From Ignavibacteriota bacterium (lineage in GTDB: Bacteria > Bacteroidota > Ignavibacteria > UBA10030 > CAVZMI01): DNA of 64,000 nucleotides. The stretch lies in NCBI GenBank assembly GCA_963776275.1, contig CAVZMI010000023.1, forward strand, positions 256,001 to 320,000, in the 5' to 3' direction. The position numbers and the translations under genes are program-made. Below the pieces are notes generated by a model, which did no database searches, was not told the origin of the DNA, and was given only the letters and a program-made list of their open reading frames with translations. Below, piece after piece: positions 1 to 64,000 of this stretch (positions are counted from its first letter, which is position 1; every line of letters starts with the position of its first letter).

Positions 1-780
1 TCAATCTTCTCTAATTCCTTTTGTTTATCTCCGCTTAAATCTAGCTGAAAAAAATCGCTTTGCACCGGAAGGTCGAGGTTATATTTGTATGTGTAGTCCA
101 GCGAGATTATTCCGCCGGTCATCTGGCACCCCAATAAATGCCCGCCCGATTTCTTATCTGCCGATATAAAATGCAGGTGATAACCCGTAGAGCTGATCCC
201 TTTCATATATTCGGGAAGCCAGTAGCCGATGATCGTCCCTTTCAGATTTTCCAGTTCGAAAATCGATTGGTTTTTGACCACATCCGCGAGACGTGAGTAC
301 GGTTTCGTCTGTTTGGGAACACTCCGGGTTTTTACATAACTGAAACCGCCGTCAATTCTTATCGCATAGAAAATATTCTTTGTGGGAAGAAGACTATCGA
401 TGCGAGATAGTAATTCTTTTAAATCCACCGGATATTCGAGCCTGATCTGCATGTCCGGTTCAAAGAAGGTGATCATAGCGAATGGAGTATGTGTACTATT
501 TACGGGTCGATATACTTTTCCGTCCGCTTTAATCTGATAAAAATATCCGTCGATTAAAACCATCTCCCCATCGAGTGTCCTGAAATGTGCCGATGCCGAA
601 ATTTCCGAATTTGCCTAGAATTTGCAATGTGGCGTTTCCTTCAAAAACCCCTTCCTGTAATGCGTTGATTGTTGACGTTTGATAAATCGCATCTTTTTCC
701 CTCTCTTGAGCGATGGATGAAGTAGTAAGAAGAAGGATAAAAACCGTCGAAAATAAGCACACCAGGGTATTTTTTATCAC
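1..780 (-). CDS. budA: Alpha-acetolactate decarboxylase with signal peptide; frameshifts near 578 and 85; runs off the window start
   Basis: YQTSTINALQEGVFEG...GNFGIGTF; the shifted frame continues LDGEMVLIDG...TPFA...RSVPKQTKPY...GYHLHFIS...GGHLL. Confidence 0.85.
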
Positions 781-933
781 TATGAGCTCCTCGTAGTTCT
801 ATAACTTAATAAAAAATCTGTGATTAACAAAGCTGGCGACTATTTAAATAACCGCGGTTTTAAAAAAATCTTTTTGGAAATATATTTTTTTTATGTATGT
901 TATAAAAGGAACATTCATATAAAAGGGGTCACA

Positions 934-1386
934 ATGATCAAGAAAGCCAGAATTAAGGACGGTCCTGAAATTCAAAAACTCATAAATGGACATGCAAAAG
1001 AAGGTAAGATGCTCCAGCGGTCGATTCTTGAGATCTATGAGCGGATACGGGATTACTTTGTATATAGAAAAAATGGACGGGTTGTCGGAGCCGCCGCATT
1101 AGCGATATGCTGGGAAGATCTGGCCGAAATTCGGTCGGTCGCAGTGAAGAATTCGGAATCCGGCAAAGGTATCGGCAAAAAACTCATCGAAGCATGCGAA
1201 GATGAAGCAAGACGGCTGGGAATAAAAAAGGTTTTTGTATTAACATATATACCGGAGTATTTTAGGAGGTTTGGGTACAAGACCGTAAATCGTTCCAAGC
1301 TGCCGCATAAAATCTGGAAAGACTGCATCAACTGTCCGAAATTCCCCGACTGCGGCGAAATACCGATGGTGAAGGAATTAAAATAG
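934..1386 (+). CDS. argA: GNAT N-acetyltransferase, short ArgA-type
   Basis: WEDLAEIRSVAV, GKGIGKKL, LPHKIWKDCINCPKFPDC; start moved to ATG 934. Confidence 0.8.
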   Translation: MIKKARIKDGPEIQKLINGHAKEGKMLQRSILEIYERIRDYFVYRKNGRVVGAAALAICWEDLAEIRSVAVKNSESGKGIGKKLIEACEDEARRLGIKKVFVLTYIPEYFRRFGYKTVNRSKLPHKIWKDCINCPKFPDCGEIPMVKELK

Positions 1387-1479
1387 GTGTAGGTGTCTTC
1401 CTCTCCCCACTTTACGTAAAGACCGCCATGCATGCGGTATTCATCGCTCGTCCCACCGGCGATATCATCCGGAAGGTTT

Positions 1480-1996
1480 CTATTTTTTTATAAATGATTT
1501 CGTTCTTCGATGTTTGAACGATTCGATCCGTTTTTCATCGGGAGTCTTCTGGATCACGCTCACAGTGCCGTCCGCCTCAATAACGGCGATCTTCACTTCT
1601 TCGATGCTTGCAATCCCGTGTTCACGGACTGCGCGCTCAAGCTCTTCTCTGGATATTTTTTCCGCATCGAGGTTTTTTTGTATGATTTTTCCGTTATGGA
1701 TAAGTAGAAGTGGATTGGGCTCAAAAAATTTTTCGGCAGGACGATAACGATACAATACCCATGTTAAAAGATAACTCATAATAAGTAATGTAATAGCGGC
1801 GATGATGCCGCCGATAAGAGAGGTGTCCGGAACCGACCATCGCGTTTTGAACTGCGTTGCTGATAAGTAGAATCAACACCAGGTCGATCAGCGAGAGCTG
1901 GGCAACGTGCCTCTTCCCAAGAATCCGGAGTCCGACCAGGATGACAATATAGATAACAGCAGTACGTCCGACGGTCTCAAGAATTGTCTCGATCAT
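1480..1996 (-). CDS. DUF421/YetF-family membrane protein, frameshifted near 1830
   Basis: GKRHVAQLSLIDLVLILLISNAVQNAM in one frame, AVREHGI...AVIEADGTVSVI in the other. Confidence 0.8.
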
Positions 1997-2008
1997 TGCA
2001 TCAACTCC

Positions 2009-3388
2009 TTACCCCGGTTCTGCATGAATAGTGATTCGCCGGAGCTGTTTGAATTTTTTATAGAGATGGGCTTCCATTTCTGTTAGTACTTCATGGACAT
2101 CCTCGACGGTTTTCGACTTTCCGACCGTACATACCAGGTTCACACGATATCGGGTTCCCTCCTGAAGCAGCGTCAGGTCTGTGCATGCGAGGAAGTTTTT
2201 ATTTTCCAGGATTGTCCGCCTGATCTCATCGCGCAATTTTTGCTCGATTTTTGTGACATCACTCAGAACGATCTCTGAAGGGGAATATTCCTCCATATGA
2301 ATGGTCACTTTTTCAATCGCGGGGATCTCGGCACGAATTTCCTCTTCAAGTTCCGAAGCGATGGTGTGTGCTTCAACGAATGCTTTTCCTTTTTGATATT
2401 CTATGGTAAAATTAACGAGGTATTTTCCGTTCGTGTAGTGGACTTCAAGGTTCCCGGCGGCTCGTAATCCTTTATTGGCAACGATCATCTGGATCCGGTC
2501 AACGATTGTTTCATCATCGCTCCGCAGCGGATCGGCATGAACTATAACATCGATCGACGTATCAATCGAATGGACTGCTCGTTCGATATGTTCCATAATC
2601 TTGTGCGCCTGTTCGAAAGGAATTGTGCGGCGGATGCCGACGGTGACGTCAATAAATACTCTCGCACCTGAAGGGCGTACACGAAGACTGATCAGCTTCT
2701 CGACTCCATTGACTGCTTTTATAGCAGCTTCGACTTTTTCGGATAGTCCGGCCGGAACACGATCCATTAAGGCGTCAACGGTGCGCCGGCCAAGACGATA
2801 ACTGACGAATAATACGATGAGAGCGACAATAATAGCAGCTATCGCATCGACAGTCGGGTAGCCGAGGGAAACGAATATTAATCCTCCGATCACTGTCAGT
2901 GACGACCAGACGTTGCTCGAGAAGTGCAATGCATCGGCTTCGAGGGCCTGACTATGATGTTTTTTCGCAACGCGGCTTAATGCACGCGAACGGCTGATGT
3001 CGATGATAATAGCAGTACCCATTATAAAGAAGCCCCAGAACGTTGCTTCAACATGAGTTGAACGAATAAATAACCGTTCGACGGCCTCCCAGAGGATCCA
3101 TCCGCAGGTGATGATAAGCAATATCGTCTCGCCCAAGGCCGAGATGTTTTCCATCTTTCCATGACCGTAATTGTGTTCTTCATCCGGAGGTTTATCGGCG
3201 ACGATGACGGCGAAAAAAGTCATCAACGCTGCAATGAGGTCAAGCGCCGAGTGAGCCGCTTCCGAGAGTATTCCAAGACTGTTGGTCTGTATTCCAATCA
3301 GAAGCTTAAATCCGGTCAGAAATATTGCCGCACCTACGGAACTGAGCGCAATTGCCCTTTTTTCTTGACTGGCCGAAAGAGATTTCAT
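2009..3388 (-). CDS. Cation diffusion facilitator transporter with repeated C-terminal dimerisation domains
   Basis: SEAAHSALD, HNYGHGKMEN, ADALHFSS, three IHxE/DP motifs. Confidence 0.9.
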   Translation of the reverse strand: MKSLSASQEKRAIALSSVGAAIFLTGFKLLIGIQTNSLGILSEAAHSALDLIAALMTFFAVIVADKPPDEEHNYGHGKMENISALGETILLIITCGWILWEAVERLFIRSTHVEATFWGFFIMGTAIIIDISRSRALSRVAKKHHSQALEADALHFSSNVWSSLTVIGGLIFVSLGYPTVDAIAAIIVALIVLFVSYRLGRRTVDALMDRVPAGLSEKVEAAIKAVNGVEKLISLRVRPSGARVFIDVTVGIRRTIPFEQAHKIMEHIERAVHSIDTSIDVIVHADPLRSDDETIVDRIQMIVANKGLRAAGNLEVHYTNGKYLVNFTIEYQKGKAFVEAHTIASELEEEIRAEIPAIEKVTIHMEEYSPSEIVLSDVTKIEQKLRDEIRRTILENKNFLACTDLTLLQEGTRYRVNLVCTVGKSKTVEDVHEVLTEMEAHLYKKFKQLRRITIHAEPG

Positions 3389-3510
3389 AGAATATCTGTG
3401 TGAATACGAAAAACGATTACCGTAATGTAATGAGGATTAGATTAGTATTCAATTCCGTGCAACCGCGTAAGAATTTTTGTACATTAAAAAAACCTATAGT
3501 AGATAACCAT

Positions 3511-6009
3511 ATGAAGGAAATCAAACGAACATATCCCATTGACAGTGTCTTACCGGGGTTATTGAAGGTGTTTCAACGAACGAACAATGTCGTTCTTTCT
3601 GCGCCGCCGGGTGCCGGGAAAACCACCCGGGTTCCCGTTGCACTTCTTGCCTCTGAATGGATGGAAGAAAAAAAGCTTGTGATGCTTGAACCGCGTCGTC
3701 TCGCTGCGCGCCGTGCGGCAGAATTTATGGCGGCTCAGCTTGGCGAATCGGTCGGCCAGACCGTGGGGTATCGAATTCGTGGTGAGACGGTCATCAGCAC
3801 GAACACGCGTATCGAAGTGGTGACGGAAGGAATCCTCACCAGAATGCTTCAACATGACTCTGCACTGCCGAACGTTGCGCTGGTAATCTTCGACGAATTT
3901 CACGAGCGCAGCATTCACGCTGATCTCGGACTTGCACTTACAATAGATGTGCAGGAACACTTGCGTAATGATTTGCATATTCTTGTTATGTCTGCCACAC
4001 TCGATGGTATAACGGTTGCACGTCTGCTCGGTAGTACACAAATAATTGAAAGCAAAGGAGAGAGTTTTCCGGTTGTTACGCAGTACGCGCGTTTCACTTC
4101 GGACAAACCGATTGAAGTCCGTGTCGCTGAGACTGTTGTACGGGCACTTGATAAACAGGAAGGCGATGTGCTGGTATTTCTTCCAGGACGTCGCGAGATT
4201 CGCCGGATGGAAAATCTTCTTTGGGAAAAACGGTTGGCGGAAGAAGTGCTTGTTCATTCTCTCTATGGAGATGCATCGTATCAACAACAAGCAGCGGCAT
4301 TGTCTCCGGCTTGCTCCGGGAAACGCAAGGTAATTCTCTCTACCAGCATTGCGGAAACCAGTCTGACAATTGACGGTGTACGCACGGTCATCGATTCCGG
4401 ATTAGCACGCACTGCCCGTTTTGATGTACGGCGAGGGATGTCGGGCCTGGTGACGATACCCGTTTCAAAAGCTGTTGCCGATCAACGACGCGGACGTGCC
4501 GGACGCCAGCAACCGGGTGTGTGCTATCGTCTTTGGACTGAAGCGGAACACGAAATGCTTCCCGATTATCCTCAGCCGGAAATTAAAACTGCCGATCTTG
4601 CGCCGTTTGCACTGGATCTCGCGCAATGGGGAGCGCCAACCGGTGAAGGATTACGGTTCCTCGATCCGCCGCCTGCTGCGCATCTTTCACAGGCACAGAT
4701 GCTTCTTGCGGATATCGGTGGAGTGGATTCTCTGGGCAAAATCACTACCCATGGACGTGCCATGGCAGAGTTACCTCTCCATCCGCGACTATCGCATATG
4801 GTTTTACGTGGTAGAGAATTGGATCTCGGTAAAATTGCCTGTGACATCGCTGCACTCCTCGAAGAGCGCGACCTCTTTGCGGGAAAAGAAGATACCGACG
4901 TTGACCTTGCATCCCGTTTGCATATGCTGTATGAGACACAAACTGTGGACGAAGGAATTCGTGAACGCATACTATCTCAGTCAAAGAGATTAAGGCGGCT
5001 TGCCGGTATTCATAGTGAATCGAAGGGGAGAGAAGAACACGCACAGGGAATTCTTCTTGCTCTTGTCTACCCTGAGAGGATTGCCCGGCGGCGTGAAAAT
5101 AAAGGCCTCTGTTTTCAAATGGCAAACGGAATGACAGCCGTACTGCCTCGTGGAAGTCTTCTCGCGCGGGAAGAGTTTCTTGCTGTTGGTGAAGTTGACG
5201 GGCTTGGCGCTGAAGTTCGGATTTATCTCGCCGCACCGGTTGCCAAAGAAGACCTGCGGCAGGTTTTTAAAGATACTATAATCGAGGAAGATGATATCCA
5301 CTGGAGTCCTGATGACGAAGCGGTGATCGCGCGGCATGTTCTACGTCATGGCGCGGTTGTTATATCAGCACAGCACATCAGGCCGCAAGGAGAGAAAGTG
5401 ATCTCGGAAATGGTCGACGGAGTAAGAGAGATGGGCTTAGATTGTCTTCCATGGAGTAAGGATTCGCGCTCAATTCAAGAAAGAAGCGAGTGGCTTCGGA
5501 ATTATATTGCGCGCAACGATTGGCCTGATCTCAGCAATGCCACCCTTTTAGAAACGATCGGAGCATGGCTCGCACCGTTTCTCAATAACGTTTGGCGTCG
5601 CGATCAACTTCATAAGATATCTATGGTTGAAATTCTTCGCTCCCGGTTCACGCATAAACAATGGCAGGAACTCGAACGATCCGCACCCTCACATCTCAAA
5701 CTGCCGAGCGGTTCCCGCGTTGCAATCGATTATGCCTCCGGTGAACAGCCCGTTCTCGCCGTGAAGCTGCAGGAATTATTCGGACAGACAGAGACGCCGC
5801 GCATTGTCAATGGTCAGGTTGGAATTGTTTTACATTTGCTCTCCCCGGCATCCCGTCCGCTTGCCGTTACACAAGATCTCCGACGTTTCTGGCAGACGGT
5901 GTATCCGGAGATTCGCGTACAAATGCGCTCCCGCTATCCCAAGCACTTCTGGCCTGACGATCCAATGACTGCAAGACCGACGAACAAACCGGTGAAGCGG
6001 AAAAAATAA
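3511..6009 (+). CDS. hrpB: ATP-dependent helicase HrpB
   Basis: APPGAGKTT, DEFHER, MSAT, STSIAETSLTIDG, QRRGRAGR, RYPKHFWPDDP. Confidence 0.95.
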   Translation: MKEIKRTYPIDSVLPGLLKVFQRTNNVVLSAPPGAGKTTRVPVALLASEWMEEKKLVMLEPRRLAARRAAEFMAAQLGESVGQTVGYRIRGETVISTNTRIEVVTEGILTRMLQHDSALPNVALVIFDEFHERSIHADLGLALTIDVQEHLRNDLHILVMSATLDGITVARLLGSTQIIESKGESFPVVTQYARFTSDKPIEVRVAETVVRALDKQEGDVLVFLPGRREIRRMENLLWEKRLAEEVLVHSLYGDASYQQQAAALSPACSGKRKVILSTSIAETSLTIDGVRTVIDSGLARTARFDVRRGMSGLVTIPVSKAVADQRRGRAGRQQPGVCYRLWTEAEHEMLPDYPQPEIKTADLAPFALDLAQWGAPTGEGLRFLDPPPAAHLSQAQMLLADIGGVDSLGKITTHGRAMAELPLHPRLSHMVLRGRELDLGKIACDIAALLEERDLFAGKEDTDVDLASRLHMLYETQTVDEGIRERILSQSKRLRRLAGIHSESKGREEHAQGILLALVYPERIARRRENKGLCFQMANGMTAVLPRGSLLAREEFLAVGEVDGLGAEVRIYLAAPVAKEDLRQVFKDTIIEEDDIHWSPDDEAVIARHVLRHGAVVISAQHIRPQGEKVISEMVDGVREMGLDCLPWSKDSRSIQERSEWLRNYIARNDWPDLSNATLLETIGAWLAPFLNNVWRRDQLHKISMVEILRSRFTHKQWQELERSAPSHLKLPSGSRVAIDYASGEQPVLAVKLQELFGQTETPRIVNGQVGIVLHLLSPASRPLAVTQDLRRFWQTVYPEIRVQMRSRYPKHFWPDDPMTARPTNKPVKRKK

Positions 6010-6043
6010 TAATCGATCCATCCGAAGATATGTTCGTTGCACA

Positions 6044-6723
6044 TTATCGTTGACGGGAAGCGATCGAACCGATAGGTTTTCGAATACCGTATGGTTCTCT
6101 TAGCGCTATAAGCTTTTGCACCTGTTCATCATTCAAGGTGGTTACTTTTCCAAGGTTCCGTGCTATAAATATGATATGGGCATAATGCTCAAGTATCTCC
6201 ATTTTGTAATATGCACTGAAAACGTCGGAACCAACAGTTAAAGCTCCATGGTTAGCAAGGAGGAAGGCATCGTATTCCTGTAAGAGGGGGAGAAGTGGTT
6301 TATAGAACTCTTCCGTTCCCGTCGTGCCGTACGGAACCAAAGGAATTGTCCCGAGTGTGATAATGACTTCCGGAAGAACGTACTGATCGAGCGGAATGCC
6401 GGCTACTGCAAAACCCGTTGCGTACGGTGGATGGGCATGACAGATACTGTTAACGTCTGGTCTTTCTTTATAAACGTGAAGATGCATAAAGATTTCCGAT
6501 GATGGTTTCTTCTTGCCATTGACAACCTTGCCGTTCATATCGACGGTAATCAGGTCGCTTGGCTTCATAAAACCCTTGCTAACGCCTGTCGGCGTAATAA
6601 GAATGTGTTTCCGGTCAGCCGTGCACTGATATTTCCATCGTTCGATGCAACATATCCGCGCATGTACGTTCTCCTGCCCACCTCAAGAATATCTTTTTTT
6701 AAAGACATCGGATTTTGTTTCAT
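6044..6723 (-). CDS. Class II aldolase/adducin family protein, frameshifted near 6617
   Basis: Upstream frame RGYVASNDGNISAR joins ILITPTG...PSSE...HAHPPYAT...LLANHG. Confidence 0.85.
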
Positions 6724-6870
6724 TGATTATTTTCTTTCTCTCCATTTTCAAAAAAGTTTGCTTGGAGTATTGTAACGGCCTGCGTAATATCCGATTCGTT
6801 AATGACTGTGTACTATTTTCTTTATGATACGCACCCGGAATTCAAAATGCAATTCCCTTACCATTCCGCT

Positions 6871-6912
6871 CAACCTTAACTTTAACCTTTACCTTTACCT
6901 TAACCTTTACCT
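6871..6912. repeat. Degenerate hexamer tandem repeat (AACCTT/TACCTT)
   Basis: caaccttaactttaacctttacctttaccttaacctttacct just downstream of the metY stop. Confidence 0.75.
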
Positions 6913-6918
6913 CTCTCC

Positions 6919-8343
<1,425 letters not shown>

Positions 8344-8347
8344 TTAT

Positions 8348-8386
8348 AAAAAAACCTCTTCCGGAAGAAACGGGAAGAGGTTTTTT
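8348..8386 (-). terminator. Intrinsic terminator of the SAM riboswitch expression platform
   Basis: CCTCTTCC-N10-GGAAGAGG-T7 on the minus strand. Confidence 0.85.
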
Positions 8387-8398
8387 AGGATATTCCTC

Positions 8399-8616
8399 TT
8401 CTCTCATCTTCCCTCGGCTTTGATAGTTTAAATCAAAGTCTTAGCAGGAGTTAGCACCTGGACGTCTCGGGCTTTTATCGGATGAGTGCCCCTCGATCCC
8501 TCCGTCCCGACTTTCAATCAGAACGGGGTCGGATTCGGGACAATCCCTCGTGGAGCTCGGGATCGGTTGCTAAGGTGTCATCGGGCCTGTTCCCTCGACC
8601 TTTCTTGATAAGAGAA
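8399..8616 (-). promoter_or_regulatory. SAM-I (S-box) riboswitch with enlarged P3
   Basis: Minus strand CTCTTATCAAGAAAGGTCGAGGGAACAGGCCCGATGACACCTTAGCAACC...AGGTGCTAACTCCTGC...GAAGATGAGAG, upstream of metY. Confidence 0.93.
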
Positions 8617-8653
8617 TTGCTGTCTTACGTTACTGTGCTTCTATCACAAAAAT

Positions 8654-8685
8654 AAAAAAGCCCTTCGAGTATTCTCATGAAGGGC
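8654..8685 (-). terminator. Attenuator terminator downstream of the leader peptide
   Basis: GCCCTTC-ATGAG-AATA-CTC-GAAGGGC-TTTTTT. Confidence 0.85.
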
Positions 8686-8712
8686 CTTGTAATATATAAA
8701 ATTCCTAAACGG

Positions 8713-8784
8713 TCAAAACCCTCCGTATGAACAACCCATGTCCATGGTCATATCCATTGCGATATTTTGCCGGAGTATTTTCAT
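8713..8784 (-). CDS. Putative Met-sensing leader peptide, 23 aa (MKILRQNIAMDMTMDMGCSYGGF)
   Basis: Hand translation; four internal ATG codons within seven codons; lies between a promoter and a terminator. Confidence 0.75.
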   Translation of the reverse strand: MKILRQNIAMDMTMDMGCSYGGF

Positions 8785-8791
8785 TATATTA

Positions 8792-8820
8792 AATATACAA
8801 TATCGACATACATTTGTCAA
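8792..8820 (-). promoter_or_regulatory. Sigma70-type promoter of the metY leader
   Basis: TTGACA-N17-TATATT, 7 nt before the leader ATG. Confidence 0.8.
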
Positions 8821-8828
8821 GAAAAATT

Positions 8829-11351
8829 TTAAAATTCTATTGTAACTCCACCAACGGGGAAGAATGAATACTGATACACATTTTCCGTTGTGCCGTCGCT
8901 TCGATAGCCGATCGCCAGTACATTCCCCCGGTTATAGAGATTCTGAATAAGTATGAATACTTCGATATTCCATCCGCTCAAATGATATCGACTGATCCAC
9001 TGGAAGTCGAGCCGGTGATAATCGGGATATCGTGCCGAATTGATTTGATCGCCGTCGATCCAGGCTCCCCTGAACCATAACGCGCCTCCGATGCGATACT
9101 GCCTGTCCGTCACGAATACTTTCGGTGTGTACGGACGCCCGGTTTGGTAATGGAATCTGAAGCTGATTTCCATATCGTCGGAAAGAGGGAGAATCATTGT
9201 TGGATATTTAATGAAGAACGGCATATCGTCCAGTGCCGTACGGGTTCCCTTGATGATCTTCCCCATGATGAGCGTGAAGAGATGCGGGTAGTCGTATGTG
9301 AACGGATACCAATCGACCTGCTGTGGGATTCGCGGATCTTGTTCCATTGTTTTCGAATAAGTATAACTGAGCGTGCCGTAATAATCATTGACCTGCTTCT
9401 GCTGGATAAATAGTTCGATCCCGTATGATTTCCGTTTCCCTATGTTGAGGATTTTATCCGACCGAAACGTGTTATCGGCGTCGTAATAAATAAATGACTC
9501 TTCAACAGGGAGTCTATCATAATTTTTGTAATACCCTTCGAGACTCAGTCTTAAGCCTTCATCGAGAATATGCTCGAATCCAATTATATAATGTCGTGAA
9601 TGACTGTTGTCAAGGTTTCGATTATATCCCAGGTTGCGATTGTCTGAATAGAGTGGAAGTGATTGTGTCTGATAGTAATCGCCGTATGCCAGGTTGATTC
9701 GCGTCGTCATCGGTATTAACTCGTACGATAGACTGACCCGTGGACTGAAATTTCCCTTTTCAGAGTAACTAAAATAGTCGTATCGACCGCCAAGAGTCAG
9801 CGTGAATGATGAGTAAATATGAATTTTATCGCTCACATATGCGTACCATTTAGAGTGATCGCCGAATCCATAATTGGTTTCCACGGACCCGGCAGGGAAA
9901 GTTATCGGTCCGGATTCGAATTTACCGTCATGGTTAAGATCGTATCTCATGGTATCAGGAATCCAGTTCACAAGATCATTGAACTTAAATGTGGTCAGAT
10001 ATTGCGCCCCAGCTGAAATTTCATGGGCGGGATGTGGTTGATAGAAAATTTCATACTTCACACCTGTTGCCACTTCAATGGCGTTCATTCTGAACGTTTC
10101 GCGTGAATTTAATATCCGATACTGTGCCACTTCGCCGGATGGGTCAAAGGTTCGGATTACATAATCGTCATTTGTGTTCACGAGATACTGATTCCCAATG
10201 CCGGAAACTGTCAGGACGGAATATCCCTTTGTTCCCCAGAGCCTCTTAAGCGAGAGGCCGAGTGCATACTGCTTGCTGGCAAAATCGAATGATTCGATGG
10301 CTGATGAGTCGGTTTTTCCCGCTTTGGTTACGTCTGATTCTGTCGGTTTCCCTTTCTCTCCGATTTTATCGTCGCCATAAATACCGCTGAAGATAAGCTG
10401 CTGCGAACTGGAGAGATCGTAAACGGCTTTTGCCTGAGCGTCCCAGTACCGCGGGATAGCCGTCAACCCGATCGATGAGATTCCAACAACGTCGTCAAGC
10501 GCTTCGAGAAAACTCTTTCGCGCCGACAGGATCCAGGAGCCTTTACCACCATTGATCCCGCCTTCCATCACGGTACCGAAACCGGCCATATTGAATCCCG
10601 TATTCGAGGCGAACGATCTGTTCCGGTCGCCTTCACGCATTGTGACATTCATGACCGACGACATTTTATCGCCGTAGTTTGCCGGAAATCCGCCGCTTGA
10701 AAACTGGATGTCCTGTATAAGATCGACGTTGACCATGTTGATCGGTCCGCCGGAATTGAACTGGTTCGGATAGTGGTTGGTGGAAGGAATCTCGATGTAA
10801 TCCATGATCGTGAGATTCTCGTTCGGCGATCCGCCGCGGACAATCAGCTCGTTCTGCTGGTCGTTCGAGTTTGCTATACCGGGCAGGTTAGCCACGATGC
10901 GCTGCATATCCTGAATTGATCCGGGAGATCGTTTTACTTCAGCGCCGTCGAGGCCGATCGTGCTTATGGGACTGATCGCACCGGCTCTTCCGAAATAGTC
11001 AGCCTGGACGTTCACACCGGCAAGTGTGAGTGCGTCCTCTTCGAGTTTTATGCTTACTTTGGCACTTCGACCTGTCGAAACGACCACATTCGTAATAACA
11101 GCTGGTTTATAGCCGATCAGTGATATTTTAAGGCTGTATTCTCCGACTTCAATGTTCTTGATGTTGAAATGGCCGCTTGTGTCCGTTGCAGCTCCGAAAG
11201 ATGGTTTTTCAATGACAATAACGTTTACGCCTGAAAGCGGTTCTAGCGTATTACCATCGTGTACCTGACCCGAGATTTCACCCCTTCTTTCCTGAGCGAA
11301 TATTGATGAAAAAAGACATAGTAAGAGAATAAAAAGTTGTAAGTATCGCAT
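8829..11351 (-). CDS. TonB-dependent outer membrane receptor
   Basis: Signal peptide, carboxypeptidase-reg-like N-domain, plug motif LIVRGGSPNEN...GGFPANYG, terminal Phe. Confidence 0.9.
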   Translation of the reverse strand: MRYLQLFILLLCLFSSIFAQERRGEISGQVHDGNTLEPLSGVNVIVIEKPSFGAATDTSGHFNIKNIEVGEYSLKISLIGYKPAVITNVVVSTGRSAKVSIKLEEDALTLAGVNVQADYFGRAGAISPISTIGLDGAEVKRSPGSIQDMQRIVANLPGIANSNDQQNELIVRGGSPNENLTIMDYIEIPSTNHYPNQFNSGGPINMVNVDLIQDIQFSSGGFPANYGDKMSSVMNVTMREGDRNRSFASNTGFNMAGFGTVMEGGINGGKGSWILSARKSFLEALDDVVGISSIGLTAIPRYWDAQAKAVYDLSSSQQLIFSGIYGDDKIGEKGKPTESDVTKAGKTDSSAIESFDFASKQYALGLSLKRLWGTKGYSVLTVSGIGNQYLVNTNDDYVIRTFDPSGEVAQYRILNSRETFRMNAIEVATGVKYEIFYQPHPAHEISAGAQYLTTFKFNDLVNWIPDTMRYDLNHDGKFESGPITFPAGSVETNYGFGDHSKWYAYVSDKIHIYSSFTLTLGGRYDYFSYSEKGNFSPRVSLSYELIPMTTRINLAYGDYYQTQSLPLYSDNRNLGYNRNLDNSHSRHYIIGFEHILDEGLRLSLEGYYKNYDRLPVEESFIYYDADNTFRSDKILNIGKRKSYGIELFIQQKQVNDYYGTLSYTYSKTMEQDPRIPQQVDWYPFTYDYPHLFTLIMGKIIKGTRTALDDMPFFIKYPTMILPLSDDMEISFRFHYQTGRPYTPKVFVTDRQYRIGGALWFRGAWIDGDQINSARYPDYHRLDFQWISRYHLSGWNIEVFILIQNLYNRGNVLAIGYRSDGTTENVYQYSFFPVGGVTIEF

Positions 11352-11945
11352 AGTCTTTGAGAATGTGAATGAGAAGAACTACGGTTAATTGATGGAAATC
11401 ATTAAACTTAATATACGAATAACTTTCGGGAGAAAAAACAATTCACGAATACAATACGTAGAATTAAAATTTAAGTTACATTGAAAATGGATGAAAATAA
11501 AAGACTAGATTGCTTCCCCTCGATGCAGCTAAGTTCCTTTTAATTCTGTCTCGTAAAGAAGGATGATGGGTAGGTTTCCAGGAAAAGAAAAAGAGTTATA
11601 ACCAGACAGGGAAAAGTCTCCGGGGTGATGGTCTCTATTTTTTAAAATGCATTATACATAGCCATTCTCCGTGGCGAAGCTAAGAAGATTTTGACGTAAT
11701 AAATGAGTTTCAACTGGTTGAGCCTTTTTTGGGGGATGTATATCTTGATCTAAGGACTCCGATTTTATGATCACGCTTTGAAATACTGCCAGAAAAACGA
11801 GCTCTCCATAACTCGAGTTTATCATCGATAGTTTATGCGCCCTAATAAGACTCATTAATTTTTTCATTATATCACGCGATTTGTCTGACAAGTAACAAAT
11901 ACCCCTTGCCTTCTGAATCGTTCCTTTGTATATTTTAGAATAATT

Positions 11946-12057
11946 GCGGGAGTAATTTCCCGCCAGTCCCACGGGGAAACGTGGGACGTAAATCTCACTG
12001 GAGATCGTGAGACGGAAAAAACCGAAACACGAGAACGGCGGGACAGGTAGTTCCCGC
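11946..12057 (+). repeat. tRNA-Gly-like shell 1 filled with palindromes
   Basis: GCGGGAG(TAATT)...TTCCCGC enclosing GTCCCAC/GTGGGAC and other hairpins; TTGCCT-N17-TATATT upstream. Confidence 0.6.
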
Positions 12058-12063
12058 GCCGAC

Positions 12064-12211
12064 GTTGATTGGTTCAACGCGAGCTTCCCAAGTCCCGCTC
12101 CGACCACACTTGCGAAGCAAGTGTGTAGTCGGAGCGAGGATCCTCGATTCGGCCACCACTCGTCCAACTTCGTTGAACTCGTGGGCCGAATCGGAACTTG
12201 AAAAACGGGTT
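12064..12211 (+). pseudogene. Partial tRNA-Gly(CCC) copy interrupted by a palindromic insertion
   Basis: GTTGATTGGTTCAACGCGAGCTTCCCAAG [insert] CTTGAAAAACGGGTT, identical to the intact tRNA at 12404. Confidence 0.85.
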
Positions 12212-12254
12212 GACTTGATACTGGGTGAAAATCAGGTATATTAATAGGGTTAAT

Positions 12255-12388
12255 GCGGGAGTAATTCAGTCGTGCCCCAACATAGTTGGGGCACGGAATG
12301 TCAGTCCCGTTCCGGTCGGACTTGCGAAGCAAGTCCGTAGCCGGAACGAGGATCCCGTCCTGACTTCGTCAGGGCGGGACTTCCCGCT
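12255..12388 (+). repeat. tRNA-Gly-like shell 2 filled with palindromes
   Basis: GCGGGAGTAATTCAGT...TTCCCGCT enclosing three hairpins. Confidence 0.65.
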
Positions 12389-12403
12389 ACCTGATAATGG
12401 TAT

Positions 12404-12474
12404 GCGGGGTTAGTTGATTGGTTCAACGCGAGCTTCCCAAGCTTGAAAAACGGGTTCGATTCCCGTACCCCGCT
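12404..12474 (+). tRNA. tRNA-Gly(CCC)
   Basis: GCGGGGT/ACCCCGC acceptor stem, CGAGC-TTCCCAA-GCTTG anticodon arm, GGTTCGATTCC T-arm. Confidence 0.9.
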
Positions 12475-12611
12475 CTTGTCAATGATGAATTACGCCTACG
12501 GCCCGTAGGGTATATTGACTTGTTCGCCAGATCCCGACCCCAACAAAGTCGGGGGGAGTAGGCGGAAGCGAAGCGTAGGCGGAATAGTGAATGTGCGGCG
12601 GAAGCCAGATA

Positions 12612-12644
12612 AGAAAAGCTCACAGGAATCCTGTGAGCTTTTCT
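12612..12644. terminator. Bidirectional terminator
   Basis: AGAAAAGCTCACAGG-AAT-CCTGTGAGCTTTTCT between convergent units. Confidence 0.85.
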
Positions 12645-12672
12645 GTTCTTTACCACCATGATGAGCTAAAAA

Positions 12673-13308
12673 TTATTTCAACAGCGACATCTTCTTTGTT
12701 TGGGTGAAATTCCCGGCCTGTATTCTGTATAAATAGATTCCGCTCGGCATATTTGTTGCCTCAAAAATTATTTCATGGTGGCCTGCGGTTTCTTCTCCAT
12801 TCACCAACGTTATTATTTCTCTACCGATGATGTTGAATACTTTTACGGTAACTAGACTTTTTTGCGGGAGATCGTATCGTATTCTCGTAGATGGATTAAA
12901 TGGATTCGGGTAATTTTGTTCCACGGTAAATCGATCGGGTCGATCGGCATTATCTTTGATGCCCGTTGCAGAATTTATTACATGTATGATGCCCGACATT
13001 CCTACGCCTCCGGGAGCGCCGTGTATGACACAGTAGTATCGAAAATCCCCGACGGATGTGAATACTCTGTCATACGTCCATGTCGAGGATTAAGCTGGTC
13101 CATTTGTAAAACTCCCGTCATCTGCCATAACATTATGGAATCCGCTCTGATTTTCCCATCGTACTGTATCTCCCACATTGATCGTCAGATTGGCAGGAGT
13201 AAACGTCATACCTGAGGCGACGACGATGTGGAGTGTCTGTGTAAGAACTGTGGCTGGAGCCACGACGGACAAAATTATTACTGCAATCATTGAAAGCGTA
13301 AGTCGCAT
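12673..13308 (-). pseudogene. Plastocyanin-like cupredoxin with T9SS C-terminal domain; in-frame TAA at 13090-13092
   Basis: FTPANLTINVGDTVRW..HNV*...YYCVIHG...GM, then QNYPNPFNPST; both ORF halves are in the same frame; AGGAGG RBS. Confidence 0.8.
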
Positions 13309-14502
13309 CGTATACCTCCTTATAAAAATTATTAATTGTAGTGGAATCCTATATGTGTGTAACAATCAAAACCGATAAACCGTTTCTTTTGAGAAATACT
13401 GATGAGGGATAATGGTCGAATACCAGGCTGTTTTGGGTAACTGTTAATACGGGATATCGGAGATCGCTCCCCTTTACATGTTCGGCTTGGGCCCCATCGT
13501 AAAGACGATTGTCCCCCCATTCTTCACTTCATCATACGAAAGGTATGCATTCTCCCGCAGTTTTCTATTCAATCGGACTGATTGAATAAAGATCCCTGTC
13601 GGAGTCGGGACCAATCTGGATCATCCCGAATGGTGCAACAGCGGCTGGATAGATATCCCCTCACCCTGCGTTCCCACAAAAGGACGGATATAATCAACCG
13701 GTGAATGTTTATCGTTAAAATTCTTTTCTGTATTTTCATCAGCTTAATTAAACCCAAAGGGAGGTGTCGTTGTCAAAACCAGAAGAGACTTTGGAAAGAT
13801 ATCTCATCGCCAATTGTCCATCAGAAATCTCCTTCTTTTACGAAACAGGTAAGACTTTTTCATGAGTGACATTGGTAGAAGTATTATCAGATTATAGCGT
13901 CATTGAAGGTGGTGGAAGATAGTGAAATTTCATGTGGCGTTAAAGATGTGATGTGGCCAGCCTTTCATTGTGGCAATTTGATGAATTCCGTGGGAGTTCC
14001 TTCCGCGGACTTGCTTTTCGGAATAATTTCATTTATCTTTTCTCGCACTCATAGAAAGAGGATGGAGCTATACATTTGCGATAGGGGGTGGTTTCCCTCC
14101 CATGGAACTTGCATTCTGTCAGCTCGAGATAATTTGGGAAAATAGGCGGGCAAATTTGGAATACAGTGCTCGATCGAAACAATACCCGAAGAACATACAA
14201 ATCTCAATTTTCCCCGAGATGAGGTTAACCGGTTTTTCGATGGAGAGTTCAACCGTTGCCGAGACGTTGTAGAATGAAAGTGTCTCTGCAATAAAAACCT
14301 TTGCCCGGAACCATCCTGTTCGAAATGGGCTTCAATCTGTGGAGTGTTATTAAAGTGGGGCACTTCTTTACGGGTTTATTTGTTATAATTTTTAGTTCCC
14401 GGAAGTGTTTACATGAATGGCTGACAAAGTCCTCTTCTATGATTCAGTAACCAATATGCGAAAAACATTAAACCATCAATACAGATAGGAAGTCTAATTT
14501 CT

Positions 14503-14811
14503 ATGCAGTACAACCGTTATTATAGTAATCCGCGGGGAAGACGCGAAGGAAACACTGCACCAAAGCATGTACGGCGGTACACCGCAACAGTGGGTGAAAC
14601 TTCATTTGTCCGCAATTCGCCTAACGTATACACTCACGTTGTCGTCGGACGAAAGGGAATAACACCGCTTGAAGTGCTTAAATGGTGTAACTCTGGAACT
14701 CAGGCCAACTCCGAAGCAGATATCCGCATCAAAGCCGGTTATGCCAACGTCCAGGTCGTCGAAGTCGTCGCTTCGGCGTATAAGAAAGAGTTCTTCCCGG
14801 ATAAAAAGTAA
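14503..14811 (+). CDS. Hypothetical basic protein
   Basis: 102-aa ORF, protein-like composition, GGAAG upstream. Confidence 0.6.
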   Translation: MQYNRYYSNPRGRREGNTAPKHVRRYTATVGETSFVRNSPNVYTHVVVGRKGITPLEVLKWCNSGTQANSEADIRIKAGYANVQVVEVVASAYKKEFFPDKK

Positions 14812-15003
14812 GTTTTTGCTTTTTAACTTCGATGGAACATCCTGACGAGAAGGGCATCAGGAATGTTCTGGGAAGGAACAGCATATCCAAAGTAATCTCG
14901 CCGGCCGAGTGAGACTTCCAGGAGGTGTAACTTTCTCGTTTCTCTTCCGTAGAATTCATTATTAAACCTCCGATTATCCATTTATTATTAAAGAGTACGG
15001 GAA

Positions 15004-15963
15004 TTGAAAACATTCTATCTGATCTGTGTATTTTCCCTTTTTGTGAATATTATAAGCGCACAAACTTCGCTGCAGGACGGCATCAAGCTTCTCGAGAAAA
15101 AGGAGTATGATCAGGCACGAAGTGTTTTTGAGACCATTCTGAAAAGTGACAATAACAATGCCGAAGCACATATACTTCTCGGCCGGTTGCTCATGGGATA
15201 CTATAGGAATTTCGATGATGCCGAAGAACATCTTGAAAAGGCAGTTGAGCTGGACGGTGGAAATGCCGAGTATCACTGGTATCTTGGAAATGTCTATGGT
15301 GCACAAGCGCAGGTGGCAGGTTTTTTTTCAAAGATATCGTATGCAAAAAAGTTGAAAACCGAATTTATCAAGGCGGTAGAGTTAAATCCTGACGATATCC
15401 GTTTCAGGGAATCACTAATGGTATACTACCTGAGGGCGCCAGGAATTATTGGTGGGAGTGTTGAGAAAGCGAAGGAACAGGCGAAGGAAATGATGCGAAT
15501 AAATGCCTGCTCCGGACATTTTGCCTATGCGCAGATTGCAATCTATGAGAAGAATTCCGGATGGGCTGAACAGGAATTAAAGCAGGCAATACAGGCCGAA
15601 CCTAATAATTGGAGACCATATCACCGCCTCGGTTATCTCTACGTTGAACAAAAACGGTACGATGAGGCAATTGCACAATTCCAACGGTATGTGACTCTCG
15701 CTCCGGACGATGCCAACAGCTATGATAGTCTGGGAGAAGGATATTTCTATAAGGGGGATTTCAGCGCTGCCATCCCACAGTTTCAGAAAGCTCTTTCTGT
15801 AAATCCGAAATTCGGATCTTCACTCTATAACCTCGGCCGGTCCTTTGAGAAAAATAATAACAAAAATGAAGCACTGAAGAACTACAGGAAATATCTTGAG
15901 GTCGAGCCTGAAGGTCAATATGCCGATGAAGTAGAGAAAAAAGTTAAAGAACTCTCGGAATGA
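15004..15963 (+). CDS. Secreted TPR-repeat protein
   Basis: Signal peptide and multiple TPR motifs. Confidence 0.9.
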   Translation: MKTFYLICVFSLFVNIISAQTSLQDGIKLLEKKEYDQARSVFETILKSDNNNAEAHILLGRLLMGYYRNFDDAEEHLEKAVELDGGNAEYHWYLGNVYGAQAQVAGFFSKISYAKKLKTEFIKAVELNPDDIRFRESLMVYYLRAPGIIGGSVEKAKEQAKEMMRINACSGHFAYAQIAIYEKNSGWAEQELKQAIQAEPNNWRPYHRLGYLYVEQKRYDEAIAQFQRYVTLAPDDANSYDSLGEGYFYKGDFSAAIPQFQKALSVNPKFGSSLYNLGRSFEKNNNKNEALKNYRKYLEVEPEGQYADEVEKKVKELSE

Positions 15964-15988
15964 TTATACGAACGATCGGATAGATACA

Positions 15989-16348
15989 CTATTTTATCTC
16001 CTGATACTCTGCAGGGATATGAAGGTTCTTGATAATTTGCATAACTTCACGGACAAATGCACATTCGCATTTGGTGGGACAGCTGTGAAGGTTGGACTCG
16101 TGGAGGCAATACCCGGGACAGTCAGAATCTCCGGTTTTGCGGTTCGTGAATATGGGACCGTGATACAGATCGAAAAATTTGCCGGCTTTAACGGCAAGTG
16201 TCGTTCTGCAGGAATGATTGAAGAGAAATAATCCCACTCGCAGGTGATTGAAATTCACCTGATACCCGATAAGCGTGAGCGACGGATCAGCGAGAAATTT
16301 ACTACGCGTTTCCCATGTTGTTTTACATAATGGACAGGTCTTAAACAA
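15989..16348 (-). CDS. Cys-rich hypothetical protein, probably metal-binding
   Basis: CPLC, HSC, CPGYC, CPTKCEC. Confidence 0.7.
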   Translation of the reverse strand: MFKTCPLCKTTWETRSKFLADPSLTLIGYQVNFNHLRVGLFLFNHSCRTTLAVKAGKFFDLYHGPIFTNRKTGDSDCPGYCLHESNLHSCPTKCECAFVREVMQIIKNLHIPAEYQEIK

Positions 16349-16501
16349 TGTGCTATGCCCCGTGAAGTAACTTCTTCTTTATTCTCACAACGGAATATTT
16401 AGCAGGGAAGTTCCTGCCCCCGAGCTCATATCTGCCCATCTCCGTTTATTATATATTGTGAAATATCGCCGAAATATTGTAAATCTGAAACTCGAACTGG
16501 G

Positions 16502-17008
16502 CTATGGCAACTCAATTTCCTTTGGATCGTCCGGATATTCGGTGATTTTCCATTCTTCCTGATCGGTGTTAAAGCCCGTTTGGGCCAGATTGACTTTTAA
16601 ATATTTTCCGGATCCTTCGGCCGCCACCGTTCCGTCTTTAAGCAAGATTTTTCCTTCACCTTCGAATAATCGTCCACGGTCATTGGTAATCTGTCCGACG
16701 ACTCGTATTGGTTGATCGATAGGGATGTTTTTCTTGAAGCGAACTGTAATCTCGGCAGTAAATCCCCAGTAGTCTTTATGTTCTCTTATCATGATGGCGC
16801 GTCCGATCGTCTCGTCGAGAAGTGCGGAGGCGATACCTCCATGCAGTATATTCGGATAGCCCTGATGTTCCGGCAATGCTTTGAAGATGCCTACGAGCTG
16901 GCCGTTTTCAAGCTCGTAAAACCCGCCATGGAGACCCACGGGATTTTTCAAACCGCAGACAATACACATTTTCGAGTTGTGGTGTTTTGCTATTACTCTG
17001 TACTTCAT
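16502..17008 (-). CDS. PaaI/hotdog-fold thioesterase
   Basis: CIVCG..NP.GL, HGGIASALLDE. Confidence 0.9.
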   Translation of the reverse strand: MKYRVIAKHHNSKMCIVCGLKNPVGLHGGFYELENGQLVGIFKALPEHQGYPNILHGGIASALLDETIGRAIMIREHKDYWGFTAEITVRFKKNIPIDQPIRVVGQITNDRGRLFEGEGKILLKDGTVAAEGSGKYLKVNLAQTGFNTDQEEWKITEYPDDPKEIELP

Positions 17009-17072
17009 CGGTTGATTCTCTCCTTTTTACTCAGTGCAGTTTTACTCAGTGCAGTAATATTTTCTTATGATA

Positions 17073-17402
17073 TCAGTCAACAATAAATAACCTCGCTCCA
17101 ATTTCCGTCGATGACCGGTGTGGATAGATATCGTCGGAGACCTGATAGCTTGTACCGGGAGCGAGTACGAACTCTCTTCCGTCGGCAAGCTCGGTTACTA
17201 ATTCACCTTCCAGCACTAGAAGCACATGACCGCGGGTGCACCAGTGGTCTGCGATGTACCCCGGCGTGTACTCAACCATACGCACACGGATATTCCCCAT
17301 CTCGAAGGTTCGCCAACGTGCCTCGCCCCGTAATCCCATGTGTGTTGTGGGTGTGATTGTATTCCAGTCGATTGTGCAAAATGGAACATCCTGGATTTGC
17401 AT
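17073..17402 (-). CDS. DHCW-motif cupin protein
   Basis: VEYTPGYIADHWCTRGH. Confidence 0.9.
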   Translation of the reverse strand: MQIQDVPFCTIDWNTITPTTHMGLRGEARWRTFEMGNIRVRMVEYTPGYIADHWCTRGHVLLVLEGELVTELADGREFVLAPGTSYQVSDDIYPHRSSTEIGARLFIVD

Positions 17403-17540
17403 AGTGCACCTCTTCGTACCATTAAAGCTTAACGGAAATAGTTGCTGTAAAGTAAAATAACGATAAAAAACGTATTCTATTGATACTGTTCAATCATGTA
17501 ATTGGATGTGTAACCGTATGCACGTACCCCGTCTCTGTTT

Positions 17541-18158
17541 TTACAATACTCCCAGGGCAGCAAGTCCATCCCTCATAAAAAGAAGGGCAAAAAACAACAA
17601 AAATAATCCAAGAATCCTGATGCTATATATGTAGAAAGTACTCTTAAGAAAAGCTTTCGATTTATCAGCGACGATAGCCACTATCACTTTTGAGCCAACT
17701 AAACAGATATAGAATCCAACGACGAAACAAATTGCAGATAAAACATTATTATTATAGGCATTCAAGACAGTCGGAGCGCCAACCGCGAACCAGAATATAT
17801 AAGGATGTGGACTCAGGATGTTTGTCATCACCCCTTTCCGAAGAGAATGCGGCTGAATCGCTTGAACATTCTGTGTCGGTGGCTTAGCCGTGAAGTTTTC
17901 ATATGCCAAATATCCGAGAAACAACGCGCCAAAGATTGAAATGATCCCTGCAACCAGATGAATGCCGGATATTGTGGTAAAAAGAAAAATTGTTATAAAC
18001 ACGATCGGTATATCTGTAATCAGGGGTGCAAACGCTATTGTGATTCCCGCTTTTCTATTATGATGGAGAGTCTCTGAAATTAACAGGGTCAGCAGAGGTC
18101 CGGGAGACAGACCGGCGGTCAATCCGAACACAATTCCAGAAATCATAAAGTGGATCAA
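17541..18158 (-). CDS. LysE-family translocator
   Basis: GLSPGP, NILSPHPYIFW; TTG start after AGGAGG. Confidence 0.85.
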   Translation of the reverse strand: MIHFMISGIVFGLTAGLSPGPLLTLLISETLHHNRKAGITIAFAPLITDIPIVFITIFLFTTISGIHLVAGIISIFGALFLGYLAYENFTAKPPTQNVQAIQPHSLRKGVMTNILSPHPYIFWFAVGAPTVLNAYNNNVLSAICFVVGFYICLVGSKVIVAIVADKSKAFLKSTFYIYSIRILGLFLLFFALLFMRDGLAALGVL

Positions 18159-18566
18159 GTATGCTTTATGCCTCCTACTCTTTCTGCAAAAAATATCCTT
18201 AATCAACGAAATTGCAGTTTCAAATGCAATACAGTCGTATCGAACGGATTATTCAATGAGGGAACAGAATTGGAATCATGATCGCTTGCTGGAAGCTCTG
18301 AAGTTCTGTCCACCGAGTAATCTCGTACTCACGCTCCCTGATGTATAGGCGATGTCGACATTGAGACGGAAGTGCTGCACGTTCATCCTGATATGACATC
18401 ACCTCTTATATATTTCGATACGCCTTAGGCGTACTCAGGACAAGTATCGATATGACTTTTGGGGATTGAGTTTAAAATGTAATAATTATTTTCTTTTTGG
18501 ATAGTCCCAGTCGCAGGTACAGTCTCATCCATGAAAATATTTTAATTCGATATTTGTAAAAATAGA

Positions 18567-18615
18567 TTGACAGCCGCAGAATATTTATGTATATTTATTT
18601 CGATAAATGTCGAAA
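18567..18615 (+). promoter_or_regulatory. Promoter with an adjacent palindromic operator (likely ArsR autorepression)
   Basis: TTGACA-N17-TATATT followed by TTTCGA-N6-TCGAAA. Confidence 0.7.
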
Positions 18616-18633
18616 CATAATGGATAAAAATTT

Positions 18634-19593
18634 ATGGATTTCAAAGAGCGGATTAGTATTTTAAAAGCCCTTTCCGACGGTACCCGGTTAATGCTGGTGA
18701 ATGCATTACTTGAAAAGCCGCATTGTGTGGAGGATCTAGCCCAACGGCTGCGACGGGCGCCATCGACCATTTCTTTCCACCTGCGGAAACTGGAAGAAGC
18801 CGGACTAGTATCCAAAACAAAAACGCAATACTATTTGATGTATGAGTTGCGATTGGATCTTCTCCAGATGAATCTCAGGGATTTTATTGCCATTCCGGTA
18901 GATGGAGAGAGTCCGGAACAAAAGCGCATGCAGCGATACCGGGAAAAAGTTGCGCGCACTTTTATCCGGAATCAGGCGCTGATCAAAATTCCAAAACAAT
19001 GGAAAAAACGGAGGATTATCCTCGAAGAATTCCTGAAAAAGTTTGAATCCGATAAGGAATATCGGGAAAATGAAGTCAATGAGAGAATCATGACCCTGTA
19101 TCCGGACTACTGCACAATCCGACGGATGTTAATTGATGAGGGATACATGAGCCGGCAGGGACAAATATACAGAGTTGAAAAAAAGGAAGAGGTAAAGGAA
19201 AAGATGAAGGAGAAAATAATGTCAAAACGCGCAGATATAAAAAGGGAATACAAACAAATCCCGCGGCAAGCCGGGATTTATCAAATCAAGAATACTGTCA
19301 ATGGAAAGGTGTTTCTTGGCAGCAGCACAAACCTCCACGGTCCGTTAAATAGAGATAAATTTATGCTTTCGACCGGAATGCATAAAAATGAACAGCTCCA
19401 GAAAGATTGGAAGGAATTCGGTCCCGACGCATTTTCATTCGATATTCTCGAGATTGTTCAACAAAAAGACGATCCAAATTTTTCACTTGAAGATGAGTTG
19501 ACACTTCTAGAACAAATCTGGATTGAAAAGCTTCAACCTTTTGGAGAGCATGGGTATAATAAGATAGCAAAAATCCGTGAGGCATATATGTAA
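18634..19593 (+). CDS. ArsR HTH + DUF2087 + GIY-YIG-like protein; possibly two genes, the second starting at 19219
   Basis: KALSDGTR..TISFHLRKL; YRENEVNE..DYCTIRRMLID; AGIYQIKN..GKVFLGSS. Confidence 0.85.
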   Translation: MDFKERISILKALSDGTRLMLVNALLEKPHCVEDLAQRLRRAPSTISFHLRKLEEAGLVSKTKTQYYLMYELRLDLLQMNLRDFIAIPVDGESPEQKRMQRYREKVARTFIRNQALIKIPKQWKKRRIILEEFLKKFESDKEYRENEVNERIMTLYPDYCTIRRMLIDEGYMSRQGQIYRVEKKEEVKEKMKEKIMSKRADIKREYKQIPRQAGIYQIKNTVNGKVFLGSSTNLHGPLNRDKFMLSTGMHKNEQLQKDWKEFGPDAFSFDILEIVQQKDDPNFSLEDELTLLEQIWIEKLQPFGEHGYNKIAKIREAYM

Positions 19594-19655
19594 TGATGAC
19601 TTGCAAATTGTGATATCGTTTCGTAATTTGATGATGGAACATGGCAGTTTGTATG

Positions 19656-19745
19656 GGGCGGTTAGTCCCATCCCGACATACTTTACCGAAGATAAAGTAT
19701 AGGTCGGGAGGCGGATCCCGCTCCGCTCTTGGGAGCGGGACTCAG
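19656..19745 (+). repeat. 5' fragment of tRNA-Val split by a palindromic insertion
   Basis: GGGCGGTTAG [TCCCATCCCGAC...GGGAGCGGGA] CTCAG. Confidence 0.75.
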
Positions 19746-19768
19746 TAAAACGCTAAGATTCTTTCCTC

Positions 19769-19843
19769 GGGCGGTTAGCTCAGCTGGTTCAGAGCGCCTG
19801 CCTTACAAGCAGGAGGTCACTGGTTCGATCCCAGTACTGCCCA
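19769..19843 (+). tRNA. tRNA-Val(TAC)
   Basis: GGGCGGTTAGCTCAGCTGG...CCTGC-CTTACAA-GCAGG...GGTTCGATCCC. Confidence 0.95.
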
Positions 19844-19965
19844 CGACGAAAAAGAACTATCAGATGGCTTTTGGTAAGGAAAAATTAGAAATTAAAAAGT
19901 AAAAAGGGGAGCAGGCGGCAGAACTTTAGTTCTGCAGTACTAACCTTCCGAAGGAAGGCTATGTA

Positions 19966-20062
19966 TTCGAACCCCGCCCGCTTCGCCGAGCGTCCGCCTC
20001 GCTCCGCGAGGCGGAGCGGGTCGAGCCTCGGCGAGACGGGAAGCGAGGCGAGCACCGCCCAC
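19966..20062 (+). repeat. tRNA-3'-like end split by nested GC-rich palindromes
   Basis: TTCGAACCCCG [..CGCCTCGC-TCC-GCGAGGCG..] CACCGCCCAC. Confidence 0.6.
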
Positions 20063-20285
20063 ATGTCAATAGTGAATTACGAATTGTGACCTGTCCGCTG
20101 GAACGAAGTGAAGGCGGAATGGTGAATATTTGAAAGGCAGGATAATGTAAGTTATCCAGTACTTTAGTGCAGGAGGTCACTGGCCTGAGGGCTTCTGCTC
20201 TAGAGTGCTTTTATATAATGCAACGGCACCACAGTAATTCGAAGTAAGGTACCGAAACAGCCCACAACAACTCTCTGGTCACCGG

Positions 20286-21209
20286 ATGGATAGAACCCTA
20301 ACCCTCATAATTTTCAATCTTTTTGTCATTGGGATGCTGGCACTTGATTTACGGGTCTTCCATCGTAAAGCTCATGCTGTGACGATGCGAGAGGCACTTG
20401 TCTGGAGTATTTTCTGGGTAGCCATTTCGCTTCTCTTCTGTTTTATGCTCTTCATCTGGGATAAACACACAACTGCATTGGAATTTCTTACCGGTTATTT
20501 AATAGAAAAGGCTCTTTCAGTCGATAATCTTTTTGTCTTCATCGTTATTTTCTCGTTTTTCAAGGTACTGCCTCATCTCCAACACCGGGTCCTTTTTTTC
20601 GGAATTCTCGGTGCTCTTTTCATGCGAGCTGCTTTTATCATTGCAGGTGCCATACTCATCTCGATGTTCCATTGGGTAATGTATATTTTTGGTTTAATCC
20701 TGCTCTTCACCGGATGGAAGATGCTTTTCGGGGCAGACGTGGAGGTCGATCCCGGCAAGAATATTATCATCAAGTTCTTTCGAAAGTTTTTTCCTGTTAC
20801 TGCAGACTATGAAGGTCAAAGATTTATCGTCCGCCGTGATAAAAGTTACTTCATAACCCCCTTGTTTCTGGTGCTCATCACGATCGAAACAAGCGATATC
20901 GTTTTTGCCGTTGATTCTATTCCCGCCATTTTTGCTATTACACAGGATCCGTTTATTGTCTATACATCGAATATCTTTGCAATACTCGGTTTACGGGCGC
21001 TATATTTTCTTCTGGCCGGGTTTATTAAGAAATTTGAGTATCTCAAAATCGGCCTTTCTTTAGTTTTACTCTATGTAGCAATCAAGATGCTTCTTGTGGA
21101 TGTGGTAAGGATTCCCATTGCTGTTTCTCTCGCAGGAGTGTTATTGATATTGACTGTCTCTGTTGTGGCATCAATCAGGAAAAAAGGCAGGAATAAATTC
21201 TCTTCATGA
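20286..21209 (+). CDS. terC: TerC/Alx-family membrane protein
   Basis: EKALSVDNLFVF, DIVFAVDSIPAIFAIT, NIFAILGLRALYF. Confidence 0.93.
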   Translation: MDRTLTLIIFNLFVIGMLALDLRVFHRKAHAVTMREALVWSIFWVAISLLFCFMLFIWDKHTTALEFLTGYLIEKALSVDNLFVFIVIFSFFKVLPHLQHRVLFFGILGALFMRAAFIIAGAILISMFHWVMYIFGLILLFTGWKMLFGADVEVDPGKNIIIKFFRKFFPVTADYEGQRFIVRRDKSYFITPLFLVLITIETSDIVFAVDSIPAIFAITQDPFIVYTSNIFAILGLRALYFLLAGFIKKFEYLKIGLSLVLLYVAIKMLLVDVVRIPIAVSLAGVLLILTVSVVASIRKKGRNKFSS

Positions 21210-21372
21210 TCCATTGATATTGAGCCATTGATTTTTTCGATTGAAGGAACTGAATCCCTGAATCGGAAATTCCGACTGAATCTGGCCTGAAAAAACAACT
21301 TCTCAACTCGGCAATCATATATCATAAAATAGAAAGATCTCGATATTCTCGTCTTTCTTTTTTGGAGTGCTT

Positions 21373-22515
21373 ATGACGGATTCTCTTCCGCGACGTTTTA
21401 TCTTTGTCGATCTTCTGCGCGGACTCGCCGTCTTCGTCATGATCGAAGTGCATGTGGTCAATGCGATCCTTCTACCTTCTCTCCGGACAGGCGATTTTTT
21501 TAGCGTGTTGAATTTTATTAACGGACTTGTTGCCCCATCGTTTATTTTCATAGCGGGCTTCGCATTTGCTATTTCAGCACGAAGGAAATGGAACGACTAC
21601 ACAAGACCCAGCCGGCCTCTTTTCATTCAGATACGCCGGCTCGGTATTATTATTCTCATCGGATATTTGCTCCACCTGCCGGTATTTTCATTCCAAAAAT
21701 TGTTGTTTGAATCCACTCCGCAGATGTGGGAAAAATTTTTCCAATCGGATGTACTTCATTGCATAGGAGTGTCATTGATATTCCTGCAGATTCTGGTCTT
21801 TCTTATCAAACGTGAAAAATGGGTCTACACGACGGCTGGCATAGTTGGTCTGATTTTTATTTTTGGAGCCCCATTGGCATGGATGAAAGATTATTCCGGA
21901 ATTATTTCACAACCGCTTGCTGCGTATATCAATAATTTTAATTATTCGCTCTTCCCACTTTTTCCATGGTTCGGGTATCTTATGGCAGGAGCTGTCATAT
22001 CGTATTTCTTTGTACGGATGAACGAATCGGGTCAGTCGGTGCGATTCATGAGATATGCGTCGACTATTTCTGGAATAATGATAGCTGGTGGGGTCATTTT
22101 CGAAATTCTGCCATTTTCCATTTATCCCGTGGCCGATTTCTGGCGGACAAGTCCGCAGTTCTTTTTCATCAGGCTCGGTATCGTGATTCTCCTTCTGGTC
22201 GGGCTTTGGTGTGGAGAGCAAAAACTTCATTATGGCGGTTCATTCCTGACGCGATTCGGTCAGGAATCGCTGATCGTCTATGTGTCGCATCTGACGATTA
22301 TCTTCGGTTCCATCTTCGGGGATCGGAGTATCGCGACGATCATAGGAAAAACACAGGGATATGAAACATCGTTTTTGGTGACGGCTGTACTGATTGTGGC
22401 GATGATCGGACTTGCCTATCTCTGGCACTGGTTAAAACGCGATCACAAAACAAAAGTCCACATCATCCAATGGGGAGGAGTAATACTCTTTTTCGGATTG
22501 TTTTTATGGAGGTAG
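21373..22515 (+). CDS. DUF1624 / acyltransferase-3-like membrane protein
   Basis: RFIFVDLLRGLAVFVMIEVH, DVLHCIG, FPLFPW. Confidence 0.85.
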   Translation: MTDSLPRRFIFVDLLRGLAVFVMIEVHVVNAILLPSLRTGDFFSVLNFINGLVAPSFIFIAGFAFAISARRKWNDYTRPSRPLFIQIRRLGIIILIGYLLHLPVFSFQKLLFESTPQMWEKFFQSDVLHCIGVSLIFLQILVFLIKREKWVYTTAGIVGLIFIFGAPLAWMKDYSGIISQPLAAYINNFNYSLFPLFPWFGYLMAGAVISYFFVRMNESGQSVRFMRYASTISGIMIAGGVIFEILPFSIYPVADFWRTSPQFFFIRLGIVILLLVGLWCGEQKLHYGGSFLTRFGQESLIVYVSHLTIIFGSIFGDRSIATIIGKTQGYETSFLVTAVLIVAMIGLAYLWHWLKRDHKTKVHIIQWGGVILFFGLFLWR

Positions 22516-22546
22516 TAAAAAAGCCTTAAAAATCAAGGCCTATAAG

Positions 22547-22620
22547 TACGCCCGTAGGGATTCGAACCCCAAACCTTCTGATCCGTAGTCAGATGCTCTA
22601 TCCAATTGAGCTACGGGCGC
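22547..22620 (-). tRNA. tRNA-Arg(ACG)
   Basis: GCGCCCGTAGCTCAATTGGATAGAGCATCTGACTACGGATCAGA... Confidence 0.95.
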
Positions 22621-22743
22621 AAACCTAATATGACGAAAATACAAAAAAAAAATCCATGATGCAAATATCATATTCCCGGTTGCAAAAGCTCATATTCATG
22701 TTTATATTATATTTTCTTATTAGAGAACTGGAAGCCATATCGC

Positions 22744-23454
22744 ATGTCCGCTGAGAAGTCACAACAAAATGAAAATCCAAAAACGATCATCGTTGTCGAA
22801 GACGATCCGATGCAGCAATTGATTCTGAGTAAGACTCTCGGTACTCATGGATATGAAGTAACAATAACAGATGATGGCCGGTCTGGACTGGAAAAAGCCC
22901 GCGTGGTAAAACCTAATGTTCTTATCACAGACTGGATGATGCCTGAAATGGATGGTGGAGAACTCTGCCGTCGAATTAAAGAAGATCCCGAACTTCGTTT
23001 TACTTATGTTATAATTCTCACTGCAAAAGAAGGAAGTGATGCAAAAATCCAGGGATTGGACAGTGGTGCCGATGACTATCTGGTAAAACCGTTTCAATTT
23101 GAAGAACTGCTTGCACGTGTGCGGGTCGGTTTCCGTATTCGCGCGTTACAACAAGAATTAGCATTCTTACAACATCAGCTTGCTATTGTCGAGCTTGCTC
23201 GGACTATGGGACATGAGATCAACAACCCGTTGGCAATTTTGAAGGGCTATATAGAACTTGCCGAGATTTACCTGAAGAAGCATCCGGATGAAACGCTGCA
23301 ACGACAGCTTTCACTGATACGATCTGCGGCAGAAAAAATACAGTTGGTCGTCGGACGATTGCAACAACTGAGAAATCCGACGCAGACAGAATATATTCGT
23401 GGAATGAATATGGTAGATTTGTGGGATATTGGAAAGAAAGATACACCGTTGTAG
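22744..23454 (+). CDS. Response regulator (REC + HisKA-like, no ATPase domain)
   Basis: VVEDD, DWMMPEMDG, DYLVKPF, GHEINNPL. Confidence 0.9.
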   Translation: MSAEKSQQNENPKTIIVVEDDPMQQLILSKTLGTHGYEVTITDDGRSGLEKARVVKPNVLITDWMMPEMDGGELCRRIKEDPELRFTYVIILTAKEGSDAKIQGLDSGADDYLVKPFQFEELLARVRVGFRIRALQQELAFLQHQLAIVELARTMGHEINNPLAILKGYIELAEIYLKKHPDETLQRQLSLIRSAAEKIQLVVGRLQQLRNPTQTEYIRGMNMVDLWDIGKKDTPL

Positions 23455-23523
23455 CCTTAACGGGAATCGAACCCGTATTTGAGCCTTGAGAGGGCTCCGT
23501 CCTGACCGTTAGACGATAAGGCC
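23452..23523 (-). tRNA. tRNA-Glu(CTC)
   Basis: GGCCTTATCGTCTAACGGTCAGGACGGAGCC-CTCTCAA-GGCTC. Confidence 0.93.
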
Positions 23524-23747
23524 TTGTAAATAGTGAATTGCGAATAGTGAGTTGTGAGTGTTTATTAAAGACTGTTCTTTAGCTAGTGAAGGGATGGCTG
23601 TGGAGCTTTTCTTTTTTCGGGTTTCAGCTCTCAAGCCGGACAACGAAAAATGAGTTGCTGGATATGAATGAAAAAGTAAAGGCTTATCGAAAAGAATCAG
23701 CCATCGAAACACTCACAATTCACAACTCAATATTCACAATTTACAAG
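23524..23747. repeat. Inverted heptamer-repeat arms in the tRNA spacer
   Basis: TTGTAAATAGTGAATTGCGAATAGTGAGTTGTGAGTGTTT ... AAACACTCACAATTCACAACTCAATATTCACAATTTACAA. Confidence 0.75.
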
Positions 23748-23820
23748 CTGCCCCGCTAGGGCTCGAACCTAGACTTTCCTGATCCAGAGTCAGGCGTGTT
23801 GCCAATTACACCACGGGGCA
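23748..23820 (-). tRNA. tRNA-Gln(CTG)
   Basis: TGCCCCGTGGTGTAATTGGCAACACGCCTGA-CTCTGGA-TCAGG. Confidence 0.95.
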
Positions 23821-23996
23821 AAATTGTTTTAAATGTTAGTGAAAACTGACCTGAAAATCAAGCCTTTTTCCCTTTCTCTGCTTTACGGGCGAGGGAAATC
23901 ATTTCCTTGACTTTCCTTTCAGATTTTATTATTTTTGCACACTAAATTCGTTAAGATGTCGGATTTCCCCCTCTTCTCTACCCAAAGGAGTCTCCG

Positions 23997-24716
23997 GTGC
24001 CAAAACAGGAAAAGAAGGAACTGTATTTCGACGGGAGAAGTAAGCGGCTGTATCGCATTGAGAAATCCGATAGTGCACTTTTAGAGTTTAAGGACGAAAC
24101 AGAGTTACGTAATAAACAGAAAGTAAGGATTAAGGACCGAGGGTCGTTCAATAACGAGATTTCCGCATATCTTTTTGAATATCTTGAGGGATTTCATATA
24201 CCGACGTATTTTGTGAAAAAGATCTCTCCGACGGAATCCGTTGTTAAATCTCTTGATCTATTTCCTCTTGAGGTAGTGATTCGCAATGTGGCGGGTTCGG
24301 CATTTGCAAAGCGTTACGGAGTGAAAGAAGGAACCGACTTACCATATCCGGTTATTGAGCATTATTATGTGAACGAAGAGCTTCACAGTCCGTTTGTGAA
24401 CGAGTATCATGTGTACGTCCTATTGATCGCTTCACCCGAAGAGTTACGTATTATGAATCGTATGGCATCGAAGACCAACGCGGTACTCCGGTCGCTGTGC
24501 GATCGCCGGCGATTGAAGCTTGTCGATTGTACACTTCGTTTCGGCCGGCATAAAGGGCAGATTCTGTTGGGAGATGAAATCACTCCGGAAACATGTCAGT
24601 TCTGGGATGTTACGGGTCGCCGCATCGATAAAGAGCGGTTCCGCGTCGACGGCTCCGAATCACGCGAGGTTTATGAAGAAATTCGCAATCGCATTGTCAA
24701 GGGTATCAGTACTTGA
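23997..24716 (+). CDS. purC: SAICAR synthetase-like protein with degenerate active site
   Basis: PLEVVIRNVAGS, LGDEITP, DKERFR; several invariant residues are altered. Confidence 0.8.
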   Translation: MPKQEKKELYFDGRSKRLYRIEKSDSALLEFKDETELRNKQKVRIKDRGSFNNEISAYLFEYLEGFHIPTYFVKKISPTESVVKSLDLFPLEVVIRNVAGSAFAKRYGVKEGTDLPYPVIEHYYVNEELHSPFVNEYHVYVLLIASPEELRIMNRMASKTNAVLRSLCDRRRLKLVDCTLRFGRHKGQILLGDEITPETCQFWDVTGRRIDKERFRVDGSESREVYEEIRNRIVKGIST

Positions 24717-24739
24717 TGATGAATGAGGGTGTGATGGGA

Positions 24740-25387
24740 ATGACGAGGTATGGCACCGATACGCTGCTGACAATCGGTATTGCGTGCCTTGTGATTATTC
24801 TTGCGGCTCTGTTTCTTATCAATCATACCACAGTTAAAGCTATTATCATTATTTTATCTGTGGTGTTTTTAGGCTTTTCGTTGAATTTTTTTAGAGATCC
24901 GCACCGTAATCCCCCACATAACGACAACGCAATTCTCTCTCCAGCCGACGGTACCGTCGTGCTGATTAAGGATGTCGATGAACGGGAATTTCTAAACGCG
25001 CCTGCAGTTCAGGTGAGTATTTTTATGTCTCCGCTTGATGTTCATGTAAATCGCTTCCCAATCAGCGGAACAGTGGTTTTTTTTCGTTATATTACTGGTG
25101 ACTATGTTGTGGCAATGGATGATAAATCGTCCGAACGGAATGAACGAACGCATATCGGAATTGAAAACGAACGATTCAGGGTGTTGATAAAACAAATCGC
25201 AGGATTTATTGCGCGAAGGATAGTATGCGATCTTCATGTCGGTGATCGTGCCGTTGCGGGTGAGCGATTCGGCATGATTAAATTCGGTTCCCGAGTCGAT
25301 GTGATTATGCCCGTTGGAACGGCGGTGAATGTCTCGCTGAATCAGCATGTCACCGCAGGTGAGACGGTTATCGGGATGATGAGGTAA
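24740..25387 (+). CDS. psd: Phosphatidylserine decarboxylase
   Basis: FFRDP, SPADG, DVHVNR, IKFGSRVD. Confidence 0.93.
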   Translation: MTRYGTDTLLTIGIACLVIILAALFLINHTTVKAIIIILSVVFLGFSLNFFRDPHRNPPHNDNAILSPADGTVVLIKDVDEREFLNAPAVQVSIFMSPLDVHVNRFPISGTVVFFRYITGDYVVAMDDKSSERNERTHIGIENERFRVLIKQIAGFIARRIVCDLHVGDRAVAGERFGMIKFGSRVDVIMPVGTAVNVSLNQHVTAGETVIGMMR

Positions 25388-25398
25388 AAGCATAGAAT

Positions 25399-25491
25399 GT
25401 TTCAGGTTTAAGGTTTTAAAGTTTCATGTTAAAATGCAGGGACCTGAAACCTGAAACCTGAAACCTGAAACCTGAAACTTTAAACTTGAAA
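25399..25491. repeat. (CCTGAAA)5 heptamer array with an inverted partner arm
   Basis: GTTTCAGGTTTAAGGTTTT...(CCTGAAA)x5 CTTTAAA CTTGAAA. Confidence 0.85.
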
Positions 25492-25528
25492 CTCGTTGGT
25501 ACGGCGGTATCTTTTACGGGGATCTTTT

Positions 25529-26296
25529 ATGAGGATTACACGGGCGGTTGTACCGAGCTTGTTCACTGTGTTGAACATGTTCTGCGGTTTCAATGCAATC
25601 GTGAGTACTACCAACGGCGATTACGTCGTAGCAATCTGGTTTGTCGTCCTTGCAGGAGTGTTCGATTCTGTCGATGGAGTGATGGCACGACTCACCAAAT
25701 CGACGAGTCAGTTCGGCGTTGAGATCGATTCTCTGTCCGATATTGTATCCTTTGGTGTCGCGCCGTCGTTTATTGTGTATCACGTGTACCTGAAGGAACT
25801 CAACGGGCTCGGCATATTAATCAGTTCATTACTGATGATTTTCGGAGGGATTCGTCTGGCCCGGTTTAATGTCCAACTCGTCGGTTTTAATAAATCATTT
25901 TTCACCGGATTACCGATTCCTGCATCGGCAGTCACCGTCTGTTCATTTATCCTGCAGACGTACGATAACACGTTCGGATTGAATACCTTGGGCCGTGCGG
26001 TGCTTCCGTATCTTGTAATTGCGATATCACTGCTCATGGTCAGTCGTGTGAAGTACGATACGTTCCCCAAGTTTTCGAAGAAGGGAATAAAGAAGGAGCC
26101 GATAAAATTTTTCCTCTTTGTGGTTGGAGCTATCATCGTCATGGTTACGAAAGGGCAGGCGTTATTCGGTGTTTCATTGCTCTTCGTTATGTTAGGAGTG
26201 GTTCGATACGCGATCGGCTTTGGGAAACACCTACTCCACCCGTCATCGAAAGCCGCTGAAGAGGAAGAGACTGAAATAGGCAGCGTAGATTTTTAA
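25529..26296 (+). CDS. pssA: CDP-diacylglycerol--serine O-phosphatidyltransferase
   Basis: DSVDGVMAR...FGVEIDSLSD, RLARFN, FTGLPIP. Confidence 0.93.
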   Translation: MRITRAVVPSLFTVLNMFCGFNAIVSTTNGDYVVAIWFVVLAGVFDSVDGVMARLTKSTSQFGVEIDSLSDIVSFGVAPSFIVYHVYLKELNGLGILISSLLMIFGGIRLARFNVQLVGFNKSFFTGLPIPASAVTVCSFILQTYDNTFGLNTLGRAVLPYLVIAISLLMVSRVKYDTFPKFSKKGIKKEPIKFFLFVVGAIIVMVTKGQALFGVSLLFVMLGVVRYAIGFGKHLLHPSSKAAEEEETEIGSVDF

Positions 26297-26328
26297 TGAT
26301 TGTATGGTGTAAAAGAAAAGGACCGTGC

Positions 26329-26580
26329 GTGTTTATAGCAAAAATTACCGTCACTCTTCGGAAATCAATTCTTGATCCTCAAGGGAAAGCAGTCCTGCAC
26401 GGTGCCCATTCCTTGGGGTATACGGCTATCAATGATATACGGATAGGAAAGTTTATCGAAATGAAAATCAATGCCCCGACGGAAGCTGAAGCGCGTAGGG
26501 TCACAGAAGAAATATGCCAGAAACTACTGGCAAATCCAGTAATGGAAGATTATCTATATACAATGGAACAAAGCATATGA
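26329..26580 (+). CDS. purS: FGAM synthase subunit PurS
   Basis: [23 protein letters not shown]. Confidence 0.95.
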
Positions 26581-27311
26581 ATTCAGAGATTAAATTCGGA
26601 GTCGTTGTTTTCCCGGGATCAAATTGTGACCATGACGCATATCATGTCGCGAAACATATCATGGGTCAGGATGCACGGTTTATCTGGCACAAGGAAAGAT
26701 CGGTCGGCGATGTCGACGTAGTTGTTCTTCCCGGAGGATTCTCCTATGGCGATTATCTGCGATGTGGTGCAATTGCACGTTTCTCGCCGGTAATGAAAGA
26801 TGTGGTCCGCTTTGCACACGAAGGCGGGACAGTCATCGGTATCTGCAACGGATTTCAGGTACTGTGCGAGGCAGGATTACTGCCCGGCGTGTTGCTGCGG
26901 AATCAATCGTTAAAATTCGAATGCCGCGTTGTCCGACTGAGAGTCGAAAACGCGCTGACACGATTTACACAAAAATATACGCGTGGGAATGTGATCTCGA
27001 TTCCGATCGCTCACGGCGACGGGAATTATTTTGCCGAACCTGACGTGATTCAGCAATTACTCGATCATCAGAGGATTGTATTCCGCTATTGTGATGCGAA
27101 TGGTGAAATTACGCCGGAATCGAATCCGAATGGATCGATATTGAATATCGCCGGAATTATCAATGAACGTGGAAATGTCCTGGGTATGATGCCGCATCCG
27201 GAACGCGCATCGGAAGTGCTGCTGGGAATGAACGACGGACGGAAAATTTTCGAGTCTATTATAGAGAGTGTTATGAATCAATGTTCAACAATCGCCGAAA
27301 GGGTGGGATGA
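26577..27311 (+). CDS. purQ: FGAM synthase subunit PurQ
   Basis: [32 protein letters not shown]. Confidence 0.97.
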
Positions 27312-27314
27312 GGA

Positions 27315-27512
27315 ATGAATCTGGGAGCACCGGAAATAATATTAATCATTCTTGTCATTGTCATTTTCTTTGGTGCCAAGAAAATCCCGGAACTTGCCCA
27401 GGGCCTGGGAAAAGGAATCAGAGAATTCCGTAAAGCTGCCCGCGAGATCGAAGAAGATGTCCAGCAAGAGCCGAAAAAACTCGACGAGAAACCATCGGAG
27501 GAGAAGAAGTAA
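27315..27512 (+). CDS. tatA: TatA/E subunit
   Basis: FFGAKKIPELAQGLGKGIREF. Confidence 0.92.
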   Translation: MNLGAPEIILIILVIVIFFGAKKIPELAQGLGKGIREFRKAAREIEEDVQQEPKKLDEKPSEEKK

Positions 27513-27563
27513 TCTTGCAGAAATATTTCGGGCAAGAGCGGGTACACATGGGGAGATGGAATC

Positions 27564-27746
27564 ATGTTTGAAAACCTTGGTTTTGGAGAAATCCTTTTAA
27601 TTGCAGTTGTCATGCTGATTTTCTTTGGTCCGAAAAAACTACCGGAGATCGGGAAGAGCTTCGGCAAAGGATTATCGGAATTTAAGCGGGTAATGCGCGA
27701 TGTGCAGGATAGCATTACATCAGAAATCGACAAAGAAAAAAAATAG
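27564..27746 (+). CDS. Second TatA/TatB-family subunit
   Basis: FFGPKKLPEIGKSFGKGLSEFK. Confidence 0.88.
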   Translation: MFENLGFGEILLIAVVMLIFFGPKKLPEIGKSFGKGLSEFKRVMRDVQDSITSEIDKEKK

Positions 27747-27832
27747 AGTGATCAGCAGCAATCCGACAGACCATCACTTACACCGAAGAAACGGATTATT
27801 TCCTTCTCTGACTATTTCAGGAGTGTTGAAGA

Positions 27833-29257
27833 GTGTCGATTCCTAAAGACTACGGAACACTACGCCGCATTCTTTTTGAACGCCGCATGAGTTGCCGTGG
27901 GGTGACCGAACACTATCTTGCAGCAATTGACAAGAAAAAACATCTCAACGCATTTCTCTCGGTTGATTCTGAGAATGTACTTCACCAGGCTGACGATGTC
28001 GATGCAAAGCTCGCTAATGGTACGGCCGGGCAGCTTGCGGGGATGGTAGTTGCTATAAAAGATAATATCTGCATCCGGGGCGGTTCTGCCTCATGTGCCT
28101 CAAAGATTCTTGAAAGTTTTCGATCATTGTATGATGCGACGGTAATTCAAAAACTTCGCAACGCCGACGCGATTCTGATAGGGAAAACCAATCTTGATGA
28201 ATTTGCTATGGGTTCTTCAACCGAAAATTCCGCTTTTGGTCCCGTAAAAAACCCCGTGGATGAATCAAGAGTACCCGGCGGCTCCAGCGGCGGTTCATGT
28301 GTTGCGGTGGCCGCTGAAATGGCAATGACCGCTCTCGGCTCCGATACGGGCGGGTCAATTCGTCAACCGGCGGCATTCTGCGGTATTGTCGGACTCAAAC
28401 CAACCTATGGTCGGGTGTCGCGGTACGGACTTGTCGCACTCTCATCATCGTTTGATCAGATCGGACGCTTCGCTCACAACGTCCGCGACGCCGCAAGCGT
28501 CCTGAGTGTGATCGCAGGACATGATCCCAATGACTCTACTTCGGCGAATATCCCCGTCCCGGATTATAACGATTTTCTCACACGGGAGATCAAGGGACTC
28601 CGCATTGGAATTGCACGTGAAGCATTCGGCGAAGGACTCCAGCAAGACACCAGAAAAGCGATCGAGCGAGTTCTCGATCTTCTCCGTTCCCTGGGTGCGA
28701 TTGTCGAAGAAATTTCGCTGCCCCATTCGGAATATACAACGGCGACATATTACATTCTGATGACGGCCGAAGCATCATCGAATCTCGCTCGCTACGACGG
28801 GGCACGATATGGATACCGGGCTTCACATCCGCATGATCTGGCTGAAATGTACACAAAATCAAGGAGTGAAGGATTCGGTCCAGAAGTGAAACGGCGAATC
28901 ATGCTCGGGATCTATGTCCTTTCAGCCGGATACTATGATGCATATTACCGAAAGGCTCAGAAAGTCCGCCGACTCATCCAGGAAGACTTCTTCACGGCTT
29001 TTAATAAGGTTGATTGTATTATTTCACCGGTATCGCCCACAACGGCATTTAAATGCGGTGAGAAAACCGCAGATCCGCTCCAGATGTATCTTTCGGATAT
29101 CTATACCGTCTCGGCAAATCTTGCCGGCATACCGGCTATCAGCATTCCCTGTGGGAAAGACCGTGATGGTTTGCCGATCGGTCTCCAGATCTCCGGGAAG
29201 CAATTTGACGAGACGACAATTCTTCGCTGTGCCGATACAATTGAATCACTCACATAA
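27833..29257 (+). CDS. gatA: Glu-tRNA(Gln) amidotransferase subunit A
   Basis: [41 protein letters not shown]. Confidence 0.97.
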
Positions 29258-29267
29258 TGACTGAACA

Positions 29268-30467
29268 ATGAATATTCCGGTCAGACTTGTAATAATTTTG
29301 TCGATCCTGATGGAGAGTACAATCGCCCAGCAAAAAGTGTTGACCGGAATTGATATACTCGAAAAAAATCATTATGCGCCGCTGGTCGGCAAACGGGTCG
29401 GATTGATCACAAACCAGACCGGCATTGATGTCAATGGAAAGAGTACAATTGAACTTCTGGCGCATGCTCCCGGAGTGAAACTCAGAGCACTGTTTGCTGC
29501 CGAGCATGGAATTACCGGTAATGAAGACCGCGAAGGTATCGCTGATACCATTGAATCAAAAACCGGTGTGAAAGTCTATTCTCTCTACGGTACGACACGC
29601 CGCCCGGCAGCAAAGATGCTGGCAAATATCGACATTCTTGTTTATGACATTCAGGATGTCGGAGCAAGGTATTACACCTACATCACGACGCTCGGATATG
29701 CCCTGGAAGAAGCGGCAAAATACAAAAAGAAATTTGTCGTGCTCGATCGGCCGGTGATGATTCGGGGCGATATTGTCGAAGGAGATGTTCTGCCGGATTC
29801 GGTCAGAAGTTTTATCGGCTATTATCCGATTTGTGTGCGGTATGGCATGACTCCCGGAGAGATAGCAACTATGTATCGGTCGATAGGGAAACTCGATGTC
29901 GATCTCGAGGTCATTAAGTGTGAAGGATGGAATCGGTCGATGTGGTTTGACGAGACAGGTTTGCTGTGGCGAAATCCGTCGCCCAATATTCGGAATTGCA
30001 GCGCAGCCATTCTGTATTCGGGGCTCGGTGCTCTTGAAGCCACAAACCTCTCGGTCGGCCGCGGTACCGACACGCCGTTCGAGGTGTATGGAGCTCCATT
30101 CCTCGATGCAAAGAAATTGGCGGACATGATGAATGCAATATATGTCGCAGGAGTACGCTTCCATCCTGTAGATTTTACACCAACATCGAGTACATTCAAA
30201 GGTGAACTCTGTCATGGTGTCCGCATAGAGATTATAGACCGGAACGCCATACGCACGTCGATACTCATGATTAAACTTGCTAATGAGATTCGGAAACAAT
30301 CACATCTATGGGATTATCATAAGGATGGCTTCAGGACGATGGTGGGTACGAACGACATGATTTCGATGTTTGATGCGGATGAATGCACATGTCACATTAC
30401 CTCGACATTTAGTTCGAAGGCGGCGCAATTCGAGCACTACCGGTTGCCGTATTTGCTTTATAAATAG
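29268..30467 (+). CDS. DUF1343 / NamZ-type exo-beta-N-acetylmuramidase
   Basis: EHG, SLYG, DIQDVGARYYTY, PSPN, SVGRGT. Confidence 0.9.
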   Translation: MNIPVRLVIILSILMESTIAQQKVLTGIDILEKNHYAPLVGKRVGLITNQTGIDVNGKSTIELLAHAPGVKLRALFAAEHGITGNEDREGIADTIESKTGVKVYSLYGTTRRPAAKMLANIDILVYDIQDVGARYYTYITTLGYALEEAAKYKKKFVVLDRPVMIRGDIVEGDVLPDSVRSFIGYYPICVRYGMTPGEIATMYRSIGKLDVDLEVIKCEGWNRSMWFDETGLLWRNPSPNIRNCSAAILYSGLGALEATNLSVGRGTDTPFEVYGAPFLDAKKLADMMNAIYVAGVRFHPVDFTPTSSTFKGELCHGVRIEIIDRNAIRTSILMIKLANEIRKQSHLWDYHKDGFRTMVGTNDMISMFDADECTCHITSTFSSKAAQFEHYRLPYLLYK

Positions 30468-30523
30468 TCGAGAGATTTTTGATATATGTCTTGAATCACA
30501 AAAGGACTTTATTAAGATAGTGT

Positions 30524-31528
30524 ATGAGTATTCTCGTAGATAGAACCACACGACTTGTGGTTCAGGGTATTACAGGTGCAGAAGGAACATTTCATACACA
30601 GCAAATGATTGCCTACGGTACGAATGTTGTCGCTGGTGTCACCCCCGGCAAAGGGGGGATGATTTACAGAGGAGATGAAGCGAATATTTTTTCGAAGGAG
30701 ATACCGGTATTTAATACAGTAAGAGACGCTGTTGAAAAAATGAGGGCAAATTCCTCTGTGATCTTTGTTCCACAGGCTTTCGCTGCGGATGCGATCATGG
30801 AGGCGGCCGACGCAGGAATCCGTCTTGTTGTATGTATTACTGAAGGAATTCCGGTCAGCGATATGGTTCGCGTGAAAGAATATCTTCAAATGAAAACGAC
30901 ACGATTGATCGGGCCAAATTGTCCCGGTGTGATTACACCCGGCGCCGCAAAGATTGGCATCATGCCAGGATTTATCCATACAAAGGGGTCGGTTGGAGTT
31001 ATTTCTCGGAGCGGAACGCTGACCTACGAGGCCGTCTGGCAGCTCACACAATTAGGGTATGGACAATCAACCTGTATTGGTATTGGCGGTGATCCGATTA
31101 TCGGCACGAAATTTATAGATGCATTGAAATTGTTTAAGGATGATCTGCAGACTGAGGCAGTGGTCATGATCGGCGAAATCGGCGGGACTGCAGAAGAAGA
31201 AGCCGCGGCATACATTCGGAAAGAATTTCCAAAACCTGTCATCGGTTTCGTTGCCGGCCGGACAGCTCCGCCGGGACGAAGAATGGGACATGCGGGCGCT
31301 ATCATCTCCGGTGGAAAGGGAACCGCGGCCGAAAAAATAGCAGTAATGAAGAGAGCAGGAATCCACGTGGTCGAGAGTCCAGCCCGAATAGGTGCAACAC
31401 TGGCCGAAGTCCTTGAAAAAAGTAAAAAGAAAAATGCGGAACAAAAAAAGAAAATTAAGAAAGGAACGATAACAAAAACAATCCGTAAAGTTAAAAAGAA
31501 CAGAAGAACAAAGAAAATCAAACGTTAA
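30524..31528 (+). CDS. sucD: Succinyl-CoA ligase alpha subunit with Lys-rich tail
   Basis: [28 protein letters not shown]. Confidence 0.97.
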
Positions 31529-31545
31529 CATTTAGGAGAAATCAA

Positions 31546-31974
31546 TTGATAGAACGTACGCTTGCAATTTTAAAACCTGATTGTGTTTCAAAGAAACTTT
31601 TAGGCGAGGTGATCGCGCGCATAGAGAGAGCAGGATTTACTCTTGTTGCAATGAAAACGGTACGATTGACAAAAGAAACGGCGGAAGGATTTTATGCCGT
31701 CCATCGCAGCCAGCCATTTTTTGGGCCTCTTCTCGAATACATGAGTTCCGGAAAGTGCATCCCGATCGTGCTTGAAAAGGAGAATGCCGTCGCCGACTTC
31801 CGCACACTGATCGGTGCGACCGATCCGAAGGAGGCGGCGCCCGGGACGATCCGCAAGAAATTTGCCGAGAGCACGGTTAAAAATATAGTCCATGGTTCCG
31901 ATTCGGTAGAAAACGGCCGAATTGAAATAACGTATTTCTTTTCACAACGAGAATTGGTTTCACTTACGAAGTGA
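31546..31974 (+). CDS. ndk: Nucleoside diphosphate kinase
   Basis: [23 protein letters not shown]. Confidence 0.97.
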
Positions 31975-32079
31975 TTCATAAAGAAATTAGGTTCTTGATT
32001 CTCTTGCCGAATTTCGTTATTTTAATCAGGGTTTGTCATTTTAACGGTAAACGAAACATTGAGAAAGAAGGAGCATTTC

Positions 32080-33459
32080 ATGAAAAAATCAATCATACTC
32101 GTTGCGGTGCTTGCACTGGTGTGCGGTCTGATGTCCGTCGGTTTTCAGTGTTCGTCCGCTGAACATACGAGTGCAAAGCTGTACATGCAACGGAATGACT
32201 GGAATAACGCAGAAAAAAGTCTTTTAATTGAGTTACAGAGAAATCCCGAGAACGAGGAAGCATGGTTTTTTCTCGGCCAGGTTCGGAGTGAACTGAGAAA
32301 ATACGACGGGATGAACGAAGCATTTAATAAAGCTTTATCCCTCTCGAAAGAACATGAAAAAGATATTACAACCATCCGGATGCAAAAGTGGATTGCCTCG
32401 ATCAACGAGGGCGTCGAGCATTTTAATAAGGGAAAAGATGACCCTCAACAATACGTAAAGGCAGAAGAGTTATTTAAAACTGCTATCGCGGTCATCCCCG
32501 ACAGCGTGCAACCATATAAAAATATTGCATACTGTTATCTGAATACGAGCGAACCGGATAGTGCAATACCTTACCTTGAAAAAGCAATCGCGATCAGCAA
32601 CGATGTCCAGTGCCCGCTAATTCTCGGCAAAATCTATTTTCAAAAAGCCTTGCAGGCCTACGAGAAGTTCGAGAGTCCGGCGAATATGCGTGAAGTGAAG
32701 ATCGGCATGTCGAAGGAGGAAATACGCGGTATATGGGATAATCCGGCATCGACCAATACATCAAAGCCAAAGAATAAGAAAGTCGTTGTCGACCAATATA
32801 CATATACCAATCCGCCGATGACGATGACCTTCGAGAACAATCAGCTTGTGTCGTGGGAAGAAGGCGGCCTGAAGTACAGTCTTGGAAGTAAACAATACTA
32901 TATCGATTCGACAGGTTTCCGTAAAGCACAACCTATTTTTGACCAAGTAATTAAAACGGTCAAAGAAGGACTGAAACGTGATCCGACCAATAACGAGCTT
33001 AGAACACTTCTCTCCGATGCTCTGGTTGGAGCAGGGAGAGACGAAGAGGCCGAAAAAACTTATAAAGATGGAATTGAGAAAGAACCGCAAAACAAATATT
33101 ACCACTACAATTACGGAGTTCTGTTACTCAAGAAAGATATGTTCCAGGAAGCAATCGACCAGTTCAAAACAGCGATCGAGATAGATCCGAAATATGAAGG
33201 CGCCCTATATAATCTTGCCACTGCACATATCAACTGGGGCGTGAAACTCCGAAAGGAAGCCGGAGATGATCAGACAAAACTTGCTCGTTCGAGAGAGCTT
33301 TTTTTAAAGGCCGTGCCGCTGATTCAGAGGGTCATCGATCTGAAACCGGATAATGCCGACATGTTCGAAGTTCTCGGCCGCCTTCAGACAAACCTTGGAA
33401 TGTCAAAAGAAGCAGAAGCATCATATATGAAGGCCGATGAGATTCGGAAAAAGAAATAA
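32080..33459 (+). CDS. TPR-repeat (lipo)protein
   Basis: Signal peptide ending GFQC, TPR repeats. Confidence 0.88.
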   Translation: MKKSIILVAVLALVCGLMSVGFQCSSAEHTSAKLYMQRNDWNNAEKSLLIELQRNPENEEAWFFLGQVRSELRKYDGMNEAFNKALSLSKEHEKDITTIRMQKWIASINEGVEHFNKGKDDPQQYVKAEELFKTAIAVIPDSVQPYKNIAYCYLNTSEPDSAIPYLEKAIAISNDVQCPLILGKIYFQKALQAYEKFESPANMREVKIGMSKEEIRGIWDNPASTNTSKPKNKKVVVDQYTYTNPPMTMTFENNQLVSWEEGGLKYSLGSKQYYIDSTGFRKAQPIFDQVIKTVKEGLKRDPTNNELRTLLSDALVGAGRDEEAEKTYKDGIEKEPQNKYYHYNYGVLLLKKDMFQEAIDQFKTAIEIDPKYEGALYNLATAHINWGVKLRKEAGDDQTKLARSRELFLKAVPLIQRVIDLKPDNADMFEVLGRLQTNLGMSKEAEASYMKADEIRKKK

Positions 33460-33545
33460 TTACTAGCCGCATTACTTGAAAGCCTGCTTTCGTTTTCATG
33501 GACATGAGATGAGGCAGGCTTTCCATTTCTACGAAAGGATTCTGT

Positions 33546-33878
33546 ATGCCAGAGGAACAGCAATCTCAGCAGATCAATATTGAGCTTGGTGAAAAGGAAG
33601 CTGAAGGGATTTATTCAAATCTTGCCATCATCACGCATTCACCGGCCGAATTTGTCATCGATTTTACGCGAGTCCTTCCTGGTGTTCCGAAAGCGAAGGT
33701 ACTTGCACGTATAATTATGACACCACAACATGCAAAGCTATTTCTCGGTGCACTCAAGGAGAATATCGAGAAATATGAATTAAAATTCGGTGAGGTGAAA
33801 ATTCATGGTGAAGGTCCGGCCAGTCCCGGTGGTTTTGGTTTTCAACCCATCGTGAAAAAAGATCCAAGCATCCACTGA
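33546..33878 (+). CDS. DUF3467 protein
   Basis: EGIYSNLAIITHSPAEFVIDF...RIIMTPQHAK. Confidence 0.9.
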   Translation: MPEEQQSQQINIELGEKEAEGIYSNLAIITHSPAEFVIDFTRVLPGVPKAKVLARIIMTPQHAKLFLGALKENIEKYELKFGEVKIHGEGPASPGGFGFQPIVKKDPSIH

Positions 33879-33931
33879 AGAAGAGTAGGTAAAGGTTGAG
33901 TCTAAGGTAAAGAAAAAAGGGAATTGACATA

Positions 33932-35679
33932 ATGGGACAAAAACCGTCACCTCAGTACGGCAGCTTTGTGCTTGTACTGCATTCTCATCTCCCCTATGTT
34001 GTCACACACGGGCGATGGCCGCATGGAGCAGACTGGTTGAATGAAGCCGCAGCTGAGACGTACGTTCCGCTCCTCAACGTCCTTCACGAACTTCAAAATG
34101 AGAATGCCCATCCACGTCTGACAATCGGTATTACACCTGTTCTTTCAGAACAGCTTGCCGACGAAACGTTCGTCGAGGAATTTGATCATTATCTAAAATC
34201 AAAGATCAAAGCTGCAAAACAGGATAAGGACGAATTCATACGCACCGGTCAGTCTCATCTCGCCTCTCTTGCCGTCTACTGGGAAGAGTGGTTCAAAGGT
34301 ATTCATGCCGCATTTCTCGATCGCTATCACGCGAACATCCCGGCAGCATTTCGAAAACTTCAGGATAAGGGTGTGGTCGATATCATTACATGCGGCGCGA
34401 CACATGGATACTTTCCGCTTCTCGGACTCGATACGAGCATTCAGGCGCAGGTAAAGGTTGCAGTCGAGACACATGTACGGCACTATGGACGCCGGCCGCG
34501 CGGCATCTGGCTGCCGGAGTGTGCGTATAGGCCTTCGTACCGGTGGAAGCCGCCGGTCGATTCGGAACCGACAATTGCAGAATATGAACGCAAAGGAGTG
34601 GAAGAGTTTCTTTCTGAAAACGGCATTGAGTACTTCATGGTTGATTCGGCGCTTCTCAAAGGAGGGAAACCTATCGGCGTCTATCTCGACCGGTTCAAGG
34701 CGCTCCGGAAAGCATGGGATCAATTCGACGAACATGCGCAAAGGTTTAAAGAGGATTTCACAAAAACCCCCTATGAATTATATCTGGTGGGTTCCGGAGG
34801 CAAACCAGAGAAACAGCCTGTTGCGATTTTTACGCGCGATCCGAAAACAGCACTTCAGGTATGGAGCGGCGAGCATGGATATCCCGGCGATGGATGGTAT
34901 CTCGATTTTCATAAAAAACGTTTCCCGGGCGGCCATCGGTACTGGCGCGTAACGCAGGTAAAAGCAGATATGGCCGATAAACTTGAATATGAACCGGAGA
35001 AAGTGAACGAGCGGCTCGATGAAAATGCATCCCACTTCGTCGATCTCATCGCCGCGACATTGAAAGAACATTATCAAGAAACAGGAGAATCCGGGCTTAT
35101 CACTGCACCGTATGATGCCGAGCTTTTCGGACACTGGTGGTTCGAGGGTCCGCAGTTTATTAAAAAGTATTCCAGAAGTTGAACGAGCGCACGGATGTGA
35201 ATGCCGCTACGGCAAGCGAAAAGCTCGATGAGCTCCGGCCGGCACGTGTCGTCCATCTCCCGGAGGGTTCGTGGGGCGAGGGAGGACATCACTACATCTG
35301 GCTCAATAAAGATACAGAGTGGACATGGAAACACATTTATCCTGCAGAAATTCGAATGCAGGAGCTAGCACAAAAATATGGAAATACTTCAAATCGAAAA
35401 TTAAGGAAAATTATCGAGCAGGCTGCCCGTGAGCTGCTTCTGCTAGAGTCGTCGGATTGGCAATTCCTTATCACCACGGTGGCGGCGAAGGACTATGCCG
35501 AACTGCGGTTTGCCAACCATAACAGTGACTTTCAACGTCTTGCACAAATGGCAGAAGATTATGTGACGCACGGCAAACTTCCAGAAGAGGATTGGACATA
35601 TCTTCAGGAGAGTCAGGAACGCGATTCGCTCTTTCGATCAATCGATCTTCGATGGTGGAGTGAATTGGAATTTCCATAA
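33932..35679 (+). CDS. GH57 1,4-alpha-glucan branching enzyme, frameshifted near 35165
   Basis: VLHSHLPY, GIWLPECAY, YDAELFGHWWFEG; then SWGEGG, ELLLLESSDWQF in the next frame. Confidence 0.9.
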
Positions 35680-35701
35680 TCAAGGTCCCGGGAAATATCT
35701 T

Positions 35702-37732
35702 GTGAGATTAAATTTCCTTTATTTGTGCTGCATCGGAATCGTCCTTATATCGGGATGCTTCGAATCGTTCAATCCTGTCGCCCCATCGTGGGATGTCACA
35801 TTAAACCTGCCGCTTGTGAATCATACCTATACTATACAGGATATTATACAAAACAACCCGACGCTTTTTAAAACCGATCAAAATGGGATACTCCTCTATA
35901 CGACATCTGCCGTTATCAAGCCGACAACGGTCGGAGATTCTCTTACAATCTCCGATGATAGTATTGCCTTCCAATCGGTAATCGGAAAGTTTTCGTTAAA
36001 AGATGCCTCCACAACGTCGGATACTATTACGCTTGGCCAGATAGCTACTGAGCTTGCGTCGGCCAACGGAAGTTCCGCTTTAATCCCGCAGACTCCATTT
36101 GATAAATCATCGATACCGATGGATACAATTCGCCAATTCCGGGAAATAACGATTGACCGTGGGACGTTGATCGTAAAAGTCAAAAATAATCTACCGACGG
36201 CGATTGATCATCTTACACTCACTTTTTTCGATCAATTCGAGAAAGAATCCGGGGAGATTTTGACGGCTTCGTTTCCGAATCCAATTCCGTCGAAAGGTTC
36301 AGATAGCCTGTCGTGTCCTTTGCCGGCAAGAAGGATAGGCAATCTCATTTCATTCAATGTGAGCGGAATATTACTATCGAGCGACAGTGCCGTTCAGATC
36401 GACACAAGCTCGGGTTTCCTGGTCGGTCTTCATTTCAAGGATTTGAAAGTAACGCAAGCCGAGGCACGTATTCCTGAAGTTACATTCATCACGCAGAATA
36501 CATTCCCGCTTACTGATTCATCATCGATCAGCTCGGCCGAGATTAAATCGGGACATATGTCACTCAAAGCGGCCATGCCCTATCATGCATCGGGCAACAT
36601 AAACATAAAGATTCCAAATCTTACATTACCGGATGGCAGTCCTTTTCATCCTACAATTCCTGTGACGAAGAAGCAATCGAAAATTGATACGACGTTTCTT
36701 CTGAATGGATATTTTTTCTCGGCGCCGCAGCGACAAATAAATTACACTATTGATACCCGCATCGACGATTCGGGAGCTGATTATGTAATCCTCAATGCGA
36801 CGGATTCTGTCAGCGGTACAGTTACCTTCTCGAAAATTATCCTGAAATCGCTTACAGGTATTGTCAAACCAATTACGATTACGGTAAAGCATACGGTTTC
36901 ACTTGACACTAAATCGATTAATAAGCTCATATCCGGTACAGTGCGATTTAACGACGCATCTCTTATCGCGCGATTGGGGACTCCGCCGCAGGGATTTGAC
37001 TATGATGTCGATGGTTTCATCATCGGCTGGAATCGTAAAACAGGCCGAAAAGATTCATTGCCCATCCCTCCGGACCAACGATACATCCATGCCGGTACCG
37101 ATTCCATAGTTTTTAGAAAAACTGATGTAACGAATTTCTTGAATAGTTTCACTCCGAATCTTCCGGACAGTATCGCGCTGAATGCAGTCGCGCTGGTTAA
37201 TCCGACAGGAACACAGGAGAAAACTATCTACGATACAGACAGTATTTCCGGTACCGTAAGTTTTGAGCTGCCCTTTAATCTCAGTATTGCCGGTGGAGTG
37301 TATCAGGATACGGTTTCGTCCAACGATACAAACGACTACCGGAAATCGGATATCTCGGATGGCAATGGTCGAAATATTAACAGTGCCAGGGTGGATATTG
37401 AACTCGAGAACTCGCTGCCGGTTGCCCTCGGAATCGATACACTAAAATTTCTCGATAAGGCACACAGGAGGCTGTTTGTTATTCCAAAACAGGGACAACC
37501 GCAAATTCTTGTTCAGAGTGGTGTGGTGATCGGAGGTGTCGTGACGCAGACGACTAAAAGTATATCATACATCGAATTGACGCACTCCGATGCCACCCAG
37601 CTCGATTCGGCCGACTACGTCGTGATGTCCCTCCATCTTGAAACGCCGACAACAGAGGCGGTACGCTTTCGATCGACCGACTGGGTAAAAGTGAAAATAA
37701 CATCAGCGATGAGTTATCGTGCGAACCAGTAA
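35702..37732 (+). CDS. Large beta-rich lipoprotein
   Basis: Lipobox-like ISGC; overlaps the downstream beta-barrel gene. Confidence 0.75.
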   Translation: MRLNFLYLCCIGIVLISGCFESFNPVAPSWDVTLNLPLVNHTYTIQDIIQNNPTLFKTDQNGILLYTTSAVIKPTTVGDSLTISDDSIAFQSVIGKFSLKDASTTSDTITLGQIATELASANGSSALIPQTPFDKSSIPMDTIRQFREITIDRGTLIVKVKNNLPTAIDHLTLTFFDQFEKESGEILTASFPNPIPSKGSDSLSCPLPARRIGNLISFNVSGILLSSDSAVQIDTSSGFLVGLHFKDLKVTQAEARIPEVTFITQNTFPLTDSSSISSAEIKSGHMSLKAAMPYHASGNINIKIPNLTLPDGSPFHPTIPVTKKQSKIDTTFLLNGYFFSAPQRQINYTIDTRIDDSGADYVILNATDSVSGTVTFSKIILKSLTGIVKPITITVKHTVSLDTKSINKLISGTVRFNDASLIARLGTPPQGFDYDVDGFIIGWNRKTGRKDSLPIPPDQRYIHAGTDSIVFRKTDVTNFLNSFTPNLPDSIALNAVALVNPTGTQEKTIYDTDSISGTVSFELPFNLSIAGGVYQDTVSSNDTNDYRKSDISDGNGRNINSARVDIELENSLPVALGIDTLKFLDKAHRRLFVIPKQGQPQILVQSGVVIGGVVTQTTKSISYIELTHSDATQLDSADYVVMSLHLETPTTEAVRFRSTDWVKVKITSAMSYRANQ

Positions 37733-39122
37733 TTTCATAAAAATCACACTCGTAAGCGCGGGTATGATTGCGGTGATTACGCAGTCTCCCGCACAGTCGG
37801 TTGAATTTGCAAACGCGCGCTCGATGGGAATGGCGCGCGCTTCGATGGTTTCGGCCCGTGGAATTGATGCGATCGGATTAAATCCGGCAAATCTTGGGTT
37901 GGCCGATCGATCGCCCTTCAGTGTGAGCATTTTTCCGCTTGGAGTTCATATCGGAACGAACTTCATCACGTATGAGAGGTACAAAGCATATTTTACCGGC
38001 ACGCAAACCGACAGCGGAAAAGTTGGGAGGTATTTATCCGAGTCCGACAAGGAAGACATCTTGAATTATTTCCCGGAAGGAATGGGAAAAATGGCGTCCG
38101 GGGGTGCAATCACGCTATTTGCAATGACTTATATCGATGAAAATTTGGGAGGATTTGCATTTACGGTGAACGAGCGCTTCGGCGCGTCGGCGTCGATTCC
38201 CCGCGATTATCTCAGATTATTATTGTATGGAAATCCGCTCGGATCGACATATGATTTTTCTGGGACGGAAGCAAATGGAGAGTGGTTGAGGGAATATGCG
38301 ATCTGTTATGGTCGGCAGCTACCGTCGTTCTGGCAGCACACATCGGTCTCGGTCGGTGTTTCACTGAAACTCCTCCATGGTTTTGCTTTCGGCAGCGTCG
38401 ATGAATTCTCGGCTACGGTGACGACGGATCCCAGCAGTGCTCTGACGGGTACGGCCAGGTATCGCGGCCGCCGCGCGACAATCGATGCAATCAACGATAC
38501 AACGCATTCAGGTTTTGTCCTTTTCCCTGCACCGGCAGGTACCGGCTTCGGTTTCGACCTGGGTGCAACGGCACATATTGGCCAGGCATTCTGGTTTAGC
38601 GTGAGTGTGACCGATGTCGGCAGTATGACATGGACACGAAACACCAGGGAATATCGGGGCGATACAAGTGTGACGATTACCGATCTGACGACACAGGCGA
38701 AGCGCGACAGTATTACAGACACGTTCAAATCAAAAGAATATCCAGTCACATCATTTAATACATCGCTTCCGAGCGTTCTCAGGTGCGGCGTCGCGGTCGA
38801 TGTTCAGCAGCTTCCGTTTATGAAGGCGATGCCGGGTCAGATGGTTGTGGAGCTCGATTATATTCAGGGTTTGAATTCATTGGTTGGAAATACAACTTCT
38901 CCACGTTTCGCGCTCGGCGTCGATTATCATCTGCTCCGCTGGCTGCCGGTACGAACCGGACTCGCCTTCGGCGGCAGCGAGCGCGTCCACTGGGGACTGG
39001 GCAGCGGAGTGAATCTCGATAGTTTCGATTTTGAGATAGGAACAGAGGATATCATTGCAATTCTTGCTCCGTCTGTGATGTCGACGGCTTCGCTTGCCAT
39101 AGGGATGCGTCTGCGATTCTAA
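37719..39122 (+). CDS. DUF5723-like outer membrane beta-barrel protein
   Basis: ARSMGMA..NPANL, GFGFDLG, terminal LRF. Confidence 0.75.
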   Translation: MRTSNFIKITLVSAGMIAVITQSPAQSVEFANARSMGMARASMVSARGIDAIGLNPANLGLADRSPFSVSIFPLGVHIGTNFITYERYKAYFTGTQTDSGKVGRYLSESDKEDILNYFPEGMGKMASGGAITLFAMTYIDENLGGFAFTVNERFGASASIPRDYLRLLLYGNPLGSTYDFSGTEANGEWLREYAICYGRQLPSFWQHTSVSVGVSLKLLHGFAFGSVDEFSATVTTDPSSALTGTARYRGRRATIDAINDTTHSGFVLFPAPAGTGFGFDLGATAHIGQAFWFSVSVTDVGSMTWTRNTREYRGDTSVTITDLTTQAKRDSITDTFKSKEYPVTSFNTSLPSVLRCGVAVDVQQLPFMKAMPGQMVVELDYIQGLNSLVGNTTSPRFALGVDYHLLRWLPVRTGLAFGGSERVHWGLGSGVNLDSFDFEIGTEDIIAILAPSVMSTASLAIGMRLRF

Positions 39123-39211
39123 GGCGTTCATGTAAAAACATTCAATATCACCACAAACTTGCTTCTCTTTCATTTGAGCCTGTGGTCTAAAACAATCTGT
39201 ATTTTCTGAAT

Positions 39212-39343
39212 TGCCACGAGCTTTAGCTCGTGGGAAATAAGAGGAGAAAAATGAGGGGTTTTAACCCCACATTAATTGATGTAGGGCTAAAGCCCGTAAA
39301 GATTTTTTGGATTTAAAAATCCACGCACTAAAGTACTTGGCCA
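39212..39343. repeat. REP/MITE-like palindrome cluster resembling IS200/IS605-type hairpins
   Basis: CCACGAGCTTTAGCTCGTGG, GGGGTTTTAACCCC, GGGCTAAAGCCC, CCACGCACTAAAGT. Confidence 0.7.
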
Positions 39344-39429
39344 TTCATTCGGCATTCATTTTTCTCCAACCGGATATGTTATTCAGAGGTCTCTAATTAT
39401 TTGATAATTTAAGAAAAGCATTAAAACCC

Positions 39430-39458
39430 TTGACAAAACCGTAGGAATTTTCTATGTT
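39430..39458 (+). promoter_or_regulatory. Promoter upstream of the cassette array (Pc-like)
   Basis: TTGACA-N17-TATGTT. Confidence 0.6.
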
Positions 39459-39661
39459 GAATGAAAAATAGCGTCTCTTATCAACTTATAATGAATAATA
39501 TCAGGAAACCGTATAAGACGCAGAAAGATGACCTCGAAGGATGCAACACCTTAAAATTTCGAGTTTTATAAAATATTGCAGAATCGGTATTATGAGGAAG
39601 CAGGGAGAAATACTGGTTATATATGGAAACAGTATAAATAATAGTTAGAACACAAACTTTT

Positions 39662-39931
39662 ATGAAAACACTAGACAAAAAAACACTGACATTAAAAGAA
39701 AAAGTGGAGAATTGGATAGCCCAAGAAGGTTATCCTCTTGAATTTCAAACTGCCCACGTTTTTCGTAATTCTGGCTTTTGGGTTCTCCAGGGTCATTACG
39801 TTAAAGACGAGAAAAATAATCAAGTGCGTGAAATTGATGTTTTGGCAATCTCTGACAAGGATTTAAATGGAATTTTGCTTAGGATTGAACATATTATAGA
39901 ATGCAAATGGATATTAAAGAAAGAAAATTAG
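39662..39931 (+). pseudogene. Truncated PD-(D/E)xK nuclease-like gene
   Basis: GYPLE...REIDV...IECK, then a stop eight codons later. Confidence 0.65.
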
Positions 39932-39961
39932 AATTTGTTGATCATTACAGGCGTGCTGCCA

Positions 39962-40756
39962 ATGGACCTTAGGTCTTCAAAATTACATTCGGTAGGCTGG
40001 CAACCTGTTTACATGGAGCTCATATGGTCATTGGAACATTTGCTTCGCCAGATAGCCAGTGATGTAAAGATGGAAGTTGGTGAACGATGGACATTGGGAC
40101 ATTTCAGACATCAAATTGGCGAACAGAAGCTTATGCCGCCAGTTCTTTTCAAGTCCTTAGATGTCCTCATTTCACATCGTAACATGCTGGCTCACGCACG
40201 CATATCTTACGAATCTGATGCAAGCGACTATCTACCAGATTTGGATGCAATCAGAAATCTAATTCTTTGGTATCTCTCGGACTTCGTGTCTGGTCCTCGA
40301 ATTCCAAGAAGTGAGGCCGTAAATCTGCTAGATGATGGCTTAACGGTTATTGGAAAAAGAGGAAGAACTATTTTCATCTCATATGCGAGAGAGGATGAGA
40401 AAAAGGCAGCGGAGGTATATGATGCACTCATTGGCAGAGGGCACATGCCATGGATGGATAAGAAAGAGCTAGTTGCAGGACAGGATTGGAAACTTAAAAT
40501 ACGCAAAGCTATTGAGAAGTCACAGTATTTTGTTGCATTGATGTCCGAACAGTCGGTAACCAAGAAAGGATTTGTCCAAAAAGAACTACGCTTTGCTTTG
40601 GATGTTCTCGGTGAGATTCCTCCTGGCCAAATATACTTTATACCTGTGCGCCTTGAAGAGTGTGAGGTACCAGATGCCATAAGAAGTTTGCACTGGATCG
40701 ACCTTCGGAGAAAAGAAGACTTAGAGCATCTATTTCGAGCAGTCGAGTATGAATAG
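39962..40756 (+). CDS. HEPN/DUF4145-like + TIR domain protein
   Basis: RNMLAH (RxxxxH); IFISYARED...WMDK..L.AGQDW...VQKEL...IPVRLEEC. Confidence 0.85.
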   Translation: MDLRSSKLHSVGWQPVYMELIWSLEHLLRQIASDVKMEVGERWTLGHFRHQIGEQKLMPPVLFKSLDVLISHRNMLAHARISYESDASDYLPDLDAIRNLILWYLSDFVSGPRIPRSEAVNLLDDGLTVIGKRGRTIFISYAREDEKKAAEVYDALIGRGHMPWMDKKELVAGQDWKLKIRKAIEKSQYFVALMSEQSVTKKGFVQKELRFALDVLGEIPPGQIYFIPVRLEECEVPDAIRSLHWIDLRRKEDLEHLFRAVEYE

Positions 40757-40767
40757 ATAAAACAACG

Positions 40768-40842
40768 CCATAACAAGCGGTTGAAGAAGGATTGGTAAAT
40801 CCGCTTCGCTCCTTTACCAACCTCTTAACCGCAGCGTTAGGC
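40768..40842 (+). mobile_element. Integron attC site
   Basis: CCATAAC AAGCGGTTGAAG...CTTAACCGCAGC GTTAGGC; imperfect palindrome with an unpaired G. Confidence 0.85.
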
Positions 40843-40856
40843 CGCTTAACAAAAAT

Positions 40857-41693
40857 ATGCTTCCAAAAATATCATTACATCAATATTTAGATTCTGTTGT
40901 ACAGAATTATAATAAGTTCAAGGAATCATTCCCAAAGGCATTTCATACTGCAGAGGAGCTTAATGATTTGTTTTGGCAATTATATGAAACAGATATTGCA
41001 TCACAACCCGAAATATTATGGCAACAAATGTCGCACGAAATGATGTTCGGCTGTCTTATAAGTTGGTTAAATTCATTTGTGAATGCTGTGTCAGGTCTTG
41101 ATGAACTCGCTCAAACATCTGCTAGACGTGCAATCGAATTTGTTTGTTATATTAATAAAATTCGTAATTCTGACGAGAGGGCAGATTTATGGATGAGACA
41201 ACGCAAAAGTGATGATTCTCGGAAACAATTTATACGCGAATTTAGCGTACCTAGATGTTATTTTTCTAAAGAATATTCACATTTAGAAAAACTTTTACTT
41301 ATGTATGACCATTATTCAGACTTTGGAACTCATGCAAACTTATCTATGCTTGCAATGAAAAAAAAGGAAGAAGGGCCAGCATTTACTGATATAGTATTTG
41401 ACGAGTTTAGATATATTCCAATGAATGTAAATACAAAAATCTATTTGGGGTATTTGCTTGTAGAATCAATACTGCATAGTACAAAAGAATTTACAAGAGA
41501 TAATGAAACTCTCTCTAGAAAACTCGAAGCAATTAATTCATTAGTTAGACTTGCTGATGCAGAAATAATATCATTTGAAGTGAAGTCTGGAATTGAACCA
41601 GAAATTATTAATACCTTATTAACTAACCCAACATTGCTAAAATCAAAATTTGAAAAGCTAAAACAGTCATATTCATCTCGCGATAAAAAATAA
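40857..41693 (+). CDS. Gene-cassette protein, HEPN/DUF5677-like
   Basis: Helical, RRAIE and YDHYSDFGTH motifs; AT-rich; flanked by attC sites. Confidence 0.7.
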   Translation: MLPKISLHQYLDSVVQNYNKFKESFPKAFHTAEELNDLFWQLYETDIASQPEILWQQMSHEMMFGCLISWLNSFVNAVSGLDELAQTSARRAIEFVCYINKIRNSDERADLWMRQRKSDDSRKQFIREFSVPRCYFSKEYSHLEKLLLMYDHYSDFGTHANLSMLAMKKKEEGPAFTDIVFDEFRYIPMNVNTKIYLGYLLVESILHSTKEFTRDNETLSRKLEAINSLVRLADAEIISFEVKSGIEPEIINTLLTNPTLLKSKFEKLKQSYSSRDKK

Positions 41694-41710
41694 TAGTATT
41701 CATTTAAGCG

Positions 41711-41964
41711 GCCTAACCAGCGGCTCAAGCTGACCGGATGAGCGTACTACTTTACGCATGGCTGATGGTGGGTTATTGTTTTTATTAGTATGTTCTTTGT
41801 ATCTCATGACTTTAGTATTTATTAATATTGTTTTCGGCATGAACTTGTTTCGGATAGTACATGTTGCGGGTTTGCAGTGCCGCAGCTTACTTGTCCGCCG
41901 GTTGTCGTGTTTTTCACAGTCCCACGATTTTAAGTGGGATTGGCGGAGCGCCCGTCTGTTAGGT
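41711..41964 (+). mobile_element. Long attC site carrying a palindromic insertion
   Basis: GCCTAAC CAGCGGCTCAAGCTG...CAGCTTA[insert]GCGCCCGTCT GTTAGGT. Confidence 0.75.
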
Positions 41965-42003
41965 GCAATTGCTCTTAAAGACTGTGAATAAGGAGAAACA
42001 CTA

Positions 42004-44277
42004 ATGAAGAATATCTTTCGTTGTCTGCTCTTTTGCATCCTTGCAGTCCCCGTCGTTGCTCAGGCGGTTGATGGCGAACTGGGCGTTTCCGTCTTTACAA
42101 CAGCGGAGATCACAGGGGCTGTGTCAGGGAGCCCGATTACATACAGGATTCAGTATTACTATAGAGGACTCCTCCCGGGCCCGAATGTCATCCTCACCGA
42201 TGTTGGATCTCCTTTGGTAGTGTTTCAGTCGGCGAGTGTGATGCCGACACGGCAGAACGGGGACACCCTCATCTGGGACCTCGGCACGCTGGACGTGGCG
42301 TTCAACGGTGAAATTGAGGTCATAGATCGGGTGAAGGACGGTCTCACAACAGGGACGAAGATCGAGAATACAGCGCTTATCTACGGAGGAGTCATCGAAG
42401 AGGACTCCACAAATAATGTATGCACCTCCGTTGCGGAGATCGAATCGCCATTTCCGGACATGTTGGATCTAATCACCGGGATTATTGAGACACCGGGACG
42501 CAGCCCGACTTCGATGGCGGAAGAGGGAATGCCCGTAACACTTATTGTCCAGTACTTCAACGACTCCTACTATGATGCGTCGGGCGTTTCTATCACCGAT
42601 ACGCTGTCGCCGAACCTGCAATTCATCTCCGCGGATCCTCCGCCGATATCCGTTTCTGGTCAGGTAGTCACGTGGGACGTAGGAGACGTCCCTTCACTGC
42701 AATTAGGTCAGGTGAAGTTCCTGGTGCGTCCCGTAAGAAGCGGAGAAGCACGTATCATTGCTGGCGTGTACAGCATCTCCGGTGACCGCGACAGTTCCAA
42801 CAATGTCGTCGACTATACATTCGACGTTGTTCCCGTCCTTGAGCCACTCGTCACGAGCCCGGCAGTTACTCCCGGCGAAAGCCGCGACACGTTGGTAACG
42901 ACAGGGAATCCCGTGTTCGAAGGGTTTGCCAGGGCAGGGGCGACGGTGTCGTTATACGAAATAGATAGCGCCGGCTGCAGCGACCCGCTCCTGCAATGCA
43001 ACCCGGTGCTTCTCGGTCAGGGAGTTGCGGATGCAACTCGGCGCTGGAAAATCACTCCTGTGGGAATTACCAACCCCGGCGCGCATCACCTCTGTCTGCA
43101 GGCTGCCTATCAGGGAAGCGTCTCCGTTCCTCTCAATGGGTTCTGGGTCCCATTCATCGTGTATATCGATTCGACGCTTGATTCCGGGGGCTATGACATG
43201 AGCAGCTACACAATTACCGTGGGACACTTCACCTACCATCCTGGCGGATTCGGCGGAAATGTCAGACTTCTTCCCAATCAACCGATCACGATTAGTCTTC
43301 GTGTGAATGTGCCTCCGTTGATAGCGGCGGATACTGCAATATGGAGGTACTACCCACTCCACCTTACGATTTGGAGGTCGGGAGATGTTATAGAAGATAC
43401 GTTATACCCGTCGATAGAACCGGTGGGTCTGCCGCGTGCCGCGCCGAGAGGTGGTTCAGGAAGAGATGCCCTCCTTGTAGTCTTTGACTTTCATTGGCAT
43501 CTGCCATTCCTCAACAATGGTGACGAAGATACAATCGATCCGCCCCCTCCTCCAAAGCCTGGTTGCCCCGGGTGTACGCCCATTCCCCGGCCTCGTCCGA
43601 GACCCACACCGATTGACCCTGCAGGATTTGTCTATGATCTTGATCTTGCGCGAACGGAGTACAAATGGCCCGCTGTTCCCCCTGCTGGAACTCTGATTAC
43701 CACCGCAACCGTGACAGCGTATGAACGCACGGGGGATTCGACGTTCGTGCATTGGCCTGCAGAAGACTGGATGCAGGTCAATCCCCAGATAACCGATGCC
43801 AGTACGGAAGACAGCGTTAAGGTCGAGGGGTACTTCTCGTTCCTTGTCCCGTCAGGACAATACCGCATCAGTTCACAGGCGCCGGGATACTTCGATGGCT
43901 CCAGTGGGATACTCACCGTGATCAACAATCCGATCTACTACAATATCGGCATGCGGCAGGTACCAAAAGGCTCCACCGGGATCCGTAGTGATAGACTGCA
44001 GAGCAATCAGGTACGTAACTATGAGCTTTTCCAGAACTACCCCAACCCCTTTAATCCGAGTACAACAATCCGCTACGAGTTGCCGAAGGCAATTCATGTC
44101 ACTCTCACGGTGTACGATATACTCGGTAGAAAAGTCGCAACACTTGTGAACGGTGTCGAAGAACCTGGATACAAGTCGGTGCACTGGGATGCAAGTGAAA
44201 TGGCCAGCGGAGTCTACTTCTACCGTTTGCAGGCTGGTAATTTAGTTAAGACAAAAAAACTTATTTTACTTAAATAG
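42004..44277 (+). CDS. T9SS-secreted protein with DUF11-like repeats, Ig-like domains and a Pro-rich linker
   Basis: Signal peptide, two ITDTL..F.SA / D..NN repeats, QNYPNPFNPSTTI C-terminal domain. Confidence 0.85.
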   Translation: MKNIFRCLLFCILAVPVVAQAVDGELGVSVFTTAEITGAVSGSPITYRIQYYYRGLLPGPNVILTDVGSPLVVFQSASVMPTRQNGDTLIWDLGTLDVAFNGEIEVIDRVKDGLTTGTKIENTALIYGGVIEEDSTNNVCTSVAEIESPFPDMLDLITGIIETPGRSPTSMAEEGMPVTLIVQYFNDSYYDASGVSITDTLSPNLQFISADPPPISVSGQVVTWDVGDVPSLQLGQVKFLVRPVRSGEARIIAGVYSISGDRDSSNNVVDYTFDVVPVLEPLVTSPAVTPGESRDTLVTTGNPVFEGFARAGATVSLYEIDSAGCSDPLLQCNPVLLGQGVADATRRWKITPVGITNPGAHHLCLQAAYQGSVSVPLNGFWVPFIVYIDSTLDSGGYDMSSYTITVGHFTYHPGGFGGNVRLLPNQPITISLRVNVPPLIAADTAIWRYYPLHLTIWRSGDVIEDTLYPSIEPVGLPRAAPRGGSGRDALLVVFDFHWHLPFLNNGDEDTIDPPPPPKPGCPGCTPIPRPRPRPTPIDPAGFVYDLDLARTEYKWPAVPPAGTLITTATVTAYERTGDSTFVHWPAEDWMQVNPQITDASTEDSVKVEGYFSFLVPSGQYRISSQAPGYFDGSSGILTVINNPIYYNIGMRQVPKGSTGIRSDRLQSNQVRNYELFQNYPNPFNPSTTIRYELPKAIHVTLTVYDILGRKVATLVNGVEEPGYKSVHWDASEMASGVYFYRLQAGNLVKTKKLILLK

Positions 44278-45972
44278 TATCAGATGATACCTACTGTAGG
44301 CTGTAAATAAATTAGTATAACAGACCTCAAGAGTCAAGAGGTAGAAGGTCGATGTACTGCTTGACGACTGAGGGAGTAAGACGAATGATGCGAGATATGA
44401 CATCAGCGTCATCAAATTTAGTAGAAAGTAATTTCACTGATTCAAAATCACGGATATAGCGTTCGACAGCTTCTTTTGAGTGATTAGTTTTCTGACAGAT
44501 GGTCGGAACGAGGTATCCTTTGAGGTAAAGAGCGATAATTTGTTTTTTATGTGTTTGTCCACTGCCAATGAGTTGAATGTTCCCGCGGGTTGGCAGAGGC
44601 CGATTGTAAAGGTTTTGATATTCACGGACATACTCGCCAGCAGTAAGGTCGGTCATGGTCAGAAGTACGGCAAGATCAAGTTGAGAAAGCAAGGCACCCT
44701 GATCGAAGGCTTGTGTGGTCCACCGTTCGATTTTTTTAAGGCGCAACTCACGGTGATGGATCGGAGTGCATAGATCTTCGATGTCAGAATCTGTGATAAT
44801 ATCGAGAATGATTGGTTGCAGTTTGGTCTGGGCCATGGATTTACCCTTTTTCGGATATTCATCGATAGGGACGGCATGCCAGGCCATTTGACCTTGTTTG
44901 AGGAAAGAGTTATCGGTATAGCGGTAGTAGTGCTCAATGAGGGCGAGCAAGTCATCGATAATAGCGGAGGCTGTGATGGTCCCTTTATCATAGCCGTAGT
45001 GATTAAGAAATCGATCTAGGAGAATATGTTTGAGGGATTTGCCTTTGATGCGTTTGTATTTACGCTCAGCAATAACACTGGCAGAGAAGTAGCGGGTATC
45101 GCGGGGTAAGAACTGCAAGTTCTTGGCAATCATAGCGTTAAGCTCCTTTTTTTTCGGTTGTTGGAGCAGCCGTTTCAGTTGAGAGCTTGACGCATGGTGT
45201 TTGAGGAGTTGCAGGTATTCACCAATCAGACGGTGTGAGAATCCGGTAGAGATCCGGATTTGATCGACAGAGAAGTCTTTTTTTCTCAGGAGAATAACCC
45301 GGGCAAAATCTTGGATGTAACGTTTGATGGCAGACTCTGAGTGTTTAGTACGGCGTTCGATATCGGAAAACTGATGACCGGAGAGATAGAGGGCAAGAAT
45401 CTGTGCTTTGTGCGTTTGTCCGCGCCCCATCTCATGGCGCCAGCCCCGGGAAGGAAGGATGATCCCTTTCTTTTTCATCTGGCTCATATCGCGTTTGATG
45501 GTGACGACGCTGCAGGTGAGAATGAAAGCGATATCTTCGTAGGACAGGGCACCGCCTTGATCGATAGCTTCATTTGTGATACGGACGATCTTATGGTGGC
45601 GGAGACCTCGAAGACCTGATTTTTTGTAGACGGGGAGATCTTCCTCAGGCTTATGCAGAGTAAGCTTGACGGAGACCTTTTTACAAAGCGCTAGTGGTTT
45701 ACCGGCGGGTTCGTTCTCATCGACTGCCAGGTAATGAAGTTGACCGGCATGAAGTTCTACTTCTGCATGATTGAGAAAATACTCGCTGATCTGTGTGAAA
45801 TACGCTTCAGCGAGGATCGGGGTGAGATTAAAGTCGCGAGCGATACTTGCAACGATCGACTGCTTAACTGATTTAGACTGTAATCGATTGCTGAGTTGTT
45901 GGTCGTGCATGTGATACCTCCGGCGTATGAATGATGAATGTAACCTTTTTTTGCCTTGGTATCACCTGATAC
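44277..45972 (-). mobile_element. Putative 1696-bp DUF1670 element with palindromic ends
   Basis: GTATCAGATGATACC (44277-44291) and GGTATCACCTGATAC (45958-45972), a 14/15 inverted match. Confidence 0.7.
44327..45910 (-). CDS. Tandem DUF1670-like protein; probably two genes, the second starting at 45133
   Basis: Twice QGAL...DxA..L...LPxRG....G.GQTHK..I.ALYL.G...HS..A..RY..DF; internal AAGGAG-N9-ATG. Confidence 0.8.
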   Translation of the reverse strand: MHDQQLSNRLQSKSVKQSIVASIARDFNLTPILAEAYFTQISEYFLNHAEVELHAGQLHYLAVDENEPAGKPLALCKKVSVKLTLHKPEEDLPVYKKSGLRGLRHHKIVRITNEAIDQGGALSYEDIAFILTCSVVTIKRDMSQMKKKGIILPSRGWRHEMGRGQTHKAQILALYLSGHQFSDIERRTKHSESAIKRYIQDFARVILLRKKDFSVDQIRISTGFSHRLIGEYLQLLKHHASSSQLKRLLQQPKKKELNAMIAKNLQFLPRDTRYFSASVIAERKYKRIKGKSLKHILLDRFLNHYGYDKGTITASAIIDDLLALIEHYYRYTDNSFLKQGQMAWHAVPIDEYPKKGKSMAQTKLQPIILDIITDSDIEDLCTPIHHRELRLKKIERWTTQAFDQGALLSQLDLAVLLTMTDLTAGEYVREYQNLYNRPLPTRGNIQLIGSGQTHKKQIIALYLKGYLVPTICQKTNHSKEAVERYIRDFESVKLLSTKFDDADVISRIIRLTPSVVKQYIDLLPLDS

Positions 45973-46036
45973 AAACTATAAATAACTTCAGCATCCACCG
46001 TATGTCGGGTGAGTGCGGCACACGAATCTGAAAACG

Positions 46037-46068
46037 AAACCGCCGATAGAAATATCGACGGTTTTTTT
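46037..46068. terminator. Bidirectional terminator
   Basis: AAACCGCCGATA-GAAA-TATCGACGGTTT-TTTT. Confidence 0.75.
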
Positions 46069-46135
46069 ATTAGCAATCATTAGCAAAAGTTTCCCACCCT
46101 CTGAACAACTACAAGGTGATGGTCACCACGGACTG

Positions 46136-46789
46136 TCATAAGACGCGGAACTTCACACCACAACCTGCATAGATGTTTATGATACGCCAGCTTACATCCG
46201 ATTGTACTTTTGTTAGTCCGTATGCAAATGTCACCTGAGGAGTAAGATCGATATCCCTTGCTATAGGAATCTCATACCCTGCTCCCACTTTTAATGCAAA
46301 CCGCGCCTGCATATCTTTTAATGAGCCTTTTTGTTTACCATAATCCTGACCCTGGATCGTTGTCGAAACCTCGTATGAACCCTCGACATTGATACCAAAC
46401 GATGGTCCAGCAATAAAATACAATCCACTGCGCTGTAGTTTTAATCTGAATAAAGCGTCGATAGTAAAATATCCTACACTTGATGAGTAATCTTGTGAGT
46501 AGTTACCATAATAAGGATCAGTCCCGCTTTTTGAATAGGAACCGCTCATATTATCGTAAAAAATTAGGCGAGTTAAAATTCCAATTGTTGGCGAAAATGA
46601 CATATCTGCTTCTCCGCCTATCATAAATCCTAAACCTGTACCTGTCTCCTGTATATCAGATCCGGAATGAATGTTGAAATTAAATCCCGTCACAGGTCCT
46701 ATAGCCATGTGGAATTGGGCTAAGCTTGGTGTTGCCGCCATGCACAAGCCAATAAGCAGAGCTAGAACAAATAGTGTAATTTTTTTCAT
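46136..46789 (-). CDS. Outer membrane beta-barrel (porin family)
   Basis: Signal peptide, amphipathic strands, AGPSFG, GAGYE. Confidence 0.85.
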   Translation of the reverse strand: MKKITLFVLALLIGLCMAATPSLAQFHMAIGPVTGFNFNIHSGSDIQETGTGLGFMIGGEADMSFSPTIGILTRLIFYDNMSGSYSKSGTDPYYGNYSQDYSSSVGYFTIDALFRLKLQRSGLYFIAGPSFGINVEGSYEVSTTIQGQDYGKQKGSLKDMQARFALKVGAGYEIPIARDIDLTPQVTFAYGLTKVQSDVSWRIINIYAGCGVKFRVL

Positions 46790-47063
46790 AATAGGGTTCC
46801 TCTCGGTTATTGAATGGGTACTATGTTCGTTAAGTATGACATCGTTGATGATGCTTTGGTGGTAGGATCTTCAACTCTTTAATAAAATTATCGGCAGTAT
46901 ATAGGATATACTTTAGATAGCCTTACCCGTCTAAGAGCAATATTACAAAACGAAATTGGAAGAAACAAGAGAATATTAAACTATTAAGAGAGAAAAATTG
47001 TATAAAAAAAGCCGAATATTGTAAGAATATCCGGCTAATAAAAAACTTCAAGAGATGATTCTC

Positions 47064-49148
47064 CTACTTCATCAGGACCATCTTCCTCGTAACGGCCATT
47101 TCCGGTGCCCCTTTCTGTGCGATTACCAAACGATAAAAATAGATACCGCTTGATACATTATTGCCATTCCGATCCATTCCATTCGACCGTATAATTCCCG
47201 GGAACAAGATCGCCGTCGGCAAGTGACGTTACAAATTCACCCAGAACGTTGAAGACATCAAGATTTACCTTTGCAGCACGCGGGAGTGAGAACCTGATAT
47301 TCGTCGATTGATTGAACGGATTGGGGTAGTTCTGGTTCAATTCGAACGATCCCGGTACTTCCTGATCGGCCATCTTAATTCCTGTCAAAGTAGTCAGAGA
47401 TGCCCGGAGGATTGCAACGGCATACTTCGCGTTATGAATACCCATGCTGCCATCATTCTTTACAAAGTAGTAGTTCCAGATTGCGGGATAGTTGTTCGGA
47501 TTGCTTTTTATGTTCATCGAATCTTTCTTGAAATCAGCCAGCAATGTCACCGGTTCACCATCGGCACCCTTTGGCAAGATCGCTTTTAGCTGATCTAGTA
47601 GACCCTGAATCTCAGCCTGAACGCTCTCTATTTTTCCGTTGCCATCGTAATCATATCCTGCCCGTATATCTTCGAACGACTGGATATTTCCATGGCATTG
47701 ACGGCATGCCGTGATCTTATCGACTCCGGCACTATCCATCGACATTTCGTGGTCAGAATTCGTTGCCCTGTAAGCCATGTGACATGTGACGCAGCCATTC
47801 TCCAATCCTTGATGTGTTCCCAAACCTGTGAGGTCGAGTCCAAATTCATATGCATTTGCACCTAGGTACATGTCGGCCTGTGTTCCATAATGAGGATAGA
47901 AACGATCGCGCCATGTTTGTTGCTGACTTGCGATTCGGGTCATTGCATTTTCACGGCCGCGGTGACAGTTCATGCAGAGTCGACCCGTTCCCCCAATACC
48001 GGCCGGCGGCACATAACCGTTTGCAAGAGAATCAAGAGAGACAGTCCGTAACTGTACCGGATTCGCCCCACTATGCGGATCATGACATACCTGGCAGGAG
48101 ATCGATTCCGTTACAACGACTCTGGAATAATCGGGAGATTTTTTGTTCGCAGCATACGCGATAAAAGACGACGGATTATGACAAGGATAACAGCTTGAGC
48201 GTGATGCCTCCTCGCTACTCAACGGCATCGTCGCATGTGTGGAGGCCTTCCAGTATTGTCCGATATTGTGATGCGGCGGCGCATCATGGCATTGCATACA
48301 GACACTCGCGTCCATGGATGCTTCTATATACTTTTTGTTGCCGGTCCTCTTATGATCATTAGCCGTCCGTGGCAACTTTCGCATCCGATTTTAGCGACCG
48401 GTAGTAATTGTGGATAATTTGTGTTGAGGTTACTCCAGACAGTCGTATCACCATTATGAATGAGAAACTCACCACCCCCCGCACTTCTCAAGCCTTTATA
48501 CCATGTGGTATCCCAGCCGGATATTTTTGCCAGATATCCAAAGTTTCCATTATCCGCATCTTTATTATACCCGGTCGTGTGACAACTGATGCAAAATGGT
48601 GCATAGACTCCATCACCAAAGGCATTGACTTCGATTTGACCCGTCAGAGCCCTATGGAACATCGTTGCATGAGCGGTTTGAGGATACGCCTGTAACTTTC
48701 CATCCGGATAGATGTAGTTATGGCAGATACATGTATACTCATCGACGAATCCGGAATATATACTCGCATATAATGTATCTGAAGCCGAAATCGAGCCATT
48801 AACGGTGACGGTTACAATGTATCTACCAACGACATCCGCTGTAAAACCGGTGTTCATCTGGTTTGTATTATCAAGGGTAACGGCAGATCCGACCGGTCCG
48901 GATATCATCCATGCAAACGATGTTGCCGCTGTTGCTCCAGAACCAGTCGTATCGACCGACAAATATGCTTTTTCGCCCTTCCCTATAGCATGCAACCCTC
49001 TCGATGTCGGAGCCGATGAGGTCAACCCAAGGCTCGCCTTATTGCCGGGTGTGACACCGATCCTCTTAACCTTTACCGTCTGGGCCATGACACTTCCCAT
49101 CAAACAACCCAAGAGGAAGAAAGTACAAACCGGTACCCCTCTTCTCAT
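47064..49148 (-). CDS. Multiheme cytochrome c with T9SS C-terminal domain; frameshifts near 48362 and 47175
   Basis: Eight CxxCH motifs plus one CxCH; QNYPNPFN; shifted tail SSGIYFYRL...KMVLMK. Confidence 0.85.
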
Positions 49149-49344
49149 ATTAATTCCTACTGTCGCTTTGAATTTACTAATCCCACGGCCGCCCACACTC
49201 AAATCTCCTCACAAGTGACGGTATAGCTGGCCACCCTCAATTAAATAAATCCCATGCCAAGGAAATCCATTGAAATACCGGTAAAAAAGAACTGATCCTC
49301 CTAATTTTTCTTAAAAGTAATAACTTTTTCCCGTAATTAGGATG

Positions 49345-50268
49345 CTATTGAAATCGCGGGTTGTCTCCGAAATGATATCCCTTCAAGAATTCGGTTGTAT
49401 GAAGGCGCTTTTTCCCCTCTTGCTGCAACTCAAGCACTTCAAGCACACCTTTGCCTGTAAAAACTTTTATGAATTCATTTTCAACAACAATCCGGCCCGG
49501 GATTCCTGTCTCCTCCTCTGAATAAATTCTGGTGCGATAAATCTTCAACGACTTTCCGGTATGGTGAGTAAATGCCCCTGGAATCGGAGAGAGTCCACGG
49601 ATGAAATTATGGACCTGCTGCACCGGTTTTGTCCAATCGATCGCGCATTGTTCACGAAATATTTTCGGAGCCGGAGTAGCATCTTTTTCGTTCTGAGGCT
49701 GCGGATTTATCTTTCTCTGTTCTATGAGACGGATCGTCGAAAGAACTGCCTCGGCCCCCAGAATCATCAAGCGATCATAGAGTTCACCGGCCGTTTCATT
49801 TTCCCCCACATTGATTCTGGCCTGAAGAATAACATTCCCCGTGTCAATTTTTTCCTGAAGGAAGAATGTCGTGACGCCGGTTTCCCGCTCACCGTTGATC
49901 AGCGCCCACTGTATCGGAGCGGCGCCGCGATACTTTGGTAAAAGCGACGCATGCAGGTTAAAGGCACCGAGTTTAGGAATAGTGAAAATCTCGGGAGGGA
50001 GAATCCGGAATCCGACAACGACGATACAGTCGGGAGCAAGTTGGTAAACAGTCTTCACAAACGACGGTTCCCTCAGGGCATCGGGCTGGAGGACCGGGAG
50101 CGAATGTTCTACGGCAAATTTCTTCACGGGAGTAAATGAGATTTCGCGTCCACGACCGCGCGGTTTGTCGGTTGCGGTAACGACAGCCTTGATCGTATAT
50201 CCATGATCGAAAAGGATTGTAAGACTGGGAACTGCAAACTCCGGAGTTCCCATAAAAATGATGTCCAT
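49345..50268 (-). CDS. fmt: Methionyl-tRNA formyltransferase
   Basis: FMGTPEFA, NLHASLLPKYRGAAPI. Confidence 0.97.
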   Translation of the reverse strand: MDIIFMGTPEFAVPSLTILFDHGYTIKAVVTATDKPRGRGREISFTPVKKFAVEHSLPVLQPDALREPSFVKTVYQLAPDCIVVVGFRILPPEIFTIPKLGAFNLHASLLPKYRGAAPIQWALINGERETGVTTFFLQEKIDTGNVILQARINVGENETAGELYDRLMILGAEAVLSTIRLIEQRKINPQPQNEKDATPAPKIFREQCAIDWTKPVQQVHNFIRGLSPIPGAFTHHTGKSLKIYRTRIYSEEETGIPGRIVVENEFIKVFTGKGVLEVLELQQEGKKRLHTTEFLKGYHFGDNPRFQ

Positions 50269-50286
50269 TCCTGTTTATCTATATAG

Positions 50287-50838
50287 TTATAATTTAACGC
50301 CCGCCGCAACCGGGTACGACGTCTCGGTTTCCCCCTTTTTGATCTTTACGAACTTCCCTTTCATCTGTCGTCGCCTGGTTGGGTTCAAGTGGTCTGTAAA
50401 AAGAATACCGTCCAGGTGATCTATCTCATGAAGGATTACACGTGCAAGCAGCCCGTGCGCATCTATTTCATGTTCATGAAAATTAATATCCCGGAAGCCA
50501 AGACGAATCGATGCGGCACGTGTCACCTCTTCCCGGATATCGGGGACACTCAGACACCCCTCTTCCATAACCCATTCACCGTCTTCTTTAATGACTTCCG
50601 GGTTGATCAGTACCAAAGGCTTTGTCCCTTTTCCTTCGTCGGTATCTGAAATATCGATGGTGATTATTCTCTGCAGCACGCCTACTTGATTTGCAGCAAG
50701 TCCGATGCCGTTGGCATTGCGCATTGTATCAAACATATCATATACCAGTGTAATTATCGAGTTATCAACGCTCTTTGCAGGTTTCGCTTTCTGACGAAGC
50801 ACATCTGCACCGAAAACATATATAGATAGAATCGACAC
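50287..50838 (-). CDS. def: Peptide deformylase
   Basis: GIGLAANQ, EGCLS, HEIDH. Confidence 0.97.
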   Translation of the reverse strand: MSILSIYVFGADVLRQKAKPAKSVDNSIITLVYDMFDTMRNANGIGLAANQVGVLQRIITIDISDTDEGKGTKPLVLINPEVIKEDGEWVMEEGCLSVPDIREEVTRAASIRLGFRDINFHEHEIDAHGLLARVILHEIDHLDGILFTDHLNPTRRRQMKGKFVKIKKGETETSYPVAAGVKL

Positions 50839-50844
50839 CGGTAT

Positions 50845-51765
50845 TTATCCTCCTTGTGCGTGAACCGTATTCTCTTCAACGGAAGGGAAAATGACCTCAG
50901 CGTGGACTTCCTTCCATAACGCGAGCTGACTCGCATAAAACAACATTCGCAGCCAGATTCTTGCACCAATGTATATCTGATGTAACACAAAAACAAGAAA
51001 AATCATTCCGTACGATGAGACAGGTTGGAAAATATCTTCAAGAAAATAGTATATTCCAAAAATCCCAACTCCAAATATAAAAAGAAGCACAAACAGACCG
51101 ATCGTCGTTCCTGCATTCGAAACTGTAAATTTCACGGCACCCCACCACTCTTTCATGACTTTCCTTTCTTCGCGAACCACGATGCTTATTTTTGCGTAAT
51201 CAAAAATAATATTCAGGAAAAAGAATATCAATGCGAGAAGAATATATCGAACAACAATGACCGAGATGCGAAGTATTTCCGATTCGGAAGCACCGAGCAG
51301 ATTTTCCGTTGCAGCTGTCCCCCAACGATTGACGAAAAAAAGTCCCAGATAAAAAAGCATTGAAAGAAGAAGAATTTTGAAGAAACGAAAGAAATACCTG
51401 ACTCCGCCGTAAAAAAAGTCTATGAAGAGCGTTTTTCTCTCACTGGAATGTAATACTGAAAGTAATCCGCCCAGGAGAAAGGTTTGAATCAGAATGTAGA
51501 TTGATCCGACGATAATCAGCGTGTTGGTAAACATTTCCAGCGTCGTCTGGTATTTAAAGAAGAATTCCTGATACCAGCGATATTCGAATCCCTGGAGCAA
51601 TGAATCGCCGACAAGACTTCCACTGAGATCCGTATTTAGGAGACGGAATAAAGTCATCGAGAGGATCATTGCAAAGGCAATGTTTATTATCCAAAGAAGA
51701 CCGATGAAGTGAAGATTGTTGTTCACTTTTTTCAGCCCCGACCGTATTGCCTCAAGAATTGCCAT
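50845..51765 (-). CDS. Hypothetical multi-pass membrane protein
   Basis: About six hydrophobic segments; co-oriented with the peptidase gene. Confidence 0.8.
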   Translation of the reverse strand: MAILEAIRSGLKKVNNNLHFIGLLWIINIAFAMILSMTLFRLLNTDLSGSLVGDSLLQGFEYRWYQEFFFKYQTTLEMFTNTLIIVGSIYILIQTFLLGGLLSVLHSSERKTLFIDFFYGGVRYFFRFFKILLLSMLFYLGLFFVNRWGTAATENLLGASESEILRISVIVVRYILLALIFFFLNIIFDYAKISIVVREERKVMKEWWGAVKFTVSNAGTTIGLFVLLFIFGVGIFGIYYFLEDIFQPVSSYGMIFLVFVLHQIYIGARIWLRMLFYASQLALWKEVHAEVIFPSVEENTVHAQGG

Positions 51766-51774
51766 AATAGGTAA

Positions 51775-53736
51775 TCAGCATAGACAGCTGAGAAATTGAA
51801 GGAGATGCTGCATCCAGAAAAGCCACTTGGATGTCCAGTTCAGCACCGCCCGATGGTCTGTATCGGCTTTTTTACTATTATTTGCAATACTGATATCAAG
51901 AACAAGTTTGTTCTCGGGATCAACCTGTGCCAGAGATGCGGCTGATGTTGTGATATAGATTTTCTTCACCCATTGATCATTTCCATCCCATGTATCATTG
52001 ATACATTCGCCATTTTCACACGTGAGCCGGATATCGATCGGTACACACGCTTCACCATATCTTCGTATTATCACCTCATTATAATATTTTCCATCCTTCT
52101 TGCTACTCTTAAGGCTCTCAACCCCGTAATCTAGAACAAATGTCTCATCAACAAACTGACGGAAGAACCATCCCATATCTCGTCCGCTGACTTCATTTAC
52201 TAAGACATAAAAATTCTGCGGCGTAGGATGTCGGAAACGATAGCGCTGGAAATACGTCCGCATGATCGCATTCATTGTATTTTCACCGAGAAATTTCTCA
52301 AGCGTCCAGAGCATCAATGCTGGTTTATCATAGGCATTGATGATATAAGTTTCACGGTCGTACTGTTTGAATCCCCATTTTGCGATTGGATCGTTACGCA
52401 TATTTCGTAAAAACATGATTCGTCCATAATAGAGATAGTCGACGCGCACCTTATCTATCACTGCAATGAGCGGGAACCCATCAAGCGTCAGTAGCTGGAC
52501 ACCGTACAGAGGAATACCTCCGGCAATCCGGAAGGAACCTAAATTGTACCCATAAACCTTCTGCATAATCCGCATTTCCGAATAGGAGGTGAATCCCTCA
52601 TCAAGCCACGGATCTTCAAATTCATTGCTGGCAACCATTCCGTACCAGTACTGATGACCAAATTCATGGATCGTTACATCCTCTGGGTCCAGTAACGCTG
52701 CCGGCGAGATCCGGCGTGCCCGGCCTGTGATGAGAGTCGGGTATTCCATAGCTCCAGCATTGCTTGTACGTGGAGGATCGATTATGGTAATTGTCTTGTA
52801 GGGATATTCACCATACCATTCACCAAAATATTTCAGTGCATTGGTGACGGCGGTGAGATAGCGGTCACGAAGACCGAGATGTTCGGGTTGAAGGAGCAGA
52901 ATAATTTCCGTCGATGGAAGAGTTGGATGAGCGAATGTTTTGTGGAATTCAAGAAAACGCGGTGAAGCAGTCCATGCAAAATCATGAATATCTGCCTGAT
53001 GATAGGCGACAGTGATCGTTCCATCGGAATTTTCTTTCAACGATTCCCTTACTCCTGTCGCACCGACGATATAATCACGAGGTACGGTTAAAGTCACCCC
53101 ATATTCACCAAAATCGGCAAAGAACTCCGTATTTTGATGAAATTGGTGGGCATTCCACTCGTACCCATGACCGCGGGTCTGCTGGTACACCGCCATTTTC
53201 GGAAACCATTGCGCTACGAAATAGAATTCGCATCCCTCTGCAGCGTTACTCCGACCGAGAGCGAGCGGAAGTCTGGTTGAAAACGTCACACGTAATTGAA
53301 TCGACTCGGACGGTTTTAGAGATCGGGGAAGCGGAACGCAAAGTACAGTCTTATCATCGGCGTTATCATCGTCCGGATGGACAAACGATGAATTCTGAAG
53401 AAGATCGATCCCATCGATTGTTTTGAGAGTATGAATATCAATCCCACCCGCATTTTCAGGAGTTATATTCGTGCCATCTTCCACGGCAAACGTGCTCTTC
53501 TTGTCGCGATATGCATTCAGATACAAATGGAGATAAATATTGTTCACCTCATCAGGCGAATCGTTCAGCCATGTGATAATTTCGTCTCCCTCCACGGATC
53601 TTTTTGTAACATCGAGCCTTGCAGTAATGGTATAATTTGAGATATGTTTACTCAGTTGGGCGTAGAGAAGGACCGGCCCCGTATAAAGAAGAAACAGCTC
53701 AACAAATAATGCGATTACGAAACGCGTTGATTTCAT
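51775..53736 (-). CDS. M1-family metallo-aminopeptidase
   Basis: GAMEYP, HEFGH..W, WLDEG. Confidence 0.92.
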   Translation of the reverse strand: MKSTRFVIALFVELFLLYTGPVLLYAQLSKHISNYTITARLDVTKRSVEGDEIITWLNDSPDEVNNIYLHLYLNAYRDKKSTFAVEDGTNITPENAGGIDIHTLKTIDGIDLLQNSSFVHPDDDNADDKTVLCVPLPRSLKPSESIQLRVTFSTRLPLALGRSNAAEGCEFYFVAQWFPKMAVYQQTRGHGYEWNAHQFHQNTEFFADFGEYGVTLTVPRDYIVGATGVRESLKENSDGTITVAYHQADIHDFAWTASPRFLEFHKTFAHPTLPSTEIILLLQPEHLGLRDRYLTAVTNALKYFGEWYGEYPYKTITIIDPPRTSNAGAMEYPTLITGRARRISPAALLDPEDVTIHEFGHQYWYGMVASNEFEDPWLDEGFTSYSEMRIMQKVYGYNLGSFRIAGGIPLYGVQLLTLDGFPLIAVIDKVRVDYLYYGRIMFLRNMRNDPIAKWGFKQYDRETYIINAYDKPALMLWTLEKFLGENTMNAIMRTYFQRYRFRHPTPQNFYVLVNEVSGRDMGWFFRQFVDETFVLDYGVESLKSSKKDGKYYNEVIIRRYGEACVPIDIRLTCENGECINDTWDGNDQWVKKIYITTSAASLAQVDPENKLVLDISIANNSKKADTDHRAVLNWTSKWLFWMQHLLQFLSCLC

Positions 53737-53827
53737 GATCGATACTACAATAAAGAATTGTATTCAAGGAAGGTATATTGAAATATAGATAGAATTCGTA
53801 ATGAAATCAAGGATGCTTCAGTCATCA

Positions 53828-55933
53828 TTATTGTTTTGTATCATGTGCTCTCTTTGCAGCTTTTCGATGAGCAGCAGTGATCGGTTTCGAATCTGCAGAC
53901 GACCTGATTCCAATCTGAAATTGCGTTATCAGACGCTGCAGCTGATTGGTCAACTGGCTTAAATCTTCTGCTGCACGTGCAATCTGTTGTGTTCCCGAAG
54001 CCGACTCATGTGTCACGCTGCTGATCCCATCGATGTTCTTTGATATTTGTTCGGCTGCATCTGATTGCTGTTCACTGGCCGTCGCGATTTGTGTTGCCAT
54101 ATCTGTCAATTCCGAGACCACCGAGACAATTTCTTTTAATGATGATCCTGCCCGTTCAGCCAGTTCTATCCCCTTGTCGACCTCCTGGGTTCCTTCCTCC
54201 ATCGACTTCACCGCTCCAATTGTGTCTGCCTGGATTTTCTTGATCATCTGTGCTATCTCTTTTGTTGCCTTCGTGGTTCGCTCCGCCAGCTTTCGCACCT
54301 CATCAGCCACGACTGCGAATCCTCGTCCCTGTTCTCCAGCACGCGCCGCTTCAATCGCAGCATTCAAAGCCAGCAGATTCGTCTGATCGGCAATATCATC
54401 GATCACCTGGATAATTTCGCCGATCTGGTTGCTCGATTTGCCAAGCGCCTGGACTGTCCCTGCCGATTTCTTCACTACATCAGCGATCCGATTCATCCCG
54501 TAAACGGTTTCATGGACGACATTTCCCCCCTCTTCCGCCACCTGCCGGGCTTTTCTAGCCGTTTCCAGTGCCTGTTTGGCGTTCTTTGAATTCTCGAGGA
54601 TGGTCGATGCCATTTCTTCTATCGCGCTGGCTACTTCGGTCGTCTGCGAGTTCTGTTCCTGCGCACCCGCCGCCATTTCTTCTGTACTCGATGAAATCTC
54701 GGCGCTTGCGTTGGCGGTTGCCGTAATCACTTCCGAAACATCCCTTAATGCGGCGCTGAGCGATTCCGCTAATGTATTGACGCTATTTTTAACAAGCTGA
54801 TGATCCCCCTTATATTCTCCCTTCATCCCTACGGTCAAATCACCTGTCGCCATAGCCGACAGGGCATCCGAACTTTCCTGAATCGGAGTAACAACAGCAT
54901 CTAGTGTCTTATTCATTCCGTCGATGATATCCCGGAATCCGCCGATGAACTTATTCGGGTTACCACGGATACCTAACTTACCTTCACGAGCGGCAAGCGT
55001 CAGACCATTCGTTTCGTCAAGTAGAGATCTGAGAATCTCAACCACTTTATTTCTGCTTTTTGCAAGAATATCGACATCCGAACGTTGTCTTACATCAACA
55101 TTAAAGTTACCAAGAGCAATTTGTTCAGCTTCATGCGCCTGATCTTTCATATTTTTAGCTAGACTGTTGAATGAAGAGCTCAGTTTTCCTATTTCATCCG
55201 AAGTGGCTACCTCGATCACAACATTTACGTCGCCCGAGGCAAGAGCCTCGGCACCGGCGACGAGTGCGGTTATAGGTTTACTGATAGCAGAAGCAATGAT
55301 AAATCCGCCCACACCGGCGATAGAAAGGCCGACAATAACAAGAACGATGAGTATCACCATCATTGATTGGGATATTGTCTCTCCTTTGGAATTGATTTTC
55401 TCTGCATCATGATCTGTGAATCGTATCAAATCTGTCAGCTCTTGCTGGCATTCGGTCAATTCGCTATCGACTTCTCCATTGTTTAAGGCTTTTGGTATAT
55501 TGTTCTGATTCCCTTGCGCAATATTTATGGTACGTGATGCGGCAAGTTTCAACCGATCCCATGAGGTGTTGAATTTTTCAAGAAGAGGTTTTATTTCATC
55601 CGACGATGCGGAGCTGCCATATTGAACTATTATCTGATCGATCTTTTGTATCTTTTTTTGAATCTCGCGGGCAAATGGTTGTCGTTCTGATGCCGACGTC
55701 TTAAGGAAGAGGTTCGCAAAATCACCACGAACTGACACAATCGAGGCATGAGCATCTGCAAGTCGGACGAGTGGGATATAATCGTTGGCGTATAGATCGT
55801 CCTGTGCCTGTTTCTCTGCTCTCATTCCGATATACCCGACGACACCTATGACAGCGGCTATAAAGACGAGAGTTCCGAATGTCCAGAGAAGCTTAGCCTG
55901 AATATTGAGATTTATAAACCACTTCATGACCAT
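53828..55933 (-). CDS. Methyl-accepting chemotaxis protein
   Basis: Two TMs, HAMP domains, [34 protein letters not shown]. Confidence 0.97.
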
Positions 55934-56138
55934 CCTCCTGAAACGGTGTATATTCCTTTTGGTGAAAAGAAGAACTCAATCCACCAAACTATAATAGATT
56001 ATCGGCTAAAACCTCATGAATCTTGAATAAAATCACTGGGATGTAACCTCCAAGAAAATAACGGGTTACAATGAAGCGTTCTGTTAATTTGTCTACAGAT
56101 CGAGAACCAGGGGATATAATACGAATTGGTCAGATTTT

Positions 56139-56675
56139 CTATTCAATTACTCTGCGGGCACCGATATATCGCTGTTGATAATATGGAGTAGAAAGCGAGG
56201 AGATTGTGACACCTTCATTGACACTTGTATGAGCGAAGAGTCCATCGCCGATGTAAATACCCACATGTGACGGAGTGCGTCCCGCTGTACTGAAGAAGAC
56301 AAGATCTCCCCGGGAGAGATTTTTTTTTCGAATTTTTTTCCCTGTCCGATATTGCTCTTCCGTCGAGCGAGGAAGGGTAAGCATAAAGGCCTTTTCGAAC
56401 ACCGATCGTGTGAAAGCCGAGCAATCGATTCCGTCGGCAGACTCTCCACCATGTTTATACGGCACGCCGAGGTATTCACTGATAGTGCGCATCAGCAATG
56501 TCGAGTCGAGCGAGGGTGAAACAGTATCCGACGCGGCCGCATTGGTATCGTACAGTTCTTCTTCACCATCGTTCCAGGCAGAGCACGAAGATGAAAAACG
56601 GGGCGATGAAGAAGCGCACCCTGTGATATTAATAATGATTATTGTGAGAATAAGAAATCGGAGAAGTGCCATCAC
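56139..56675 (-). CDS. NlpC/P60 lipoprotein
   Basis: ITGC lipobox, GIDCSAF, GDLVFF, HVGIY. Confidence 0.93.
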   Translation of the reverse strand: MMALLRFLILTIIIINITGCASSSPRFSSSCSAWNDGEEELYDTNAAASDTVSPSLDSTLLMRTISEYLGVPYKHGGESADGIDCSAFTRSVFEKAFMLTLPRSTEEQYRTGKKIRKKNLSRGDLVFFSTAGRTPSHVGIYIGDGLFAHTSVNEGVTISSLSTPYYQQRYIGARRVIE

Positions 56676-56689
56676 CGCTATATGCAGTT

Positions 56690-57547
56690 TTATCCGAGGT
56701 ATGCGCGTAATGCTTTACTGCGCGATGCATGACGCAAACGGCGAATTGCTTTTTCCTTGATCTGTCGTACACGTTCTCGTGTGAGATTAAACTTCTCGCC
56801 GATTTCTTCGAGCGTCAACGAGTGTTCCCGGCCGAGTCCGAAATATAAGCGAATAACTTCTGCTTCCCGTTCGCTTAATGTAGAGAGTGCACGCTCAACC
56901 TCGCGGCTTAATGACTCCTTCATCAGGTCGCTGTCGGGCATTGGAGTCCGCTCATCCTGGATGACATCGAGCAACCGATTATCTTCACCCTGAGCAAACG
57001 GAGCATCCATCGAGAGATGCCTGCCGGAAATTTTCAGAGTGTCGGCTACTTCGTAGAGCGACATATCGAGTTCTTCAGCAAGCTCACTTGCGCTCGGTTC
57101 GCGTTCGAATTCCTGTTCGAGGGTGCTGAAGGCCTTTCCGATTTTATTCAATGCACCCACACGATTCAACGGGAGCCGGACGATGCGTGATTGTTCCGCC
57201 AGTGCCTGAAGAATCGACTGACGAATCCACCATACCGCATAGGAGATAAATTTGAAACCGCGCGTCTCATCGAAACGCTTTGCTGCTTTTATCAGTCCCA
57301 GGTTACCTTCATTAATAAGGTCTCCGAGGGAGAGGCCCTGATTCTGATATTGTTTTGCTACACTCACGACAAATCGGAGATTTGCTTTAGTCAGCTTTTC
57401 CAGTGCTTTTTGATCTTGCTTCTTAATTCGTCGTGCGAGCTCAATCTCTTCTTCTGCGGTCAACAGTTCAACCTTCCCGATCTCCTGAAGGTATTTATCG
57501 AGAGATTGACTTTCGCGGTTTGTATATTGCTTGCTGACTTTGACCAT
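56690..57547 (-). CDS. rpoD: RpoD/SigA-type sigma factor lacking region 1.1
   Basis: [34 protein letters not shown]. Confidence 0.92.
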
Positions 57548-58174
57548 TGTAATTCCTTTTGAATTCTCGCATCACACTCTTTAACAATTCCTCGCAGTCA
57601 AGCGTTTCCTTGATACGAAGAAGTCGGGTGTCAAAGTATTCAAGAGTCTATGAAAATCCAAAGAGCACATATATGTATAGACGGCTGGAAATCCCATTCG
57701 GCAGTGTACATCCACCAATACATTGAAAATTGCAGTGCATGATACCGGGATATTCCTCACGATATCTTGGCGGCCGGCGACTTCCGGAAATGTGGTAACG
57801 ATATTTTCCGCGAATCCATTGAGATAGAGTGGATACATTTTTTCGCTTATCGGTCCGGCCGATCCCCAATGACTTACTGCACTCTCTTTTTCCTGCAAGT
57901 GCTCGGAAAGCTTTTCATAGCATACATTTAACGACGGCGGTTGTTTCATGCCTACATGCAATGAAATGGCCCCCGGTCCTGAATGTTCAAGATGCGGGAC
58001 CGACGGCCTGTGCAAGGTTTCCGAAAGTATAACTCCTCTGGTCGTTATATAGTACAGCGTCGGTGAGTTCGCCAATCCCGACGCCATCAAGGATAATGCA
58101 GATGACAGTTCGTGGGTACACTGGGAATTGGGAATTGTCATTTCCTCATGATGGAGGACAACCGCTCATGCAAT

Positions 58175-58366
58175 TTATGCGTATAACTCCTTCTCATTAC
58201 ACTTGCATACTTGCACCCGGCGCTGGGTATATTTCATCGAACCACTTGGAGCTTTCTCTGAAGCGATGACCAATGTTGGCACTTTCAGCTGACCGCACTT
58301 ATCACATTTGGCACCATGTTGTGCAAGTTTCGCTGCTTTATCAGCAAACGTTTGTTGTTTTGCCAT
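58175..58366 (-). CDS. Small basic Zn-ribbon-like protein
   Basis: MAKQQTFADK, CDKC...CKC; GGAG RBS. Confidence 0.8.
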   Translation of the reverse strand: MAKQQTFADKAAKLAQHGAKCDKCGQLKVPTLVIASEKAPSGSMKYTQRRVQVCKCNEKELYA

Positions 58367-58381
58367 TATTCTTACTCCATA

Positions 58382-60067
58382 TTAAAACACTCGTACGATA
58401 TTTCCGCCCGTCTCGATGCATTTTTGCAGTACCTGTGTTGCATTCTGGATGAGCTCATCGCGATCCATATGTTCGCCAAGTCCGCAAATTCCGATACTGA
58501 TAGTGATTGAAATTTTCTTTTCGTCGACGGTCAGCACTGTGGCAGCAATTGCTTTCCGTATTTTCTCGGCCCAAAGGTACGCTTCATTTGGCGTTATTTG
58601 AACCAGCAGGAGACCGAACCGGTTGAAATCAAGCCGACCGACAACATCATACAGGCGCACACTCCGGCGGAGCACTTTTGCCACACTGTATAGAATAAAA
58701 TCGAAACCATCTTTTCCATACCGGCTGATCAGCTCATTCATCGAATCTAGCGCAACAACCATCAAACAAAGCTCCGTGCCGAAATCGACGGCACGCGCAA
58801 GTTCCTGGTCAAGTATTTGCACAAATTGCTTTCGTGTGAGCGACCGGGTCGATTCATCAACTACAACATACTCTTTGACAATATCATTCAGATACAGGAT
58901 CTCCAAAGCAGCTGCCGTGTTTTCGGCAAGCCGTGCCAGGATATCAATGTCTTTCTGTCCAAAATTCTTTTTTGTACGGCTCTCGATGCTCACGGCCCCA
59001 TAACATTTGTTCATCGAGTTGATCGGAACACAAAGGAACGATCCTTCGTTTCGAATTTTTTCACCTGTGACAAAGCGAACCACACTTTCTGTTCCAAGAT
59101 CTTCAATCTTCTGTAGCTGGGAATATCGGATTACACTGCCTACGATACTCGTCGCAAAATCAATCACCTGATTTGTAATAGCATATCCTTCAGGCGTACG
59201 ATTCACCACTTTCCGGATCATCCAGCTGTGTTGCTGTTCATCGTAGAGCGTGATCGATAAAAAATCGAAGTTTATTAGCTTTTGAATTTCATCTGCAATC
59301 ACATCCACAATCGAACGGACGCTCAGATCGAGCTTCCATCGCTCCTGCATCCGACGAACCGACGCGAGCACCTCGGAATCGAGCAGAAGATCATATTTCG
59401 CCGTATAACTTTTTATTAATGCTGAGATTAGTTTTGTACACTGCCCTATCAGGGAAATAGTCTCAACACCGTAAGCATCTTCCGCTTTACTGTCAACCGC
59501 GAGTACACCGACAACGGTTTGTTCACCGCTGACTGTCTCATAGAACACCGGAGCGCCGATAAACGCCTTGACAAAATCAACCCCCTCGTAATAGCGGAGG
59601 AGTTCCTTCTCCGAAACCGGATTCACCCGACTTATGATTTCCGGTTTACCGGTTTGTGCGATCTGGCTTACCAGGTCGTGTCCCATCGGATAGCGACGTT
59701 CTTTCATGAATACATCGCTGTCGGTGATTTTCGTCTCGCACACCATTGTCTGTTTCTCACGATTCGCCCAGAAGAACGCCACCGTGTGAGCGAAAAGAAC
59801 TTCCTTGATAACGGCGAGGACTTTCACGAGCAGAAAATCAAACTCTGCTCTCGGTTCAGTTTCCGGTTGAGAGAGCTCTGAATTCAAATCGAAAAAATCT
59901 GCCACCTGAAACTCCACGGTCGGTTGCTCTTGCGGTTTCGGTGATGCGACGGATGTCAGTGATGTTGACGGCTTATCGGAGACAGTATCCACCCCTTCAT
60001 ACAACACATACTTCTCCCCTCCCTGTAGATCATCAAATACTAATACTTTTCTTTTTATAGAATCCAC
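58382..60067 (-). CDS. GAF-GAF-degenerate GGDEF protein
   Basis: Two GAF domains; GRLDFNRF in place of GRxGGDEF; TISIG. Confidence 0.85.
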   Translation of the reverse strand: MDSIKRKVLVFDDLQGGEKYVLYEGVDTVSDKPSTSLTSVASPKPQEQPTVEFQVADFFDLNSELSQPETEPRAEFDFLLVKVLAVIKEVLFAHTVAFFWANREKQTMVCETKITDSDVFMKERRYPMGHDLVSQIAQTGKPEIISRVNPVSEKELLRYYEGVDFVKAFIGAPVFYETVSGEQTVVGVLAVDSKAEDAYGVETISLIGQCTKLISALIKSYTAKYDLLLDSEVLASVRRMQERWKLDLSVRSIVDVIADEIQKLINFDFLSITLYDEQQHSWMIRKVVNRTPEGYAITNQVIDFATSIVGSVIRYSQLQKIEDLGTESVVRFVTGEKIRNEGSFLCVPINSMNKCYGAVSIESRTKKNFGQKDIDILARLAENTAAALEILYLNDIVKEYVVVDESTRSLTRKQFVQILDQELARAVDFGTELCLMVVALDSMNELISRYGKDGFDFILYSVAKVLRRSVRLYDVVGRLDFNRFGLLLVQITPNEAYLWAEKIRKAIAATVLTVDEKKISITISIGICGLGEHMDRDELIQNATQVLQKCIETGGNIVRVF

Positions 60068-60499
60068 TCGTCGTTTATATACAGTGAGTTCCTTTATACG
60101 AGCTTGTCTTCCCCATACCAGCTTACTATATTGGAAGTTATGTCAAGTTAACTCATTTTCCACACAAAGTCAAGCTAAATTTTGCTTTGAATTTCACTCG
60201 GTTACGCTTCTTTCCGTTGACATTCCACCCTTTTTTTTGTACCATGACATTAGGTATTGTACGGCCGGCATCTGGAAAAGTTGTGTTCCACAGCCGGCTT
60301 CTGGCATACCGAAACCACGACTTCTCCAACGTCAGATTCTCACAGAGCGTGATCATACAAAAATGCAGGGATATTGAAATAAATCGTCGATGAGGAACAT
60401 CAAATAGTATCTACCTGTTATTTATAGATGATGCTATACACTTCGCCGTCTGAAGAATAGCCATCGGAAGAGAACAAAACGTATTTTTAGGGAGTCATC

Positions 60500-62582
60500 A
60501 TGAATCTTTCACATAAGATTCTCTCAGAGCATCTTGTTCAGGGCGAGCTTATTGCGGGGAATGAGATTTCAATTCGGATCGATCAGACACTGACACAGGA
60601 TGCGACCGGAACGATGGCATATCTTCAATTTGAAGCAATGGGAATACCGCGCGTCCGCACAAAACTCTCTGTAAGCTATGTCGACCATAATATGCTTCAG
60701 CAGGACTTTATGAATGCGGATGACCATCAATATCTTCAATCCGTCGCTGCAAAATATGGAATATTTTTCTCCCGGCCCGGAAATGGAATTTGTCATCAGG
60801 TGCATCGTGAACGGTTCGGCGTTCCCGGAGAAACGCTCATCGGTTCCGACTCCCACACACCGACAAGCGGCGGTCTTGGAATGATTGCCATCGGCGCCGG
60901 CGGACTCGATGTCGCACTCGCAATGGCCGGCGAACCCTGTGTTATTACAATGCCGAAAATCCTTGGCGTTAAACTCACGGGAGCGCTTCAGGATTGGGTT
61001 TCGGGGAAAGACGTCATTCTCGAAATGCTCCGTCGTCTAACAACCAAAGGAGGTATCAATAGCATTATCGAATATCACGGACCCGGCGTCGCCTCACTTT
61101 CCATGGGCGACCGGTTCACCATAACCAACATGGGAGCCGAACTCGGCGCAACAACATCGATCTTCCCGAGCGACGGCATCACCCGCGCATATCTCAAAGC
61201 ACAGGGACGGGAAAAGGCCTGGACCGAACAACATACCGATGCGGGATCATCCTACGATTGCATCACTATTCGACTCCACGCCGAAAAAGATGCACGTGCG
61301 ATTGCAGCATTACAGGAAGGCGGATCAATAAACCTTAAGATCTCGAAACCGGACACGTCTAATTTTGTGAATGTTGAATTTGATGGAATCGAAATCGATC
61401 TCGATAAGCTGGAACCGCTCATTGCACAACCTCACTCTCCCGATAATGTCGTTCGCGTGCGGGAACTTGAAGCACGCAGCATTAAGGCCGACCAGGCCTG
61501 CATTGGTTCCTGTACAAATTCTTCGTATTACGATTTACGCATTGCGGCACACATGCTGAAAGGGCAATCGGTTCATCCGAATACTTCATTCACGCTCACA
61601 CCCGGTTCGAAACAGGTATTTGAAATGATCGCACGATACGGGCAATTGCCCGATATCATTGCGAGCGGCGCTCGCATTCTCGAGTCTGCCTGTGGTCCGT
61701 GCATCGGCATGGGACAGGCACCACCATCAGGCGGTGTGTCGGTTCGCTCGTTCAACAGAAATTTCGAAGGGCGGAGCGGAACAATAGATGCAAAAGTCTA
61801 TCTCTCTTCACCCGAGACCGCAACGGCAACGGCGCTTACAGGAATAATATCCGATCCGCGCACGGTTGCAAAAAAGTTCGGCATCGCTTTCCCGCAAAGA
61901 ACCGAACCGGAAAAGTATATCACAAACGATTCAATGATCATACCTCCCTCCACAACGCCCGAAAAAATCGCGGTCGTTCGTGAGACCCAACATCAAACCG
62001 ATTCCGCAATTTGACGGCATGCCCGAGACACTGGCTGGCCGCGTACTGCTGAAGACAGGCGACAATATCTCGACCGACCATATTTCACCGGCCGGAGCAA
62101 AAGTACTCCCGCTTCGTTCAAATATCCCGGCTATTTCTGAATTTACTTTCACCCGGATTGACAAGGAATTCACGAACCGTGCAAAAGAATGGGGCGGCGG
62201 TTTTGTGATCGGCGGGGATAATTACGGACAGGGTTCTTCACGCGAACATGCCGCATTATCACCCCGGTTCCTCGGCGTGAAAGCGGTCATTGTAAAGCAG
62301 TTTAATAGAATTCACCGCTCGAATCTCATAAATTTCGGCATCCTTCCCCTGACGTTTGTCAATCCCGGAGACTATGAGAAGATCGATTTCGGCGATGAAC
62401 TAGAGATACCCGACGTACGGCAGCAAATGGAAATATCCACCGCACAGAACGGCACACTGACACTGGTCAATAAAACGAAAAATATCCCGATTGTGGCGGC
62501 GTTTGATCTGACAGCCAGGCAGAAACTCATTCTGCGAATGGGTGGACTTCTCAATGTCGTACGTAATGCAAAGGAAAAATAG
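60500..62582 (+). CDS. acn: Aconitate hydratase, frameshifted near 61983
   Basis: TQDATGTM, DSHT, GSCTN, CGPCIG, ISTDHI, GQGSSREHA. Confidence 0.93.
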
Positions 62583-62672
62583 AATTCCGGCTCGTGTTTG
62601 CCAATACAATGAAGTGCAAATTTATTTTTCAATGCAAGAAGTGTTAAAAACTCTGGCTTACGGAGAAAATGT

Positions 62673-63927
62673 ATGCCATCATATGAGAAATTAGTGCCTC
62701 CGTCAAAAGGGGATCATATTGCATTCATAAATGGAACTCTATCTGTTCCTGAACATCCAATAATTCCCTTCATAGAGGGAGATGGAACCGGACCCGATAT
62801 CTGGCGCGCTTCCCGGAAAGTATTCGACGCGGCTGTGCAGAAAGCATATGGAGGAAAACGTTCGATCGAATGGTTTGAACTTTTTGCCGGCGAGAAAGCC
62901 AACACAGTCTACGGCCCGAACACATGGCTCCATGACGATACACTTGAGGCAATCAAAGAATATCGAATCGCGATTAAAGGTCCGCTAACGACACCGGTCG
63001 GCGGTGGAATTCGCTCGATTAATGTCGCTCTGCGTCAAATGCTCGATCTCTACACCTGTCTGCGTCCCATACGGTATTTTCAGGGAGTCCCTTCGCCGGT
63101 CAAGCATCCGGAATTAATCAATATGGTAATCTTTCGTGAGAACACCGAAGACATCTATGCCGGTATTGAATGGAAGGCGGGCACGCCCGAAGTGAAAAAG
63201 GTGATCGAGTGGCTCCAGAATGAAATGGGTGTGAAAAAAATCCGGTTCCCGAAAACTTCGAGCCTGGGCATCAAGCCGGTGTCGGAAGAAGGAACGAAGC
63301 GACTGGTACGGGCTGCAATACGCTATGCGATCGGGAACAAACGAAAATCGGTTACACTCGTCCATAAAGGCAACATCATGAAATTCACCGAAGGCGGATT
63401 CCGCGACTGGGGCTATCAGCTCGCGAAGGAAGAATTTTCCAAACAGGTGATCGCCTGGGAAGATTGCGGAGGGAATGTCCCCCCCGGAAAAATCCTCATC
63501 AAAGATGCGATCGCCGATTCGTTCCTACAGCAAATTTTGACACGGCCTGCTGAGTACGATGTGATCTCGACGCTGAATCTCAACGGCGATTACATCAGCG
63601 ATGCTCTTGCAGCGCAGGTCGGCGGTATCGGAATGGCTCCGGGTGCGAACATTAATTATGAAACGGGCCATGCGGTTTTTGAAGCGACACATGGAACTGC
63701 ACCGAAGTATACAGGTCTTGATAAAGTGAATCCGGGTTCGTTGATTTTGAGCGGCGAGTTGATGCTCCGTCATTTGGGATGGACACGAAGCCGCCGATCT
63801 CGTCATCAAAGGACTTGAAAAATCAATTGCTGCAAAAACCGTTACGTACGATCTCGCACGGTTGATGGAGGGAGCGAAAGAAATCAAGTGTTCGGAATTC
63901 GGCGATGCGATCGCGGCAAATATGTGA
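62673..63927 (+). CDS. icd: Isocitrate dehydrogenase (NADP-type), frameshifted near 63785
   Basis: [38 protein letters not shown]; tail VTYDLARLM in the next frame. Confidence 0.95.
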
Positions 63928-64000
63928 CAGATCCGAGGGAGATGCGCTCGCGAGGCCAGGTAAGACGGTAGCGCTTTATTCCACATCATCAGTCAGGGGC

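Follow-up and report, generated by a model that had tools for sequence, protein, structure and literature searches.

In the DNA analysed here (a stretch of 64,000 nt, referred to as the window), the leader of metY raises the question of what a short, methionine-rich open reading frame with a terminator could do in front of a riboswitch that has a terminator of its own. Read on the minus strand, the window sequence gives the order promoter, upstream ORF (uORF), terminator 1, SAM-I aptamer, terminator 2 and metY, the leader elements being short, about 470 nt in all. Judged from sequence and folding models, the leader probably places a Met-sensing leader-peptide attenuator in series with the SAM-I riboswitch, which would set two termination gates before metY.

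A SAM-I (S-box, RF00162) aptamer is predicted at positions 8614-8401 on the minus strand, with 60.5 bits against a gathering score of 44.4 (E = 1.5e-11) and a match to model positions 1-108 of 108. The match contains insertions of 98 nt in P3 and 31 nt in P4, and the fold comprises P1 to P4 with an extended P3. Intrinsic terminator 2 (8386-8348, minus strand; CCTCTTCC...GGAAGAGG followed by T7 at 8354-8348) forms the predicted expression platform, and its hairpin (8386-8349) is present in both the minimum-energy and the centroid structures. As read from the sequence, a GAAGAGG segment just 3' of P1 could pair with the 5' arm of this terminator. metY (8232-6919, minus strand) encodes an O-acetylhomoserine/O-acetylserine sulfhydrylase of 437 aa (PF01053, 459 bits; TIGR01326, 680 bits, cutoff 495), and a GAGGGA Shine-Dalgarno sequence precedes its ATG at 8232. 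An earlier reading made from the letters alone (the sequence-only reading) had proposed a full SAM-I aptamer with its own terminator, then metY; the covariance-model score, the hairpin with its T7 and the TIGR01326 match bear this out.

Further upstream, a sigma-70-like promoter is found at 8820-8792 on the minus strand, with TTGACA at 8820-8815, a 17-nt spacer and TATATT at 8797-8792; in the motif scan it matched the consensus at 11 of 12 positions. The -10 element ends 7 nt (TAATATA) before the ATG of the uORF at 8784, as had been noted before. Transcription presumably starts at or just before this ATG, and the metY leader mRNA is possibly leaderless. The promoter is kept in the relative L001, where differences are confined to the spacer and the stretch after the -10 element. 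Sites with at least 11 of 12 matches number 3 in the window against 1.65 expected (20 simulations), so the promoter alone is not beyond chance, and a looser scan gave 3 sites against 2.6 expected. By eye, the leaders of two other relatives, L002 and L003, have no comparable -35/-10 pair; both keep only a conserved GATTTGAAAT block, which stops 7 nt short of the ATG.

The uORF (8784-8713, minus strand) consists of 23 codons plus TGA, encodes the peptide MKILRQNIAMDMTMDMGCSYGGF and lacks a Shine-Dalgarno sequence. ATG codons occupy positions 10, 12, 14 and 16 (8757-8737) and a Cys codon position 18 (8733-8731), matching the 23-codon frame with four Met in seven positions plus a Cys of the sequence-only reading. 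Four Met within 7 codons amount to an enrichment in the codon of the pathway end product. A cluster of at least 4 ATG per 8 in-frame codons occurs only here in the 64 kb, both strands and all frames considered. The internal ATG triplets of the window uORF are in frame (4 in-frame, 0 out-of-frame), and over seven leader ORFs the counts are 31 and 2. Across 74 loci (1.2 Mb, both strands counted), 16 clusters of at least 4 ATG per 8 codons were found, of which 6 are on the same strand as metY and no more than ~540 nt ahead of it; by our own arithmetic, ~0.4 would be expected there. A minus-strand ATG cluster at locus L010 was taken as a chance occurrence, being antisense to a coding region. Two loci, L004 and L008, carry ORFs with three Met/Cys codons in eight and no clear terminator. 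No Pfam or NCBIfam family was found for any of nine leader peptides at E up to 10. The uORF is presumably translated, and ribosomes would stall on it.

Behind the uORF lies intrinsic terminator 1 (8689-8648, minus strand). Its arms, AAGGCCCTTC (8688-8679) and GAAGGGCTTT (8666-8657), pair in folding to a hairpin of -16.3 kcal/mol, followed by a T-run of T6-A-T5 to 8648; this is the GCCCTTC...GAAGGGC-T6 structure pointed out earlier. A simple terminator scan with a loop limit of 8 listed neither minus-strand terminator, because both loops, as read from the sequence, exceed 8, and the terminators were judged by folding instead. The 5' arm of a predicted antiterminator, GGAGGGTTTTG (8724-8714, minus strand), coincides with the end of the uORF, namely parts of its final three sense codons and the stop. 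In folding it pairs with CAAGGCCCTTC (8689-8679), which is also the terminator 5' arm, and the helix lengthens through TCAT/ATGA if those bases are unpaired. The folding program thus returned the same antiterminator that had been proposed from the pairing of the ORF 3' end with the terminator 5' arm.

The antiterminator was tested by folding with ribosome masks at successive A-site codons. The full window antiterminator (-13.6 kcal/mol) formed with the ribosome at codons 9-16 and, more generally, at every codon as far as Met16. Moving the A site past Met16 erodes it: the energy weakens to -10.8 kcal/mol at codon 17, -4.9 at Cys18 and -2.1 or weaker from codon 19, reaching 0 at the stop codon. 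Only 2 of 300 shuffles equalled the window antiterminator, and for the leader itself the fold beat 199 of 200 shuffles (z = -3.37). The antiterminator 5' arm has another partner, the 5' part of the ORF, when the full-length leader is folded to minimum energy. A ribosome-free transcript truncated before the terminator 3' arm folds into the antiterminator too; default termination without translation therefore rests on this ORF-5'/ORF-3' pairing, which was seen in the full-length minimum-energy fold only.

These structures suggest how the two gates could operate. Gate 1 would be a ribosome-mediated attenuator: from the presumed start site at or just before 8784, a transcript would be made on which a ribosome translates the 23-codon ORF and meets Met at codons 10, 12, 14 and 16. 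If charged elongator Met-tRNA is scarce, the ribosome would stall within codons 10-16, GGAGGGUUUUG (8724-8714) would be free to pair with CAAGGCCCUUC (8689-8679), and RNA polymerase would read through. If Met-tRNA is plentiful, the ribosome would reach the last codons or the stop and cover the GGAGGGUUUUG segment, so that the GGCCCUUC/GAAGGGCU hairpin with its U-run would form and the transcript would end near 8654-8648. Gate 2, 30 nt on, would be an ordinary SAM-I riboswitch, in which bound SAM leads to termination at 8354-8348. Since the metY mRNA would be complete only if both gates are read through, expression would need low Met-tRNA charging and low SAM, an AND logic that the two serial terminators suggest.

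The architecture uORF-terminator-SAM-I-metY was compared in four sequences, the window, L001, L002 and L003. A Met-rich uORF, the terminator and SAM-I stand upstream of metY in all three relatives, whose MetY is 98% (L001) or 74% (L002, L003) identical to that of the window; the terminator arms GCCCTTC and GAAGGGC are identical throughout. The leader peptides are MKTLQQNIAMMDMTMDMGCSYGGF in L001, MKQEIKNIAAKFMMQMCMIRCHSLGRR in L002 and MKKEIKNITAKFLMNMYMMCYYSYGLR in L003. Between the window and L001, the ORF differs by 3 synonymous and 2 non-synonymous changes and one in-frame insertion that adds an extra ATG; between two Rubrivirga loci, L011 and L016, it differs by 5 synonymous and 4 non-synonymous changes. 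In both comparisons the pattern of change is coding-like.

The predicted switch is likewise shared. When the ribosome occupies the last Met, the antiterminator energy is -13.6 kcal/mol in the window, -14.0 in L001, -16.3 in L002 and -14.2 in L003, and -37.5, -29.8 and -25.6 kcal/mol in the leaders of L011, L016 and L012. With the ribosome at the stop codon it drops to between 0 and -2.4 kcal/mol, the same switch in all seven sequences by folding. Shuffled sequences did as well, out of 300, in 2 cases for the window, 0 for L001, 24 for L002, 6 for L003, 0 for L011, 1 for L016 and 3 for L012; the L002 antiterminator is thus marginally better than its shuffles. The stop codon falls inside the antiterminator 5' half in every leader examined. 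The two Ignavibacteria-like clades, with two sequences each, build their antiterminators differently, and in a four-sequence MAFFT alignment their ORF starts were not correctly matched. Pair changes were therefore taken from the folds of single sequences: in the window's clade, among few sequences, a single change was found, G.U to A-U, while two antiterminator pairs differ in both partners between L011 and L016 (C-G to U-A and G-C to A-U), each time synonymously in the ORF. The sequence-only reading had asked whether relatives have a conserved Met-rich uORF, whose lack would have refuted it, and a covarying terminator/antiterminator. The uORF and the terminator proved conserved, the covariation in the clade scant; the attenuation itself gains support from the conserved uORF together with a predicted antiterminator that forms at the Met codons and not at the stop in all four sequences.

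Conservation also bears on a simpler account, in which the ORF is accidental, the hairpin is the terminator of the receptor gene upstream, and SAM-I-metY has its own overlapping or downstream promoter. The receptor gene (11351-8829) does stop 9 nt before TTGACA and has no other terminator, the promoter match upstream of the uORF is not significant alone, and a weak TTGTGA-N16-TAAGAC can be made out by eye at 8649-8622, which the promoter scan did not list. However, L002 and L003 keep the ORF and the terminator before SAM-I and metY behind unrelated genes: across the compared leaders, the unit follows a gene for a TonB-type receptor, one for a chorismate mutase/PDT/DAHP-synthase fusion or a divergently read one for a multiheme cytochrome. 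The divergent gene is that of L003, where no co-directional gene upstream could own the terminator. The hairpin was accordingly rejected as the terminator of an upstream gene. Against an ORF by chance stand the uniqueness of the Met cluster in the window, the length and frame kept among relatives, and the in-frame ATG gained in L001. An own promoter is made less likely by the distance from the first T-run to aptamer P1, which at 23-30 nt in all four sequences is too short to fit a separate canonical promoter after the hairpin; by eye, no conserved -35/-10 pair is present in this gap in the window and its relatives. We regard this account as very unlikely.

If the uORF is indeed translated and controls terminator 1, the signal could still be something other than Met-tRNA charging, namely translation speed or coupling, or arrest by the nascent peptide. 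Arrest would fit the conservation of an N-terminal K/Q-N-I-A/T-A and a C-terminal C..S/Y.G in the four Ignavibacteria-like peptides. Moreover, Cys codons accompany the Met codons in 7/7 ORFs, and since the metY family includes O-acetylserine sulfhydrylase activity, a broader sulfur status could be what is sensed. Yet what all lineages have in common, even those with the unalignable peptides of Rubrivirga and L012, is one feature, an in-frame run of Met just before the antiterminator. In ribosome-free folds of L002 and L003, the N-I-A/T-A codons pair with the ORF 3' end (GCCGC/GCGGC and ACCGC/GCGGU), so the conservation of this stretch is partly explained at the RNA level. A window ribosome stalled at Cys18 would leave only the remnant of -4.9 kcal/mol given above, which makes Cys a weak co-signal in the window. 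A signal other than Met-tRNA charging is therefore unlikely, albeit the most serious competitor of Met sensing.

Independent analogues of the uORF-terminator element occur in other combinations. The Rubrivirga loci L011 and L016 have a Met/Cys-rich 23-codon uORF with a terminator and no SAM-I, and in L012 the uORF and its terminator stand between metY and an upstream SAM-I that has a terminator of its own. The Rubrivirga and L012 peptides are not alignable with the window peptide; because of this, these elements could be convergent with that of the window. We lean slightly towards the view that an undescribed class of Met/Cys-codon attenuators with intrinsic terminators governs metY across Bacteroidota/Ignavibacteria/Rhodothermia, as a movable element placed before, after or without SAM-I.

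This recurrence matters for one further explanation, that promoter, ORF and terminator are a small gene in their own right, for example for a Met-rich, metal-binding MxM peptide, or a small RNA, with the riboswitch adjacent only incidentally. MxMxM motifs resemble copper-binding Met motifs, and the unit has a promoter-like site and a terminator of its own. There is also a precedent in trpL of Sinorhizobium, for which action of the attenuator RNA and leader peptide in trans is reported. But the association with metY recurs across lineages with no metal genes nearby, the peptides share only Met and Cys codons between lineages, and the stop codon is always within the antiterminator 5' half. In L012 the element even sits between the SAM-I terminator and metY. 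Such an independent gene seems less probable still than an accidental ORF, and the attenuator in series with SAM-I remains the preferred reading.

Known RNA families do not account for the upstream gate. When 8200-8900 was searched permissively against Rfam, the uORF-terminator segment matched none of the known families of leaders, T-boxes or sRNAs; the best scores in 8645-8791, with gathering scores in brackets, were trpB 20.5 (59), PyrG_leader 19.2 (65), L10_leader 18.7 (44) and His_leader 15.2 (49). For T-boxes, there was no Rfam match in the window at the gathering score, nor in 8200-8900 at E up to 10. Met T-box leaders of Firmicutes sense Met-tRNA charging and control methionine synthesis by antitermination (PMC7270179). 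In the window, sensing would instead occur by ribosome stalling and not by direct tRNA binding.

Classical attenuators (trp, his, thr, leu, phe and ilv in Proteobacteria; trp, leu and ilv in Actinobacteria) share with the window leader a short ORF with a run of end-product codons, antiterminator and terminator hairpins that exclude each other, an antiterminator 5' strand that is masked once the ribosome reaches the stop, and an intrinsic terminator with a U-run. This mechanism is summarised in PMC1262725 and PMC2965389, and the leader peptides known to the latter come from Proteobacteria, Actinobacteria and one Firmicutes his case. In contrast, the window leader uses Met (plus Cys) codons, which none of the classical families does, lacks a Shine-Dalgarno sequence, is possibly leaderless, is followed by a riboswitch in the same leader and belongs to a Bacteroidota/Ignavibacteria-like host.

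The closest counterpart found is from Streptomyces lividans TK24, where a leader peptide called "metL" has been predicted in front of metNIQ (PMC8079986). Like the window uORF, it is a short ORF proposed to act in a Met-dependent manner, carrying Met and Cys codons in its last part (MSTTSDRTPATEATTTPGARCMCRRMCAF), before a methionine gene; it is transcribed leaderless, as the window leader may be. It differs in that it controls a transporter, in that its authors report a typical Rho-independent terminator as missing and termination as unclear, and in that it has no riboswitch attached to it. It also comes from another phylum, its peptide is unalignable, and it was annotated from a transcriptome with a predicted function (PMC8079986). 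Short ORFs rich in a sulfur amino acid likewise attenuate sulfur-metabolism genes in mycobacteria, where polycysteine ORFs are leaderless (bioRxiv 10.1101/834739), and in Actinobacteria, whose Cys leader peptides are described without a conserved intrinsic terminator and with Rho as the suggested factor (PMC1262725). These differ from the window uORF in having Cys rather than Met codons and no riboswitch in series.

Two signals in one leader, SAM and Met-tRNA charging, are also combined by SAM-I(Xcc), the met-operon leader of Xanthomonas campestris (PMC7270179), the rationale given there being that SAM can be high when Met for translation is short. Its platform is a direct binding site for uncharged initiator tRNA and controls translation through the Shine-Dalgarno sequence (PMC7270179). 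In the window, by contrast, a ribosome would read elongator Met codons, and the gates would be separate, serial and both based on transcription termination.

Other leaders resemble that of the window in having two sensors in one 5' leader and two conditions for expression. In Salmonella mgtA, a Mg2+ riboswitch is combined with the Pro-codon uORF mgtL. In M. tuberculosis metE a B12 riboswitch occurs with a uORF (PMC11260477), and tandem riboswitches such as SAM plus AdoCbl are cited in PMC7270179. There, the two sensors are both RNA aptamers, or else the uORF is located inside the riboswitch or overlaps with it and acts via Rho or translation, whereas in the window a complete attenuator with an intrinsic terminator would precede a complete SAM-I with its own terminator. 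A search of open literature turned up neither a Met attenuator that has a terminator nor one stacked on SAM-I, the nearest being Streptomyces metL; this agrees with the sequence-only reading, which knew of no characterised Met attenuator stacked on an S-box.

Control of methionine genes is attributed to SAM riboswitches, T-boxes and the protein regulators MetJ, MetR, SahR and McbR. To our knowledge, no working leader-peptide attenuator has been characterised for methionine, and leader peptides are hardly documented in the phylum group of the window. A Met-codon attenuator, if true, would supply the missing member of a textbook mechanism and carry it into a new phylum group, and the window would hold the first natural complete amino-acid leader-peptide attenuator in series with a complete riboswitch. 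As the module is found on either side of SAM-I and also without it, natural variants would allow the contribution of each gate to be separated. The stacked leader, perhaps on a leaderless mRNA, would compute "Met-tRNA low AND SAM low", which bears on the separate monitoring of Met and SAM raised experimentally for the Xanthomonas SAM-I (PMC7270179). The serial stack would then be a natural two-input gate, through which metY expression would answer both to the Met supply for translation and to the methyl-donor pool.

On the minus strand of the window, 600 nt separate the stop codon of a TonB-dependent-receptor-like gene (11351-8829; CarboxypepD_reg, Plug and barrel domains) from metY and hold all leader elements. 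The putative promoter (11/12 match) consists of TTGACA (8820-8815), a 17-nt spacer and TATATT (8797-8792), which ends 7 nt before the ATG (8784) of a 23-codon upstream ORF (uORF), MKILRQNIAMDMTMDMGCSYGGF, with its TGA at 8715-8713. From this spacing alone comes the idea that the mRNA might be leaderless. The uORF is followed by the first terminator (8688-8648, -16.3 kcal/mol), a hairpin with the arms AAGGCCCTTC/GAAGGGCTTT and then T6-A-T5, and thirty nt further by a SAM-I aptamer (RF00162, 8614-8401) that matched the full model at 60.5 bits (gathering score, 44.4). Insertions of 98 nt in P3 and 31 nt in P4 enlarge this aptamer, the former folding into a long stem extension. Folding placed the second, SAM-I terminator at 8386-8349, followed by T7. 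The metY gene (TIGR01326, 680 bits; PF01053, 459 bits) starts with ATG at 8232, has a GAGGGA Shine-Dalgarno sequence upstream and, immediately 5' of the latter, 2.9 copies of a 9-nt repeat, TATGATTTG (8247-8272). A sequence-only reading had proposed a Met leader-peptide attenuator in tandem with SAM-I; minus-strand sequence, Rfam and folding placed every element it listed where it had been assigned.

When both strands of the 64-kb window were scanned in all frames for at least four ATG per eight in-frame codons, the Met run of the uORF was the single site. Of 200 dinucleotide shuffles, 199 folded less well than the 147-nt leader (z = -3.37). The promoter match by itself was not significant: the window contains three sites at 11/12 or better, and 20 first-order simulations predict 1.65; a looser scan of the window gave three sites against 2.6 expected. 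A second exact TTGACA-N17-TATATT lies at 18567-18595 (+), approximately 40 nt upstream of an ORF (18634-19593), which suggests that this form is used in the organism. A simple terminator scan with a loop limit of 8 listed neither minus-strand terminator because their loops, read from the sequence, exceed that limit.

Scanning genome contigs with MetY yielded 74 loci (L001-L074). The closest were L001 (98% identity, a Bacteroidota MAG) and, at 74%, L002 and L003, the last labelled Ignavibacteria. The conserved Met-rich uORF that the earlier reading had proposed to look for before metY in relatives was present in all three, and the order uORF, terminator, SAM-I, terminator, metY was kept. The leader peptides are MKTLQQNIAMMDMTMDMGCSYGGF (L001), MKQEIKNIAAKFMMQMCMIRCHSLGRR (L002) and MKKEIKNITAKFLMNMYMMCYYSYGLR (L003). 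All four sequences, the window included, have the same first-terminator arms, GCCCTTC and GAAGGGC, and in each of them no more than 23-30 nt lie between the first T-run and aptamer P1. The uORFs of the window and L001 differ by three synonymous and two non-synonymous changes and by an in-frame insertion in L001, a fifth Met codon. Inspection by eye of L002 and L003 found no -35/-10 pair comparable to that of the window; both share a conserved GATTTGAAAT block, likewise ending 7 nt before the ATG. The P3 and P4 insertions are common to the window and L001 and absent in L002 and L003 (aptamers of 134 and 113 nt overall). Upstream of the leader, the window and L001 carry a receptor gene, L002 carries a chorismate mutase/prephenate dehydratase/DAHP-synthase fusion, and L003 has a multiheme cytochrome in divergent orientation. 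Since these genes are unrelated, the leader unit is that of metY rather than of the preceding gene; L003 has no co-directional upstream gene able to own the first terminator.

Downstream of metY, L002 (5523-6668) and L003 (5377-6528) carry a gene for an alpha/beta-hydrolase (about 382 aa). This is probably metX, in which case a metY-metX operon would stand under the double leader. An aldolase gene occupies this place instead in the window and L001. This class II aldolase/adducin-family gene (6044-6723, -) is split in the window into ORFs of 52 aa (6723-6565) and 174 aa (6568-6044) overlapping by 4 nt, and its L001 counterpart is a single 226-aa ORF (5505-6185, +); the split is a frameshift or sequencing error. 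Its best NCBIfam matches (3-oxo-tetronate 4-phosphate decarboxylase, fuculose-phosphate aldolase, MtnB) all fell below cutoff. The spacer to metY contains 6.8 tandem copies of the hexamer AACCTT (6872-6912, + strand).

A scan for Met/Cys-rich uORFs upstream at all 74 loci found further ones directly before metY. Two Rubrivirga loci, L011 (MCSMGMMMCMARPGQERSRPERR, 3827-3955) and L016 (MRCMGMMICMARSGQERSRPERR, 2725-2855), each have a 23-codon uORF, then a GC-rich hairpin and T6, and Rfam detected no SAM-I upstream of metY in either. At L012, SAM-I with its own terminator comes first, followed by the uORF MRCLEMCMMMPNNGLKGGRAMPG and a second terminator. Both strands of the loci (1.2 Mb) contain 16 clusters of at least four ATG in eight codons; six of these lie on the metY strand at most ~540 nt upstream of metY, where by our own arithmetic ~0.4 would be expected. 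Internal ATGs over seven ORFs were in frame in 31 cases and out of frame in 2, and each ORF has one or two Cys codons. Rfam scans covered L001-L034, which include every locus of at least 43% identity, and placed SAM-I upstream of metY in 11/34 (L001, L002, L003, L006, L012, L015, L018, L022, L026, L028, L034). In four of these eleven (L006, L022, L026, L028), no Met-rich uORF passed the threshold of the uORF scan; thus, the uORF is not universal.

Other arrangements were also observed. In the Bacteroidia-type loci L015 (3546-3830), L018 (3625-3850) and L034 (3576-3860), a conserved 45-47-codon ORF ending ...VHMSMRMPGC begins within ~12 nt after SAM-I. The stop codon of this ORF falls in a hairpin that is likewise conserved, GCCTGG-CTGATC...GATCAG-CCGGGC, with no obvious U-run terminator behind it. 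This may be a third way to combine SAM-I with a Met-containing uORF. In L008, from a Lysobacteraceae MAG, metY is preceded by an ORF ...MPMCMCACMCPP... (3780-3860), with no SAM-I by Rfam and no clear U-run terminator; the alternating Met/Cys pattern of this ORF recalls the predicted metL peptide of Streptomyces lividans. L004 has a weaker case, FVMCMCM, upstream of metY. Near the Deinococcus pimensis metY locus (L028), a ZMP/ZTP riboswitch was detected (5595-5678, -; 54.3 bits).

Leaders were folded with ribosome-covered bases unpairable, the mask running through 12 nt past the first A-site codon base, and the transcript was cut before the terminator 3' arm, the moment of decision. A ribosome placed on the last Met codon allowed an antiterminator to sequester the terminator 5' arm in 7/7 sequences (window -13.6, L001 -14.0, L002 -16.3, L003 -14.2, L011 -37.5, L016 -29.8 and L012 -25.6 kcal/mol). 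Once it stood at the stop codon, no stable pairing was left (0 to -2.4 kcal/mol) and the terminator was the sole predicted structure. When the intervening segment was shuffled 300 times per sequence, an antiterminator as good as the real one arose in 2 shuffles for the window, 0 for L001, 6 for L003, 0 for L011, 1 for L016 and 3 for L012; that of L002 barely exceeds its shuffles (24/300). The window antiterminator pairs GGAGGGUUUUG (8724-8714), covering the last three sense codons and stop of the uORF, with CAAGGCCCUUC (8689-8679), precisely the pairing of the sequence-only reading. Stepping the ribosome codon by codon kept the full helix at A-site codons 9-16. Beyond these, -10.8 kcal/mol remained at codon 17 and -4.9 at Cys18; codon 19 and later ones gave -2.1 or weaker, and the stop gave 0. 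The last permissive position is therefore Met16, a limit robust to footprint edges of +9 to +14. At full length, the minimum-energy fold pairs the uORF 3' segment with the uORF 5' part and contains the terminator, as in the 1:2 plus 3:4 conformation of classical attenuators. The truncated window transcript folded into the antiterminator without any ribosome too.

Between L011 and L016, two antiterminator pairs are changed on both sides (C-G to U-A, G-C to A-U), synonymously on the ORF side (CCC GAG to CCT GAA). These compensatory changes support the Rubrivirga antiterminator; covariation in the clade of the window amounts to one G.U to A-U change. The antiterminators of the two Ignavibacteria-like clades are differently built, and the window peptide does not align with those of Rubrivirga and L012, hence the leader class may be convergent.

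Rfam gave no leader or T-box model at threshold, and none of nine leader peptides matched Pfam or NCBIfam; the window element is not a member of a curated family. Riboswitch and uORF are combined at Salmonella mgtA/mgtL. They are likewise combined at M. tuberculosis metE (PMC11260477), and one Xanthomonas SAM-I leader, which binds uncharged initiator tRNA directly, senses both SAM and a methionine tRNA (PMC7270179). A full-text literature search found no characterised Met attenuator. The nearest precedent is the leaderless 'metL' (…CMCRRMCAF) before metNIQ of S. lividans, a transcriptome-based annotation whose authors point to the lack of a typical terminator (PMC8079986). In mycobacteria, leaderless polycysteine uORFs serve as attenuators (bioRxiv 10.1101/834739), PMC1262725 reports Cys leaders and no methionine element for Actinobacteria, and a beta-proteobacterial metXZ RNA element is described without a leader peptide (PMC4239095). 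Apart from a his case in Firmicutes, leader peptides were then known, by the account in PMC2965389, only from Proteobacteria and Actinobacteria.

The window element appears to work like a trp/his-type leader-peptide attenuator, agreeing with that type in its short ORF, Met-codon enrichment, intrinsic terminator and predicted alternative antiterminator. Such attenuation is textbook knowledge; for this amino acid and lineage, for modular use alongside SAM-I and for stacking in series, the literature searched gave no description. As far as sequence analysis reaches, the serial interpretation first proposed is supported, and we consider it fairly likely that a Met-tRNA-sensing leader-peptide attenuator stands in series with a SAM-I riboswitch, such that metY would be on only if both signals are low.

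Follow-up and report, generated by a model that had tools for sequence, protein, structure and literature searches.

Genes and features of the locus

The window, i.e. the whole 64,000-nucleotide stretch of DNA analyzed here, contains a gene for a secreted protein followed on the opposite strand by a single ORF encoding two DUF1670 units (Table 1). The domains of the former protein are Por_Secre_tail (2.6e-10) and DUF11, and its tail alone scores 8.4e-12. The 527-aa product of the latter matched PF07900 (DUF1670) in two stretches with E 6.7e-115 and 382.5 bits against a gathering cut-off of 25 (Pfam), which bears out the family assignment of the original prediction. The two units that it described are indeed paralogous (N-type and C-type, 34% identical), but they form one ORF and not two genes. 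In public data DUF1670 comprises 1437 clusters at 50% identity; some sources label relatives as "predicted transcriptional regulator".

A sequence scan of the window located the 14-bp palindromes GTATCAGATGATAC at 44277–44290 and GTATCACCTGATAC at 45959–45972. Taken with one more base each, they match as inverted repeats at 14 of 15 positions, and the first base of the left one is the G of the TAG stop codon of the upstream gene, as initially described. The pattern GTATCANNTGATAC occurs at three places in the 3.70-Mb genome, compared with none for the reversed control pattern. Two of these places are the ends of the element in the window, and the third, on contig C10, is a solo end remnant. 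The best Rfam match for 43500–46800 was C0465 at E 0.81, below its threshold, and a promoter and terminator scan of 44150–46200 yielded nothing beyond shuffled controls.

The palindromes had been taken for the borders of the unit (44277–45972). They do bracket it, but the element is slightly larger and is best bounded at 44274–45979, judging from its relatives, from the flank rules and from half-empty sites in G001, a genome of the same genus. In relatives 3–4 nt lie outside the palindromes on the T9SS side and 7 nt on the far side. The 7-nt rule is valid in 68 loci, and in 46 of these the terminal heptanucleotide is AAACTAT. The architecture of the T9SS-side end, a stop codon and then the palindrome, is also found in relatives. 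Nineteen sequencing runs are listed as sharing the sequence, all as contigs and none from RNA, with a best share of 0.29; four runs that were compared show no joints. As a separate observation, one contig end in these four, at 45972, continues as TATTTT... and, when reversed, resembles a T9SS tail, too weakly to count as evidence.

Table 1. Coordinates of the features in the window (dot, no strand assigned)
Feature	Position	Strand	Description
Target gene	42004..44277	+	757-aa secreted protein with T9SS C-terminal sorting domain (ORF, Por_Secre_tail)
Left copy of the 2-bp target duplication	44272..44273	.	AA, first two bases of the last sense codon
Insertion sequence, best bounds	44274..45979	.	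1706 bp, ATAG...CTAT; from copy-versus-copy comparisons of relatives, flank rules and half-empty sites in G001
End adjoining the T9SS gene	44274..44291	.	ATAG overlapping the dyad site GTATCA-GA-TGATAC (44277–44290)
Fused OrfAB, 527 aa	44327..45910	-	N-type DUF1670 unit (45125–45910) and C-type unit (44330–45124)
Probable former frameshift site, now hard-wired fusion	45133..45160 (approximate)	-	A8GGA versus A7G5 plus two more bases in split relatives
Far end	45959..45979	.	Dyad site GTATCA-CC-TGATAC (45959–45972) and 7 terminal nt AAACTAT
Right copy of the duplication with displaced codon and stop	45980..45985	+	AA (45980–45981) within AAATAA: displaced Lys codon and stop of a T9SS gene
Former 3' flank of a T9SS gene	45986..46042	+	Conserved in G001

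Relatives in other genomes

DUF1670 was found in 10 of 61 related genomes, with a patchy distribution. Relatives of the element are multi-copy in Ignavibacteria, Poribacteria, Eisenbacteria, Zixibacteria and high-GC soil contigs; the genome of the window has one copy only. Seven multi-copy genomes were compared, and in five of them the aligned segments were discrete units of 1.7–2.2 kb. Relatives form separate elements of 1.7–2.0 kb that are up to 100% identical within one genome and have different flanks. For example, the genome G056 has two copies that share 98.9% identity across 1916 bp and lie in unrelated surroundings, and one Poribacteria genome has five copies at 99.75–100% identity. 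The unit shared by relatives contains the two DUF1670 ORFs and no other genes. Distant clusters, when looked up, were mostly on 1–2.5-kb contigs.

Each end is a dyad-symmetric site of 6 bp + 2 bp + 6 bp with the core CA-NN-TG. Both palindromic ends are present in 68 of 80 loci, so the conservation anticipated for the flanks of DUF1670 gene pairs holds family-wide, with lineage-specific arms (TATCA, GGTCA, GGACA, TGCCA or GGGCTC).

The original prediction called the locus a mobile element, of which further copies and empty sites might be found. Mobility agrees with the multi-copy relatives in different surroundings, and further copies do exist among these. As to empty sites, G001 has the target gene without the element, but no single complete empty site for the copy in the window was found. 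The G001 orthologue of the target gene (97% identity), with ...CTTAAATAA as its end, is homologous up to 44276. Sequence to the right of the copy in the window is not orthologous to that behind this gene in G001; there, the sequence found downstream of the element's far end directly follows ...ATGAAATAA of a T9SS gene. Positions 45980–46042 match two places on contig C3 of G001 (97% and 94%), one of them right after the stop codon of a T9SS gene.

By these sequence comparisons the region is an insertion sequence: a discrete multi-copy unit with inverted ends and a short duplication. An immobile gene of an ordinary transcription factor, flanked by its own operator palindromes, would account for an HTH-rich protein and for the regulator name mentioned above. 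Such a gene is hardly credible given identical copies at many loci with different flanks, discrete unit boundaries, presence or absence differing between genomes of the same genus, and a fixed position at stop codons.

Target site and target duplication

In the window as in relatives, insertion splits the final sense codon behind its second base, in genes of proteins with a T9SS C-terminal sorting domain. Open frames entering the junction match Por_Secre_tail, FlgD_ig or CHU_C in 54 of 64 cases, and no T9SS-type domain was found in the other 10; for frames from other lineages, Por_Secre_tail was matched in 7 of 7. The terminal A+TAG of the element (A+TAA in some lineages) completes the split codon and gives a stop, so that insertion leaves the target protein as it was. 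The Lys or Arg codon that used to be the last one is now found, with its stop, at the far end. In the window, the last Lys codon (44272–44274) and the following TAG (44275–44277) are hybrid, with AA coming from the gene and A+TAG from the element.

The near side reads AAATAG throughout the Lys-ending loci, and in 59 of 68 loci the far side is AAR plus a stop, with AAG accounting for 34. In Arg-ending tails the near side is CG/A TAG, with CGC TAA, CGC TAG, CGA TGA or CGC TGA on the far side; a related copy in the genome G032 also lies after a CGA-TAG tail. The genome of the window has 97 T9SS-like tails, 34 of which end in Arg and one of which is occupied by the element. The site used by one Poribacteria sub-lineage is instead a hairpin loop; the hairpin itself is present many times in the genome.

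The original prediction saw no clear target duplication. A 2-bp duplication is nevertheless supported by two sets of sites. First, the dinucleotides flanking the element are equal in 67 of 68 loci, the exception being locus L122; a decayed copy in the genome G031 also lacks the equality. The dinucleotide is AA in 66 of the 68 loci and CG in both G056 copies. Second, among the hairpin targets in the genome G330, a run of six T is seen in 27 of 30 empty ones, and 6+2 T in five of six filled ones. In the window the flanking AA pair (44272–44273 and 45980–45981) sits within an ambiguous AAATA direct repeat. Duplications of 3 bp (ATA) or 5 bp (AAATA) were ruled out because the far side often has AAG or TGA where the near side has AAA and TAG.

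Organization and conserved motifs of the DUF1670 ORFs

The N-type unit is directly upstream of the C-type unit in all 80 genome loci and in 19 of 22 metagenome loci. In most relatives the units are separate ORFs joined at an A5-8G5-7 slippery motif, which the junction alignment shows to be conserved across lineages. Among 101 loci, the C-type ORF occupies the −1 frame in 78 and the +1 frame in 20, and 81 have a run of six or more A at the ORF junction. We infer expression of the IS3/IS1 type, with OrfA and, by −1 frameshifting, OrfAB as the products; the +1-frame C-type ORFs are unexplained by simple −1 frameshifting. The coordinates of the fusion site in the window are approximate, as read from the alignment of 45080–45200. 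The fusion peptide of the window's copy matches the −1 product of the junction at locus L053, the latter being read by eye from the alignment. The family also includes members of 930–950 aa, in which three or more units are fused into one chain. No enzyme domain was attached in the eight long or fused members that were checked.

The R(G), (T)HK and HSxxAxxRY motifs noticed originally are real. They constitute the most conserved positions even among 24 distant members at 25–43% identity, where the His, Lys, His and Tyr positions, including the Tyr of RY, are invariant. An R-x3-K-S motif near the N-terminus is common to both unit types.

Search for a catalytic domain

No DDE, HUH or serine-recombinase motif had been visible in the original prediction, and none was found by Pfam (all three) or NCBIfam. 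For the 527-aa protein these databases gave DUF1670 and HTH matches only, with no integrase or DDE match. There was no Pfam match to HUH domains (IS200/IS605, IS91), and a 2-bp duplication is also unlike HUH elements. The resolvase/invertase catalytic domain PF00239 was not matched in Pfam, where only the HTH_7 part was (E 0.00044). A weak NCBIfam match to IS630 (E 0.0014) covers an HTH only. PHROGs returned only HTH or DNA-binding and unnamed families, and the PDB profile search gave no matches at E ≤ 1.

The modeled unit was the C-type one. The model has two beta strands and is otherwise helical, comprising HTH and winged-helix modules and a small N-domain. Foldseek produced no matches at E ≤ 1e-3, and the best VIA-align score (Z 6.2) was tied with generic HTH folds; for the whole model, neither program listed a DDE/RNase H-like match. 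In the model, HSxxAxxRY falls into the helix-turn-helix region (residues 187–265), which matches sigma region 4 and resolvase HTH at Z 5–6 (Tn3 resolvase HTH, Z 5.4). The N-domain alone (N-type residues 1–100) gave a poor model (pLDDT 59.3), and Protein Atlas had no usable match for the C-type N-domain. A match to the Topo VI-A winged helix (1d3y_B; Z 6.2, rmsd 2.3, 61 residues) suggested a Spo11-like tyrosine with a 2-nt stagger. It is tied with generic winged-helix matches, and the N-type unit lacks an equivalent of the C-type Tyr165; the suggestion is therefore no more than an idea.

The mechanism originally proposed, a heterodimeric tyrosine recombinase exchanging strands at the 2-bp centers of the palindromes, drew on the paralogous pair of units, the palindromic sites and the conserved R, H, K and RY. 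We consider it very improbable. The empty sites examined (G001 and the hairpin targets) have no palindrome half-site and hence no matching core, the junctions are 3–7 nt outside the palindromes, and the 2-bp center is unlike the 6–8-bp overlap of tyrosine recombinases. No integrase was matched by sequence or fold: XerH appeared in Foldseek only at rank 24 (E 0.89, TM 0.20), VIA-align listed no integrase, and the RY motif falls in the HTH region of the model.

Proposed mechanism

The locus very probably harbors an insertion sequence of an apparently undescribed family, whose sole genes are the two paralogous DUF1670 units. In the literature library searched by keyword, no paper mentions DUF1670 or PF07900, and none of those listed for related keywords deals with such an element. 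OrfA would be the N-type unit, and the OrfAB fusion, made by programmed −1 frameshifting on A5-8G5-7, would be the active protein; in the window's copy this fusion is fixed in the DNA. By binding the half-sites of the palindromes at both ends, the units may pair these ends; they may also recognize the conserved DNA that codes for the final part of the sorting domain, and carry out or guide a 2-bp staggered exchange. Gap repair after staggered cutting could then produce the 2-bp repeat, as could a conservative exchange by way of a circle.

We give about even chances to DUF1670 being a new class of transposase or recombinase, built only of HTH modules and a small N-domain, with an Arg-Gly...His...(Thr)His-Lys...His-Ser...Arg-Tyr active site, a four-unit assembly and 2-bp staggered exchange. 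The two dyad sites would be held by two OrfAB molecules or by fused chains of three or more units. Its natural safe harbor would be the last codon of T9SS cargo genes, repaired by the element's own end. Since no catalytic domain or fold was recognized, cutting of DNA by DUF1670 itself is what we infer; since the Tyr of RY is invariant, a tyrosine nucleophile is still conceivable.

A host enzyme might instead cut and join, as Xer does for IMEX, with DUF1670 only binding DNA (ends, target, regulation). The HTH and winged-helix build of the modeled unit with its small N-domain, the absence of a recognized catalytic fold or motif, and the eight long or fused members devoid of enzyme domains would suit this arrangement. 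Yet the element is multi-copy in widely separated groups, so the host partner would need to be universal; the invariance of His, Lys, His and Tyr goes beyond the usual conservation of recognition helices, and IS transposases have the same OrfA/OrfAB frameshift arrangement. We regard such dependence on the host as unlikely.

A variant of the main explanation, differing in chemistry only, has somewhat better prospects, albeit clearly lower than even: conservative site-specific recombination with a 2-bp overlap, through an excised circle, by a new fold using serine-recombinase-style chemistry. The circle junction would read far end, NN, near end, and the target would carry the same dinucleotide. 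Joined ends would read CTAT-AA-ATAG, i.e. inverted arms around a 2-bp center. The dinucleotide looks lineage-specific, being almost always AA although about a third of the tails in the genome of the window end in Arg, and CG in G056, with the related G032 copy likewise behind a CGA-TAG tail. The weak HTH_7 match, the resolvase HTH similarity and the R-x3-K-S motif point the same way. On the other hand, Pfam, NCBIfam, Foldseek and the PDB profile search revealed no resolvase catalytic domain, and no circle junction was seen, the sequencing data being contigs without joints. Moreover, in close lineages the choice between AA and CG follows the last codon of the tail (L180 and L087 versus L183), which a target-derived duplication fits equally well.

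If the main explanation holds, a Pfam domain of unknown function, abundant in public data, would acquire a function, and there would be a further IS family, with proteins devoid of the known catalytic domains of transposition. The latter raises the question whether DNA can be moved by another chemistry, which an element of 1.7 kb makes directly testable. The choice of target is unusual and precise: a multi-copy conserved coding tail is used as a neutral landing pad, and the split codon is repaired. DUF1670 elements would also explain many of the short, broken contigs in Poribacteria and Ignavibacteria assemblies, and they may offer a way to place DNA right behind genes of secreted proteins.

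Comparison with known systems

The element resembles IS3 and IS1 in its size class (~1.3–2 kb), terminal inverted repeats, short target duplication and succession of two ORFs that overlap at an A-rich slippery motif, the downstream one being mostly in the −1 frame. The slippery motifs of IS3 and IS1 are of the A6G or A7 types. It differs from them in that its OrfB has no recognized DDE/RNase H domain, OrfA and OrfB are mutual paralogues, each end has a dyad site, and insertion is site-specific. With IS630 and Tc1-mariner it shares a 2-bp flanking duplication at a preferred dinucleotide and several HTH modules, but no DDE/D domain was recognized, and the dinucleotide, AA or CG, depends on the target codon instead of being TA.

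Two paralogous proteins, dyad-symmetric sites and conserved Arg, His, Lys and Tyr recall XerC/XerD and TnpA/TnpB of Tn554. In contrast to these, the DUF1670 fold is unmatched, exchange would be off the dyad center, and the repeat is 2 bp instead of a 6–8-bp overlap. The flanking 2-bp repeat is like the crossover dinucleotide of serine recombinases and IS607, and the C-terminal HTH weakly resembles the resolvase type, whereas the resolvase catalytic domain is lacking by both sequence and fold.

IS1397 and ISKpn1 are IS3-family DDE elements targeting REP hairpins, and the Poribacteria sub-lineage found in hairpin loops is similar to them; however, the hairpin is a secondary target in the DUF1670 family, which mostly uses T9SS tails. 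The targeting logic is like that of Tn7, whose TnsD recognizes the conserved 3'-terminal coding DNA of a gene (attTn7) and directs harmless insertion. Tn7 inserts downstream of the single-copy glmS, and its proteins are unrelated to DUF1670. The DUF1670 element, in contrast, lies inside the last codon of a member of a gene family with about 100 members per genome and repairs that codon with its own end.

Element in the window and its genomic context

The original prediction placed two palindromes around a mobile element. Both were confirmed in the sequence (GTATCAGATGATAC and GTATCACCTGATAC; see the table) and enclose a single minus-strand ORF encoding 527 aa. Its product matches the Pfam family DUF1670 (PF07900) in two stretches with 382.5 bits; the other Pfam matches are to helix-turn-helix families only, all of them below the threshold. 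The NCBIfam search yielded nothing above the threshold, the weak matches to IS630, IS1 and IS21 being restricted to helix-turn-helix segments. The two halves of the ORF, further referred to as the N-type and C-type units, are 34% identical. The genome contains one copy of the element; GTATCANNTGATAC occurs at three places in its 3.70 Mb, and the reversed control pattern at none. A third TATCA half-site, GGAGGTATCACATG, was noticed by eye just 5' of the ATG; it overlaps the fused ORF's start codon and ribosome-binding site and is a possible candidate for autoregulation. Elsewhere in the window, the gene of a TIR-domain protein and the ORF after it possibly form a defence pair. Of two ORFs rich in CxxCH motifs, the first also shows a T9SS-like tail region, free of the element.

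Coordinates of the discussed features in the window and in other loci
Feature	Position	Strand	Basis
273-aa protein, C-terminal TIR domain	39935-40756	+	TIR_2 7.1e-29
278-aa ORF after the TIR gene	40857-41693	+	Pfam: no match
Target gene, 757-aa protein with T9SS C-terminal sorting domain	42004..44277	+	Por_Secre_tail 2.6e-10
Flanking AA pair	44272-73 and 45980-81	.	insertion rule applied to the window
Element	44274-45979	.	insertion rule and flanking dinucleotides
Palindrome GTATCAGATGATAC	44277-44290		confirmed in sequence
DUF1670 ORF	44327..45910	-	
Third half-site	45911-45925	-	by eye
Palindrome GTATCACCTGATAC	45959-45972		confirmed in sequence
Right flank, 63 nt	45980-46042		
Hairpin and T-run	near 46040-46068		by eye
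Two ORFs with many CxxCH motifs	47158-48384 and 48324-49202	- / -	by eye
Remnant near end, locus L081	about 3040-3090		
TATCA-type copy after GGACA-type copy, locus L066	about 4780-4830		
Remnant in the same genome	G000:C10:46689-46736 (L002 about 1480-1548)		
Match to this remnant in a same-genus genome	G001:C8:130317-130364		

Distribution and mobility

DUF1670 genes are patchily distributed among the relatives (10 of 61 genomes), mostly in adjacent pairs of units and sometimes as lone fragments. When one genome per species was scanned, 267 encoding stretches were obtained, and the best 80 of the 267 were taken as loci. Poribacteria are the main source of these best 80; the others come from Ignavibacteria, Melioribacteraceae, other Bacteroidota, Neomarinimicrobiota, Zixibacteria and Eisenbacteria. 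Copies were compared with each other in seven genomes having 2–8 of the 80 loci each. The aligned segments are discrete units of 1.7–2.2 kb in five of the seven, and the flanks, inspected in six, are unrelated between copies. One multi-copy genome contains five copies with 99.75–100% identity; two copies in genome G056 share 1916 bp at 98.9% identity, with no likeness beyond. In the same-genus genome G001, the orthologous T9SS gene (97% identity) ends with ...CTTAAATAA and lacks the element; homology with the window at the target gene stops at position 44276. The near-identical copies with unrelated flanks and the orthologue without an insertion bear out the prediction of mobility. Among 1.84 billion representatives, 1437 clusters were retrieved by profile search at E ≤ 1e-3. 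Ten distant clusters, named only "hypothetical" or "DUF1670", lie mostly on 1–2.5-kb contigs, as is the case for repeats. Among the control genomes, M. acetivorans was matched in the family search.

Ends of the element

The ends were delimited by the following rule: the near end, adjoining the T9SS gene, is the dyad site plus TAT, and the far end is the dyad site plus 7 nt. Both ends are present under this rule in 68 of the 80 loci. Each end comprises a pair of inverted half-sites separated by 2 bp (core CA-NN-TG), and the arms depend on the lineage: GTATCA/TGATAC in that of the window, GTATCA/TGACCC in Poribacteria, GGACA/TGTCC, TGCCA/TGTCC and TGACA/TGTCC in other genomes of the Ignavibacteria class, and GGGCTC...GAGCCC in a high-GC soil lineage. 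The latter (metagenome contigs L171, L172, L177 and L179) has a 1.84-kb unit with the ends TTCACTGTGGGCTCGAATGAGCCC ... GGGGCTCCAATGAGCCTATTCAGGRGCAAGTAGCTAG, and no T9SS tail was noticed by eye in its flanks. At both ends of the Poribacteria elements, the outer half-site differs from the inner one in the same manner, which would fit the binding of two different units per end.

Target genes and the insertion point

The near end was found by pattern in 74 of the 80 loci, 64 of which have an open frame of at least 20 aa running into the junction. Most of these frames (54 of 64) match Por_Secre_tail, FlgD_ig or CHU_C at E ≤ 0.01, and all seven additional junctions taken from other lineages match Por_Secre_tail. 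Ten frames matched none of the three domains (L061, L062, L066, L078, L093, L099, L102, L117, L122 and L127); by eye, those of L062 and L078 resemble T9SS tails, and in L066, a case of nested insertion, the frame belongs to another DUF1670 gene. The T9SS gene converges with the 3' end of the DUF1670 genes in the TATCA lineages and lies upstream of them on the same strand in the GGACA, TGCCA and TGACA lineages. By pattern, 97 T9SS-like tails were counted in the genome of the window, of which 62 end with Lys and 34 with Arg; one of the 97 is occupied.

Along the T9SS gene, the near junction always reads ...AA/ATAG (the slash marks the element boundary), followed by the dyad site. Past the far end, the next six bases are AAR plus TAA, TAG or TGA at 59 of the 68 loci, with AAG as the codon in 34 of the 59. 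Thus the element supplies the third base of the near-side Lys codon and a stop, and the native last codon and stop of the gene are displaced to the far side. Tails ending with Arg follow the same rule: CG/ATAG.../CGCTAG in L087, CG/ATAG.../CGCTAA in L180 and L181, CG/ATAG.../CGATGA and /CGCTGA in G056. There is strong evidence for the element being an insertion sequence with a precise, codon-repairing choice of target.

The dinucleotides flanking the element are equal in 67 of 68 loci (66 AA and one CG), the exception being L122. In a Poribacteria sub-lineage, six loci have the element in the loop of a repeated hairpin. In genome G330 of this sub-lineage, 27 of 30 distinct empty hairpins contain a run of six T, whereas in five of the six filled hairpins the element is flanked by six T at one side and by two at the other (by six and three in L094); hence the insertion adds two bases. 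This hairpin (e.g. in L151–L159) reads GAAACCGAG-TTTTTTCTTC-AAAACTCGGTTTC, and its arm has 178 matches with at most one mismatch, often in arrays spaced by 159–352 nt. The boundaries of the element in the window, with AA at each side, follow from the AA/ATAG junction rule and the 2-bp addition. Staggered cuts with subsequent repair fit the 2-bp repeat, and the use of CG at Arg tails by close lineages leans towards them. A conservative 2-bp exchange through a circle fits it as well: nearly all copies have AA though a third of the tails in the genome of the window end with Arg, which leans slightly towards such an exchange or towards a preference at the protein level.

Flanks, remnants and repeated insertion

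The right flank of the element in the window differs from the sequence after the orthologous gene in G001 and has two matches, with 97% and 94% identity, about 1 kb apart on contig C3 of that genome (G001:C3). The match that was inspected lies directly after the stop of another T9SS gene. Since the flank matches the 3' sequence of other T9SS genes, the two flanks in the window may originate from different T9SS genes, e.g. via recombination between two copies. Beyond this conserved 3' flank, a hairpin and a T-run were seen by eye.

By recreating Lys and a stop after the tail, the element leaves the site available for further insertion. An intact copy in L081 is followed, just past its far end, by a remnant near end, and in L066 a TATCA-type copy directly follows the far end of a GGACA-type one. 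The solo remnant in the genome of the window consists of a T9SS tail fragment (the last ~22 codons, preceded by stops), TAG and the initial 20 bases of the near end; its 48-base stretch has a 92% match in G001.

Protein fold and conserved residues

The C-type unit was modelled with AlphaFold using an alignment of 26 sequences (pLDDT 81.7, pTM 0.58). The predicted structure has four parts: a small N-domain made up of three helices plus a beta hairpin, one winged helix, and another two helix-turn-helix modules. The N-domain of the N-type unit, modelled alone, gave a poor model (pLDDT 59.3). Foldseek with the C-type model gave no match at E ≤ 1e-3, and the PDB sequence profile search gave none at E ≤ 1. 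In VIA-align against 48,161 chains, the top match (Z 6.2) was the topoisomerase VI-A winged helix (61 residues, rmsd 2.3), tied with small terminase, ScpB, NiaR, LexA, sigma region 4 and the Tn3 resolvase HTH. Eight long family members were checked and no known enzyme domain was found in them; four (P0127, P0131, P0135 and P0138, 930–952 aa) contain three DUF1670 stretches. The 400-aa protein P0247 combines DUF1670 with a DnaG-type CHC2 zinc ribbon.

Positions common to both unit types are, in the C-unit numbering, R25, K29, S30, Q79, E89, K95, D114, R128, R134, D141, Q142, D150, R180, H192, K193, H215, R222, Y223, D226 and Y257. Invariance across 24 distant members is limited to the Gly of RG, the histidines of THK and HS, the Tyr of RY and a further Tyr. 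The tyrosine-recombinase mechanism proposed originally is contradicted by the empty sites and finds no support in the fold searches; given the invariant Tyr, a tyrosine nucleophile is possible.

Unit layout and comparison with known transposases

The literature search, at the level of keywords and listings, found no publication mentioning DUF1670 or PF07900 and none on such an element. In NCBI, the relatives are named "DUF1670 domain-containing protein". The chances that the enzyme class itself is new are about even.

The units form two ORFs in 77 of the 80 loci and are fused in three. Ignavibacteria, Poribacteria and the high-GC lineage all have a conserved motif, A5-8G5-7, at the unit junction. 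Of the 101 loci in which both units are present, 78 have the C-type ORF in the -1 frame, 20 in the +1 frame and 3 in the same frame; the junction contains a run of at least six A in 81. The 20 loci with the +1 arrangement mostly have long A-runs; one may speculate about transcriptional slippage there. The motif is A8GGA, two bases fewer, in both the window and L055, which fuses the frames; by manual reading of the alignment, the fusion peptide ...PKKKELNAMIAKN... of the window corresponds to the -1 product ...PKKKGALNTMIAKN... of L053.

We infer that the DUF1670 proteins perform the transposition chemistry, since the unit has no other genes, family members occur in distant phyla, and the frameshift layout resembles that of transposases. 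Two ORFs, the second in the -1 frame after a slippery motif, constitute the layout of the IS1 and IS3 transposases, and the likeness of the DUF1670 element to these consists in the C-type ORF being mostly in the -1 frame and in the A-run at the unit junction.
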